The notes under the pieces: generated by a model
What the model saw: only the letters and a program-made list of their open reading frames with translations
Told to the model about the DNA's origin: nothing
Database searches by the model: none
Assembly (NCBI GenBank): GCA_900299215.1
Contig: OMIY01000368.1
Coordinates: 1 to 48,680, forward strand
Origin: a bacterium
GTDB taxonomy: Bacteria; Bdellovibrionota_B; Oligoflexia; Oligoflexales; CAIYRB01
Direction: 5' to 3'
Length of the DNA: 48,680 nucleotides
Shown: positions 1 through 48,680 of the stretch, one piece after another
Layout: each line of letters starts with the position of its first letter
Position numbering within the stretch: position 1 is the stretch's first letter
Position numbers and translations under genes: made by a program

Positions 1-2106
1 CTGGATACCAAAGGCAAAGATGTTAACGTGCTTTCGGAACAGGTGCTCCGGGACTTCAACGACGTACTGGATAAACTCGAAAAGGATAATTCAACCGCTG
101 GCGTGGTGATCATTAGTGGCAAGAAGGACTTCATTGTTGGCGCAGACATAACCGAGATTAGCGCCATGAAGTCCTCGGAAATTGCTGCTGACGGCTCTCG
201 ACAAATGCAGGCCGTTCTACAAAAGTTGGCAGATCTTAAAGTGCCAACTGTAGCTGCTATCCATGGACAGGCATTAGGCGGTGGACTTGAATTAGCACTG
301 GCGTGCGACTGGCGCATTGCCACAACGGACAGTAGAACCAAGATTGGTTTGCCAGAAATTCAGCTAGGCTTGATTCCTGGAGGGGGTGGAACTCAGCGAC
401 TTCCGCGCCTTGTTGGCATTCAGGCGGCACTCGACATGATACTTACCGGCAAGCGACTTACGGCAAAAAAAGCCGAGAAAATTGGACTAGTTGATGCTGC
501 GGTTCCAAGTCAGATTTTGCGCGAAATCGCCGTCAAATATGCGCTTAAGACACGCGAGGCGCAGCACTCGACCCCAAATTTGAAGCCCGGTAAACTAGCC
601 AGCGACCTACCAAAATGGGCAACCGAAGGTAATTTACTTGGCCGAAAGTTAATCTATAAAAAAGCCAAGGAAATGGTTCAAAGTAAAACCCATGGCCATT
701 ACCCTGCGTCATTTAAGGCATTAGAGGCGGTTTTTGATGGTTTTGAGCTTTCACTAGCAGAAGGCTTGGAACTTGAGTCTGAACTCTTTGGTCAATTGGT
801 ACTGACTCGAGAGAGTCAAAGTCTAGTTCATTTGTTTCACGCAACCACCTCGCTTAAAAAACATCGGTATCGCGATGCGGGACGAGAGCACTTTGGGGAA
901 AGTAAGGTAGCAAGTATCGGCATTATGGGTGCCGGATTTATGGGTGCAGGTATCGCTACCGTTGCAATAGAACGAGGTATTCGCGTAAACCTTTCCGATC
1001 CCAACAAAGATGCGGTTGGTAGAGCATTGAAGCATGCCCGCGATTATTTTCAGAAAAAAGCGGATCGGCGACGCTTGAAACCGTTCGAGGTAGGCCAAAA
1101 ACTCGGGCATCTCTCTCCAGATTTGTCTCCAGTCGGATTCAATAGAACCGACGTAGTGATAGAGGCCGTTTTTGAAGACTTGCGCCTTAAACAAAAACTT
1201 CTAAAGCAGGTAGAGGACGTTGGGGGCGATAATTTTATCTTCGCCAGTAATACCTCTGCTCTGCCGATTTCGAAAATCGCCTCTGAGGCAAAGCACCCAG
1301 ATCGAGTGATCGGGATGCATTTTTTCTCTCCAGTTGAAAAAATGCCGCTACTTGAAATTGTCGTAACAGATAAAACGGCAGATTGGGTCACAGCTCGAGT
1401 TGTCGAGCTCGGACAGGACATGGGCAAGCAGGTAATTATAGTTAAGGATGGGCCTGGGTTCTACACAACAAGGGCTTTGTCTTTTCTTCTCAACGAAGGC
1501 TCTCTGATGCTTGAGGAGGGCGTGTCGATCGAAGCAATAGATACGGCGATGACAAAGTTTGGTTTCCCCGTTGGACCGATCGCTCTTATCGACGAGGTGG
1601 GGATCGATGTCGGCATCCACGTCTTGGATACAATTTCGAGCGCCTTCCCAAATAGATTGATTGCACCGAAAGGGTTGGCAGCCATAGCTGATAGTGGTCG
1701 TCTAGGCCGTAAAAACAACAAGGGCTTCTATATTTACGAGAATGGCAAAAAGAAAGAGCCAGATCCGACAATCGCTGAGCTAATTCCACCACCGGCTGGA
1801 GCCGAAAAACTAAGTGCCGATGATATCGTGGAGCGCTGCTTATTAGTTTTTGTCAACGAATCGGTCCGTTGCCTTGAAGAAGGTATCCTCACCAGCGCCT
1901 ATGACGGTGACGTCGGGGCGGTATTTGGACTGGGTTTTCCGCCATTCTGGGGCGGACCCTTCAAGTTTATTGATCATATTGGAGCTGAAGCCGTTGTTAA
2001 ACGCCTTAGAAAGTTAGAAGATCGGTACGGTGCTAGGTTCAAACCTGCAGAACTCATCATAAAGCAGGCTTCAACTGGTCAGCGTTTTTTCCCAGAAGAG
2101 CCTTAA
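1..2106 (+). CDS. fadJ: Fatty acid oxidation complex alpha subunit (enoyl-CoA hydratase / 3-hydroxyacyl-CoA dehydrogenase), FadJ-type; 5' end truncated by the window
   Basis: Frame is open from base 1 (LDTKGKDVNVLS). Crotonase motifs GGGLELALACD and GLPEIQLGLIPGGGG; Rossmann GAGFMGAGIA; HAD motif GMHFFSPVEKMPLLE. Confidence 0.9.
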   Translation: MDTKGKDVNVLSEQVLRDFNDVLDKLEKDNSTAGVVIISGKKDFIVGADITEISAMKSSEIAADGSRQMQAVLQKLADLKVPTVAAIHGQALGGGLELALACDWRIATTDSRTKIGLPEIQLGLIPGGGGTQRLPRLVGIQAALDMILTGKRLTAKKAEKIGLVDAAVPSQILREIAVKYALKTREAQHSTPNLKPGKLASDLPKWATEGNLLGRKLIYKKAKEMVQSKTHGHYPASFKALEAVFDGFELSLAEGLELESELFGQLVLTRESQSLVHLFHATTSLKKHRYRDAGREHFGESKVASIGIMGAGFMGAGIATVAIERGIRVNLSDPNKDAVGRALKHARDYFQKKADRRRLKPFEVGQKLGHLSPDLSPVGFNRTDVVIEAVFEDLRLKQKLLKQVEDVGGDNFIFASNTSALPISKIASEAKHPDRVIGMHFFSPVEKMPLLEIVVTDKTADWVTARVVELGQDMGKQVIIVKDGPGFYTTRALSFLLNEGSLMLEEGVSIEAIDTAMTKFGFPVGPIALIDEVGIDVGIHVLDTISSAFPNRLIAPKGLAAIADSGRLGRKNNKGFYIYENGKKKEPDPTIAELIPPPAGAEKLSADDIVERCLLVFVNESVRCLEEGILTSAYDGDVGAVFGLGFPPFWGGPFKFIDHIGAEAVVKRLRKLEDRYGARFKPAELIIKQASTGQRFFPEEP

Positions 2107-2127
2107 GGCTGTTTAGTTTCAGATTAG

Positions 2128-2167
2128 CGAAGTCGCGTTGATGATCAACGCGACTTCGTTTGTTTTT
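2128..2167 (+). terminator. Intrinsic terminator downstream of fadJ
   Basis: Perfect 14-bp inverted repeat CGAAGTCGCGTTGA-tga-TCAACGCGACTTCG (2128-2158) followed by TTTGTTTTT. Confidence 0.75.
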
Positions 2168-2702
2168 GAACTCGCCTAAACATCAAAACGATGACGGTTG
2201 AAGTAAGTATACCTACCAAGAAACCGCCCAAAACATCGCCCGGAAAGTGAACACCAAGGTAGACGCGACTAAATCCGACCAAGAGGCTAAGTACTAGAGA
2301 AACAGCTGCTGCAGATTTGAATCCCATCAAGGCCAATACAGTCGTCACTGCCATTCCGTTTGCTGCGTGATTGGAAGGAAATCCGTAATCGCTGCCGCAG
2401 AATTCCGGCACAAGGTGGATATCGCTTAGTTGTTTGCAAGGTCGAATCCTTGCAAAGGTCGGCTTCAACACTTGGTAAGCAAGAAGGTCAGTAACTGCTA
2501 AGCAAATACATGAAACCAGCACCACATGTTTGACCGCCGATTTAAATCTAAGAAGTGATAAGACAAAAATTATGGGCCCAACAATTAACCATGTGTACTT
2601 GTCTGACAATATGGCCATGACACGATCGAGCTGCGCTGAGGCAAGACCGGTATTCAAAAGGCGAAATAGGCTTTCGTCGAAAGCCTGTAGGTGATCCAAC
2701 AT
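2145..2702 (-). CDS. PAP2-family membrane phosphatase (undecaprenyl-PP / lipid phosphatase-like)
   Basis: PAP2 motifs KPTFARIRP, FPSNHA, SRVYLGVHFPGDV; several hydrophobic helices. Confidence 0.9.
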   Translation of the reverse strand: MLDHLQAFDESLFRLLNTGLASAQLDRVMAILSDKYTWLIVGPIIFVLSLLRFKSAVKHVVLVSCICLAVTDLLAYQVLKPTFARIRPCKQLSDIHLVPEFCGSDYGFPSNHAANGMAVTTVLALMGFKSAAAVSLVLSLLVGFSRVYLGVHFPGDVLGGFLVGILTSTVIVLMFRRVQKQTKSR

Positions 2703-2751
2703 GAACGAGTCCCAAGCAAGTCAGACCAGATCATACCCTTCGAATTGCCAC

Positions 2752-3213
2752 CTAAAAAGAGTAATCTCCAACAGGTTCAAACACCTTTTGGAAAAATTCT
2801 AGTCTCATCGGCTCATCAACGCGCTCAACGGGCAATGACTCTTGAGTGAAATCAAGGCGAGGACTAGCCATGCGGCCCATGACTCGAACCTTTTTGAATT
2901 TTATCGGAGCTCTTTCATTTTTTTCAGATCCACCCTTAGACCCAATCCCCTCACTTTGACCGTGCCCCATTGCGGGCGTGGGATCATGGTCTACCCTTTT
3001 TGGATCGGGTTGATTGATGGCAACTGCCTTGGCGCTGCTACGTTGACCATCGATCCGGAATAAGTTCGTTACGTCATTGGATTCTGCTTGCGAAATATCA
3101 CGATGACCTGATGCCCTGGCTCTTCGCCCATCGCCAGACACGACCCAGTAGAGGCCACGGCCAAAGACCAAAATAAATATAAAAACCGCAAATGTTACAG
3201 TTAGTAGGCGCAT
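2752..3213 (-). CDS. N-terminally anchored exported protein with a GltF/CglF-like C-terminal domain
   Basis: Hydrophobic N-terminus and low-complexity linker. C-terminal IKFKKVRVMGRMASPRLDF...EFFQKVFEPV...F resembles, by eye, the V-x-G-x3-P...F-x2-K pattern of myxobacterial GltF-like proteins. Adjacent to an Agl/Glt-like operon. Confidence 0.45.
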   Translation of the reverse strand: MRLLTVTFAVFIFILVFGRGLYWVVSGDGRRARASGHRDISQAESNDVTNLFRIDGQRSSAKAVAINQPDPKRVDHDPTPAMGHGQSEGIGSKGGSEKNERAPIKFKKVRVMGRMASPRLDFTQESLPVERVDEPMRLEFFQKVFEPVGDYSF

Positions 3214-3258
3214 TTTTACTCGCCGATATTGGAAGTATGAATCGACATATCCAATCCT

Positions 3259-3284
3259 TTCGGCATCTCAGCTCGGGAACTTAA
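3259..3284 (-). promoter_or_regulatory. Putative sigma28 (FliA/SigD-type) promoter for the 2752-3213 gene
   Basis: Minus strand reads TTAAG-ttcccgagctgagatg(16 nt)-CCGAA. Confidence 0.55.
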
Positions 3285-3306
3285 GGCGCGGCTCCATTTT
3301 ACCGAT
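3281..3306 (+). promoter_or_regulatory. Putative sigma28 (FliA/SigD-type) promoter for the FHA/HD-GYP gene
   Basis: TTAAG-gcgcggctccatttta(16 nt)-CCGAT, 44 nt upstream of ATG 3351. Confidence 0.55.
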
Positions 3307-3350
3307 CAGAGTAGAGCGAACAAGAGAGACCGAAGTAGATAAGGCCAAAG

Positions 3351-4958
3351 ATGCAGAGCGCGGTACTAATTATCGAGCGCGGACCCGAGCCTGGGAAGAG
3401 AGTTCCTCTGGCGCATTTCCCCGTTACAATTGGTCGCGATTCAGCAAATCAGATCGTGATTGATGATGAGGAAGTTTCGCGATTCCACTTGAGAATCAAG
3501 CGACGCGGTCGTCTCTTTATTTGTGAGGACCTTGAGTCACGAAACGGTACTTATATAAACGGAGATCGAGTTCTCAATTCGATTCTTCAGAACAATGACA
3601 AACTACTGGTCGGATCAACTGAGTTTCAATTCGTCACTTCAGAGCCAAATGTCCAACTTACAAACGAAATCACCAGTTTTGACATGATCATTACGGAAGA
3701 TTTGGGAATCAAAGGACCAATTGATTTAGGCAAGTCAGAGACTAGTCGAAAGTTTACACCGCAACGGCTAAATCAACTAGCTGTGATTAACCAATCATCA
3801 AACGACCACAAAACCATAAAAGAGATCTATGATTTACATAGCAACATCCTTGTCATCAACCAATTCGAAGAGGCGAGCAAAGCACTTCTAAAATCGATTG
3901 CCAAGCTTATGCCCTCCGCCGCAAAATCTGCGCTTTTCATGTGGAGCTCCGCAAGTCGTCACCTTATCCCTATTGCAACTCGCCACATGCGAAGAAAAAA
4001 GGAGTCTTTCGTCCTGAGTCAGCGGGCGTTCGAAGACGTCATCGCACGGAAGCAGGGAATCATACTTCCAGCTGACCTATCGCAGATCGATTTGAAGAAC
4101 GGAACGCAAAGAATAATATTGCCAATGGTTCATCAGGATGACCCCATTTGCATTTTGCATATCGAAACACTAAGCGGGAGTGATTCATCTCACCTTATGC
4201 GAGAGATAGAAGCGGCCCAGGCTCTAATTAGTCGCTGCGCCCCATCTTTCGAAAACCTTCTGCTCAAAAGAGAACTTGATGCTTGGATGGTAGGAATGAT
4301 TGAAACGATGGTCGCCACCATAGAGGCAAAAGACACGTACACTCACGGTCACTCGGAAAGAGTAAGCCGGTACTCAATCGCAATTGCTGATGAACTAAAA
4401 CTAAACAGGGAAATTAAAAGGCTTCTTCTCATAAGCGCACTTTGCCACGATATTGGCAAAATTGGCATTCCGGATGCAATCCTTAAGAAAGCCTCTATGT
4501 TAAGTGCAGAGGAGTATGAAGAAATGAAACTTCACCCAGCCATTGGCTCGGACATAGTTAGCCATATGCCTAACTCTCAACGGTTTATCTCAGGAGTTAA
4601 GCATCATCATGAAAAATGGGACGGCACTGGCTATCCAGATGGCCTGGTAGGCGAAGATATTCCATTTTTTGGGAGAATTGTTGGCATTGCTGATGTATTT
4701 GATGCAATGGTCTCTGGTCGAGCCTACTCTGGTTTCATCGATCAATCAGATGCAATTGAGCGAATTCAGGATGAAAAAGAACTTTTTGATCCAGAAATTC
4801 TAAAGGCCATGGTCCGGGCTCACGACCACGGTACACTTACACTTAAAACGAGCACTGCAAACAATGCGGTGGAAGAAAGCACGAACACAGGCGCAACTAA
4901 ATCCGCGGCTAGTCAGCTCAATCGCATAACGGTCACGCCGAAACCTAAACGCTCTTAG
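3351..4958 (+). CDS. FHA + GAF-like + HD-GYP cyclic-dinucleotide phosphodiesterase
   Basis: FHA motifs IGRD...VSRFH...DLESRNGTYING; HD-GYP motifs DTYTHGHSERV, HDIGK, HHHEKWDGTGYPDGL, ADVFDAM. The central region is GAF-like (inference). Confidence 0.9.
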   Translation: MQSAVLIIERGPEPGKRVPLAHFPVTIGRDSANQIVIDDEEVSRFHLRIKRRGRLFICEDLESRNGTYINGDRVLNSILQNNDKLLVGSTEFQFVTSEPNVQLTNEITSFDMIITEDLGIKGPIDLGKSETSRKFTPQRLNQLAVINQSSNDHKTIKEIYDLHSNILVINQFEEASKALLKSIAKLMPSAAKSALFMWSSASRHLIPIATRHMRRKKESFVLSQRAFEDVIARKQGIILPADLSQIDLKNGTQRIILPMVHQDDPICILHIETLSGSDSSHLMREIEAAQALISRCAPSFENLLLKRELDAWMVGMIETMVATIEAKDTYTHGHSERVSRYSIAIADELKLNREIKRLLLISALCHDIGKIGIPDAILKKASMLSAEEYEEMKLHPAIGSDIVSHMPNSQRFISGVKHHHEKWDGTGYPDGLVGEDIPFFGRIVGIADVFDAMVSGRAYSGFIDQSDAIERIQDEKELFDPEILKAMVRAHDHGTLTLKTSTANNAVEESTNTGATKSAASQLNRITVTPKPKRS

Positions 4959-4985
4959 TCGCAAGGCCGTTATCAACGCCACTCT

Positions 4986-5014
4986 TTGGGTATTCCCTCC
5001 GAATACGTTACAAT
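4986..5014 (+). promoter_or_regulatory. Possible sigma70 promoter for the motor genes
   Basis: TTGGGT-17 nt-TACAAT, upstream of RBS AGGAG (5028-5032) and ATG 5040. Confidence 0.35.
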
Positions 5015-5039
5015 AAAGAAAACTAATAGGAGCTATCCC

Positions 5040-5846
5040 ATGTGGACTGAGGTCGCGCGCAGCTTCCAGCTTGGAAACGGCTACATCCTCTCAATGCTCA
5101 TCATTGGATTCATAGCACTTGTCATCTTCTTTGAACGGGTGATCATGATCCAGGGAGTCTATAACATCAATTTTGGTAAATTCCTCAATAACCTTCGCAA
5201 AATGGTGTTGGCGGAAGACATTAATCGCGCCATAAGCCTTTGCCGCAACACATCGTCAACATCTTTGCCGAAAATTGCCTGTAAAGCCCTGGAAGCTGCT
5301 GATAGCGACCCCACCAGAGTTCGCGGTACGATTGAAGAAGAGGCTCTGGACTTTCTGCCCGCCATTGAGCGAAGAATTGGAGCACTGCCCGCACTGACCC
5401 TGATGATCATGCTCATTGGCATACTCGGTACCATCGATTCACTCTGGACCGCCTTTCAATCCGTCGACGTGCTCGATACAGCAAAAAAGCAGGCCACTAT
5501 TGCCCAGGGAATCGCCAGCTCACTATCACCAACAGCTCTTGGACTTTTGTTCGGCACCATTTTACTTGCTGGATATTATTTCCTAAAGGGAATCGCACTA
5601 AACTTAACAGAAGAAATGCATCACGGTGTGGCGGTTCTTTTTAACTTATTGGCCCCGAGAGACACAGTCTCTTACGTCCCTATCCCTGAAGTGAGCGAGT
5701 CCGCTCACCAACATCACTCCACCCCACAAGTTGCTCAGGCCGAGCAACATTCTTCTAGCAATCAAGCATCCACCGCTGCCAAACCAGAAGAGAACTTCGA
5801 TGACGCTTCTATCGAAGACATCAAGGACGAAGAAGAGATCATCTGA
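5040..5846 (+). CDS. MotA/TolQ/ExbB proton-channel family protein (AglR-like)
   Basis: Three TM segments; family motifs FFER, IGILGTIDSLWTAF, IAQGIASSLSPTALGL. Start placed at ATG 5040 after AGGAG; acidic C-terminal tail. Confidence 0.85.
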   Translation: MWTEVARSFQLGNGYILSMLIIGFIALVIFFERVIMIQGVYNINFGKFLNNLRKMVLAEDINRAISLCRNTSSTSLPKIACKALEAADSDPTRVRGTIEEEALDFLPAIERRIGALPALTLMIMLIGILGTIDSLWTAFQSVDVLDTAKKQATIAQGIASSLSPTALGLLFGTILLAGYYFLKGIALNLTEEMHHGVAVLFNLLAPRDTVSYVPIPEVSESAHQHHSTPQVAQAEQHSSSNQASTAAKPEENFDDASIEDIKDEEEII

Positions 5847-6354
5847 TGAGCAGTGGCTCTTCCGAGCTCTGGGTATCAGCATATTCGCTTTATTCGTTAT
5901 AATCACCGCTAGCCTACGTGTAGTAACACTTTCTGCACGATATGGGATTGTGCCTTTAGAAATTCCAGTAGTTCAGAGTCAGGTTCCCGATCCAAGATTT
6001 CATCAGTTCCAAGAATTCAGCAAAGACAGCCTAACAAACAACACTACGGCAGTTGTCGTAACGACTGAGGCCTTCTATTTCGGTGATCTAGGGGCGTTTT
6101 CGACAGAGTTTTCGGCCTCGTCAGATAAGTACACTGTTCCACATAAGGATGGGGTTCCCCAATTGAGACGACTGATCCAAGAACTCGACGTTTGGGTCAA
6201 AAGTCGCTCTAAAAGTGCGAACATTCCCTTAACTCCAGTTCTTGTGATGATCCCCTCAGGGGATATTCCTATGCCAATACTTATTCAGGTCGTTGCAGAA
6301 CTTAGGTCCTCATCAATATTTAAGCGCGTGATTTTAAGCAGTGGGATGAGTTGA
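5800..6354 (+). CDS. Divergent ExbD/TolR-like (AglS/AglQ-like) single-pass protein
   Basis: Basic N-terminus, one TM (WLFRALGISIFALFVIITASL) and ExbD-like C-terminus VLVMIPSGDIPMPILIQVVAEL. Directly follows the MotA/TolQ gene; start placed at in-frame ATG 5800. Confidence 0.55.
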   Translation: MTLLSKTSRTKKRSSDEQWLFRALGISIFALFVIITASLRVVTLSARYGIVPLEIPVVQSQVPDPRFHQFQEFSKDSLTNNTTAVVVTTEAFYFGDLGAFSTEFSASSDKYTVPHKDGVPQLRRLIQELDVWVKSRSKSANIPLTPVLVMIPSGDIPMPILIQVVAELRSSSIFKRVILSSGMS

Positions 6355-6920
6355 TGACTTCAGAGCTTGGCACCGAAAATTATTGGTCAAGCCGCTATGA
6401 GTCAGTTACACAGCGGCTTAAGAAGCCTATTTGGTGGTTTCCTTACCCGTGTCTGATAACGTTTGGCCTTCAACTCCTACTTACCGCACACATCTTGTTT
6501 TCGACCAATCCACGCATCGGTCAACCAGCAGAGGTGATTAGATATCCTTCGACCCCAACGAGAGACTCCGCCATCTGGCTAAGTATTACTACCAAAGATA
6601 AACAAACGATAATCTCTACCAACGACAGAAGAGTTTTTAAATGGCGATCAAACCTCAGATCAACTGAAGATTTGAAGGATTTCACGTTGTATCTGCGACG
6701 TAGAATGGTCGAGGAAATTCAAACTGCGTCGTTAGTTCAACGGGCTATGCGATCTCAAACAAGAGTGGTTTTGGCGGCTGATCAGGGGTTGAAGTATAAC
6801 GATATTAAGCCCATCATTTTCGCCCTAGCGCAAGCCGGAATCAGTAGCTACGCATTCGAAACTTTAAACCCTGTCGTCGCAATCTCAGAGGATCACAAGA
6901 TCCATGGAGAGTTGCGATGA
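6351..6920 (+). CDS. ExbD/TolR family protein (AglQ/AglS-like)
   Basis: One TM plus the typical ExbD C-terminus VVLAADQGLKYNDIKPIIFALAQAGISSYAF; overlapped junctions on both sides. Confidence 0.75.
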   Translation: MMTSELGTENYWSSRYESVTQRLKKPIWWFPYPCLITFGLQLLLTAHILFSTNPRIGQPAEVIRYPSTPTRDSAIWLSITTKDKQTIISTNDRRVFKWRSNLRSTEDLKDFTLYLRRRMVEEIQTASLVQRAMRSQTRVVLAADQGLKYNDIKPIIFALAQAGISSYAFETLNPVVAISEDHKIHGELR

Positions 6921-8596
6921 ACCAATCAAAAAAGAGAACGATTAGTACAAAGTCGAAGCTTTCCAATATTCTCCACGTCGAAATTCTTCAGAATGGTTCA
7001 AAAATCGCTTCGGCAGAGCTTCCGCTGAAGCGGAGCGGGAAGATTCAAATAAGTTCCGACTCACACGGTGAACTTTCGATACCGTATTACCCTCTACCCG
7101 AAGGGAAGCTCGATATCGCTTATTTCCGGCGACGCGAAGTAATTTTGGACCTAAATCCAGAATGGCAAGGCTTCTGCACAACTAAGGGAACTGGTGTAAT
7201 TATCGAGAAGGGCAAGGCCTCGAAGAATCCACTTGTGCTTAATCGTGGCGATATTGCGAGCATAAATTACGGCGACCTTCGAGTCATGCTTCGGATTGGA
7301 GGAGCCAATAAGCCGATTAAACCTTCACCCTATAGGGTTGCTCCATCCTACCGAGGTTCGATTTTCGCATTGCTCATTCCGACAAAGCTCGAGTGGCAAA
7401 TCTCTTTAATCGCAACATTTATGTCTTTAGTGGTCATTGGTAGTGCAACCATTGGCTTACTTAACCGGCCTGTAAAAAGACCGACTAAACTCACAGAAAT
7501 CGATGATGATTATGTCTTGCACTTTATTTCCCCGAACAACCTAATCCACGCTCCAGAAGCTTTGCAGAAAAACCTACGCCGTAGTTCCATGCTTCGTCAG
7601 GTCATTGAATACTATACAAGTATGACCTCAAGCATGATGGGTTGGCCGATTGAGAATGAAAAGCTGTTGCTGCCAAGTACTCTTGCGACAGACAAATCTT
7701 TGCATGAAAGCATGCAGGCTATCACGGCTGGAAAAAGACGCCGCCAAATCGAGATCGATAAGCTCCAACTAATGAAAAACGATGTTGGAGTTATCAGTGT
7801 TCCTTCAGTAATTGGCGAGTCAGTAACCACCAGCATGCTAAGAATTCAAGACAAGATCGCGATAGGTCATCAATCTTTTGACGCCAATCTGGCCGCGAAA
7901 AGGAAGATTCAGCAAATATTTCCGCATGATCCGGATTATGCCTGGGAAGAATATCGAAACGTGACACCAGTCGACTCTCTTTCGGACGCGACGGGAAAGA
8001 TCAAACCTTTCGAGTTACTTAGTGAGGAAGAGTTGGTTTATCGGGATTCAAAGTTGTTTGCCGCAAAAGCCAGGGTAAAACAGCAGCCCCTCGCTCGCTC
8101 AATGCAATCAATTGACTATGTAAATCCCGAGACTGATCAGCCAGTGGGTATGCCCGATGGCGTAAGATTTGTGTCATTTGCAACCATCACAGATCCGTAC
8201 ATTGCCGATGAAAAGCTATATCACCTGCACGCTCCAGAATTTGGCCAACAAGAACAGCCGGTTAAACCAAAGCCGGTTATCGTGAAGGAGCCCCTGGTCG
8301 GTGAAATTGAGCCAAGCCTCATCGTCGGCTATATCCAAAAGAATCGTTTTGAACTTCAATTATGTTACGAGCTTGCGTTACGTCGAAACGAACAGGCCGC
8401 AGGTACGATGGAGTGGCGCTGGCGAATCGATTCAAGGGGCGTTACTTCCGATCTGGCTTTGATCAGCACTAGTATCAAAGATCCACGTATGACAGATTGC
8501 ATCCGTAAAAAGATTGGTGCCTGGCGCTTCCCGCGACCGAAAAACGGCAGTGTCGAGGTAAGTTATCCATTTGAATTTGCACCTACTAAGGGATAG
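6917..8596 (+). CDS. AgmX/PglI (GltG/GltJ-like) TonB-C domain inner-membrane protein
   Basis: Cytoplasmic beta-rich N-terminus and one TM (WQISLIATFMSLVVIGSATIGLL). C-terminal LQLCYELALRRN...WRIDSRG...DCIRKKIGAWRFPRPKNGSVEVSYPFEF is typical of AgmX/PglI C-terminal domains. Confidence 0.8.
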   Translation: MNQSKKRTISTKSKLSNILHVEILQNGSKIASAELPLKRSGKIQISSDSHGELSIPYYPLPEGKLDIAYFRRREVILDLNPEWQGFCTTKGTGVIIEKGKASKNPLVLNRGDIASINYGDLRVMLRIGGANKPIKPSPYRVAPSYRGSIFALLIPTKLEWQISLIATFMSLVVIGSATIGLLNRPVKRPTKLTEIDDDYVLHFISPNNLIHAPEALQKNLRRSSMLRQVIEYYTSMTSSMMGWPIENEKLLLPSTLATDKSLHESMQAITAGKRRRQIEIDKLQLMKNDVGVISVPSVIGESVTTSMLRIQDKIAIGHQSFDANLAAKRKIQQIFPHDPDYAWEEYRNVTPVDSLSDATGKIKPFELLSEEELVYRDSKLFAAKARVKQQPLARSMQSIDYVNPETDQPVGMPDGVRFVSFATITDPYIADEKLYHLHAPEFGQQEQPVKPKPVIVKEPLVGEIEPSLIVGYIQKNRFELQLCYELALRRNEQAAGTMEWRWRIDSRGVTSDLALISTSIKDPRMTDCIRKKIGAWRFPRPKNGSVEVSYPFEFAPTKG

Positions 8597-8601
8597 CAAT
8601 T

Positions 8602-10308
8602 TTGGACTCTTCGGAAACGATTTTCTCACCAAATGGCCTGCCTGGCACGGTTCGCATTATTCCACTGGGTGGTTGTGGCGAATTTGGTATGAACCTCACA
8701 TGCTTCCTATCTGCTGGAAAGCTTTTTGTTGTAGACGCCGGAGTGCGTTTCCCTGAGGCATTTCGATTAGGCGTTGATGCGGTGCTGCCCGATGTAGAAA
8801 AATGGTTCACAGAGGCAGGTGGTGTCTATGCTTACATTTTGACCCACGGTCATGAAGATCATTTGGGAGCAATGCCTCATCTCCTACCACGTTGGCCAGC
8901 GCCCGTATATGGCACAGCCTGGACGATCTCACTTCTGCGAAACAAACTAATGAGACTCGGACGGGATCCAGACGCCTTTAAGCTCAACATTGTTGCTCCC
9001 GGAGACCACGTTGTCACCGAGGGTTTTGATGCAGAGTACGTACACATTAACCACTCAATTCCGATGGCGTGCTCCCTATACTTGCGTTTTCCTGAGCTTT
9101 CCATTTTTCATACTGGCGATTTTAAGTTTGAATCAGACCCCATAATCGAAAATCCCGCAGACCTCGACCGCATAAAGCGGATTGGCCAAGAGGGTGTCGA
9201 TTTGCTTTTGGCGGATAGCACTAACGCCGAGAAATCTGGGAACTGTCCGTCTGAAAAATCCGTTTACGAACCCCTACTAAGAGTCGTGAATCAGTGTAAG
9301 CAGACCGCAGTAATCACTACTTTTTCAAGCAATTTATGGCGAATAAAAACTATCGCGGATGTTTGTCGAGCATCGGGTCGCCGACTTTATGTGACTGGGG
9401 GCGGTCTCGAAAACACACTCAACGTAGCCCAATCAGTCGGGATTTACGAGCTGCCTACTGAGCTCAGAATCAGTGATGACCTGCTAACCAGTGTACCGCG
9501 TGAGAGGTTGCTTGTTCTGGCAACTGGTTGCCAAGGTGAAAGGCGATCCAGTTTAGCAAGAATCGCAAATGGCGAGCATAGATACTTTCGTTTAGATGCT
9601 GGCGACACGGTAATATGGTCATCAAGACTAATACCCGGCAATGAGAAAGCCGTTATAAATTTGTCAAACAATCTTCAGAGATTAGGCGCTCAGATTGTGA
9701 CCGCCCGCGACGAACCTGGCATACATGTTAGCGGTCATGCGTATGGTGGCGATGTTGAACATCTGATCGATTTAGTGAATCCTCGACATTTCCTTCCCGT
9801 GCACGGTGCCTTCAGTCAGCTTAATGCAAATCATCAGCGCCCAACAACTTCGGGACGATCCGACACCCAAGCACAAATCATAGAATCTGGCGACATCATC
9901 GATGCTACCCGTGATGAAATTAGGATCCTAGGACGTATTGATGTGGAACTTAAGTTCTTAGAGAGTGATGGGAGCGGTTTGCTTACTTACGGTGAACTAA
10001 GAGACCGTCTGCGGATAGGAGAGCTAGGCCTAGCTCGAATTGATGGCGTTTACAGCCTACAAACTGAAACTTGGCTTGTTGAACCCACTGTAGAGCTTGC
10101 AGGCATTGGATTTCCCGATTCCGTGAAAAAAAATGATTGGATTCAATCGAAAGCTAAGCAACTTAGGCAACTCGTGCCACAGTTCCTGCTGCAAAAAAAA
10201 CTATCTGCTGAGCAAATATCGGAAGAGGTAAGGCAGCTAATTCGTAGGGATTTGCAGCGTTTTTTACGAAAAAAACCCGTAGTTTCGGTCAAAATTCACT
10301 GCGTCTGA
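8602..10308 (+). CDS. rnj: Ribonuclease J
   Basis: PLGGCGEFGMN, THGHEDH, HSIP, HTGDFK, DSTNA, HVSGHA and PVHG motifs. Confidence 0.92.
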   Translation: MDSSETIFSPNGLPGTVRIIPLGGCGEFGMNLTCFLSAGKLFVVDAGVRFPEAFRLGVDAVLPDVEKWFTEAGGVYAYILTHGHEDHLGAMPHLLPRWPAPVYGTAWTISLLRNKLMRLGRDPDAFKLNIVAPGDHVVTEGFDAEYVHINHSIPMACSLYLRFPELSIFHTGDFKFESDPIIENPADLDRIKRIGQEGVDLLLADSTNAEKSGNCPSEKSVYEPLLRVVNQCKQTAVITTFSSNLWRIKTIADVCRASGRRLYVTGGGLENTLNVAQSVGIYELPTELRISDDLLTSVPRERLLVLATGCQGERRSSLARIANGEHRYFRLDAGDTVIWSSRLIPGNEKAVINLSNNLQRLGAQIVTARDEPGIHVSGHAYGGDVEHLIDLVNPRHFLPVHGAFSQLNANHQRPTTSGRSDTQAQIIESGDIIDATRDEIRILGRIDVELKFLESDGSGLLTYGELRDRLRIGELGLARIDGVYSLQTETWLVEPTVELAGIGFPDSVKKNDWIQSKAKQLRQLVPQFLLQKKLSAEQISEEVRQLIRRDLQRFLRKKPVVSVKIHCV

Positions 10309-10385
10309 TTTGCATATTTATTCCTTAGACTACCTTTAGCCTCAATGCTAGATAGTCGGCACAGTGAAGCTTCATCTTCAGTAAC

Positions 10386-11006
10386 TTGATTGGAAGATCG
10401 CCGGTGGACATTGTCGTTATAGCAGCAGCTAAATTTGAACTTGATCCTCTGGTGAGCGCCTTGCAGGAGAAGGGAATCAATCCGACTACGAAACTAGTTG
10501 GAATCGGAGCCTTAAATGCAGCGAAAAGGGCTAAACTGGTAGCAGAGGCATGTAGAGGCCGCCATGTTGTTTTTGTCGGAACCTGCGGTACTTTTGGTAA
10601 TTTCTCTAAAATGCATCTTGTTCGGGCAAGTGAAGTAATCTGGTTACCTACATGTGAGAGAATGCAACTTTCTTATACGGTTAAGGACACAGCTCCACCC
10701 ATTTCCTTACCGCCCCCACCAGCATATTGCAGCACGCTTCCAGAACGGCGAGTCATCTGTTCGCCAGGAATCAGCCTAGTGAGTAAGCTGCCGGATAGTT
10801 TTTCGCCAGAGCTTTGTGTCGAAAATCTGGAGCTTTACTCGTGCGTGAGTGAGATCATCAGTCAGGCTTCAAGCCTAGCCGTAATTCTTGCAGTGACGAA
10901 TGCAGTCGGACCAGATTCTCACTCACAGTGGCGTCAGCATTTTGCGGGAGCAGCTGGAGCTACTGCCGAGTACCTTTGCGGCCGATTGGCCCGTTCACAA
11001 ATATAA
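10386..11006 (+). CDS. Nucleoside phosphorylase / MTA-SAH nucleosidase superfamily protein (futalosine hydrolase MqnB-like); start may be GTG 10404
   Basis: VGIGALNAA, VFVGTCG, VENLE and LAVTNAVG match the PNP_UDP_1 fold pattern. Confidence 0.65.
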   Translation: MIGRSPVDIVVIAAAKFELDPLVSALQEKGINPTTKLVGIGALNAAKRAKLVAEACRGRHVVFVGTCGTFGNFSKMHLVRASEVIWLPTCERMQLSYTVKDTAPPISLPPPPAYCSTLPERRVICSPGISLVSKLPDSFSPELCVENLELYSCVSEIISQASSLAVILAVTNAVGPDSHSQWRQHFAGAAGATAEYLCGRLARSQI

Positions 11007-11138
11007 TTAGATTCACACCTAATTTTAATTAGTTTCCTCAAGACCTGGCCTCCTACCCTTTACACATGCTAAAATTATCATACAGCTTCATAAACTTATT
11101 TTTATTTCCGTGACCAGGCTCCAGTAAGCCAACGAAAG

Positions 11139-11939
11139 GTGCGTTTGGCCACCGACCCCCAAATTAGCATAAATGCGTCCGGCGCTACCCACATTGGGCT
11201 TGTCCGCTCGACGAATCAGGATTCTTACCTGATCGATGAGGAAATGCGCCTATTCATTGTAGCCGACGGCATGGGCGGGCATGCTGGTGGCGAAATTGCC
11301 AGTAATTTATGCGTAAATTCGATATCTCAATATCTTCGTCAGCAAAGCAATTTATTTAGTAGTACTAACGAACGTCAGCATCCCGATGCACGCATTAGCA
11401 ATGCAATGGCAAATGCAATAAATCACGCATCGACTAAAATTTACGAACGCGCTCTTGAAGAGCCATCACTGCGCGGCATGGGTACTACAGCGACAGCAGT
11501 TGTGGTTGTCGACAAATTCGCTTATGTCGCCCACGTTGGAGATAGTCGATGTTATCTCTTGCGTCGTGGATTTATTTACCAGGTAACGAACGATCACTCT
11601 CTTGTTAGCGAACAAGTGAGGGCTGGAATCCTCACAAAAGAGGAGGCTGATCTTCACCATTTACGTAACGTCATCACCCGAAGTGTTGGATACCAGGAAG
11701 AAGAGGATGCCGATACGACAAGTCTCGCTTTGGAAGACGGCGATATCTTACTCCTTTGCAGTGATGGTCTTCACGGCAAAGTGAACGATAAAGAGCTTTC
11801 GGGAATTCTCACTAATCATCAAACCGCCGCTCCTCCAGTTCTAATTGAACGTGCCAATGAACGTGGCGGCGAAGACAACATAACTGCAGTCACGTTGCAG
11901 ATATCGTTTAAACCTACAAGTTCGTCTCCCTCCACTTAA
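11139..11939 (+). CDS. PP2C-type Ser/Thr protein phosphatase (Stp1/PrpC family)
   Basis: GLVRSTNQD, VADGMGGHAGGEIAS, GMGTT, HVGDSR, LLCSDGL, GGEDN. Confidence 0.95.
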   Translation: MRLATDPQISINASGATHIGLVRSTNQDSYLIDEEMRLFIVADGMGGHAGGEIASNLCVNSISQYLRQQSNLFSSTNERQHPDARISNAMANAINHASTKIYERALEEPSLRGMGTTATAVVVVDKFAYVAHVGDSRCYLLRRGFIYQVTNDHSLVSEQVRAGILTKEEADLHHLRNVITRSVGYQEEEDADTTSLALEDGDILLLCSDGLHGKVNDKELSGILTNHQTAAPPVLIERANERGGEDNITAVTLQISFKPTSSSPST

Positions 11940-12004
11940 AGCCCATTTTAAACAGCCCCCCACCGACCAACGCCCTCGCCTTTTTGCTGAGGTCCCAACC
12001 AGCC

Positions 12005-12976
12005 ATGAAACGAATCACAATCATGATTATCCCCGACGGGTGCCGCGCCACTAGGCAGGTGCGTGTCCCGGAGTCAATTATCAAGTTCGGTGTAGCCCTG
12101 AGCTTTCTCGCCTTGGCAGGTGCTGGTTTCATTTTTTTCGACTACTTAGAGCTTCGTTATTTTCGCAGCAACTTCAGAACACTGGCCGCAGAAAACGAAG
12201 ATCTTAAAGGCGAAGCCAAACTGCTGATGCAAAATCTAGAAGAGGTCAAGGGTGCTCTAAGACGCGTTCAGGACTATACCGGCAAACTTGGAGAGCTAAC
12301 TGCACTAAAAGTTCAGAAGTTTGCGAAAAAAACTGGTATCGGCCCCCTCACCGTCGAAGAGTTTAATGTGGCTCAACAAGCTGGAGCGGTAGAGGTTAAA
12401 AAAGACACAAACGCTTATGTGCCCGTGGGCCTGAATATCGACAAGTTAGTATTCCGGCCGATTTTTGATCGCCTAGCCTCAATTGGCCATGCGGCGAACA
12501 GTCACGCCCTTGAGCTCCAACATTTACTTTCTACTTTGAGTCAGCAGAAAAATTTGCTGTCTTCGATACCTTCGGTTGCACCAGTTGACGGCTGGGTGAC
12601 AAGTGGGTTTGGAACTCGAGTATCGCCGTTTACGGGAGAACGAACGGCCCATGCTGGCGTCGATATTGCTGCTCCGGTTGGAACGCCAATTCTAGCTCCT
12701 GCGGACGGCGTCGTAATCTTCACTGGAGCCAAGGCCGGATTCGGTAACTTCGTAATGATTGCACATGGTTATGGCGTTGTCACCCGGTACGGGCACAACC
12801 ATCAGAATCTCGTGCAACCGGGGCAAAAAGTCAGCAGAGGGGAGCAAATTGCTACAGTCGGTGAAACCGGTCGAGCCACCGGACCCCATCTTCATTACGA
12901 GGTTGTGATAAACGGCCGGCTTGAAAATCCGCAGAAGTTCATCCTAGACATGGCTGACGTCTATCGGATCTATTGA
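12005..12976 (+). CDS. M23 family peptidoglycan metallo-endopeptidase with N-terminal TM and coiled coil
   Basis: HAGVD (HxxxD), YGH, ATGPHLHYEV (HxH); start placed at ATG 12005. Confidence 0.93.
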   Translation: MKRITIMIIPDGCRATRQVRVPESIIKFGVALSFLALAGAGFIFFDYLELRYFRSNFRTLAAENEDLKGEAKLLMQNLEEVKGALRRVQDYTGKLGELTALKVQKFAKKTGIGPLTVEEFNVAQQAGAVEVKKDTNAYVPVGLNIDKLVFRPIFDRLASIGHAANSHALELQHLLSTLSQQKNLLSSIPSVAPVDGWVTSGFGTRVSPFTGERTAHAGVDIAAPVGTPILAPADGVVIFTGAKAGFGNFVMIAHGYGVVTRYGHNHQNLVQPGQKVSRGEQIATVGETGRATGPHLHYEVVINGRLENPQKFILDMADVYRIY

Positions 12977-12996
12977 GGCGAACCCTCAGTTGTTAT

Positions 12997-13025
12997 TTCC
13001 CAAGCTCTTAGCCAGAGGGTATATT
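12997..13025 (+). promoter_or_regulatory. Possible sigma70 promoter for secA
   Basis: TTCCCA-17 nt-TATATT in the short intergenic region. Confidence 0.25.
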
Positions 13026-13069
13026 GCACCAGATGCAACAACCCGACTGATTAAGAATTGGGCAGCCTG

Positions 13070-15763
13070 ATGCAGATCCTCAAAAAGATTTTTGGTAGCA
13101 AGAATGACCGTGAGCTTAAGCGTTTAGTGGCAAAAGTTGCCCACATAAACAGTCTTGAGCCTTCCATGAAGAGCCTCACGGACGCACAATTACAAGGCAA
13201 GACCGCTGAGTTTAAGCAGCGCCTAGCCAATGGTGAGACGCTTGACTCACTGTTACCAGAGGCCTTTGCCACGGTGAGAGAGGCGGGCTGGCGCGTTGAT
13301 CGCAAGCGGCATTTTGACGTGCAACTCATTGGCGGCATGGTTTTGCATGAGGGCAAGATTGCCGAAATGCGCACGGGAGAGGGCAAAACTCTCACGGCAA
13401 CCGCTCCTGTATACCTGAATGCTTTGGCGGGTAAGGGTGTCCATGTAATTACGGTCAATGACTATCTCGCCCGACGTGACGCGGAATGGATGGGACGCAT
13501 TTATGGGTTTCTTGGGCTTTCGACAGGCATCATCGTACACGGACTAAGTGACTCCCAGCGTCGGGACTCCTACAAATGCGACATCACTTACGGTACCAAT
13601 AATGAGTTCGGATTTGACTACCTACGCGACAACATGAAGACCGAGCCATCAAGGCTTGTGCAGCGTGATCATTTCTTTGCAATAGTCGACGAAGTGGACT
13701 CTATTCTGATCGACGAGGCTAGAACACCGCTAATCATCTCCGGTCCTTCGGAAACGAACCTTGGCCTCTATCAAACAGTTAACACCTCAATCCCTGGATT
13801 GCAGAAGGACAGCGACTACATTTTTGATGAGAAGTCGCGGACAGTCGCTTTGACTGAAGATGGAATCAGTAAGCTCGAGAAGCGACTTCGCTTAGAAAAC
13901 CTCTACGACCCAAGCAATATCGAGTATTTACACCACGTTCAACAGGCGTTGAAGGCACATGTCGTATTTAAAAAGGATGTAGACTACGTAGTTCGCGATG
14001 GAAAAGTGGTCATCGTGGATGAACATACCGGCCGACTGATGCCAGGAAGACGCTACAGCGATGGCCTGCACGGTGCTTTGGAAGCAAAAGAGCATGTTGA
14101 GGTTCAGAACGAAACGCAAACTCTCGCAACAATCACTTTCCAGAACTTCTTCCGTCTTTATGGAAAATTAGGCGGCATGACAGGTACTGCCGACACGGAG
14201 TCGGTAGAGTTTAAAAAGATCTACAACCTTGACGTAGTAGTGATTCCGACGAACCGTGATATGGTCCGCAAAGATCATGAAGATGTAGTCTTCAGAACGG
14301 CTCGTGAAAAATTCAATGTTATTGCTGATGAGATTGCGGAAGCTCAAAAAAAGGGCCAACCAGTACTCGTTGGTACAGTATCGGTTGAAAAATCCGAGCT
14401 TTTGTCGAGCTTACTTCGGAAGCGCAACATCCCACACGAAATCTTGAATGCGAAAAACCACGCTCGCGAGGCTGAAATTATCGCGGCCGCTGGGCAGAAG
14501 GGTCAGGTTACCATCTCCACCAACATGGCTGGTCGGGGAACTGACATTATGCTCGGCGAGGGAGTCAAAGACCTCGGTGGTTTGTACGTTATCGGTACCG
14601 AAAGGCACGAGTCTCGTAGGATTGATAACCAATTAAGAGGTCGTTCTGGACGACAAGGAGACCCAGGACAGTCCAAATTTTTCTTGTCGTTAGAAGACGA
14701 CCTCATGCGGATTTTTGCCTCTGATAAACTTTCGGCTTTGATGGGACGCCTTGGAATGCAAGAGGGTGAGGCGATTATTTCGCCTATGGTTACTCGCGCG
14801 ATTGCTCGAGCGCAAAAACGCGTCGAAGAGCAAAACTTCTCAAGCCGCAAGCATCTCCTTGAGTACGATGACGTAATGAACCAGCAAAGGCAGGTGATTT
14901 ACAGTCTGCGACGCCAGGCTTTACACGCAGAGAAGCGCTTGGAGTTCGTAGACCATGCCTTAGCTGCAATCGCAACAGGGGCATTAAGCGAGGTAACTCC
15001 AGAGCGCACAGGCACAGGTCAATGGGACTGGCAGCAGGTACAAAAACTAATACAGTCTTTGCTTCATACTCATATTGTCCTCGAAAAACTGTCGCCCTCA
15101 GATTCACAGCTAGACACCGTCGTTGACGAAGTCACCAGACAGGTTATGGCGGCATATAAAGCTAAGACTGACAAAATTGGGCCTGAGAATACCCAGAGAC
15201 TTGAAAGTTGGGTTTATCTCCAAGTTATCGACAAAGCCTGGAAAAACCACTTGCTTGGAATGGACTCCCTGAAAGACAGCGTCAGTCTTCGTGGGTACGG
15301 ACAACGAGACCCGTTGCAAGAATACAAGAAAGAAGGCTTCCGCCTCTTCTCAGAAATGATGGGCCGCATCGAGGAGGAGTCTGCTACCGCTCTAGTCTCC
15401 GTAGAGATTCCAGATCAATCTCCGGAAGAGCTGGCAAAGGAACTTGAGCCTGAACCAGAGATAGATGACTCTTTAATTGAAATGCAGCACCCAGATCCTC
15501 AAGATGCAAATCCTCATGTCAGTAACGGGGCTAATTCGGAGGGTGGTTATTCATCAACCAAATCCAATGGTGAACTGATCTACCATGGTTCGCGGTCAAC
15601 TACTGCTCAAGGCGGGGGATCTGCGAGTCGCCAACAGCCCACACCTCAAACATTCAAACGCGATGTTGAGAAAGTGGGCAGAAACGATCCATGTCCGTGT
15701 GGTTCTGGCAAGAAATTCAAAAAGTGTCATGGGTCCGTGCCGGGGGATGATGCGCACGCATAG
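13070..15763 (+). CDS. secA: Preprotein translocase ATPase SecA
   Basis: [51 protein letters not shown]; C-terminal [23 protein letters not shown]. Confidence 0.98.
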
Positions 15764-15797
15764 ATGGCATGAAGAAGTTTCGTGTTAAACTGTAGGG

Positions 15798-16310
15798 ATG
15801 AGTCGAATACTTGATTTCACCTTTTCGCCGGAAGAGGCCGTGGTCTCTAGGGTTCTAATCCTAGTCCATCGTGCTGTAGACGACCATTTGCCCTATGCGC
15901 AAGAGGCTGGTCGCCAGTTCACGAAAACAGTGTTTTCCTCAGATGATGACCCAACGGGACTATACAAAGTGACGGTCAGCGATGAGGCACAGATCCCACC
16001 ACCGCCTCCGGCTACACCACCACCACCGCTTCCACGAATTTCGGTTGCGCAAAAAAGCGAAATAGACCCACCAACCAGCGCGCCCATTCCTCCACCGCCG
16101 CCGCCAAAAGCAAGGCCCAAAGCGAGTGGGGGACGCTCTAGCAGCAAGCCTCAGCCAATTTCTCGGACCAGACCAAAATCCACTAATTACGCGGCGAGCG
16201 AGGCGTATCCGGTCGATTCGATAATAAATCAACCGGATTGGATCTCTCGTGTCACAGCGTTCTTTCTGCTATTGGGAATCGCTGTACTTGTCTACGTGTT
16301 GATGGTTTGA
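15798..16310 (+). CDS. Hypothetical proline-rich protein with a single C-terminal TM helix
   Basis: 170-aa ORF filling the secA-rph gap; poly-Pro tracts; terminal hydrophobic VTAFFLLLGIAVLVYVLMV. Confidence 0.65.
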   Translation: MSRILDFTFSPEEAVVSRVLILVHRAVDDHLPYAQEAGRQFTKTVFSSDDDPTGLYKVTVSDEAQIPPPPPATPPPPLPRISVAQKSEIDPPTSAPIPPPPPPKARPKASGGRSSSKPQPISRTRPKSTNYAASEAYPVDSIINQPDWISRVTAFFLLLGIAVLVYVLMV

Positions 16311-16326
16311 CCTTGAAATCAAGTCA

Positions 16327-17064
16327 CTAGGACTCAACTGTTTGACCATCAGCAGCAGCATGCTGCAGATCAAACACAGACGGCAAGACTTCACTCGCTG
16401 CATCCATGATTTTCAATACATCATCTTTTGAGAAAGCAGCGCGTTCGGCGGTACCCTGAATTTCGAGAATCTTACCGCTCTGAGTCATTACTACGTTCAT
16501 ATCCAAATCTGCTGTACTATCCTCAGAGTAATCGAGGTCGACTAGAATCTCCCCTTCCTTTACTCCGACTGACACCGCTGCAACTGCATCGTTAAGAGGA
16601 TTGTGCTTAAGACGCCCACTGCGGAGTAACTTCGCAACAGCCATCTTCAGAGCGACGTAACCACCTGTGATAGCTGCAGTTCGTGTGCCTCCGTCAGCTT
16701 GAATAACGTCGCAATCGACTGTAAATGTGAGGTCAGGGCACCGGGTTAGATCTATGATGCCTCTCAACGATCTACCGATAAGTCGCTGAATTTCTTGTGT
16801 CCGCCCTGACAGGGAGGCTCCTCGCTCGCGGCGAATCCTCTGACCGGATGAGCCCGGAAGCATTGAATATTCGGCCGTCAACCAACCTTGCGCAGGTTGA
16901 GAATTACGGAGAAAAGATGGGATCCCATCTTCCGCAGACACCGTGCAGATGACCTTAGTCTCACCAAACTCAACCAAAACACTGCCTGTTGCATGCTTGG
17001 TAAAGTGGGGAACAAATCTCATTGGGCGCATCTGGCCGGACGCGCGACCATCCGATCGCAACAT
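16327..17064 (-). CDS. rph: Ribonuclease PH
   Basis: GWLTAEYSMLP, SGRTQEIQRLIGRSLR, DCDVIQADGGTRTAAITG, DLDYSEDS. Confidence 0.97.
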   Translation of the reverse strand: MLRSDGRASGQMRPMRFVPHFTKHATGSVLVEFGETKVICTVSAEDGIPSFLRNSQPAQGWLTAEYSMLPGSSGQRIRRERGASLSGRTQEIQRLIGRSLRGIIDLTRCPDLTFTVDCDVIQADGGTRTAAITGGYVALKMAVAKLLRSGRLKHNPLNDAVAAVSVGVKEGEILVDLDYSEDSTADLDMNVVMTQSGKILEIQGTAERAAFSKDDVLKIMDAASEVLPSVFDLQHAAADGQTVES

Positions 17065-17174
17065 AATCTAACTCCGAACTCTGCTTATAGCTTGATACCA
17101 AAGGGCAACTGATCGGGCGCCAAAGTACCGAATCTAGCCCTTGAGTGAAAGTCAAATTGCAACAACTAAGAAAG

Positions 17175-18614
17175 TTAGATGCCTGCCCTTATCCCAGGCC
17201 CTTTTGCATCGGTTGGTTGACTGCTGATCTTGGCGTGGACTGCTTCCGGATAATTGCCGTTGAAGCATGCGGTACAAAAACGACCAGGCTCAGTATCACC
17301 TAATACCTGCCTCAAGCCATTGATACTCAGATAGGCCAAACTGTCGCAACCAATATAGGACCTTATGGCCTCAACATCTTTCTGGGCGGCAAGAAGTTTG
17401 CCCCGCTCGGGTGTGTCTACCCCATAAAAGCATGAATATGTAATTGGTGGAGAGCCAATTCTCATATGAATTCGCTTAGCTCCTGCTTGCTTGATCATCC
17501 TGATGATCTTGGCCGAGGTCGTGCCTCGGACGATAGAATCGTCGACCACAACCACACTCTTACCTTTGAGCACGCTCAAGACTGGATTCAGCTTAAGTCG
17601 AACGCCAAAGTCTCTGATCTCTTGAGCGGGCTGGATAAAGGTCCGCCCTACATAATGGTTCCGCACCAGACCAAGTTCGAAGGGAAGCCCGGAACCCTCA
17701 GAAAAACCGACCGCCATCGGCACGCCTGAATCTGGAACTGCGATGACGATATCTGCATCAGGTGCGGGAGCCTCTTCGGCTAGGACGCGGCCCATCCTGC
17801 GTCTGAGACTATAAATCTCGTCTCCAAAAATATGACTATCAGGACGAGCGAAATAGATCGGCTCAAAGGAACAGAAGGCCGTTTGACGCTTGGGCAACGG
17901 AAAGTGCGAGGTGATGCCTTCTGATGAAATCTCGACAACTTCACCTGGCTGAATTTCACGAACAAATGTCGCATCCATCAGATCAAGAGCGCAAGTTTCA
18001 CTAGCAACCATCCAACTATTTTGTCTTTTCCCAAGCACCAAGGGACGAAATCCGCATGCATCGCGAACGGCGAAAAGGCGCGATTGCGATTGGATAACCA
18101 TGGAGTATGCGCCATTAACCTTCGCCATTACAGTGAAGATGCGCTCGAGTATGGTCGGAGCCTCTGCTCTTGCAAGTAGGTGAACGAAGATTTCTGAATC
18201 AGACGTACTCTGAAATACGCTTCCCGATTGTTCAAGTTCCTGCCGGATCGCTGCGGCGTTTGTCAGGTTACCATTATGGGCAATAGCCAACGGCCCAAGC
18301 GATGTGCGGAAGTAAAACGGCTGCACGTTTTGAATAATGTGACCACCTTGGGTCGAGTATCGAACATGTCCAACCGCTGAGTCTCCCTTGAGTTCAGACA
18401 GTATTGATGGGTTGAAACTCTCCGCTACAAGGCCAAATGATTTATGCGCATTAAACTTAGGCTCACCACTTGCCGCGTCGAGTTCTAATGAGACTAAACC
18501 GCAACCTTCTTGGCCTCGGTGTTGCTGGGCAAACAAGCCAAGATAAACCATACTTGCGGCATCCGGATGACCCAGTACCCCAACGACCCCACATTCTTCG
18601 CGTATCGATTTCAT
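17175..18614 (-). CDS. purF: Amidophosphoribosyltransferase
   Basis: REECGVVG (propeptide then catalytic Cys), QHRGQ, GHVRYST, HNGNL, VDDSIVRGTT; Fe-S cysteines in CSFE, SCFYG and CTAC. Confidence 0.97.
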   Translation of the reverse strand: MKSIREECGVVGVLGHPDAASMVYLGLFAQQHRGQEGCGLVSLELDAASGEPKFNAHKSFGLVAESFNPSILSELKGDSAVGHVRYSTQGGHIIQNVQPFYFRTSLGPLAIAHNGNLTNAAAIRQELEQSGSVFQSTSDSEIFVHLLARAEAPTILERIFTVMAKVNGAYSMVIQSQSRLFAVRDACGFRPLVLGKRQNSWMVASETCALDLMDATFVREIQPGEVVEISSEGITSHFPLPKRQTAFCSFEPIYFARPDSHIFGDEIYSLRRRMGRVLAEEAPAPDADIVIAVPDSGVPMAVGFSEGSGLPFELGLVRNHYVGRTFIQPAQEIRDFGVRLKLNPVLSVLKGKSVVVVDDSIVRGTTSAKIIRMIKQAGAKRIHMRIGSPPITYSCFYGVDTPERGKLLAAQKDVEAIRSYIGCDSLAYLSINGLRQVLGDTEPGRFCTACFNGNYPEAVHAKISSQPTDAKGPGIRAGI

Positions 18615-18653
18615 GAGTGCCTCAGCGGCGTACTGATTAAAAGTGCCCCAAAA

Positions 18654-20978
18654 CTAGTTCAGGCTGGCTGTGAAAGCGTGCTTACATAAATGCACCGGAG
18701 TCGTCCAAGGGCCCCAGCTTACTTCTTTCGACGTAACAACGTGACCCGCCTGAACGATGGCGTTGTATCGCAAAGTTGCCGCTAATTGCAATGCCTTAGC
18801 CTTAGCCTCAGCTTCTGATTTGATTGCGAGCAAGTAACAACCGCCAACCTCTGCAAGGTAGCGCTCAATTTCTGAAAGCCCTGCAAGCTCTTTGGCCTGT
18901 AGACTTAGGTTTAAACCCAAACCAGACTTGGCAATCATCTTCACAGCGGTGGTGATAATTCCGCCGTCTCCAACATCGCGACAGGCACTGACCAGACCTT
19001 CACCTATCAAAGTCCGGAGGTAATCCATCGATTCTTTTTCCGCCTGCCAGTCAATCTCCGGTGCCTTTCCGCCACGAAGCGGCTGATCCAAAAGCTTAGC
19101 AGCTAGTGACCCACCAAACTCAGGTTTTACCGTCTTTGGGTAGAGTAGGTAGAGTGTCGTCGGCTGATTTACCACCGCTGTTGGACTGAGCCGTACATCA
19201 CTGATTTTTCCGACCATGCCAATCATCGGTGTCGGAGCAATGCTTTCACCATCAGTCTCGTTATAAAGACTAACGTTTCCACTGACCACAGGCACCGAAA
19301 GCTCGTTACATGCCTTACTTATCCCGTCTACGCCGGCCGAGAAGTCGGCCATAACCGAAGGATCCTCAGGATTGCCGTAGTTAAGACAGTCCGTGATCGC
19401 CAGTGGTCTGCCACCTGCTGCTGCCACAGCCCGCGCTGCTTATAACACTGCATGGGCTCCCCCATAGAAGGCGTCAAGTCGATTATAGCGCTCATTGCAT
19501 GATGCCACGGTGATCATACCAAGATAGGGCTCGCTAGGGTCCGCCCACTCCGATCGTACCCACAAGGCTGCGGCGCCCTGATCTTCAGGACCGTGAACAG
19601 TTTGTGTTCCGATGTGCTGATCGTACTGACGGTAAACCGCTTCTTTATCACCAGTATCCCGTAAGGCCGCTAATAATAGCGCTTCCGGGCCTCGCTGCGT
19701 CACCGCCTCTAGGACCTTTTTATTGAATGCATCACTATTTTGATCGAGTTTTTCTCGCGGAAGCATCGGACGCTCGTATTTCGGTGCGGCGTCTGTCATT
19801 GGAGCTACAGGCACATCGACTTCCAAACTGCCTTTATGGTGAATCTGAACGCGTCCAGTGTTCGTAACCACACCGATAATTGTGCAAGCGAGCTGCCATT
19901 TGTCGAGTACAGCTTTAAGTTCATTCCACCTATGTGGTTCGATTACCATCAGCATGCGCTCTTGAGATTCTGATAACAATAACTCGTAAGCAGACATCGC
20001 TGTTGTTCTGACCGGTACATGATCAAGATCCATGTAGAGGCCATTACCGGCTCTACCAGCCATTTCAAAAGATGACGAGGTAAGTCCGGCAGCGCCCATA
20101 TCTTGAAGACCTACAACTAGGCCTTTTTCCAGAACGTCAAGAGTCGCTTCTAGAAGAAGTTTTTCGGTAAATGGGTCTCCCACTTGAACAGTACTGCGCT
20201 CGTTCGACTCACTAGTCGCAAAGGAACCCGAAGCCATGGACGCGCCGTGAATGCCGTCACGACCTGTTGCCGATCCCAAGTACACGACCAAATTGCCCTG
20301 GCCACTGGCATATCCCTTGAAAATCCGATCTTCGTGGATAACTCCCACAGTCATCGCATTTACCAGACAGTTGCCATTGTAGGAGGCATCGAATGAAATA
20401 TTGCCTGCAACTGTGGGAATACCGACGCAGTTGCCGTAATCACCAATCCCTTTGACGACATTCTCGACCAAGTATGGGGTTCGTTTGTGACTACGCAGTC
20501 CAAATCGCAAGGCATTGAGATTGGCAATAGGCCTAGCACCCATGCAAAACACATCCCGCAGGATTCCACCAACTCCGGTGGCAGCACCTTGGTATGGCTC
20601 AATGTAACTGGGGTGATTATGACTCTCCATTTTAAAGGCAAGACACAATTTACCGGAAAGCCGCACAACACCCGCATTCTCCCCGGGCCCAACAACTACA
20701 TCGGGCCCCTCTGTAGGAAACCGCTTTAGGTGAACTCTTGAAGATTTATAGCTGCAATGCTCACTCCACATGGCTGAGAAAATGCCGAGCTCAGCCATGG
20801 TCGGGCACCTACCAAGGATGTCCAAGATCTTGGCATATTCTTCGGAGCTTAATTTATGTTTCTTCAAAAGCGCTGTGAATGCCGCACCAGGAGCGTCATC
20901 AATCAGCGCGGGTCGTGGAAGCTTGGTCAATTCAGGAACGGAAAAAGTGGAGTTCATCTCGCCCTCGGAGTGGATCAC
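18654..20978 (-). pseudogene. purL: Phosphoribosylformylglycinamidine synthase PurL (small type) interrupted by one in-frame TAA at 19440-19442; true nonsense allele or sequencing error
   Basis: ORF 19440-20978 (WSEHCSYKS, ESHNHPS, QDMGAAGL, SESQERM) and ORF 18654-19427 (TDCLNYGNP, SGNVSLYN) are in the same frame: GCA GTG TTA TAA GCA GCG CGG GCT GTG. Confidence 0.85.
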
Positions 20979-21691
20979 ATAAACGATGAAAGGAAGCTCT
21001 CCAGGATGGCCAAACCGTCAGCGCTCCCGCCCACAAGCAAATCCGTGGCACGCTCAGGATGTGGCATGAGGCCTAGAACTCGACCATTTTCGCTCACAAT
21101 TCCAGCGATATTGTCACGCGTACCATTCGGGTTAGCCTCAGCGCTCGCTGCGCCCGATTGGTCGACATAACGAAATGCCACCTGGCCATGGTCTTGCAGG
21201 CGTCGGAGTCCGTCGTCATCAATGAAGTACCGACCCTCCCCATGTGCAATCGGCATTCTAAGTCGACGACCAGCAAGTGAGCGGCCGTATACAGATCCGC
21301 CAGATCCAGCCAACAGATCAACCTGCTTGCATATAAATTTTCGACTCTGGTTGCGGAGTAGCGCTCCAGGCAGTAAGTGGGACTCCGTTAAAATTTGGAA
21401 GCCATTGCAAATTCCAAGTGCAGGCCCCCCGTTGGCCACAAAGTTTTTAACCGCAACCATGATGGGTGAATGCGCTGCTAAAGCGCCGCTACGTAAATAA
21501 TCACCGTAGCTAAAACCACCAGGAAGAAGCACTGCATCTAATTTTGGTAACGTGCGTTCGGAATGCCAAACAGCTTGCAGCTTGATTCCGAAGTGACGCG
21601 AGAATGCATCTAAGCAGTCTCTATCACAATTTGAACCAGGAAAGTCGATGAGGCCAATCCGCGGTGCGCCAGTGGAAGTGAACCTTTTCAT
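20975..21691 (-). CDS. purQ: FGAM synthase glutaminase subunit PurQ
   Basis: [43 protein letters not shown]; start placed at ATG 21691, just after the purS stop. Confidence 0.96.
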
Positions 21692-21695
21692 GGCG

Positions 21696-21959
21696 TTACA
21701 ACTTTCTGACTTGGAAGGTCTCTGAGACCGGATTTGCCAGAAATTCACGGGCCACAGCCTCGGCAAGGGAAGCCCCTTGACCTGACTGGTCATCAACGGT
21801 CAGGATATAGCGCTTGCTTACTTGTACCGCTTTGACACCTTCGTAGCCAATGCGCGTAAGTGTCTCTTGGATCGCCCGAGCCTCAGGATCAAGAACTTCC
21901 GGCTTTAACCGCACCACTACTTCGAATTCAGAACCACCAGGCGAACCAACCGAGGCCAT
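21696..21959 (-). CDS. purS: FGAM synthase subunit PurS
   Basis: VRLKPEVLDPE...LANPVSE; located upstream of purQ. Confidence 0.93.
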   Translation of the reverse strand: MASVGSPGGSEFEVVVRLKPEVLDPEARAIQETLTRIGYEGVKAVQVSKRYILTVDDQSGQGASLAEAVAREFLANPVSETFQVRKL

Positions 21960-21974
21960 GCTAACCCTTCCGCA

Positions 21975-22754
21975 TCAATCCTCGCCGCCGCCAGCCTTCT
22001 TCTCCGGTCCTGAGCCGCAAATCGAGGCGTTTAGATAATCCCTATTCATACGTGCTATGAATCGAACGCTAATCTCTTTCGGGCAAACTGCTTCGCACTC
22101 ATACTGATTGGTACAGTTTCCAAAGCCCTCTTTGTCCATCTGTTGGACCATATTGAGTGCTCGACGCTGACGCTCCGGTTGACCTTGAGGAAGCAAACCC
22201 AGGTGCGAAACTTTTGCTGAGGTGAAGAGCATTGCTGACGCATTCTTACATGCTGCCACGCAAGCTCCGCAGCCTATACACTGCGCAGCGTCCATCGCCT
22301 GGTCTGCAGTATCCTTTGGTACAGGCAGGCAGTTCGCGTCTTGCGCTCCACCAGCATTTACCGAAACATATCCGCCAGCTTGGATTATCCGATCAAAGGC
22401 CGACCGGTCAACAACAAGATCTTTAATAATTGGGAATGCTTTAGCACGCCATGGCTCGATGTAGATTTCATCGCCGTCTTTGAACGTACGCATATGCAAC
22501 TGACAGGTCGTCGTTGCCTTTTGCGGACCATGCGCAACACCGTTGATCATCAGTGAGCAGGAGCCGCAGATGCCTTCGCGACAGTCATGCTCGAATGCAA
22601 TCGGCTCCTCACCTTTTGCGATCAAGTCCTCATTGACAACATCGAGCATTTCCAAAAAGGACATGTGGGGACTGACGTTTGGGGCGTCATAAGTCACCAT
22701 TTTCCCTTGGGTCTTCGCGTTTTTCTGGCGCCAAACATGCAATTTAAGCTTCAT
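21975..22754 (-). CDS. sdhB: Succinate dehydrogenase/fumarate reductase iron-sulfur subunit
   Basis: [32 protein letters not shown]. Confidence 0.95.
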
Positions 22755-24667
22755 TATTTGTAGCTCCTTGTCGCGAGCTTGATGTTTTCATACACCAAAG
22801 GTTCCACATGCCGCTTTGGCGCCTTGCCCTCACCTTGGTATTCCCAAACTGCGGCATGGGCGAAATTCGCATCGTCGCGTTTTGCTTCGCCCTCTGTCTG
22901 ATACTCCTCACGGAAGTGACCACCGCAAGACTCTTCGCGCGTTAAGGCATCAGCACACATAAGCTCACCAAACTCTAGAAAGTCGGCGACTCTGCCCGCT
23001 TTTTCAAGAGATTGATTCAGACTCTCTCCCTCACCCAAAACGCGGACGTTTTGCCAAAACTCCTCACGCAAGGCCGGGATCTTAGCCAATGCTTCAGTGA
23101 GGCCAGCGCGATTACGTGCCATTCCACACTTATCCCACATGATCTTGCCTAGCTCCTTGTGGAAGCTATCGACAGTTCTCTTTCCGTTGATTGCAAGCAT
23201 CTTTGCTGTCTTGTCTTTGACGGCTGTCTCAGCCTCTTTAAAGGCTTCACCTGATGCAGCCACAGGGTCGCGGCTAACACCCGCTAGGTAGTTACTAATG
23301 GTGTAAGGAAGAATGAAATAACCATCAGCAAGCCCCTGCATCAAGGCGCTTGCACCTAATCGGTTTGCCCCGTGGTCAGAGAAGTTGGCTTCACCGATAA
23401 CGAATAATCCAGGAACCGTACTCTCAAGATTGTAATCAACCCAGAGTCCACCCATGGTGTAATGGACCGCTGGATAAATCCGCATCGGGACCTTGTATGG
23501 GTCCTCTCCGGTGATTCGCTCGTACATTTGAAACAGGTTGCCGTACCTTTGAGAGATGGTATCGGCACCTAAACGCTGAATCGAATCACGAAAATCAAGG
23601 TAAACCCCGAGACCATGCTCGCCGACCCCACGGCCTTCGTCGCAAGCCTCTTTAGCGGACCTTGAAGCAATGTCACGAGGAGCCAGGTTGCCGTAGCTGG
23701 GATATTTACGCTCTAAGTAGTAGTCTCGCTCCTGCTCAGGGATTTGCTCAGGTGAACGTTTGTCGCCGGAACTCTTCGGCGCCCAAACACGTCCATCGTT
23801 ACGTAACGATTCAGACATCAATGTGAGCTTGCTTTGATAATCTCCACTGACCGGAATACATGTCGGGTGAATTTGCGTAAAACAGGGGTTGCCGAATCCT
23901 GCACCACGCTTGAAGGCTCTGTATGTTGCGGTAACATTCGAACCTTTGGCATTCGTCGAAAGGTAAAATACGTTGCCGTACCCACCGCTAGCAAGCACCA
24001 CAGCGTGAGCTGCATGACTTTCAATTTTGCCACTAACCAAATCGCGAACAACGATGCCGCTAGCCTTGCCGTCCTTGACTACCAAGTCTAGCATTTCTGT
24101 CCTTGGAAACATTTTGACTTTGCCTGCCGCGATCTGCCTTTCAAGGGATTGGTAGGCACCAAGTAGCAGCTGTTGTCCAGTTTGTCCTCGAGCGTAGAAC
24201 GTTCTTGATACTTGAGCTCCGCCGAATGACCGATTTGCAAGTAGCCCACCATACTCACGGGCAAAAGGGACTCCTTGAGCCACGCACTGGTCGATGATAT
24301 TTCGGCTGACTTCCGCTAAACGGTAAACATTTGCCTCGCGAGAGCGAAAATCGCCGCCTTTGATCGTGTCGTAAAATAGGCGGTAAACACTATCACCGTC
24401 GCCTTGGTAATTCTTAGCCGCGTTGATACCGCCCTGCGCTGCAATAGAATGAGCCCGTCTGGGACTATCCTGAAAGCAAAAGCAAAGCACGTTGTATCCA
24501 AGTTCTGCCAAAGTGGCTGCCGCCGACCCACCAGCTAAGCCCGTTCCGACCACGATTACTGTATATTTGCGCTTGTTAGCTGGGTTTACGAGCTTGGCAT
24601 TACCCTTGTAACTAGTCCATTTGTCGGCCAATGGGCCGGATGGGATCTTGGGATCGAGATTCATCAT
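22754..24667 (-). CDS. sdhA: Succinate dehydrogenase/fumarate reductase flavoprotein subunit
   Basis: [18 protein letters not shown] (covalent FAD His), [30 protein letters not shown]. Confidence 0.96.
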
Positions 24668-24682
24668 CGCCTCACTGTTGAA

Positions 24683-25339
24683 TTATTGCACTAGGCCGAA
24701 CAGCACAGAGACAGGAATACTAGAAAAACCTAACGCTAAGACCACTCCCAATATTGGGCCAATCGCTCTGATTATTGGATTATATTTGGGGTGATTGAGA
24801 CCCAAAGTTTGGAACAGGCTTGTCACACCGTGTGATAAATGAGCCCCAAGCAAGACCATCCCGACTATATAACTCAACGAGACCATTGGGCTTCGGAAAG
24901 AGCTAATCAACATCGTATAAACGTCGAGCTGCGCAAACTCAGGGTTGGTGACACGAAATGTTAAATGGGCTAAGTGGTACACAATATAACTTAAAAGCAC
25001 GAGACCGCTCAGCACCATGGAACGCGAAGTTGGCTTGGCTTTGGTGTAGGTCTTCTTCACGTAAGCTACAGGCCTTGCATCTTTGTTGTGAAGATTTAGT
25101 TTTATGGTGAAAAAAATATGTAGGCCAACCATGGCTAAAAGACCAATACGGGCTACCCAAAGTAAGGCCCCCTTGCTGTGTAGCCACTCGGAGTAGCCAT
25201 TGATCGCATCCCTGCCGGCGAACACAAGTAGGTTGCCTGACAAGTGCGCTACAACGAACCCAACCATAGCTAAACCGGTGAGAGCGACTGCTGATTTAGC
25301 CCCAATTGATGACTGTGCAAATTGCTTAAACCAGGACAT
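24683..25339 (-). CDS. sdhC: Succinate dehydrogenase cytochrome b membrane anchor (single-subunit type)
   Basis: About five TM helices with His residues (AHLSGN, LHIFF, YHLAH, AHLSHG); first gene of sdhCAB. Start is ATG 25339 or TTG 25345. Confidence 0.9.
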   Translation of the reverse strand: MSWFKQFAQSSIGAKSAVALTGLAMVGFVVAHLSGNLLVFAGRDAINGYSEWLHSKGALLWVARIGLLAMVGLHIFFTIKLNLHNKDARPVAYVKKTYTKAKPTSRSMVLSGLVLLSYIVYHLAHLTFRVTNPEFAQLDVYTMLISSFRSPMVSLSYIVGMVLLGAHLSHGVTSLFQTLGLNHPKYNPIIRAIGPILGVVLALGFSSIPVSVLFGLVQ

Positions 25340-25417
25340 CTTCAACCCCTGCGGAGAAATCTGCCACCAAAATCAAACTTTATAAGACTATGATACCGCA
25401 TCTTCGTGTGCGGCGTT

Positions 25418-28012
25418 CTACTGATCGGGACCCACAGTAACATCAACGGATTTATTGGCAACAAATAGCCGTTCAGCAACTCGCCGCACGTCTGCCGCGG
25501 TGACCTTGCTGATGGCTCTCGGATAGACCAAGAAGTCGTCGAAGCCAAAGCCGTAGAGTTCCATCAACGCCATGGTGCTAGTCTGAGCGTCACTTTTTTG
25601 CAAGCCCATCTCATGAGAGCCGATAATATAATTTTGGGCGCGCTCGACTTCTGTTAAGGCAGGCTCTTTTGCCACAAGTTTTTCGAACTCAAGCTTGAGC
25701 GCGGAAATAGCGCGATCGCGTTTTTCAGGTGCACACGCGATGTAAGCTCCGACTAGTCCTGGGTCGCATCCATAACTTACCAGTGGGCTTACGCTATACG
25801 CCAGACTTTGCTTGTCTCTTAGCTCGCGGAATAGTCTCCCGCCATGACCACCCAGTATAGTTGTTAGTACGTCTAAGGCGGCTCTGTCCTTGTCGTCCCA
25901 AGTCAAGCCTCTGAAGCCGTATGCTAAGTGAACCTGCTCTCTGGCTTTTTTGATGGTCTCACTGCCAAAGCTACTGGTTCCAAGGCTCTCGGAGGTTGAA
26001 AACTTGCGTCTGGCGGCTAGCGGACGAAAGCCAGCCAGCGCCGTTGATAACAGCTTTTCAACTTTGGCTGTTTGCAAATTCGAGGCAACGGCAATTACCC
26101 AGGGACCGGCCTCGAGCATCTCTTTATACGCACCGACCAAGTCGGTTAGTTCGAATTGAGACACAGTATCCAAGGTTCCGGTGACCGGATACCTGTATGG
26201 ATGTTGACCAAATAGTCGTTCCTGAAACTTCCTGACACAAACACTGCTCGGCGAATCTGTTTGGGCAATCAAGCCCTGGATGATTTCGCGCTTCGTCGAA
26301 ACCCACTGCTGCTCTGGGAACACCGGTCTTAGGAGGGCTTCGCGGAAAAGCTCGAGCATCCGCTCTGTGTGATCGGATAGGCACTGCATATGCAGTCCAG
26401 CGGAATCCTTGCCACTAAAGCCTTCGAGGCTAGCCCCTAAGCCCTCAACTTCATTTACCAGCGTCTCGAAATCGTTGGCCTCGCTGGCCATTCCAACCAT
26501 TGAGAATATGGCGTTATATAGTCCCGCTGTCGCCGCACCCTCTGCCCGAAGACCGCCTTCAGATGCAGCTGTCAGAGTAAAGAGCTCGACGTTTGGATTG
26601 GAGCGGTGAATCAGTTTTATGCCGTCAGCGATCTGAACGATCTCGGCGTCCTTTTTTGCAACCGCTCCCTTTTTGGTCGTAGCTAGTAGAATCTCACCAC
26701 ATGAAGAGCTAAGGCCGACCTTACTTCCAGAACGAAATTGTTCTCGAAGCTCTGACTCACTTACCTCCATGGCCTCAGGCAACAGAGCCACAATCGCCGC
26801 TTCCTCTGGTTTTAGCCACCGTTTAACAGCGCCTTTCACCGCCGTTTCCGGCATGTGATTAATCAAAGCGGTATAGACATCATCATGGAGCAATTTATGC
26901 GACGTTCTCAAACCAAAACCAATGGATCGGGCTTGTCCATCTACCGTTTCTTCTTGGTAAATTCGATCGGATTTGAGATTTGCCCGAGTGCGTTGCAATT
27001 CGCTTCCGGTCACTGGCTCAGCATTTGCGAGAAGCGACACCTCGCGCGCAATGGCAGCAACAGCTGCTGAGAGTGACTCTGGCGCCATCAAAGCGCTGAT
27101 TTCAAAAATCCCGCCAAATAGCGGGGAATAAACGGAGGCGCTCACACTGGAGACAACGCCTTCATCATCACGTAGGCGACGGTTCAACCGGCTCATTTCG
27201 CCAGCACCGAGCGCAAATGCCGCAACATCCAAGGCACTGCTATCAATATGTTCCAAGGACGGAGCTGGATAAACCACTGCCAACCTCGGCTGCTGATAGT
27301 CACCGCGGACAATCGATACGCGCGGCCAATCTTTGGTTGGTTCTGGTCGCACCGGGGCACGAGGTTGGGATTGTTCGAACGATGCCTTAGATAGAGAGCC
27401 AAACCTGGCCTTAATTTGCGCCAGCATTTGCGAGCCATCAAAAGAACCGGTAGCTACGATTTTGCAATTGTTGGCTTGATACCATTTTTTGTAAAAGTTA
27501 ACCAACTGCTCACGGGAGAAGCTAGCCACACTTGCTTCTGAACCAATAATTGGGCGACCAGCTTCAGATCCGGCGAACATTAATTCAAACACTCGCCGAC
27601 CTAAGATTGCTCCCGGGCTATCATTAGATCGCCTGATTTCCTCAAGTATGACTTCTCGCTCGCGCTCAACTTCGGCTTCATCAAGCTGGCTGTGAGCGAA
27701 AGCATCAAAAAGTAGGTCTACCCCCAAGTTGGCGTACTCAGCGGCTAGAGTCAGATGAAATACAGTCTGGTCAAAAGTTGTGTATGCGTTGATTTCGCCC
27801 CCGCAAGCCTCGACTGTTGCAGCGATCTCGCCCACACCACGTGTTTCCGTTCCCTTGAACAGCATGTGTTCAAGGAAATGCGCCATGCCTCGCTCGTCAG
27901 GAGCTTCTTGCATAGAGCCAACGCCAACCCAAATTTGAATAGCAACCACCGGCGTAAAGTGGTTCTCTTTGACGACAACCTCAACACCGTTTGGGAGCAT
28001 TTCGTGAATCAT
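25418..28012 (-). CDS. M16 (insulinase/pitrilysin) zinc peptidase, fused two-module form
   Basis: HFLEH (HxxEH), INAYTTFD and EREVILEE in the N-half; the C-half lacks the Zn motif but has RLFRELRDKQSLAY. Confidence 0.93.
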   Translation of the reverse strand: MIHEMLPNGVEVVVKENHFTPVVAIQIWVGVGSMQEAPDERGMAHFLEHMLFKGTETRGVGEIAATVEACGGEINAYTTFDQTVFHLTLAAEYANLGVDLLFDAFAHSQLDEAEVEREREVILEEIRRSNDSPGAILGRRVFELMFAGSEAGRPIIGSEASVASFSREQLVNFYKKWYQANNCKIVATGSFDGSQMLAQIKARFGSLSKASFEQSQPRAPVRPEPTKDWPRVSIVRGDYQQPRLAVVYPAPSLEHIDSSALDVAAFALGAGEMSRLNRRLRDDEGVVSSVSASVYSPLFGGIFEISALMAPESLSAAVAAIAREVSLLANAEPVTGSELQRTRANLKSDRIYQEETVDGQARSIGFGLRTSHKLLHDDVYTALINHMPETAVKGAVKRWLKPEEAAIVALLPEAMEVSESELREQFRSGSKVGLSSSCGEILLATTKKGAVAKKDAEIVQIADGIKLIHRSNPNVELFTLTAASEGGLRAEGAATAGLYNAIFSMVGMASEANDFETLVNEVEGLGASLEGFSGKDSAGLHMQCLSDHTERMLELFREALLRPVFPEQQWVSTKREIIQGLIAQTDSPSSVCVRKFQERLFGQHPYRYPVTGTLDTVSQFELTDLVGAYKEMLEAGPWVIAVASNLQTAKVEKLLSTALAGFRPLAARRKFSTSESLGTSSFGSETIKKAREQVHLAYGFRGLTWDDKDRAALDVLTTILGGHGGRLFRELRDKQSLAYSVSPLVSYGCDPGLVGAYIACAPEKRDRAISALKLEFEKLVAKEPALTEVERAQNYIIGSHEMGLQKSDAQTSTMALMELYGFGFDDFLVYPRAISKVTAADVRRVAERLFVANKSVDVTVGPDQ

Positions 28013-28992
28013 TACATAGCCATTTCAATGTTCAATGTGACTGCTTGGTGAGCTGTAGGGAGTTTCAAGTACGGTCTTGAGGCCGTATATGCCAAGCTAA
28101 AGTTTTTACTGTTTAGAGCCACTCCACCAGCTAATGAGCTACGGTCATCAGTCAAAGATCCTCCGTAGGATCCGAGGAGCTTTAAGTAGTCTTGAATCTG
28201 AAATGTACCCGATACAATTACCATGCGCTCGGCCTTGTCCATACCCCGCTCGATGGTCCCACCGATTGTGCCAGCATTCGTTTCAAAGCCAGAGACACGG
28301 TCCCTTTGACGCAAATCAATGTTACCCGTGAAAAGCTGGCTAAACTGATAGGCTGTACCGATACGAAAGGTACGGGGGGCAAAGTCACTAATACGTTTAT
28401 TTGCTAAGTTTTGTACCGAGGCTCCAACGGTCCAGCCGGGCGCCACGCTGCCGAGCAGGCCGATATTGAGTCCGACACCTTTTAGATGCTGCTCACCTTG
28501 TTTGTAGGCAACAGAATCTAGGCTTGGCTTGGCCTCAACATAGGTACCACCGATTCCAATGGAAACGGACTCAAATTCTTGGGCCAGTGCCAAGGAAACT
28601 CTGCGTGACACAGGCGAATCATAGGGAGAAATATCCGCTGAACCATCGACTGGGTAGCGATACTCTTCTGTGGAACTTGTGTAACTGAAGCCAGCAGATA
28701 CTGGGGACATCGTCGCATCTACTACACCAAGTTGATAGTAATCTCGCCCAGCGGTAGGCCAGTGAAATGCACCATGAACTACATACGATTTCGGCTTGGT
28801 CACCCCAGCTGGATTCACGGTAATTGACGTGAAGCTGTCGGTACCGCCTACTCCACTGTTAAGTGTTGCAACCCCAAGGCCACTTGTGACCTCAAATTCG
28901 TCGGGTATTCTGCCCTCGTCTGCACCGTAAGCGGCCATTGGCACAGCCAGCATCAGTGCAGATGATATGACTCTGATCGAGCTCAAGTCCAT
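28012..28992 (-). CDS. Exported hypothetical protein, probable outer-membrane beta-barrel
   Basis: Signal peptide (…AVPMAAYG-A), NPAG motif as in FadL/PorV-like barrels, and many alternating amphipathic strands (SIGIGGTY, WTVGASV, FRIGTAY). Confidence 0.55.
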   Translation of the reverse strand: MDLSSIRVISSALMLAVPMAAYGADEGRIPDEFEVTSGLGVATLNSGVGGTDSFTSITVNPAGVTKPKSYVVHGAFHWPTAGRDYYQLGVVDATMSPVSAGFSYTSSTEEYRYPVDGSADISPYDSPVSRRVSLALAQEFESVSIGIGGTYVEAKPSLDSVAYKQGEQHLKGVGLNIGLLGSVAPGWTVGASVQNLANKRISDFAPRTFRIGTAYQFSQLFTGNIDLRQRDRVSGFETNAGTIGGTIERGMDKAERMVIVSGTFQIQDYLKLLGSYGGSLTDDRSSLAGGVALNSKNFSLAYTASRPYLKLPTAHQAVTLNIEMAM

Positions 28993-29002
28993 GCAGACAT
29001 CC

Positions 29003-29359
29003 CTATGCCTTCACAGCATCCTTGGCCGTCGGTTGTTTGGTCAGTCCTGAAACATTTGTCTTCATCACTTTTATGGCGGTGTTGTTAGCTACTTCAATTG
29101 TAATGAAAGACTCTGCTACTGCCCTGACTTTCCCGATAATTCCACCGGATGTCACGACTTCATCGCCAGCCTTCAGGTTAGTTAGCAGATCGGCGTGTTC
29201 TTTCGCCTTTTTCTGCTGAGGCCTGATGATTAAGAAGTACATTATGAACAAAAAGCCCACCGGCATGGCCAACATCTCAACTAAGGATGGTGTTTTTGCT
29301 GGGGTGGCGTCGGCTGCTTGCGCCATGGCAGTAGCCGCGTTAAGAAAGAGCTGAATCAT
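29003..29359 (-). CDS. yajC: Preprotein translocase subunit YajC
   Basis: MYFLIIRPQQKK, LKAGDEVVTSGGIIGKV; start placed at ATG 29359 after a GGAGG RBS. Confidence 0.95.
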   Translation of the reverse strand: MIQLFLNAATAMAQAADATPAKTPSLVEMLAMPVGFLFIMYFLIIRPQQKKAKEHADLLTNLKAGDEVVTSGGIIGKVRAVAESFITIEVANNTAIKVMKTNVSGLTKQPTAKDAVKA

Positions 29360-29462
29360 GATTAATCCTCCGGCTAATAGGAACCGGCCGACCTTAGCTG
29401 AATATATTGTGAGGATCAAGGAATTGGCAGAGGCTTTGGCTAATCTGCCTGATGGGTAACAT

Positions 29463-31520
29463 ATGCGCGTCGACCTAGATGATCTTAATAGCCCGCAAAG
29501 GGATGCCGTAACAACGATAGACGGCCCCGTCATGATCCTAGCTGGCGCCGGTACCGGCAAAACCAGAGTCATCACGTTTCGCCTAGCTTATATGTTGGGT
29601 GCCGGTATCCCAGCTGAATCTATCGTCGCTTTATCTTTCACCAATAAAGCAGCCAAAGAGATGTCGGAGCGCGTTCGAAAGCTTATCGGAGATCGTGCCA
29701 AAAAAGCATGGCTCGGCACATTCCACAGCTTTTGTTTGAGTCTCCTTAGGCGCTTCCCAAATGAAGCTGGCCTCACCCCTGGGTTTAATTTGGCAGGGAC
29801 TTCGGATCAACTGGACTTAGTTCGCAAGGGCCTTGAAGAAAAAAACTGGGCCGGTCTGTACCAAGTAGACCAGCTCCATTATCAGATTGGTATCGCTAAA
29901 AACCAATTGCTGACTCCCGATGATCTGCGCAGCGGCAAGGCTTTAGGTAAGACCAGCATAGACGCCCAGGTGCTGGCTGAAGTGTTTGATCTTTACGAGC
30001 GGCAACTACGACTCAATCGCGTGATCGACTTTGATGATTGCATCTATAAAACAGTACTCATGCTGCGCGCTAACCCCTCAATTCGAGAGCGTATTCGGGC
30101 TGAGTATCGGTATTTTATGGTCGATGAATACCAGGACACCAACAGCGCCCAGTTGGCCGTTATTGAGCTCCTAGCCAGTCCAACTCATGACGTCTGCGTC
30201 GTGGGTGACGATGACCAGTCGATCTACTCATGGCGCGGAGCCATGTATGAAATTCTCGAACGCTTCGAACAGCTATTTACTGGGACCAGAATCATTAAAT
30301 TGGAGCAAAACTATCGATGCTCTAACGTAATTTTAGATGCCGCTAACACTGTAATCCGCAACAATCAACGCCGCAAAGAGAAAACCCTATGGAGTGCGTC
30401 CCAGGAAAATGCCCCCATAGTCCTAAGCCCATGTGAAGACGAGACTTCTGAAGCTAATTTAGTTGCCGAAAAATGCCTGAGCCTGCTTGGATCTGGCCTA
30501 GAGCCAAAGGATATTGGCATACTTTACAGAGCCAACAAGCAATCTACTCCTGTAGAACTGGCTTTGCGCGAGGCCCGTCTACCCTACCGAACTTTTGGTG
30601 GGCAAAGCTTTTTCGAACGCAAAGAGGTCAAAGACTTTGTTTGTTACCTGCGACTAGTTCTCGACACGGAGGACCGTCTAGCTCTTTGGCGGATTGTTAA
30701 CACACCCAATCGAGGCATCGGCCTTAAGACCCTGGAAAGGATTGAGGAGCAAGCCAAAGCCACAAAAAAGTCGCCCTTTCAAGTCATGCGTGAGCTAGGA
30801 ACACTTAGTGGCAAGGCTGAATCAGCGATCAGGGCATTTGTGGACCTTATAGATCAGCTTAGAGCTCTGCCCCGCGAACTTCCGGCCGACTATGAAGCCT
30901 TAGGTAGCCAGATCCTAAAACTTTCAGGTCTTGAGCAGGACATTCGCTTGCGCACAGAAGACTCAGGTTCCCGTGAACGGAAGTTAAGTAATGTTAGGAG
31001 CTTGCCAAAGTGGTTTGGAACTTTAGCAACCGAGTCAAGCGATGATGCCGGAAGTGTCGACGTTCGGGAGCTATTAGATTCCCTGGTTCTTGATAATGAC
31101 CGTCGCGATGAGCATAAGGATGGTGGAAATCATATTTCACTAATGACCGTACACGCCGCCAAAGGCCTTGAATTCCCAGCGGTTTTCGTCGTTGGATTGG
31201 AAGAAGAGCTTTTGCCACATAAAAACAGCATTCAAGATCCTCAGGCGCTTTGCGAAGAGAGACGACTTTTTTATGTGGCGTTAACTCGAGCCAAGAAGAG
31301 GCTATTTTTAAGCTACTGCTTAGATCGAAATGCTGGGTACCAAGGACGACTGTCTCGATCCCCGTCGCGATTTCTAGATGAGGTTCCCGCAGAGACCTTT
31401 TTACGCTCAAACGAAGCTTCTAGCCAAGCTGCTAGGGTTTCGTCGGAAAACGACCGCAAGGCTAATACGGTCAAAAGATTAGGCTCATTGCGAGAGAGTC
31501 TTAGCTCATTACGTCGCTAG
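29463..31520 (+). CDS. SF1A DNA helicase, Rep/UvrD/PcrA family (Rep-like C-terminus)
   Basis: AGAGTGKT, FTNKAA, DEYQD, VGDDDQSIYSWRGA, LEQNYR, TVHAAKGLEF, EERRLFYVALTRA; no C-terminal Tudor-like domain is evident. Confidence 0.93.
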   Translation: MRVDLDDLNSPQRDAVTTIDGPVMILAGAGTGKTRVITFRLAYMLGAGIPAESIVALSFTNKAAKEMSERVRKLIGDRAKKAWLGTFHSFCLSLLRRFPNEAGLTPGFNLAGTSDQLDLVRKGLEEKNWAGLYQVDQLHYQIGIAKNQLLTPDDLRSGKALGKTSIDAQVLAEVFDLYERQLRLNRVIDFDDCIYKTVLMLRANPSIRERIRAEYRYFMVDEYQDTNSAQLAVIELLASPTHDVCVVGDDDQSIYSWRGAMYEILERFEQLFTGTRIIKLEQNYRCSNVILDAANTVIRNNQRRKEKTLWSASQENAPIVLSPCEDETSEANLVAEKCLSLLGSGLEPKDIGILYRANKQSTPVELALREARLPYRTFGGQSFFERKEVKDFVCYLRLVLDTEDRLALWRIVNTPNRGIGLKTLERIEEQAKATKKSPFQVMRELGTLSGKAESAIRAFVDLIDQLRALPRELPADYEALGSQILKLSGLEQDIRLRTEDSGSRERKLSNVRSLPKWFGTLATESSDDAGSVDVRELLDSLVLDNDRRDEHKDGGNHISLMTVHAAKGLEFPAVFVVGLEEELLPHKNSIQDPQALCEERRLFYVALTRAKKRLFLSYCLDRNAGYQGRLSRSPSRFLDEVPAETFLRSNEASSQAARVSSENDRKANTVKRLGSLRESLSSLRR

Positions 31521-32407
31521 CGTACAACTTCCGCGTCTAGTTGACCTTTTTTATTTACGAACTCTTTAAGCTTTTGCAGGATTCTGTTTTCGATTTGTCG
31601 TGCTCGCTCACGCGTGACACCGTAGCGATCTCCGATTTCCTGCAAAGTTAGCGGTTCTTCAGCCATCATCCGGGCGTCAAAAATCTCCAGGTCCCTGCCT
31701 TTCAGAGTGGCTCTGAAATCGCTGAGGTGTTCTGCGAATATGCGCCTGACTTCTTCGTTGGCCAAAACATCCTCAGCTCCCTGAGCGTCTGATGAAAGCA
31801 GTTGGCCTCTAGTGGTTGAATCCGGCTCACTGGATAACGGTGCGTCAAGAGAAACGTCAGGCGCTGCAAGTCTCGCCTGCATTTCCTCTACGTCCTTTTC
31901 CTTCACGTTCAAATGTTCCGCTAAAAGTTTCGTGTCGACGTGATCATACTCTTGGAGCAGTTTCCGGGCTGTACGCTCAAGGTTGTAATACAGCTTTCGC
32001 TGGTCAGCGGTGGTACCGATCTTAACTTGGCTTTTATTATCCATTATATACTTTAGGATGTAGGCACGAATCCACCAAGCCGCATAACTTGATAACTTGA
32101 CCCCTTTGTAGGGATTAAATCGTTTTACTGCCTGCATGAGGCCATAATTGCCTTCTTGGATCAAATCTAAGAGATTAAGCTGGGCCTGCCTGAAATCATT
32201 GGCTATCTTAACGACTAGGCGAAGATTAGCTGTCACCAGACGGTGAGCTGCCCGCACGTCGCCATCGTCGAAGTGTTGCCGAGCCAGTTCGTATTCTTCT
32301 TCCGGCTCTAGTAAAGGGTATTTGGCGATCTGCTGTAGGTATAGTTGAAGCGGAGATAAGCTTGCTGGTGACTTATCACCTGAACGGACCGCTGGGAGTT
32401 TAGACAC
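31517..32407 (-). CDS. rpoH: RNA polymerase sigma-32 (RpoH)-type sigma factor
   Basis: NLRLVVKIA, DLIQEGNYGLMQAV, YAAWWIRAYI, RpoH-box-like TTADQRKLYYNL, region 4 TLQEIGDRYGVTRERARQIE. Confidence 0.85.
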   Translation of the reverse strand: MSKLPAVRSGDKSPASLSPLQLYLQQIAKYPLLEPEEEYELARQHFDDGDVRAAHRLVTANLRLVVKIANDFRQAQLNLLDLIQEGNYGLMQAVKRFNPYKGVKLSSYAAWWIRAYILKYIMDNKSQVKIGTTADQRKLYYNLERTARKLLQEYDHVDTKLLAEHLNVKEKDVEEMQARLAAPDVSLDAPLSSEPDSTTRGQLLSSDAQGAEDVLANEEVRRIFAEHLSDFRATLKGRDLEIFDARMMAEEPLTLQEIGDRYGVTRERARQIENRILQKLKEFVNKKGQLDAEVVR

Positions 32408-32442
32408 TGACCTAGCCCCCTCATGACGAAAGGCAGAAAACG

Positions 32443-33372
32443 ATGTCAGGGATCGGCATCATAACAAATCCCCACTCTAAGTTGAACAAACGAAATCCAA
32501 ACCGGCCCGCACTACTGGGTTTCATTTTGGGTTCCCAGGGGCAGTTGGAAGTCACCAACTCTCTTGATGACTTAGAGCGTGTCGCTAAGGAATTCAAGAG
32601 TAAGGCTATCAGTATTTTAGCCATCAACGGCGGGGACGGAACAGTCTCACGAACTTTAACGGCTTTTTTAAAGGCTTATGGATCTGACCCTCTGCCCAAG
32701 ATTGCTCTTCTGCGAGGCGGGACAATCAATGTCGTTGCAAACAATCTTGGCATTCGGGGGACGCCTGAACAGGTACTTTTCCGTCTCGTTGAGTGGCATT
32801 CCCGTGGTCAAGCCATACCGCTGAGACGCCTAAGACTCATCTCAGTTGACGGTATGTACGGGTTCTTATTCGGCAACGGTATGGCGGCAGCTTTTTTGAA
32901 TGAATACTACAAACGTAAATCTGGTCCCTTGGGGGCAGCTTTGCTTGTGGTCGCTGTCTGGTTTTCTAGCCTATTTAAAGGTCGAATGTTTGAAAAAATT
33001 GTACGGGACCAGAAACAAAAGCTTAAACCTGCTGGTAGCCCAGAGATAGACCAAACAGCTTGCGCGGTATTTTCATCGACGGTTGCGAAATTACCGCTAG
33101 GGGTACCCCTTTTTCATCTCCTTGCCGATCATCCGGATGAATTTCAAACTGTGGCATTCACAACCCCTGCCAAGGATGGGTGGCAACTTCCATTTGTGCT
33201 CATGAGGCGACAAGGAGGCCCAAGTAGAGATAAAATAAGCTTTTGTTGCAAAGTACTTAGTATCGAGATGCGGGAGCCGTTCGACTACACCCTGGACGGT
33301 GAGCTTTTCACAGCCACTAATGGCAAATTAACCGTAGAGGTTGGGCCCCAACTTGAGTTTGTCGTTATCTAA
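32443..33372 (+). CDS. Diacylglycerol/lipid kinase family protein (DAGK_cat, YegS/sphingosine-kinase-like)
   Basis: ITNPHS, INGGDGT, GGTIN, YTLDGE. Confidence 0.85.
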   Translation: MSGIGIITNPHSKLNKRNPNRPALLGFILGSQGQLEVTNSLDDLERVAKEFKSKAISILAINGGDGTVSRTLTAFLKAYGSDPLPKIALLRGGTINVVANNLGIRGTPEQVLFRLVEWHSRGQAIPLRRLRLISVDGMYGFLFGNGMAAAFLNEYYKRKSGPLGAALLVVAVWFSSLFKGRMFEKIVRDQKQKLKPAGSPEIDQTACAVFSSTVAKLPLGVPLFHLLADHPDEFQTVAFTTPAKDGWQLPFVLMRRQGGPSRDKISFCCKVLSIEMREPFDYTLDGELFTATNGKLTVEVGPQLEFVVI

Positions 33373-34426
33373 ACCAAAAACTAACGTATTGCCACCGCCA
33401 CCCCCAGCAGACGTCGCCCTGGCCTTAAAAGTAAGAGCCGTCAATATCGACTGGCTTGCTGGTGATGGCTCGGATCGGTGCTACTACCGAGTCACCTCCC
33501 CCGAGCTTTCTGAGCCTTTAGTGCTTATGCAACTTTCAGGTAGCGACGCAAAAGCTCTGAAAGAGGGCGGCTACGACTGGATCAACATCGCGAAACTTCT
33601 AGCTCATCAGGGGATTTTTGTTCCCAACGTAACCTGCGCTATCCCTGAGCATGCTGCTTTGATAATCGAAGATTATGGCGATCAGATGCTTGAAGGCTCA
33701 GTCTTTGCACTGTGGGAAAAGCAAGATTTAGCATCAATTCGGGAGCTATACCTCGGAAGCATTAAGATTATCACCCAATTTCTGGCAATTAGCCCAAATG
33801 AAAACACCGTTTGGTGCCAACGTGCATTTGATGCTGAAAGGTTTGTTTGGGAGTTGAATTTCTTTGTCCAGAAATATGCATTGCCAATTGCGGGACTCAA
33901 TTTAAGTAAAAGCGAAGAGGCCCAGTTCCAATTTGAAGCCACACGTTTAGCAGAGACGCTTGCCGCCGGTTCGAAATATTTTGTTCATCGCGATTTTCAC
34001 TCGCGAAACATTATGGTCAAAGGGCCAAAACTTGCCGTGATTGACTTCCAGGATGCCCGTTTAGGCCCAGCCTCATACGACCTCGTTTCACTTTGTTTTG
34101 ATTCTTATGTCCCATTTACAAGCGAAATGCGCGGTGAATTAATGGCTTTGGGTCTCGACATGATCCATCAAAACCTTGGCAAGACAGTTTTTGACGACGC
34201 TTCAAATTATTGGCGACCGATGCTTTTGCAAAGACAGCTCAAAGCTATTGGAAGTTTCGGATATTTAACTGTGGACAAGAAAAGAAACAACTATCTGAAA
34301 TATGTCGCACCAGCTATTGCGACCTTAGAGAATCACAAGGTTTCAGATGATCGTTGGCCTTTCATTTCAGATACTTTGATCAGGCGACTGCGCGTCAGTT
34401 TGGATAAAAAATTCTATGGCAAGTAA
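33341..34426 (+). CDS. amgK: Anomeric MurNAc/GlcNAc kinase AmgK-like (APH/choline kinase fold)
   Basis: GDGSDRCYYR, HRDFHSRNIM, IDFQDARLGPASYDLVSL, QRQLKAIGSFGYL; followed by a nucleotidyltransferase. Confidence 0.75.
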   Translation: MGPNLSLSLSKPKTNVLPPPPPADVALALKVRAVNIDWLAGDGSDRCYYRVTSPELSEPLVLMQLSGSDAKALKEGGYDWINIAKLLAHQGIFVPNVTCAIPEHAALIIEDYGDQMLEGSVFALWEKQDLASIRELYLGSIKIITQFLAISPNENTVWCQRAFDAERFVWELNFFVQKYALPIAGLNLSKSEEAQFQFEATRLAETLAAGSKYFVHRDFHSRNIMVKGPKLAVIDFQDARLGPASYDLVSLCFDSYVPFTSEMRGELMALGLDMIHQNLGKTVFDDASNYWRPMLLQRQLKAIGSFGYLTVDKKRNNYLKYVAPAIATLENHKVSDDRWPFISDTLIRRLRVSLDKKFYGK

Positions 34427-35405
34427 ATATAAGGGACTCGTCCTAGCTGCTGGCTTCGGAACCAGATTACGCCCTCTTACTAACGCTTTCCCTAAGCCGC
34501 TTGTGCCTTTCGCAGGCACCACCCCATTGGCGTTGGCCGTCTCCAAATTAGTTTCATTAGGTGTAGAGAGTATCGCAGTAAATAGTCACTACCACTCCGA
34601 CCAAATATACTCTGCCACAAGTTTATCTCAAAAAATGTTTCCGGATGTCGCGCTCAAGCTCTCACACGAACCGGAGATTCTTGGCACAGGCGGTGCTCTT
34701 AATCCACTTCGCTCCTGGCTTGGAGACTCTCCTCTTATAATCATAAATGGGGACGTGGTTTCCAGCATCTCTCTAACGGACTTAGTCGAAATTCATGAAT
34801 CACGCCGGGCCTGTGCGACCATGGCACTGTTACCGAAAGTAATTCAAGGTGAAACCTCGGTTTTTCACAATAACGGCCTAATTAAGGCAATCAGCAAATC
34901 CGAAATTCCTTCAAATGCTTCCTCAGGTAACTTTGCATGCGCACAAATTATTACCAAAACGTTTGTTGATCTATTACCCCATGAAGGCTCATTTGACATT
35001 ATATCAAAGGGCTATTTGCCAGCACTTGCATCAAGCTTGACCGTTGCCGCCTATATACATTGTGGTTACTGGCACGACTTAGGAACACCTAAATCATACC
35101 TGAGTGCATTGTTAGACCTCTTCAATTTGCCAACCGACGCACTTGAGAAGACGTTGCAGTTAAATTTGCGTTCTAACCAAATGAACCTTGATCTTTCCAA
35201 ACAAAGCCTTGTCCACCAGAGGGCAAGAATTGGCGCTCAGGTAGTCTTAGGACCAAGAGTGATTGTTGAGGCGGATTCGGTATTGGGTGATCGTTGCCAC
35301 ATTACCGAGTCGATTATACTCCCGGGTGCTCAGGTTAGCGCCGGAGAGACCATTCACAGGATGATCATAGGCAAAGATTTTAGATTAGACACCGCTTCTG
35401 TATAG
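34416..35405 (+). CDS. murU: Sugar-1-phosphate nucleotidyltransferase, MurU-like, with C-terminal hexapeptide repeats
   Basis: LAAGFGTRLRPLT...PKPL, EILGTGG, NGD, WHDLGTP; LbH-type tail; overlaps amgK. Confidence 0.65.
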   Translation: MASKYKGLVLAAGFGTRLRPLTNAFPKPLVPFAGTTPLALAVSKLVSLGVESIAVNSHYHSDQIYSATSLSQKMFPDVALKLSHEPEILGTGGALNPLRSWLGDSPLIIINGDVVSSISLTDLVEIHESRRACATMALLPKVIQGETSVFHNNGLIKAISKSEIPSNASSGNFACAQIITKTFVDLLPHEGSFDIISKGYLPALASSLTVAAYIHCGYWHDLGTPKSYLSALLDLFNLPTDALEKTLQLNLRSNQMNLDLSKQSLVHQRARIGAQVVLGPRVIVEADSVLGDRCHITESIILPGAQVSAGETIHRMIIGKDFRLDTASV

Positions 35406-35727
35406 TCATTTGCTAATATTAGATCGATTAAGGGGTAAGTGGACGGAGCTGTAAAAACTTGCGCTGTATCTTGCTTGACGACTGGTCTATCACAAATTCT
35501 GGCCGGAACCTTGATTGAGACCTATCATTCGCTAGTACCGCGTTCTTTCAGCAACACTACCACCTCTTTTGGTTTCCAAACCTCCGACTCATCTTTCTTT
35601 ACATGAGTGCCTGGTTTGTTCTGAAACCCTCATCAGAATTGCGTGTGGAAGTCATCTTGCCCCCTAGCACCGCTCTGATGGTATCGCACCAAGAAGTCTT
35701 ACGACTTCGATATAGGCCAATTATCAA

Positions 35728-36861
35728 TTAAACCCTGTGGGCGTCGAGATTGTTAAAGGATTTATTCAAAGTGATCAGCTTTTTGGCTGATGAGGTTGCG
35801 CCTTTTGCTGCGCCGCTATTGCTGTTTTTAGCTTTGACTGCCAATTTGTTTGCCGTTTGGCTTTTGACATGAGCGATTTTGGTTGCTTCGCTCTTAACTT
35901 TGATGAGTGCCGCTTGTACTGCTCCTCGCGGAACATAGTAAACTGTTGTGCCGGATTGTACTACGTCTGGATCGTCGATGTTATCGTTGTGACGCCAAAT
36001 GGAGCGCCATCCTGAGGTTTCGCCATATACACGTTTTGAAATAGTTGCGAGCGTATCGCCCGGTTGTACTTGCTCTTCTGCACGTTGAACTGCGTCATAG
36101 GCTTTAGCGAATGCTACTGCGCTATCTTCAAGAGTGTAATAGATGACATCGCCTGGATAAATTTTGCTGGGGTTTGCCAATCCGCTTAGTGTTGCCATTT
36201 CCTGCCAGTGACTTGGTGCACCGTAAATCTTTTGAGAGATTTTGGCGAGTGTGTCTCCTGGTTCCACGATGTAAGCCATCTTGGAGCCGAGCTCTGGTAG
36301 TCCAGCTGCGGCTGGAGATCCACCCGGCTGCTGAGGTAATGCCGTTGCGGCTGGTGCACTTGCTTGTGCGGCTGGTGCTGCGGCTGGTGCTGCAGCGGTT
36401 GCGTTAGATGGTGCTGAAGCTGGTGCCGCGGTGTCGCTCGCCGGCGCAGCTGCTGCATCCCCTGCTGGTGCTGCGGCGTCGCCACCGGTGGCATCAGCAG
36501 TGGCATTGTCACCACCTGGTTGTTGGCCATTCATCTCCGTGATGATGTCCTGCAAATCGTTTTCGCCTGAGCCCCCGGCTCCAGCGTTAGCGACTGCTTC
36601 CGCACTATCACCACCGGCAGCGTTAGCTGCCTCGGTATCTGCGGATGCAGCGCCATCCTCGGCGGTAGCGTTGTTTCCACCGCCACCGTCACCTTCCTCA
36701 CCGGCGGCTGCATCACCACCGGCCGATTCGTCTGCTACTTGGTTCTCCGATCCTTCCACTGCTTCCTCGGCCCCCTGGTCGCCGGAGCACCCGACGATCC
36801 CGAAGCTGAAGGAGAGTGCTAGGAGCGAAGCGCCAAGCCAGCGCCTCCCGAACATTCTCAT
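35728..36861 (-). CDS. Lipoprotein with a long Ala/Gly/acidic disordered linker and two LysM domains
   Basis: Lipobox IVGC; LysM1 YIVEPGDTLAKISQKIYG...IYPG; LysM2 VQPGDTLATISKRVYG...; GGAGG RBS upstream. Confidence 0.88.
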   Translation of the reverse strand: MRMFGRRWLGASLLALSFSFGIVGCSGDQGAEEAVEGSENQVADESAGGDAAAGEEGDGGGGNNATAEDGAASADTEAANAAGGDSAEAVANAGAGGSGENDLQDIITEMNGQQPGGDNATADATGGDAAAPAGDAAAAPASDTAAPASAPSNATAAAPAAAPAAQASAPAATALPQQPGGSPAAAGLPELGSKMAYIVEPGDTLAKISQKIYGAPSHWQEMATLSGLANPSKIYPGDVIYYTLEDSAVAFAKAYDAVQRAEEQVQPGDTLATISKRVYGETSGWRSIWRHNDNIDDPDVVQSGTTVYYVPRGAVQAALIKVKSEATKIAHVKSQTANKLAVKAKNSNSGAAKGATSSAKKLITLNKSFNNLDAHRV

Positions 36862-36907
36862 TTCAATCCTCCATAAAAAGTTAAGACACTAGATCCCTAT
36901 GGGACGC

Positions 36908-36933
36908 ATCGGTATGCATCCTAAAGATCTTTA
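36908..36933 (-). promoter_or_regulatory. Putative sigma28-type promoter for the LysM lipoprotein
   Basis: Minus strand TAAAG-atctttaggatgcata(16 nt)-CCGAT; same spacing as the two motifs at 3259-3306. Confidence 0.55.
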
Positions 36934-37143
36934 ATTTATTACATGCGGAAACCGGCAACGCCGCAAGGGGCAATGTTTTCCACGATCTCCTCGGGGAATT
37001 GTGCCTGCTCACTCGAGCGGTGGCGGCTGTTTACGCTGTCTACACAGATCTGCCTAATCAAATCCTACGAATCTGTTTCCATTGACTTTTTTTGTCTATA
37101 CACCCCGGCACAGATTTTGCTCAATCATCATGGGTTAGTTTGG

Positions 37144-38004
37144 ATGGCGTATCTATGGATGTTGTTTATGCTTAGTATTGTTGTCGTACTTATTGCTTTA
37201 TTTGGAATCTTAGCTGTAGCTATTTTCGGTACGCTGACACGACAAGCGCGACTTCTTCATGCTTACGCACTTCAAACGTGCTCAACATGGTTGCCCGCTT
37301 TAGCATTGGCCCTTTACGTAAGCCTAGCGCTCTCAAGCCTTTTCAAGAACGCTTTTGTTGGCCTCGGCATGCAGTGTCTCACTTTGGATTTAAGCCCACT
37401 AGAAGGCTCGATCTTGCTTTTTGCTGCTTTGCTTTTTGCGACCAAATTCATCAATTTAACCGCGATCGGAACTACATGCCTTTATCTTATTTTCATTTTC
37501 CATAACGGACACGCACTACTGAAAATACCGGAACTAATCTTTCTGACCGCTCAATTGGTTCTGGTTTTTATGGGAGATAAGGCTGTTTGGCAACAGCCCT
37601 TCGCCGGAAGCTTTGGTGTTGTCACACGTCGGATTGGGGTGACAAGCGTACTGATTGCAGCCATTCTTACAGTAATTTTTTCATTTTTTTATCTAGAGGA
37701 CGTGCGCCACCTACTTGACGCTAGGCTAGCACTTCGTATTTCAAGATCGCTTGTTGCTACAATTTTGACTGCGCTACTGATCGGTTGGTTAGGTGTTGAT
37801 ATCCGTTCACTTAGGCCCTTTTTAATGCCCTTTCTGGCCCTTCCAACTGTCATTTTAATGCAAGCACTGGGTCTATTGGGTAATTTCGGTGGAACTGTTA
37901 CTTTCCTGGTAATTTTGAGCATTTCTTGGGCTACCTCAGAACGAAGGCAGCGTCTCGGTACGGGAGTTGACGGCAACTTTTCTCACAAGATATCCTTTAG
38001 ATAG
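37144..38004 (+). CDS. Hypothetical polytopic membrane protein (start uncertain; ORF is open from 36943)
   Basis: About 8-9 hydrophobic segments after ATG 37144; no recognised motif. Confidence 0.6.
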   Translation: MAYLWMLFMLSIVVVLIALFGILAVAIFGTLTRQARLLHAYALQTCSTWLPALALALYVSLALSSLFKNAFVGLGMQCLTLDLSPLEGSILLFAALLFATKFINLTAIGTTCLYLIFIFHNGHALLKIPELIFLTAQLVLVFMGDKAVWQQPFAGSFGVVTRRIGVTSVLIAAILTVIFSFFYLEDVRHLLDARLALRISRSLVATILTALLIGWLGVDIRSLRPFLMPFLALPTVILMQALGLLGNFGGTVTFLVILSISWATSERRQRLGTGVDGNFSHKISFR

Positions 38005-38076
38005 TCTAAAAAAATCATCGACAATCTCCCGCCTAGCCTGTTAATTCCTTGGTGTTTTCTATTCGAAGGAACTTAC

Positions 38077-39048
38077 CTGAGTCAGCCTAGCCAAAAACAC
38101 ACCTCCGTTCTTCTCGAAGAGCTAGTCGATTCGCTAGACCTTAAACCAGGCAATATAGCTATTGATTGCACGGTCGGTGCTGGAGGTCATACCAAGGCGT
38201 TACTTGAAAAAGTAGGCCCGTCTGGTCTGGTGATCGGCATAGATCAAGATAGCGAGGCTCTGTCTATCGCTACCGAGCGTCTCGCCTCCTATATCTCCAC
38301 TGGGAATTTAAAGCTGATTAAGGCGCGCTTCTCCGACTTAGCGAGTATCGTTGATCATCTCAACTTAACCGGTAAGATTCAGGGTATTTGCGCAGATATC
38401 GGCGTATCCAGTATGCATCTAGATCAGGATGCGAGGGGTTTTTCCTTCGTAGGTGACGGCCCTCTAGATATGCGAATGGATCAATCCGGTACCAGAACTG
38501 CTGCAGACATTTTAGCTGAGTCGGATGAATCTACTTTAACAACAATTTTTCGTGAATTTGGCGAAGAGCCAAAGGCACGGCAAATAGCTAGAAAAATAGT
38601 CGAAGTACGAGACGAGAGTCCCATTTTGACGACATTGCAGCTAGCCGACCTAGTAAAAGCTGCGGCTAGGTATCCAACCGCCAGTCGCAAGCATCCCGCC
38701 ACAAGGGTCTTTCAGGCCCTACGCATTGCGGTTAACGATGAACTTGCTGAATTAGATACACTTCTAGAATGCGCCTTAACCGTACTTAAGCCCTGCGGAC
38801 GCCTAGCAATTATAAGTTTTCACTCTCTGGAAGACCGCAGAGTTAAACAAAAATTTATTTCTTTTACGGGAAGATCCAATAGAGACTCCGTCCCGAGAGA
38901 TCTTCCAATAACGGCCGCTGCGCTTAAAGAGCTTATAAACGCAAAAGCTGATATAATAAAACCCTTCCCCATAGTTGCCACATCGTCAGAAGTGGCCGCG
39001 AATCCTCGTTCTCGCAGTGCCAAATTACGCGTAATCGCAAAACTTTGA
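38077..39048 (+). CDS. rsmH: 16S rRNA m4C1402 methyltransferase RsmH (MraW), probable CTG start
   Basis: In-frame extension upstream of GTG 38230 encodes HTSVLLEE...DCTVGAGGH. Also DIGVSSMHLD, PLDMRMD, HPATRVFQALRIAVN, FHSLEDR, NPRSRSAKLR. Confidence 0.95.
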   Translation: MSQPSQKHTSVLLEELVDSLDLKPGNIAIDCTVGAGGHTKALLEKVGPSGLVIGIDQDSEALSIATERLASYISTGNLKLIKARFSDLASIVDHLNLTGKIQGICADIGVSSMHLDQDARGFSFVGDGPLDMRMDQSGTRTAADILAESDESTLTTIFREFGEEPKARQIARKIVEVRDESPILTTLQLADLVKAAARYPTASRKHPATRVFQALRIAVNDELAELDTLLECALTVLKPCGRLAIISFHSLEDRRVKQKFISFTGRSNRDSVPRDLPITAAALKELINAKADIIKPFPIVATSSEVAANPRSRSAKLRVIAKL

Positions 39049-39083
39049 ATTATCCCTTTTCTATATTAGACTTGAGGTTAGCG

Positions 39084-39365
39084 ATGAGCCAAAGGAACGC
39101 AATTTCCTGGTCAGCCACTACTCTGGTTGTCGGAGTTTGTTTGGTTCTAGTAACGTTGGCTATGCTGCGGATTCATCTTCGCGTGCAAACTACGATGATC
39201 GGTTATGAGATTGGACATTTGAAGGCGTCTGAGGCTCGTTTAATCGAAACGCGAAATGCTTTGAAAATGCAGTTAGCTAAAATGACCACTCAGAAACATC
39301 TACAGCGCATAATTCAAGTAAACGCTCCCAAGGGGGCTCCAGAAGGAATCTTTGCTCTTAAGTGA
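39084..39365 (+). CDS. ftsL: Cell division protein FtsL-like
   Basis: One TM plus leucine-heptad coiled coil (IGYEIGHLK...L...L); lies between rsmH and ftsI. Start is ATG 39084 after GAGG, or TTG 39045. Confidence 0.7.
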   Translation: MSQRNAISWSATTLVVGVCLVLVTLAMLRIHLRVQTTMIGYEIGHLKASEARLIETRNALKMQLAKMTTQKHLQRIIQVNAPKGAPEGIFALK

Positions 39366-41197
39366 TTCTTGCAACCAAAAAACTCTGGACATTTCTGTTT
39401 GGGAGACCCAGCAGGACACAAGCCGGCAGTTTCAGGTGGGATCGAGCTCGGTTCATTCAATGGACAATCTGGGGAGTGTTTGGCGCCATCTTTGCACGCG
39501 CAATCATACTCCATATTTTTCCGACGCAGGCCGATACGCTGCAACATATTGCTGATAATCAGTACCAGCAAGAAATCACCCTTGCGCCAAGTAGGGGAAA
39601 TATTTTTGATCATCGTGGTGAACCACTTGCTATTAGCGTCAAGAGGCCTTCACTAGCGATCAATCCGCGAGTTTTTAGGCCAAATGCAGCTGAAATTCAT
39701 CAACTCGCAAGGATACTCAAAGTTTCTTCACAGAAAGTCCGCGGCTTGCTCAATCGAAAAGGCTATTTTGCTTGGGTTGCCAGGCAGTTGGACCAAAGAG
39801 TGGCCGACGCCGCAATGAACCTTGGGATAGTCGGATTAGTAGAAATCAACGAACCGGCAAGATTCTACCCAGCTGGAGGTGCCGCCGCTCAAATTTTAGG
39901 GTTTACGGGCCTTGATAATGGCGGACTTGCTGGGTTAGAGCGTCAGTTCGACCGAGACCTTCGCGGCAAGGGTGTAAAGGTCATGGCAAGCAAGGATGCT
40001 CGTGGGAATTTTATCGTAAATGAATCAGTTGGTGCTGCTCCTGAGCGAACGGGCAACAGCATTATGCTTACGATTGATAGCGTGATTCAGGAGATTGCTG
40101 AAGAAGAACTTGCAGCCGGTGTCAAACAGTCTATGGCTCAGAAAGGGTTTGCGATTGTGTCAGATCCGCATACCGGACGCATATTGGCCGTTGCAAATTA
40201 TCCTTCATTTGACCCCAATAATAGCCGCCACGTAAAACTTGATCAGGCAAGAAATGGCGCCTTTTTGGATACTTTTGAGCCCGGATCAGTCATAAAGCCA
40301 TTCATTATCGCCCAGGCTATTGAAAACAAGAGCACCTATCCCGAAGAACAGCATAACTGTGACAGTGGGTCATTGAAAATTGGCAATCACACAATTCATG
40401 ACACACACGGATCAGACAGGTTAACCACCGGAGAGACGCTGATTCGATCAAGTAATATTTGTACTTACAAAATTGCGAGTCAGATGGGCCGTCAATCTAC
40501 TTACAATGCACTCATTGGTTTTGGTTTCGCAGGTAAGAACAGTTTGCTTGGGTTCCCAGGAGAAGCATCTGGATACGTCACAGACTTCCATAAATGGGCT
40601 CAGATTAGATTTGCCAACGTCTCATTTGGACACGGTTTCGCTGTCACAGGTTTAGAGCTGGTGCAAGCGATGGGTGCTCTGGCTAACGGTGGCCATCTAA
40701 TGAAGCCAGCTCTAGTCGAACGGATTGTATCGTCTGATGGTCTACTCGTAAGCAGTGCGAGTACCAAGGTTGTCCGTGATGTAGTTTCTCCATCTACAGC
40801 TAGAACTATGCGCAACTTACTTCAGAAAGTAGTGACTGATTCGCATGGAACAGGCAAGAAAGCCAAGGCTCAGAGCTACAGCACAGCTGGCAAAACTGGA
40901 ACTGCTCAGAAAGTTGAACCTGGGGTAAAAGGTTACGCTAAGGGTAAATATATTGCGAGTTTCGTCGGTTTCTCTCCGGTGGAAGACCCACACCTGGTTG
41001 TATATGTGATGATCGACGAACCCGGCGGAAAGCTTTATTATGGTGGCGAAGTTGCTGGGCCTGTATTTGCCCGGATCGTGGAGCGAAGTCTTCGCTACCT
41101 AAACGTCGCACCAGATCTACCGGGACATACTGATAAACCGGCACAGCCGCCGTTAGCGATTCATGAACCAAATGGGTCCAATGTTAAAAAAATGTGA
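39362..41197 (+). CDS. ftsI: Class B penicillin-binding protein FtsI (PBP3)
   Basis: RGNIFDHRG, RFYP, GLE; SxxK (EPGSVIK), SxN (SSN), KTGTAQ. Confidence 0.93.
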   Translation: MILATKKLWTFLFGRPSRTQAGSFRWDRARFIQWTIWGVFGAIFARAIILHIFPTQADTLQHIADNQYQQEITLAPSRGNIFDHRGEPLAISVKRPSLAINPRVFRPNAAEIHQLARILKVSSQKVRGLLNRKGYFAWVARQLDQRVADAAMNLGIVGLVEINEPARFYPAGGAAAQILGFTGLDNGGLAGLERQFDRDLRGKGVKVMASKDARGNFIVNESVGAAPERTGNSIMLTIDSVIQEIAEEELAAGVKQSMAQKGFAIVSDPHTGRILAVANYPSFDPNNSRHVKLDQARNGAFLDTFEPGSVIKPFIIAQAIENKSTYPEEQHNCDSGSLKIGNHTIHDTHGSDRLTTGETLIRSSNICTYKIASQMGRQSTYNALIGFGFAGKNSLLGFPGEASGYVTDFHKWAQIRFANVSFGHGFAVTGLELVQAMGALANGGHLMKPALVERIVSSDGLLVSSASTKVVRDVVSPSTARTMRNLLQKVVTDSHGTGKKAKAQSYSTAGKTGTAQKVEPGVKGYAKGKYIASFVGFSPVEDPHLVVYVMIDEPGGKLYYGGEVAGPVFARIVERSLRYLNVAPDLPGHTDKPAQPPLAIHEPNGSNVKKM

Positions 41198-42719
41198 AAT
41201 TTCGACTCAAAGCTCGCTAATCGCACTTATGACCGCTGGGCTTGTCGTTGATCATTGCAAAAAGCCCCTATCGCGCGAAAAAAGTGCCGTCTGTACAGAC
41301 TCTCGGAAGGCTCAGACTGGCTGTATATTCATTGCAATTAAGGGCACGAAGCACGATGGCCATCGTCACCTCAATGAACTCGCCGGTCTTGGATTATCCT
41401 TGATCGTGACCGAGTGTGACCCCCCTCCGGAAGCAAATTGGGCCAAGACTACCCCGTGGATTAGAGTAAGTAGTTCCCGTAAAGCGTGGAGTTATCTGGC
41501 TTCCTCAGCATATGACGAGCCGCAGACTAATCTCAAACTAATTGCAGTAACTGGGACGAATGGCAAAACAAGTACCGTTTGGATGGTAGGTGAGCTTCTT
41601 AGGACCTCTGGAATCAAGTGCATGACAGTGGGAACCTTAGGGGCCTACATTGGTGACCAACATTTTCCTACAGGGCATACGACTCCAGATCCAGATATCT
41701 TATTCAGTTTGCTGCGCCTTGCGACTGACCAGGGAGTCTCTGTTGTTGCCATGGAAGCTTCTTCGCATGCATTAGCGCAATCCAAGCTTGCCGCATTATC
41801 TTTTGATGCTATGGCATTCACAAGTTTTTCCCGTGACCATTTGGACTTTCATGAAAGTTTGGAAGACTACTGGAAAGCTAAGTGGCAATTATTTACTGAA
41901 TTGGGGAAACCTGGTGCATTGTGCGCCTTTTCGGCAAGCCTTGGCACACAACTAAACTTGGGTACTCTTTCAGGCCGTGACGTTCAACTTTACGGCGCCA
42001 AGCAGCACTTTCCATCAGTTCAAAATTCGAAAGATTCTATGGTGAAGTTGACGACCTACGAAGTTACAACCTCCGATTTCAATGGCAGTCAAATTAACTT
42101 GTCATCCCCAGGCAGCACAGTCAAATCGGGCTTTGTACCCTACTTCGCGGATCATGCCCTCGATAATTTCACTGCAGCAGAAATCTTGGCATCTCGCGTT
42201 TCGTCCAGAGCCATCCCCTCAAACGTATGGCGTCACTTGCGGGCAGTACCAGGGAGGCTTGAGCAAGTTCTCATTTCAGGCAGACCAGGAGTTATTGTTG
42301 ATTATGCTCATACACCCGATGCCCTTGAGAAGACGCTTCGTGTCCTTAAACCTCTTTGCCGAGGCAAGCTCCACGTCGTTTTTGGCTGCGGTGGCAACAG
42401 GGATAAAGGCAAAAGACCGATCATGGGTGGCATAGCCTCTACGATTGCTGACCATGTAATTATCACCTCAGATAATCCTCGTCATGAGGACCCCGCAGCC
42501 ATCGCAAACGACATCTGCGGTGGCACACATGGCGCAACAACTGTCGACGTGGAACTCGATCGAGAATTAGCAATACGTCAAGCGATTGAGGGCGCTAAAG
42601 CAGCCGATCTTATCTTAATCGCTGGTAAAGGCCACGAAACTGAGCAGATATTTGCAGATCGAGTCGTGCCTTTTGATGACCGCTTAATCGCTAAAAAAGC
42701 TCTCTTAGAAACAAAATAG
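41163..42719 (+). CDS. murE: UDP-MurNAc-tripeptide synthetase MurE (meso-DAP-type DNPR motif)
   Basis: TGTNGKTS, TTPD, MEASSH, RDHLDFH, VDYAHTPDAL, SDNPR, AGKGHE. Confidence 0.96.
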   Translation: MNQMGPMLKKCEISTQSSLIALMTAGLVVDHCKKPLSREKSAVCTDSRKAQTGCIFIAIKGTKHDGHRHLNELAGLGLSLIVTECDPPPEANWAKTTPWIRVSSSRKAWSYLASSAYDEPQTNLKLIAVTGTNGKTSTVWMVGELLRTSGIKCMTVGTLGAYIGDQHFPTGHTTPDPDILFSLLRLATDQGVSVVAMEASSHALAQSKLAALSFDAMAFTSFSRDHLDFHESLEDYWKAKWQLFTELGKPGALCAFSASLGTQLNLGTLSGRDVQLYGAKQHFPSVQNSKDSMVKLTTYEVTTSDFNGSQINLSSPGSTVKSGFVPYFADHALDNFTAAEILASRVSSRAIPSNVWRHLRAVPGRLEQVLISGRPGVIVDYAHTPDALEKTLRVLKPLCRGKLHVVFGCGGNRDKGKRPIMGGIASTIADHVIITSDNPRHEDPAAIANDICGGTHGATTVDVELDRELAIRQAIEGAKAADLILIAGKGHETEQIFADRVVPFDDRLIAKKALLETK

Positions 42720-42731
42720 TGGGAGGGGCCG

Positions 42732-44141
42732 ATGCTGACTTGGGCAGACTACCGTGAATGGCTAGGAACGACTGCGGTGTCAGAAACCGATCCAAAAGTT
42801 AGGGCACCGGAGCTAGCCGAGTTGTCCACAGATAGCCGTACCATTCACCAAGATCACTGGTTTGTCCCTTTAGAGGGACCGAATTTTGATGGTCACCGGT
42901 ACATCGCGGAGGCGATCTCAAAGGGCGCTCGTGGCTTTTTTTATAGGTCCGAAAAAGCGAGTCTATTACCCGCTAATTTGCGTCCATTGGGCTTAGAAGT
43001 AACAGATACTCTTCAAGCTTTTCAATTAGCCGCGGCTGGTTGGAGAAAAACATTAAAAAATCTCAGGTTATTGGCTTTAACTGGATCTGCCGGCAAGACT
43101 ACGACCAAAGAAATGCTCGCTTCCATACTTCGAGCTGATGGCCCCACTTTTGCCACCCTTGCTAGTTTTAACAACGAGGTTGGAGTTCCCAAGAGCCTGC
43201 AGCAGTTGACCCCGGATCTTCGTTATGCAGCACTGGAATTTGGGGCGCGGATGCCGGGTAATATAAAATTCCTCTGCGAAATGGCTGCACCATATATTGT
43301 AGGCCTGTTGAATGTCGGATCTGCACACTTAGGTGTTTTCGGCTCCATAGAAAATCTACTGGCAACCAAACTTGAGATTTTTCGAAATTGCCCAGAAAAT
43401 GCGATACAAATCGCCAACAGTGATGATCCGCGTATTCTTGAAAACGCAATTAAAACAGGAAAAAAAACGCTAACATTCGGTACTTCGTCTTTAGCGGATG
43501 TTAGATTATTAAGTAGCGAGTGGCTAAATGACGGCCAGATGAGGATCAGGCTGAGGCTGTCGTCGAAAGGCGAAATAACTGTTGTACTTGGAGTCGCGCA
43601 TGAAATGTTTCCAATCAATGTTGCCGCAGCAACAGCAATGGCATTGGCGGCTGGAGTTAGAGCTGAATCAATCGCCGCTGGTTTGGATGGTTTTCGCGGA
43701 ATCCGCGGCCGCTACTTTATCCAAAAAGTGCATGATTTAACGGTGATAGACGACACTTATAATGCCAACCCAGAAAGTATGGCGGCTGGGCTAAAGACCG
43801 TTAGTCGCGCCTTTTCTGGTAAAAAAATAATACTTGTTTTAGGTGATATGTTGGAGCTCGGGGATTCCAGCGCCCAGAATCATCAGAAAATTGGTCAACA
43901 TCATGTTGCCACATTAAACCCAAGTCATCTGATCACTGTCGGTACCGAGGCAAAGCATTTAGCTGCAGGCGCACGCACCGGTGGTTTGAAGCCCGAGCAA
44001 GTCCAATCCTTTGACAATATCGACCAATTACTGACTGCCTGTATCGATTTTCGGCGCCTTGGCAACGTGGTTTATGCAAAAGGATCTAACGGAATCAAGT
44101 TAAACAAACTTGTCGAACAAATTATCGCGGTGAACAAATGA
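42732..44141 (+). CDS. murF: UDP-MurNAc-pentapeptide synthetase MurF
   Basis: STDSR, GPNFDGH, TGSAGKTTTKE, FNNEVGVP, DDTYNANPESM, GDMLELG, KGS. Confidence 0.96.
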   Translation: MLTWADYREWLGTTAVSETDPKVRAPELAELSTDSRTIHQDHWFVPLEGPNFDGHRYIAEAISKGARGFFYRSEKASLLPANLRPLGLEVTDTLQAFQLAAAGWRKTLKNLRLLALTGSAGKTTTKEMLASILRADGPTFATLASFNNEVGVPKSLQQLTPDLRYAALEFGARMPGNIKFLCEMAAPYIVGLLNVGSAHLGVFGSIENLLATKLEIFRNCPENAIQIANSDDPRILENAIKTGKKTLTFGTSSLADVRLLSSEWLNDGQMRIRLRLSSKGEITVVLGVAHEMFPINVAAATAMALAAGVRAESIAAGLDGFRGIRGRYFIQKVHDLTVIDDTYNANPESMAAGLKTVSRAFSGKKIILVLGDMLELGDSSAQNHQKIGQHHVATLNPSHLITVGTEAKHLAAGARTGGLKPEQVQSFDNIDQLLTACIDFRRLGNVVYAKGSNGIKLNKLVEQIIAVNK

Positions 44142-45418
44142 TCTCGTTAGTAATCGGCGCAGGAGTCTCTGGGTTTGGTGCAGCTAAACTTCTCCGAGCT
44201 CGCGGTAAGAATGTGAGGGTGTCAGACGGCGGAATACTTAGTCCTGATAAATTGGCAAAATTCAGCGCACTCGGTATTGAGGTTCTGCATGGGGGCCACA
44301 GACTAGATCACTTAGACGGCGTTTCTGAAATAGTGATATCACCTGGAGTTAATGCCTCTCATCCGCTACTAACTGAGGCGAAAAATCGAGGAATTCAGGC
44401 GGTATCTGAGATTGATTTGGCTATGGCTTCCTACAATGGAACGATTTATGCCGTAACGGGTACAAATGGGAAAAGCACCACATGTGCAATGATTCACCAT
44501 ATTTTACAGCGACTTGGAATAAAGAGTGCACTGGCCGGAAATTTTGGCATGCCTCCTAGTCAAATTCTTGCTGAAGATGGGGAGTTGCCTCCCCACTTAG
44601 TTCTTGAGCTTTCCTCATATCAACTTGAGCAAACTTCTGGCCTAAACCCAACTGTAAGTATTTTCACCAGTTTTTCTCATGATCATATGGCACGTCATGG
44701 TTCCATGTTTGGCTACTTGCAAGCTAAGTGGCGAATATTCGATCACATGAAACCTTCCGGTTTAGTTTTAGCTCCGTCCGAAATTTTGATGGCCGCTAAT
44801 GACTTAGGTTTAAAACTTAGTCCGTCAATTAATAAAATCATCTCCGACCGAAGCTACATTTGCTCGCTAGCGCCTAGCTCAATTGTAGAACCGCATAATA
44901 GATTAAACGCTGGCTTCGCTATAGCTTCTGTCTCACATTCACTTGGCTTAACTCCAGAGAGCATCGCTTCAAAATTAAACGACTTTGTGGGTTTAAGACA
45001 CCGATGCGAATTGATCGGCAATATTAACGGTCATCCGTGCATAAACGATAGTAAATCCACTAATGTTGAGTCCACGATAGTTGCTCTTGAAGGCCAAGTT
45101 ACTCCAGTACTATTGATGATGGGAGGGCAAGGAAAAGGAGAAAGCTATGAGCCTCTCCTAAGTTACAAAAATAAAATCGCCGCAGTTATCACCTTTGGAG
45201 CATCGGGACCAGACATAGCTAGAGATCTTAGCTCTAAGATTATGGTGCATGAATTTCCTACCCTTGCTGTCGCATTGAGCCAAATCGCTGGCATAATAAG
45301 TAAGGTTCGATCACCGGTATTGTTTTCGCCTGGATGCGCTAGCTTTGATGAATTCGATAATTACGAACATCGTGGTGATGTCTTCATCATTGGCATGAAG
45401 AGTTTTTTGGATCGCTAA
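44138..45418 (+). CDS. murD: UDP-MurNAc-L-Ala:D-Glu ligase MurD
   Basis: SPGV, VTGTNGKSTT, LELSSYQL, DHMARH, NDSKSTN, FSPGCASFDEF...RG. Confidence 0.95.
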   Translation: MISLVIGAGVSGFGAAKLLRARGKNVRVSDGGILSPDKLAKFSALGIEVLHGGHRLDHLDGVSEIVISPGVNASHPLLTEAKNRGIQAVSEIDLAMASYNGTIYAVTGTNGKSTTCAMIHHILQRLGIKSALAGNFGMPPSQILAEDGELPPHLVLELSSYQLEQTSGLNPTVSIFTSFSHDHMARHGSMFGYLQAKWRIFDHMKPSGLVLAPSEILMAANDLGLKLSPSINKIISDRSYICSLAPSSIVEPHNRLNAGFAIASVSHSLGLTPESIASKLNDFVGLRHRCELIGNINGHPCINDSKSTNVESTIVALEGQVTPVLLMMGGQGKGESYEPLLSYKNKIAAVITFGASGPDIARDLSSKIMVHEFPTLAVALSQIAGIISKVRSPVLFSPGCASFDEFDNYEHRGDVFIIGMKSFLDR

Positions 45419-45440
45419 CCTACCGCAGGAGGAGCTGACA

Positions 45441-46595
45441 TTGACGTCACTTGAAGATTCGTCTCGATTCAACTCCCAACAACAGCGAATCCTATTAGTA
45501 GTAATTTTGCTTACTCTGATGGGATTAACTGCAATTTATGCGGCGTCCTCTTTGAAGGGCCAACAGCAATTCAGCGACGAATTTCTATTTTTGCGGAAGC
45601 AGATTGGAGCTACTTTTGTCGGATTGATCGGTTTCGCGGCGATTCAAATCCTGCCATGGCGTTGGATTGAGCGCGCAACATTGCCACTACTGTTATTTAC
45701 AGTCGGTCTTTTATCCTTAATTTTTATACCAGGTATGTATGTGAAAATCGGTGGTGCATCTAGATGGTTGAATTTACCACTAATAGGTGGTCAGCCCTCC
45801 GAATTAACAAAACTTGCAATGGTACTATTCCTCGCAAGGAATTTGAGCCGCCCATCTAGCGACATACACAGCTTTGTTCGTGGAGTGATGCCAAATATTT
45901 TTGTCTTCGCCTTAGTTTCTGGTTTGCTTTTATTACAAAAGGACCTCGGAACACCTGTATTATTATTTGCTGTCACCTTCTGTATGTTGTTTGCTGCAGG
46001 TGTTACTCGAAAATTTGTTCTCTCTGCCGTTGGAGCTTTTTTAGGTGCTGTTGGGTTAGCTGTAATCTTTGAGCCATATAGAATGGCAAGGATCATGAGT
46101 TTTCTTGATCCTTGGTCGCAAGTAAAGGGCAGTGGTTTTCAAATAATTCAAAGTTTCGTTGCATTTCAAAACGGCGGACTTTTTGGCGTAGGTCTCGGGG
46201 AGTCCAAACAGAAGCTGTTTTTTTTGCCTGAAGCTCACACTGATTTCATCCTTGCAGTAATCGGAGAAGAGAGCGGCCTACTCGGTGTTTTATTGGTTTG
46301 TGCCTGTTTTCTTTATCTATGTGCTGTTGGGTTTCACATTGCCCAACACCAACAGTCTGCTCATAAGCGCTTTTTGGCGTTCGGCTTAACCGTGACAATA
46401 GTTATACAAGCCCTAATTAATATCGGTGTTTGTATGGGCCTCTTACCGACAAAGGGCATGACATTACCTTTTGTTTCCAGCGGAAGTAGTTCCTTGCTGG
46501 TTTTCCTGATGATTTCCGCTATCTTGACAAAGTTGGCCGGGATGTCACCGGCATCTTTGGAGGAAAAGGCGGGACATGCTGAAAGGCCAGCTTAG
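45441..46595 (+). CDS. ftsW: SEDS peptidoglycan glycosyltransferase FtsW
   Basis: GASRW, QPSELTK, DLGT, FLPEAHTDFI, LPTKGMTLPFVSSG; GGAGG RBS before TTG. Confidence 0.95.
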   Translation: MTSLEDSSRFNSQQQRILLVVILLTLMGLTAIYAASSLKGQQQFSDEFLFLRKQIGATFVGLIGFAAIQILPWRWIERATLPLLLFTVGLLSLIFIPGMYVKIGGASRWLNLPLIGGQPSELTKLAMVLFLARNLSRPSSDIHSFVRGVMPNIFVFALVSGLLLLQKDLGTPVLLFAVTFCMLFAAGVTRKFVLSAVGAFLGAVGLAVIFEPYRMARIMSFLDPWSQVKGSGFQIIQSFVAFQNGGLFGVGLGESKQKLFFLPEAHTDFILAVIGEESGLLGVLLVCACFLYLCAVGFHIAQHQQSAHKRFLAFGLTVTIVIQALINIGVCMGLLPTKGMTLPFVSSGSSSLLVFLMISAILTKLAGMSPASLEEKAGHAERPA

Positions 46596-47949
46596 AGAGC
46601 CAATTCATTTTATTGGGATCGGTGGATCAGGAATGGCAGGAATAGCTGAGATGACACTTCATCTTGGCTTTTCCGTTCAAGGTACAGACGTAAAATCGTC
46701 GTCCTCGATTGATCGTTTGAAAAACAAAGGCGCTAAAATAACGCTGGGACACTCAGCGACCTCACTTGATAAAGCTGGCACTGTAGTTTATTCAAGTGCC
46801 ATCTCCACAAACAATCCTGAACTTATTGAAGCTAAAAAAAGGGGCCTCATTGTTCTGCATAGAAGTGATCTCCTGCAGATATTGATGAGCAACGCGAAGG
46901 CAATTACAGTTGCGGGAACGCATGGCAAGTCGACAACTTCGGCCATGATCGCACATGTATTAGATGATCTAGGTTGTGACCCAAAAGCTGTCATTGGCGC
47001 TGAGATGACGCGTTATCAATCCCCTCTTTTGGTTGGCAATGGCGATTATTTTGTCGCAGAAGCGGACGAATCAGATGGGTCATTTCTGAAATACCGCCCT
47101 TATGTCGGCATAATTACTAATGTTGAGTTAGATCATTTAGATTTTTTCAAATCTCAAGAAGCTTTATTAGATTCGTTTAAATCCTACCTCGGGAACATAG
47201 ACTCTGAAGGATTCGCCATAATTGGATGGGACCATCCACTTACTAGAGATGTCGGTTCAACATACCCCGGTGACAAGTTGACCTACGGATTTGTTCTGGG
47301 TTGTGACGTTAGAGCGCGCGAGTATAGATGCTCTAATGGTAGTAGCACTTTTATGGCGATGGTTGAAAGAGATTCCGTCTCATGCTCGCTCCCAATGATT
47401 GGGAAACACAATGTTCAAAATGCATTATGTACCTTAGCCGTTGTTCGTGGCTTGGGTTTAGACATAAAAGTCGCAGCAGAAAGCCTCGCCACTTTCAATG
47501 GCGTTAAGCGTAGATTAGATCGTGTATTGGTTAATGATGAAATAAAAATATTTGATGATTACGCTCATAATCCTGGCAAGATTGCAGCATGCATTCAAAG
47601 TATTAGACAAACTTGGCCAAGTCAGAAACTACATGTTGTTTACCAGCCACATAGGTTTTCAAGACTCGAAACCATGTATCATGAAATGCTACAATCTTTA
47701 GACGGAGCTGACGTTGTATATGTGCTTCCCGTCTATAGTGCTGGCGAAACTACAACTTCTGATTTTTCTCCAACCAGATTGGCCGAAGATCTGCGTTTAC
47801 GGATGGATGTAGAGGCAGAACCCTGTAGTTCATTAGATGACGCCGTATCAAGGGTTAAGCTAAACTTTGTTAAGCCTGGAATTGTCTTAACAGTCGGTGC
47901 TGGTGATGTTTGGCAAGTTGCCGAAAAATTAAAGGATGATTTCGCATGA
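46576..47949 (+). CDS. murC: UDP-MurNAc:L-Ala ligase MurC
   Basis: HFIGIGGSGM, AGTHGKSTT, EADESDGSF, DHLD, DDYAHNP, QPHRFSR, GAGDV. Confidence 0.96.
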   Translation: MLKGQLREPIHFIGIGGSGMAGIAEMTLHLGFSVQGTDVKSSSSIDRLKNKGAKITLGHSATSLDKAGTVVYSSAISTNNPELIEAKKRGLIVLHRSDLLQILMSNAKAITVAGTHGKSTTSAMIAHVLDDLGCDPKAVIGAEMTRYQSPLLVGNGDYFVAEADESDGSFLKYRPYVGIITNVELDHLDFFKSQEALLDSFKSYLGNIDSEGFAIIGWDHPLTRDVGSTYPGDKLTYGFVLGCDVRAREYRCSNGSSTFMAMVERDSVSCSLPMIGKHNVQNALCTLAVVRGLGLDIKVAAESLATFNGVKRRLDRVLVNDEIKIFDDYAHNPGKIAACIQSIRQTWPSQKLHVVYQPHRFSRLETMYHEMLQSLDGADVVYVLPVYSAGETTTSDFSPTRLAEDLRLRMDVEAEPCSSLDDAVSRVKLNFVKPGIVLTVGAGDVWQVAEKLKDDFA

Positions 47950-48680
47950 ACAAAAGTCGTAAGGCGAAGACTGGCTCCGTTTTGAAAAAGCAAAAGCCGA
48001 AGTCACAAAAGAATCGCCGTCGACTTATTTCATTAAATTTTCAGTTTTTAGGATCCTTAGGAATTGTTTTTGCATTAGTCGCAGTAGGTTTGCTTTTCTT
48101 GCGGGGCACTTGGCCAAGTCTAGTATCGAAATACTTATCAGAAGCAACTGTAAATAGTTCGAAATGGCAATTTCTAGTTAGATCAAGCGATAATTCACCA
48201 ATTTCGGAAGCTTCCCAGGCATTGGTAGTCACGACGACTCGGAAAACTATTGGCGCCGGTACTCATGACGACTTACTCAAGTCGGCCAAAGCGGTTCAAA
48301 AAATCGGTATTTTTTCTGATGTGCGAATAACAAAAATATCGCCAAATCAGTTAATAATCAGCCTCATACAGCGACAACCGATGTTTTGCGTTGAAGCTGA
48401 CAAAGTCCGCCTAGTTTCCTCATTGGGGGATATTTACGGTTCAATAGATACGCGAAACGGAGATACTTGCCCCGGTCCGATACTAAGTGGTCTGTTTGAG
48501 GACAGAGTTTCTCATAATCTAAGTGACGGTCAGACTCTAATTGTGGACGACCAGACGAAATCTATGATTCAGGAAGCCTTGATGCTTTTGCAAGATGTCC
48601 AAAAAAGATCAGTAAAGATCGAGAAATTCCACGTAGAGAAGTTTCGCGGCTTTGTCGCAGAGTTAAGCTCTCAAGGCACA
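47946..48680 (+). CDS. ftsQ: FtsQ/DivIB-like cell division protein, 3' truncated by the window (absent from the supplied ORF track)
   Basis: ATG overlaps the murC stop (ATGA) and the frame stays open to the window end. Basic N-terminus MNKSRKAK..., one TM (LGSLGIVFALVAVGLLFL), POTRA-like segment ending SPNQLIISLIQRQP. Confidence 0.65.
   Translation, partial: MNKSRKAKTGSVLKKQKPKSQKNRRRLISLNFQFLGSLGIVFALVAVGLLFLRGTWPSLVSKYLSEATVNSSKWQFLVRSSDNSPISEASQALVVTTTRKTIGAGTHDDLLKSAKAVQKIGIFSDVRITKISPNQLIISLIQRQPMFCVEADKVRLVSSLGDIYGSIDTRNGDTCPGPILSGLFEDRVSHNLSDGQTLIVDDQTKSMIQEALMLLQDVQKRSVKIEKFHVEKFRGFVAELSSQGT

Follow-up and report, generated by a model that had tools for sequence, protein, structure and literature searches.

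A four-gene set in the window (the whole stretch of 48,680 nucleotides that was analysed) encodes a TolQ-like subunit (A), two unlike subunits with the TolR/ExbD fold (B1 and B2) and a GltG-like partner (T), and the buried Asp at the place of TolR D23 and ExbD D25 is absent from both B helices, in the window as well as across relatives. The canonical Asp-Thr proton-relay pair cannot form in this complex. To our knowledge, the buried axle Asp is required in all studied relatives. A new acid of the ring subunit, D133, probably points outward to a partner protein and not into the ion channel, as far as sequence alignment can tell.

The coordinates of the set and its neighbours are collected in the table. 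The genes of A, B1, B2 and T are predicted to be translationally coupled. The first 16 codons of B1 cover, in another frame, the end of A (15 codons plus the stop), and ATG 5800 is the single ATG, GTG or TTG start between TTG 5731 and the B1 helix, while the ATG of B2 shares one base with the stop codon of B1 (6352-6354). The gene order A-B1-B2-T-RNase J was found in 51 of 57 loci on genome contigs (B1/B2 were not detected by BLAST in 4) and in all of 40 further loci. In total, A has 303 homologues, Oligoflexus tunisiensis among them, and matches with E <= 1e-25 exist in 117 of the 131 genomes of Oligoflexia (GTDB phylum-level lineage).

Features of the locus, with positions in the window (B2 residues are numbered from TTG 6351, not from ATG 6354)
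Feature	Positions	Strand	Remarks
Gene with FHA domain and HD-GYP-type (HD_5) phosphodiesterase	3351-4958	+	Pfam HD_5 E 3.7e-35, FHA E 4.3e-17
A subunit, TolQ/ExbB-like, 268 aa	5040-5846	+	ATG 5040; stop TGA 5844-5846
A subunit residues	Y15 5082-5084; T131 5430-5432; D133 5436-5438; S160 5517-5519; T165 5532-5534		
A C-terminal DIKDEEEII, invariant	5817-5843	+	orthologue alignment
B1, TolR/ExbD-fold protein, 184 aa	5800-6354	+	AF2 model; no Pfam match
B1 residues	D16 5845-5847; E17 5848-5850; predicted TM helix 17-43 5848-5928; R40 5917-5919		
B2, TolR/ExbD-fold protein, 188 aa from ATG 6354	6354-6920	+	ORF list starts at TTG 6351
B2 residues	P31 6441-6443; C34 6450-6452; H47 6489-6491; NPR 6507-6515		WFPYP motif
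T, GltG-like partner, 559 aa	6917-8596	+	NCBIfam NF033768; ATGA overlap with B2 stop
T TM helix, residues 160-182	7394-7462	+	conserved E159 before, R184 after
T AgmX/PglI (TonB-C-like) domain	8312-8578	+	NCBIfam NF033768 82.4 bits, cut-off 40
RNase J gene	8602-10308	+	NCBIfam RNase J family E 1.7e-108

An orthologue of the FHA/HD-GYP gene stands upstream of A in 45 of the 57 loci on genome contigs, some of the others being cut by contig ends. It had no BLASTP match in the roughly 1.4-1.6 kb upstream of A in 24 loci of the distant clade, and none in 6 kb upstream of A in the two basal loci (L070 and L071). The RNase J gene always follows T directly, in main, distant and basal loci alike, and is probably just a conserved neighbour. 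Scanning of metagenome contigs with both basal-clade A proteins gave no further members, so that the basal clade counts two.

The sequence-only reading of this DNA had described a Tol/Exb/Agl-type set whose ring subunit keeps both channel threonines and has Ser in place of Glu, and all the sequence strings it quoted occur where it placed them within 5040-6920. For A this description was borne out. The protein matches Pfam MotA_ExbB (PF01618) with 50.9 bits (cut-off 22.9; residues 96-211), and a profile of 21 A orthologues, on which the residue mapping rests, matches E. coli TolQ (PDB 8odt) with E 4.4e-4 and aligns TM2 gap-free. The equivalent pairs are T131 = T145 (motif GILGT), D133 = W147 (GTID), S160 = E173 (GIASSL) and T165 = T178 (SPTALGL). 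Both channel threonines (TolQ T145/T178, ExbB T148/T181) are therewith present in A, and S160 takes the place of the Glu that is conserved where TM3 starts on the periplasmic side (TolQ E173, ExbB E176). Position 160 is G, S, A or N across the main clade, and three canonical A paralogues of the same genome read GISEAL. The main clade keeps T131 in 53 and T165 in 48 of 56 sequences; both are lost in an 11-member subclade (the GAID subclade) and in the distant clade. Overall, 35 of 93 sequences are without the Thr ring. Subclades without the Thr ring have gained charges near the pore, either A E157/R160 together with a B1 acid or A H160 together with a B1 Glu.

Both small proteins also turned out to model as TolR/ExbD folds. 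The AF2 models of B1 (pLDDT 82.5) and B2 (pLDDT 87.6) show one TM helix at the N-terminus and, behind it, the periplasmic fold of TolR/ExbD, with middling Z values in VIA. The top VIA match of B1 is TolR 5by4_A (Z 7.4, rmsd 3.8, 99 aligned), and 2jwk and 2pfu rank 7th and 13th of 48,161 chains, while the top three of B2 are TolR 5by4 (Z 8.0, rmsd 3.5, 84 aligned), ExbD 2pfu (Z 6.3) and TolR 2jwk (Z 6.2). Foldseek put TolR first for the B1 model (E 2.7e-3); for the B2 model, TolR was not among the top 50 and the matches were generic alpha/beta. B1 has no Pfam match, ExbD (PF02472) included, and B2 scores 19.6 bits with Pfam ExbD, below the cut-off of 25.4 and through its C-terminal part alone. 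PDB sequence profile searches with the B1 and B2 alignments found neither TolR nor ExbD. In hhalign, B1 and B2 align with each other over the N-terminal tail and helix only (probability 51%), and against the four canonical ExbD/TolR proteins of the genome they gave no TM alignment, the last beta-alpha-beta alone being aligned with a probability of about 1%. The B helices were therefore put in register by motif and length.

B1 runs as ...KKRSSDEQ-WLFRALGISIFALFVIITASL-R, its hydrophobic stretch being without D or E, and the same two residues are absent from the hydrophobic stretch of B2, PIWWFPYPCLITFGLQLLLTAHILF. The loss of the canonical buried Asp from both B subunits, already claimed from the window alone, extends to the relatives. 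In the same genome, P-x-x-D occurs in 4 of 4 canonical ExbD/TolR-like proteins and the Asp is visible in 4 of 5 MotB-like proteins (the fifth sequence is trimmed), so the missing acid is not due to chance in the B1/B2 family. If P31 is the conserved Pro of the B2 family, C34 takes the canonical Asp place; across the family the residue three places past this Pro is A, C, F or G. Position 47 of B2 is always polar, mostly H and otherwise Q, K, Y, N or D.

To count acids in the B helices, we took the 95 loci with both B genes, which include 4 duplicate genomes and 1 mis-assigned locus (L021). The 19-residue hydrophobic core holds D or E in 17 B1 and 4 B2 proteins. Five of the B1 acids (L109, L110, L111, L117 and L118) lie 2-3 residues inside the cytoplasmic end, near the canonical Asp place, and belong to the subclade that has lost both channel threonines. 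Eleven are at the periplasmic end and come from the distant clade, and one more is the mis-assigned L021. For B2, a core acid at a canonical-like place was seen in one locus, L071.

The sole acids near the B1 helix of the window are D16 and E17, which directly precede the predicted helix. They could make the complex a still proton-driven 5:2 motor with a shifted carrier, in which this juxtamembrane pair at the cytoplasmic pore mouth works together with the Thr ring and B2 His47 and just one axle subunit of the two is active. The conservation of T131 and T165 in the main clade and the polar B2 position 47 fit such a motor, and so do 'FD' directly followed by about 20 hydrophobic residues in one distant subclade and a D/E about 8 residues past KKR in 10 of 11 members of the GAID subclade. 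However, D16/E17 are not conserved across relatives, and the identity of position 16, read from the overlapping codons, is fixed by the stop codon of A. Where A ends with TGA, and nowhere else, it is D/E (47 of 96 rows); TAA goes with N/K (30 rows) and TAG with S/R (19 rows), and these 96 rows hold no excess of TGA that would signal selection on the position. By count from the listing, about 38 of the 96 rows, O. tunisiensis (L029) included, have no acid within 12 residues after KKR. Moreover, D16 stands amid Ser, Glu and Gln, whereas the four canonical proteins of the genome have their P-x-x-D in hydrophobic surroundings, and the helix length would put the canonical place 5-6 residues further in. 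We regard a shifted carrier as unlikely, if worth keeping in mind. All members seen of the window's own subclade have D/E at position 16, and a local role there is conceivable.

D133 is new in the main clade and conserved there. It is present in 66 of 67 sequences of two clades (main clade, 55 of 56; GAID subclade, 11 of 11), and the single main-clade exception reads N133-E134, so that 133 or 134 is acidic in 67 of 67. Position 133 is Q/N/H/Y or I in the distant (24) and basal (2) clades, whose sequences are also without the B Asp, and D133 is retained in the 11-member subclade that has lost T131 and T165. Therefore the loss of the B Asp and the gain of D133 do not track each other. Another residue does go with D133: of the 67 sequences of the acid-bearing clades, 64 have Y15 in TM1, while I or V occupies position 15 in 26 of 26 sequences of the clades without the acid. 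The co-occurrence of Y15 and D133 is one evolutionary event.

Read from the alignment, one face of TM2 carries the conserved small residues G127, G130, T131, S134 and A138, and the opposite face L129, D133, W136 and F139. D133 is two residues, or half a turn, from T131 and about 6 below the periplasmic end of TM2. In the TolQRA structure, as presented in parts of preprint 10.1101/2024.11.27.625625, TolQ Phe143, Trp147 and His151 touch the TolA helix outside the pentamer. By homology to this one structure, D133 maps to the TM2 face that is the outer, TolA-binding face of E. coli TolQ. The earlier proposal that D133 replaces the B Asp inside the channel thus finds no support: since its TolQ counterpart, Trp147, touches TolA from the outer face, an acid moved into the channel is unlikely.

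The same position bears on the idea that the ion-binding carboxylate has moved from axle to ring, which would give five ring sites around an uncharged axle. There is a precedent in GldL E49 of GldLM (passages of PMC8986121), and the acid at 133 or 134 in every sequence of the two clades, two residues from T131, would suit it. We nevertheless hold this to be improbable, because D133 is on the outer face half a turn from T131, persists where the Thr ring is lost, and is replaced by Q/N/H/Y or I in distant and basal clades that are equally without the B Asp. As a separate candidate, a salt bridge from D133 to B1 R40 or B2 H47 was rejected: both are about 13-20 residues above the Thr ring in the canonical register, and R40 is absent in the L055-type group, which keeps D/E133. 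For three A chains together with T residues 1-195, complex prediction returned a median of 0.25 against a mark of 0.32, which speaks neither way.

Prolines at the P-x-x-D place (WFPxP in B2, WxxP in many B1) and the Thr ring kept in the main clade leave room for another ion, e.g. Na+, which the Thr ring would coordinate without any carboxylate, together with backbone carbonyls that the prolines would free at the Asp place. This is the explanation to which we give very little credence, as the Thr ring is lost in more than a third of the aligned sequences (the 35 of 93 above) and sodium-driven PomB keeps the Asp. Besides, we know of no stator that binds its ion by a Thr ring and backbone carbonyls without a carboxylate.

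The N-domain of the partner T is cytoplasmic and conserved; one TM helix links it to a long periplasmic part, and the C-terminal domain is of the AgmX/PglI (TonB-C-like) type. Pfam TonB_C matches weakly in 6 of 30 T orthologues. Against the GltG family NCBIfam NF033760, T scores 54.7 bits, far from the whole-protein cut-off of 650, and its C-terminal 97 residues alone match. The N-domain resembles PrgH/FHA clusters, which we take as a lead only. Among 90-odd aligned T orthologues, the TM region has three conserved features, a Glu ahead of the helix, a GxxxG and, past the helix, a basic residue, while no conserved Ser/His pattern of an SHLS motif was found in the helix.

Our preferred explanation, tentative as a whole, is that the locus encodes a lineage-wide paralogue of the TolQ-TolR / ExbB-ExbD / AglRQS 5:2 complex, which would consist of a TolQ-like ring (A), two unlike TolR-fold axle subunits (B1 and B2) and the GltG-like, envelope-spanning T. 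D133 would join Y15 of TM1 in a polar site where the TM helix of T, or a neighbouring A, docks or packs, and would not be an ion site in the pore. The canonical proton cycle would have been given up, and the complex, controlled by the FHA/HD-GYP protein and phospho-signalling, may mainly act as a platform in the membrane on which T is held and positioned. Any residual ion coupling would have to use different, clade-specific polar residues. The complex may be a non-energised scaffold, as the sequence-only reading had also allowed.

Some observations speak against this explanation. The retention of T131 and T165 in most main-clade sequences argues for continued use of the pore, the charges gained near the pore in Thr-less subclades look like rewiring and not like decay, and a buried Asp facing lipid would be costly in subunits free of T.

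The models of 5:2 motors (MotAB, ExbBD, TolQR, AglRQS) rest on one axle Asp, with GldLM as the single exception, and a natural, conserved family without this Asp is a direct test of what the 5:2 architecture needs. It is quite conceivable, almost an even call, that this near-universal Asp-less complex of the lineage represents either an ion site that moves between places (A-133, A-157/160 and places in B1) or the first 'pseudo-motor', a non-rotary, stator-like complex. The family occurs in about 100 species, among them Oligoflexus tunisiensis, which is in culture, and distant-clade members with complete genomes, and its subclades differ in the polar residues they retain. The D133/Y15 pair may mark where a GltG/TonB-like helix docks on the ring. 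By listing or title, no description of an Asp-less ExbD/TolR/MotB family was found in the literature searched. The passages covered of the comparative papers PMC12505986 and PMC12204202 do not mention one, and 'aspartate', 'Asp32' and 'D32' do not occur in the covered text of PMC12505986. Titles and abstract openings of the literature on Oligoflexus gliding hold nothing on this locus.

Among known systems, TolQ-TolR(-TolA) of E. coli (8odt, 9ddm) contains the best match of A by sequence in PDB and NCBIfam. In TM2 and TM3, A carries the GxxGT and xT motifs of TolQ; B1 and B2 are folded like TolR; and T, like TolA, combines a single TM helix with a TonB/TolA-like domain at the C-terminus. In contrast to TolQ-TolR, there are two unlike B subunits here, both without the buried Asp (TolR D23); A has Ser for E173 and Asp for Trp147, plus the invariant acidic tail DEEEII; and T is without the conserved SHLS motif of TolA/TonB. 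A canonical Tol-Pal set, with the TolR Asp, is encoded elsewhere in this genome, so this locus is an extra system. That it could itself be the Tol-Pal motor is ruled out, as the canonical set adjoins tolB on contig C111.

ExbB-ExbD-TonB belongs to the same superfamily and has the same gene order (A, B, B, TonB-like), but its ExbD D25 and ExbB E176 are missing here. It is common for operons to carry two exbD genes. In Myxococcus xanthus, the gliding system AglR-AglQ-AglS with GltG likewise combines one TolQ-like with two different TolR-like subunits, and T resembles GltG in its AgmX/PglI C-terminal domain and probably in an FHA-like N-domain, on which the lead mentioned above bears. According to parts of PMC11761067, AlphaFold modelling places an AglQ/AglS heterodimer in the AglR pentamer and the GltG helix and FHA domain outside. 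AglQ and AglS have a conserved mid-membrane Asp as described in passages of a review (PMC9389320), and judged by that description B1 and B2 differ from them in its absence; other Glt genes were not found within the window. Finally, GldL-GldM (PorL-PorM) of Bacteroidota is a 5:2 motor in which the ring subunit, not the axle, carries the essential acid. In the sections of PMC8986121 concerned, GldL E49 in TMH2 is the essential acid and is reported to touch the GldM helix, and GldM E31 is dispensable. Homology of A to GldL is undetectable, and while GldL E49 points to the axle helix, D133 maps to the outer face of the ring.

The TolQ/ExbB-like ring subunit A, the two small putative axle subunits B1 and B2, and the GltG-like partner T are encoded among six closely packed plus-strand genes (3351-10308). 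A single base belongs to both the stop codon of B1 and the start ATG of B2, and an ATGA overlap links B2 to T. From TTG 5731 to the helix, ATG 5800 is the sole conventional start of B1 and sits within the codons of the conserved FDD of A; since B1 starts there, its codons 1-16 share bases with the last 15 codons and the stop of A.

Features of the locus and its neighbourhood
Feature	Position	Strand	Description
FHA + HD-GYP-type phosphodiesterase	3351-4958	+	Pfam FHA and HD_5
A, TolQ/ExbB-like	5040-5846	+	MotA_ExbB 50.9 bits (cut-off 22.9)
B1, small protein	5800-6354	+	predicted TolR/ExbD-like fold
A tail and B1 N-terminus	5800-5846		dual-frame coding
Arg40 of B1	5917-5919
B2, small protein	6354-6920	+	predicted TolR/ExbD-like fold
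His47 of B2	6489-6491
T, 559 residues	6917-8596	+	C-terminal 90 residues: AgmX/PglI, TonB-C-like domain; NF033768 82.4 bits (cut-off 40)
RNase J	8602-10308	+	last of the six genes
PP2C-type Ser/Thr phosphatase, M23 peptidase	11139-12976
SecA	13058-15763

The dual-frame stretch encodes both the near-invariant A tail (FDDxSxEDIKDEEEII) and the basic B1 N-terminus ((M)xLQSKISRTKKRLS), and the B1 residues differ (K/R/M/T) at synonymous codon changes of A, so selection seems to act on the A frame. Nothing in the whole family is better conserved than DEEEII, which comes after a variable Ser/Thr/Ala/Pro-rich linker; main and basal clades have the form DIKDEEEII (5817-5843 in the window), the distant clade PDEEEII. 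It resembles a short docking motif for a cytoplasmic partner. RNase J directly follows T in every clade, even at about 31% A identity (loci L017-L143). The PP2C-type phosphatase and M23 peptidase just downstream, with SecA after them, are a hint of phospho-Thr control and of a cell envelope link when taken with the two FHA-type domains that the operon encodes.

At E <= 1e-3 the protein collection contains 303 relatives of A, Oligoflexus tunisiensis included. Scanning a single genome of each species yielded 57 loci labelled only Oligoflexales, Oligoflexia or unclassified, most of which keep the order FHA/HD-GYP, A, B1, B2, T, RNase J. In the complete GTDB phylum-level group that contains the window's genome, A is found at E <= 1e-25 in 117 of 131 genomes (76 of the 83 of good quality), and by our reading of the table about 108 genome matches are strong and family-type. 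Another 40 loci were drawn from weaker A matches, and the distant clade, with just 31-38% A identity, still has A-B1-B2-T-RNase J. Its presence in nearly the whole lineage, its tight coupling and its strong conservation mean that the complex has a job.

B1 had zero matches in Pfam, the B2 match was under the cut-off, and PDB profile searches with either did not find TolR/ExbD. AlphaFold2 models made from 36-sequence alignments (pLDDT 82.5 for B1, 87.6 for B2) each show a beta-alpha domain preceded by a single long helix at the N-terminus. Among 48,161 representative chains, TolR 5by4 is the best structural match of both (B1: Z 7.4, rmsd 3.8, 99 aligned; B2: Z 8.0, rmsd 3.5, 84 aligned), where a Z below 8 may reflect a common arrangement; ExbD 2pfu and TolR 2jwk rank second and third for B2, and 13th and 7th for B1. 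The sequence-only reading had asked whether these proteins model as ExbD folds, and the models answer with moderate strength that B1 and B2 are TolR/ExbD proteins, hardly by sequence but by predicted fold; match rank and gene context make the TolR-fold assignment convincing, and we infer the helix register of both against TolR.

All strings quoted in that reading were found in the sequence, and the B1 and B2 helices in the window are indeed free of D and E. Known relatives carry an Asp (MotB D32, ExbD D25, TolR D23, AglQ D28, also PomB). In the window's own genome, N-x-x-P-x-x-D is present in all four canonical ExbD/TolR-like proteins, and four of the five MotB-like proteins show the Asp; the absence in B1 and B2 is a departure from the family. 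For the 95 loci with both B genes (4 duplicate genomes and 1 mis-assigned locus included), D or E lies within the most hydrophobic 19 residues of 17 B1 and 4 B2 proteins. Eleven of the 17 are Glu at the periplasmic helix end in the distant clade, one is the mis-assigned L021, and five (L109, L110, L111, L117, L118), all from the GAID subclade, whose A proteins are without both channel Thr, sit 2-3 residues into the cytoplasmic core end, near the canonical Asp place. A canonical-looking I-D-S-L-L occurs in B2 of L071 only, and the conserved W-F-P-x-P of B2 recalls the canonical P-x-x-D with A, C, F or G at the Asp place.

In the canonical cycle, the axle Asp is protonated beside the ring Thr, which cannot happen in the A/B1/B2 complex. 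That the complex is still a proton-driven motor via other residues is rather unlikely. An indispensable proton carrier at B1 D16, whose codon begins with the final two bases of the A stop, would force TGA, which is not what is seen: among 96 rows residue 16 is D or E with TGA (47 of 47), N or K with TAA (30 of 30) and S or R with TAG (19 of 19). About 38 of the 96 B1 rows, O. tunisiensis included, are acid-free for 12 residues from the KKR motif. At the periplasmic helix ends, B1 Arg40 (Arg in the majority of main-clade members) and B2 His47 (mostly His, else Q, K, Y, N or D) face the invariant loop residues D146 and K150 of A, and may make a gate or plug contact.

Aligning E. coli TolQ with a profile of 21 A orthologues, gap-free over TM2 and TM3, pairs T131, D133, S160 and T165 of A with T145, W147, E173 and T178 of TolQ, respectively. 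Ser thus replaces the TolQ Glu as first proposed; the three canonical ring paralogues of the window's genome all have GISEAL. The proposal that D133 is a relocated carboxylate serving as ion site is not far-fetched, because the 5:2 motor GldLM is driven by a ring-borne acid (PMC8986121, in the excerpt available), but the geometry of D133 does not fit and we consider it improbable. TolQ Leu15, Leu16, Phe143, Trp147 and His151 form the peripheral surface binding the TolA helix, according to part of a preprint (10.1101/2024.11.27.625625), and an excerpted review (PMC12905483) gives TonB and TolA the same peripheral binding mode; D133 maps to this surface, and its position argues against a channel role. 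In TM2, conserved small residues (G127, G130, T131, S134, A138) form one stripe, and L129, D133, W136 and F139 another.

Four groups emerge from a FastTree phylogeny that covers 93 distinct A sequences and is rooted on the three canonical paralogues.

Groups in the tree of A
Group	n	Residue 133	T131	T165	Other features
Basal group (L070, L071)	2	Ile	kept	kept	Arg at 160
Distant clade	24	Q/N/H/Y	3	0	position 15 I/V
Main clade	56	D/E in 55, one N133-E134	53	48	Y15 in 53
GAID subclade (within main clade)	11	D in 11	0	0	E/D157 in 11; R/K160 in 7; B1 acid ~8 residues past KKR in 10

Judged from this tree, D133 arose once and was afterwards better kept than the channel Thr; it does not follow the loss of the B Asp, a loss that clades without D133 share. 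D133 goes together with Tyr15, which lies close to the periplasmic TM1 end (64 of 67, versus I/V in 26 of 26 without the acid); as a single event, this is weak evidence. A conserved Glu precedes the T helix, a basic residue comes directly after it, and its periplasmic half contains GxxxG; the SHLS motif was not found in it among aligned T orthologues. In our reading, D133 and Y15 would form a polar site in the outer groove of the ring, packing T or a neighbouring subunit. In the GAID subclade (L109-L122), Glu/Asp157 and Arg/Lys160 were gained at the TM3 start, and B2 is without WFPxP and without the His.

Pulling against the broad conservation of the complex, two clades can do without the Thr ring; both have gained further charged residues close to the pore, a possible sign of rewiring. 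The use of another ion seems very improbable. We tentatively favour a complex outside the canonical proton cycle, in which the A/B1/B2 ring would act mainly as a platform for T and D133 would dock this partner at the outer groove.

The window's genome (3.9 Mb, 459 contigs) has nine MotA/ExbB matches, of which the window's A is the weakest. A separate canonical set adjoins tolB there, ruling out the window set as the Tol-Pal motor. Three further proteins elsewhere (contigs C234, C105, C314) contain the AgmX/PglI domain, one sharing its contig with a canonical ExbB/ExbD pair.

Compared with known systems, B1 and B2 differ from ExbD/TolR in profile score and Asp, and from AglQ/AglS, which have the Asp according to the portion available of PMC9389320; T fails the GltG equivalog score. 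By analogy, the set would work most like AglRQS with GltG, sharing one ring protein with two unlike axle proteins, and a T with an AgmX/PglI C-terminal domain and a possibly FHA-like N-domain (score 0.85, a lead only). Modelling, as excerpted from PMC11761067, puts the GltG helix and FHA domain outside the AglR ring.
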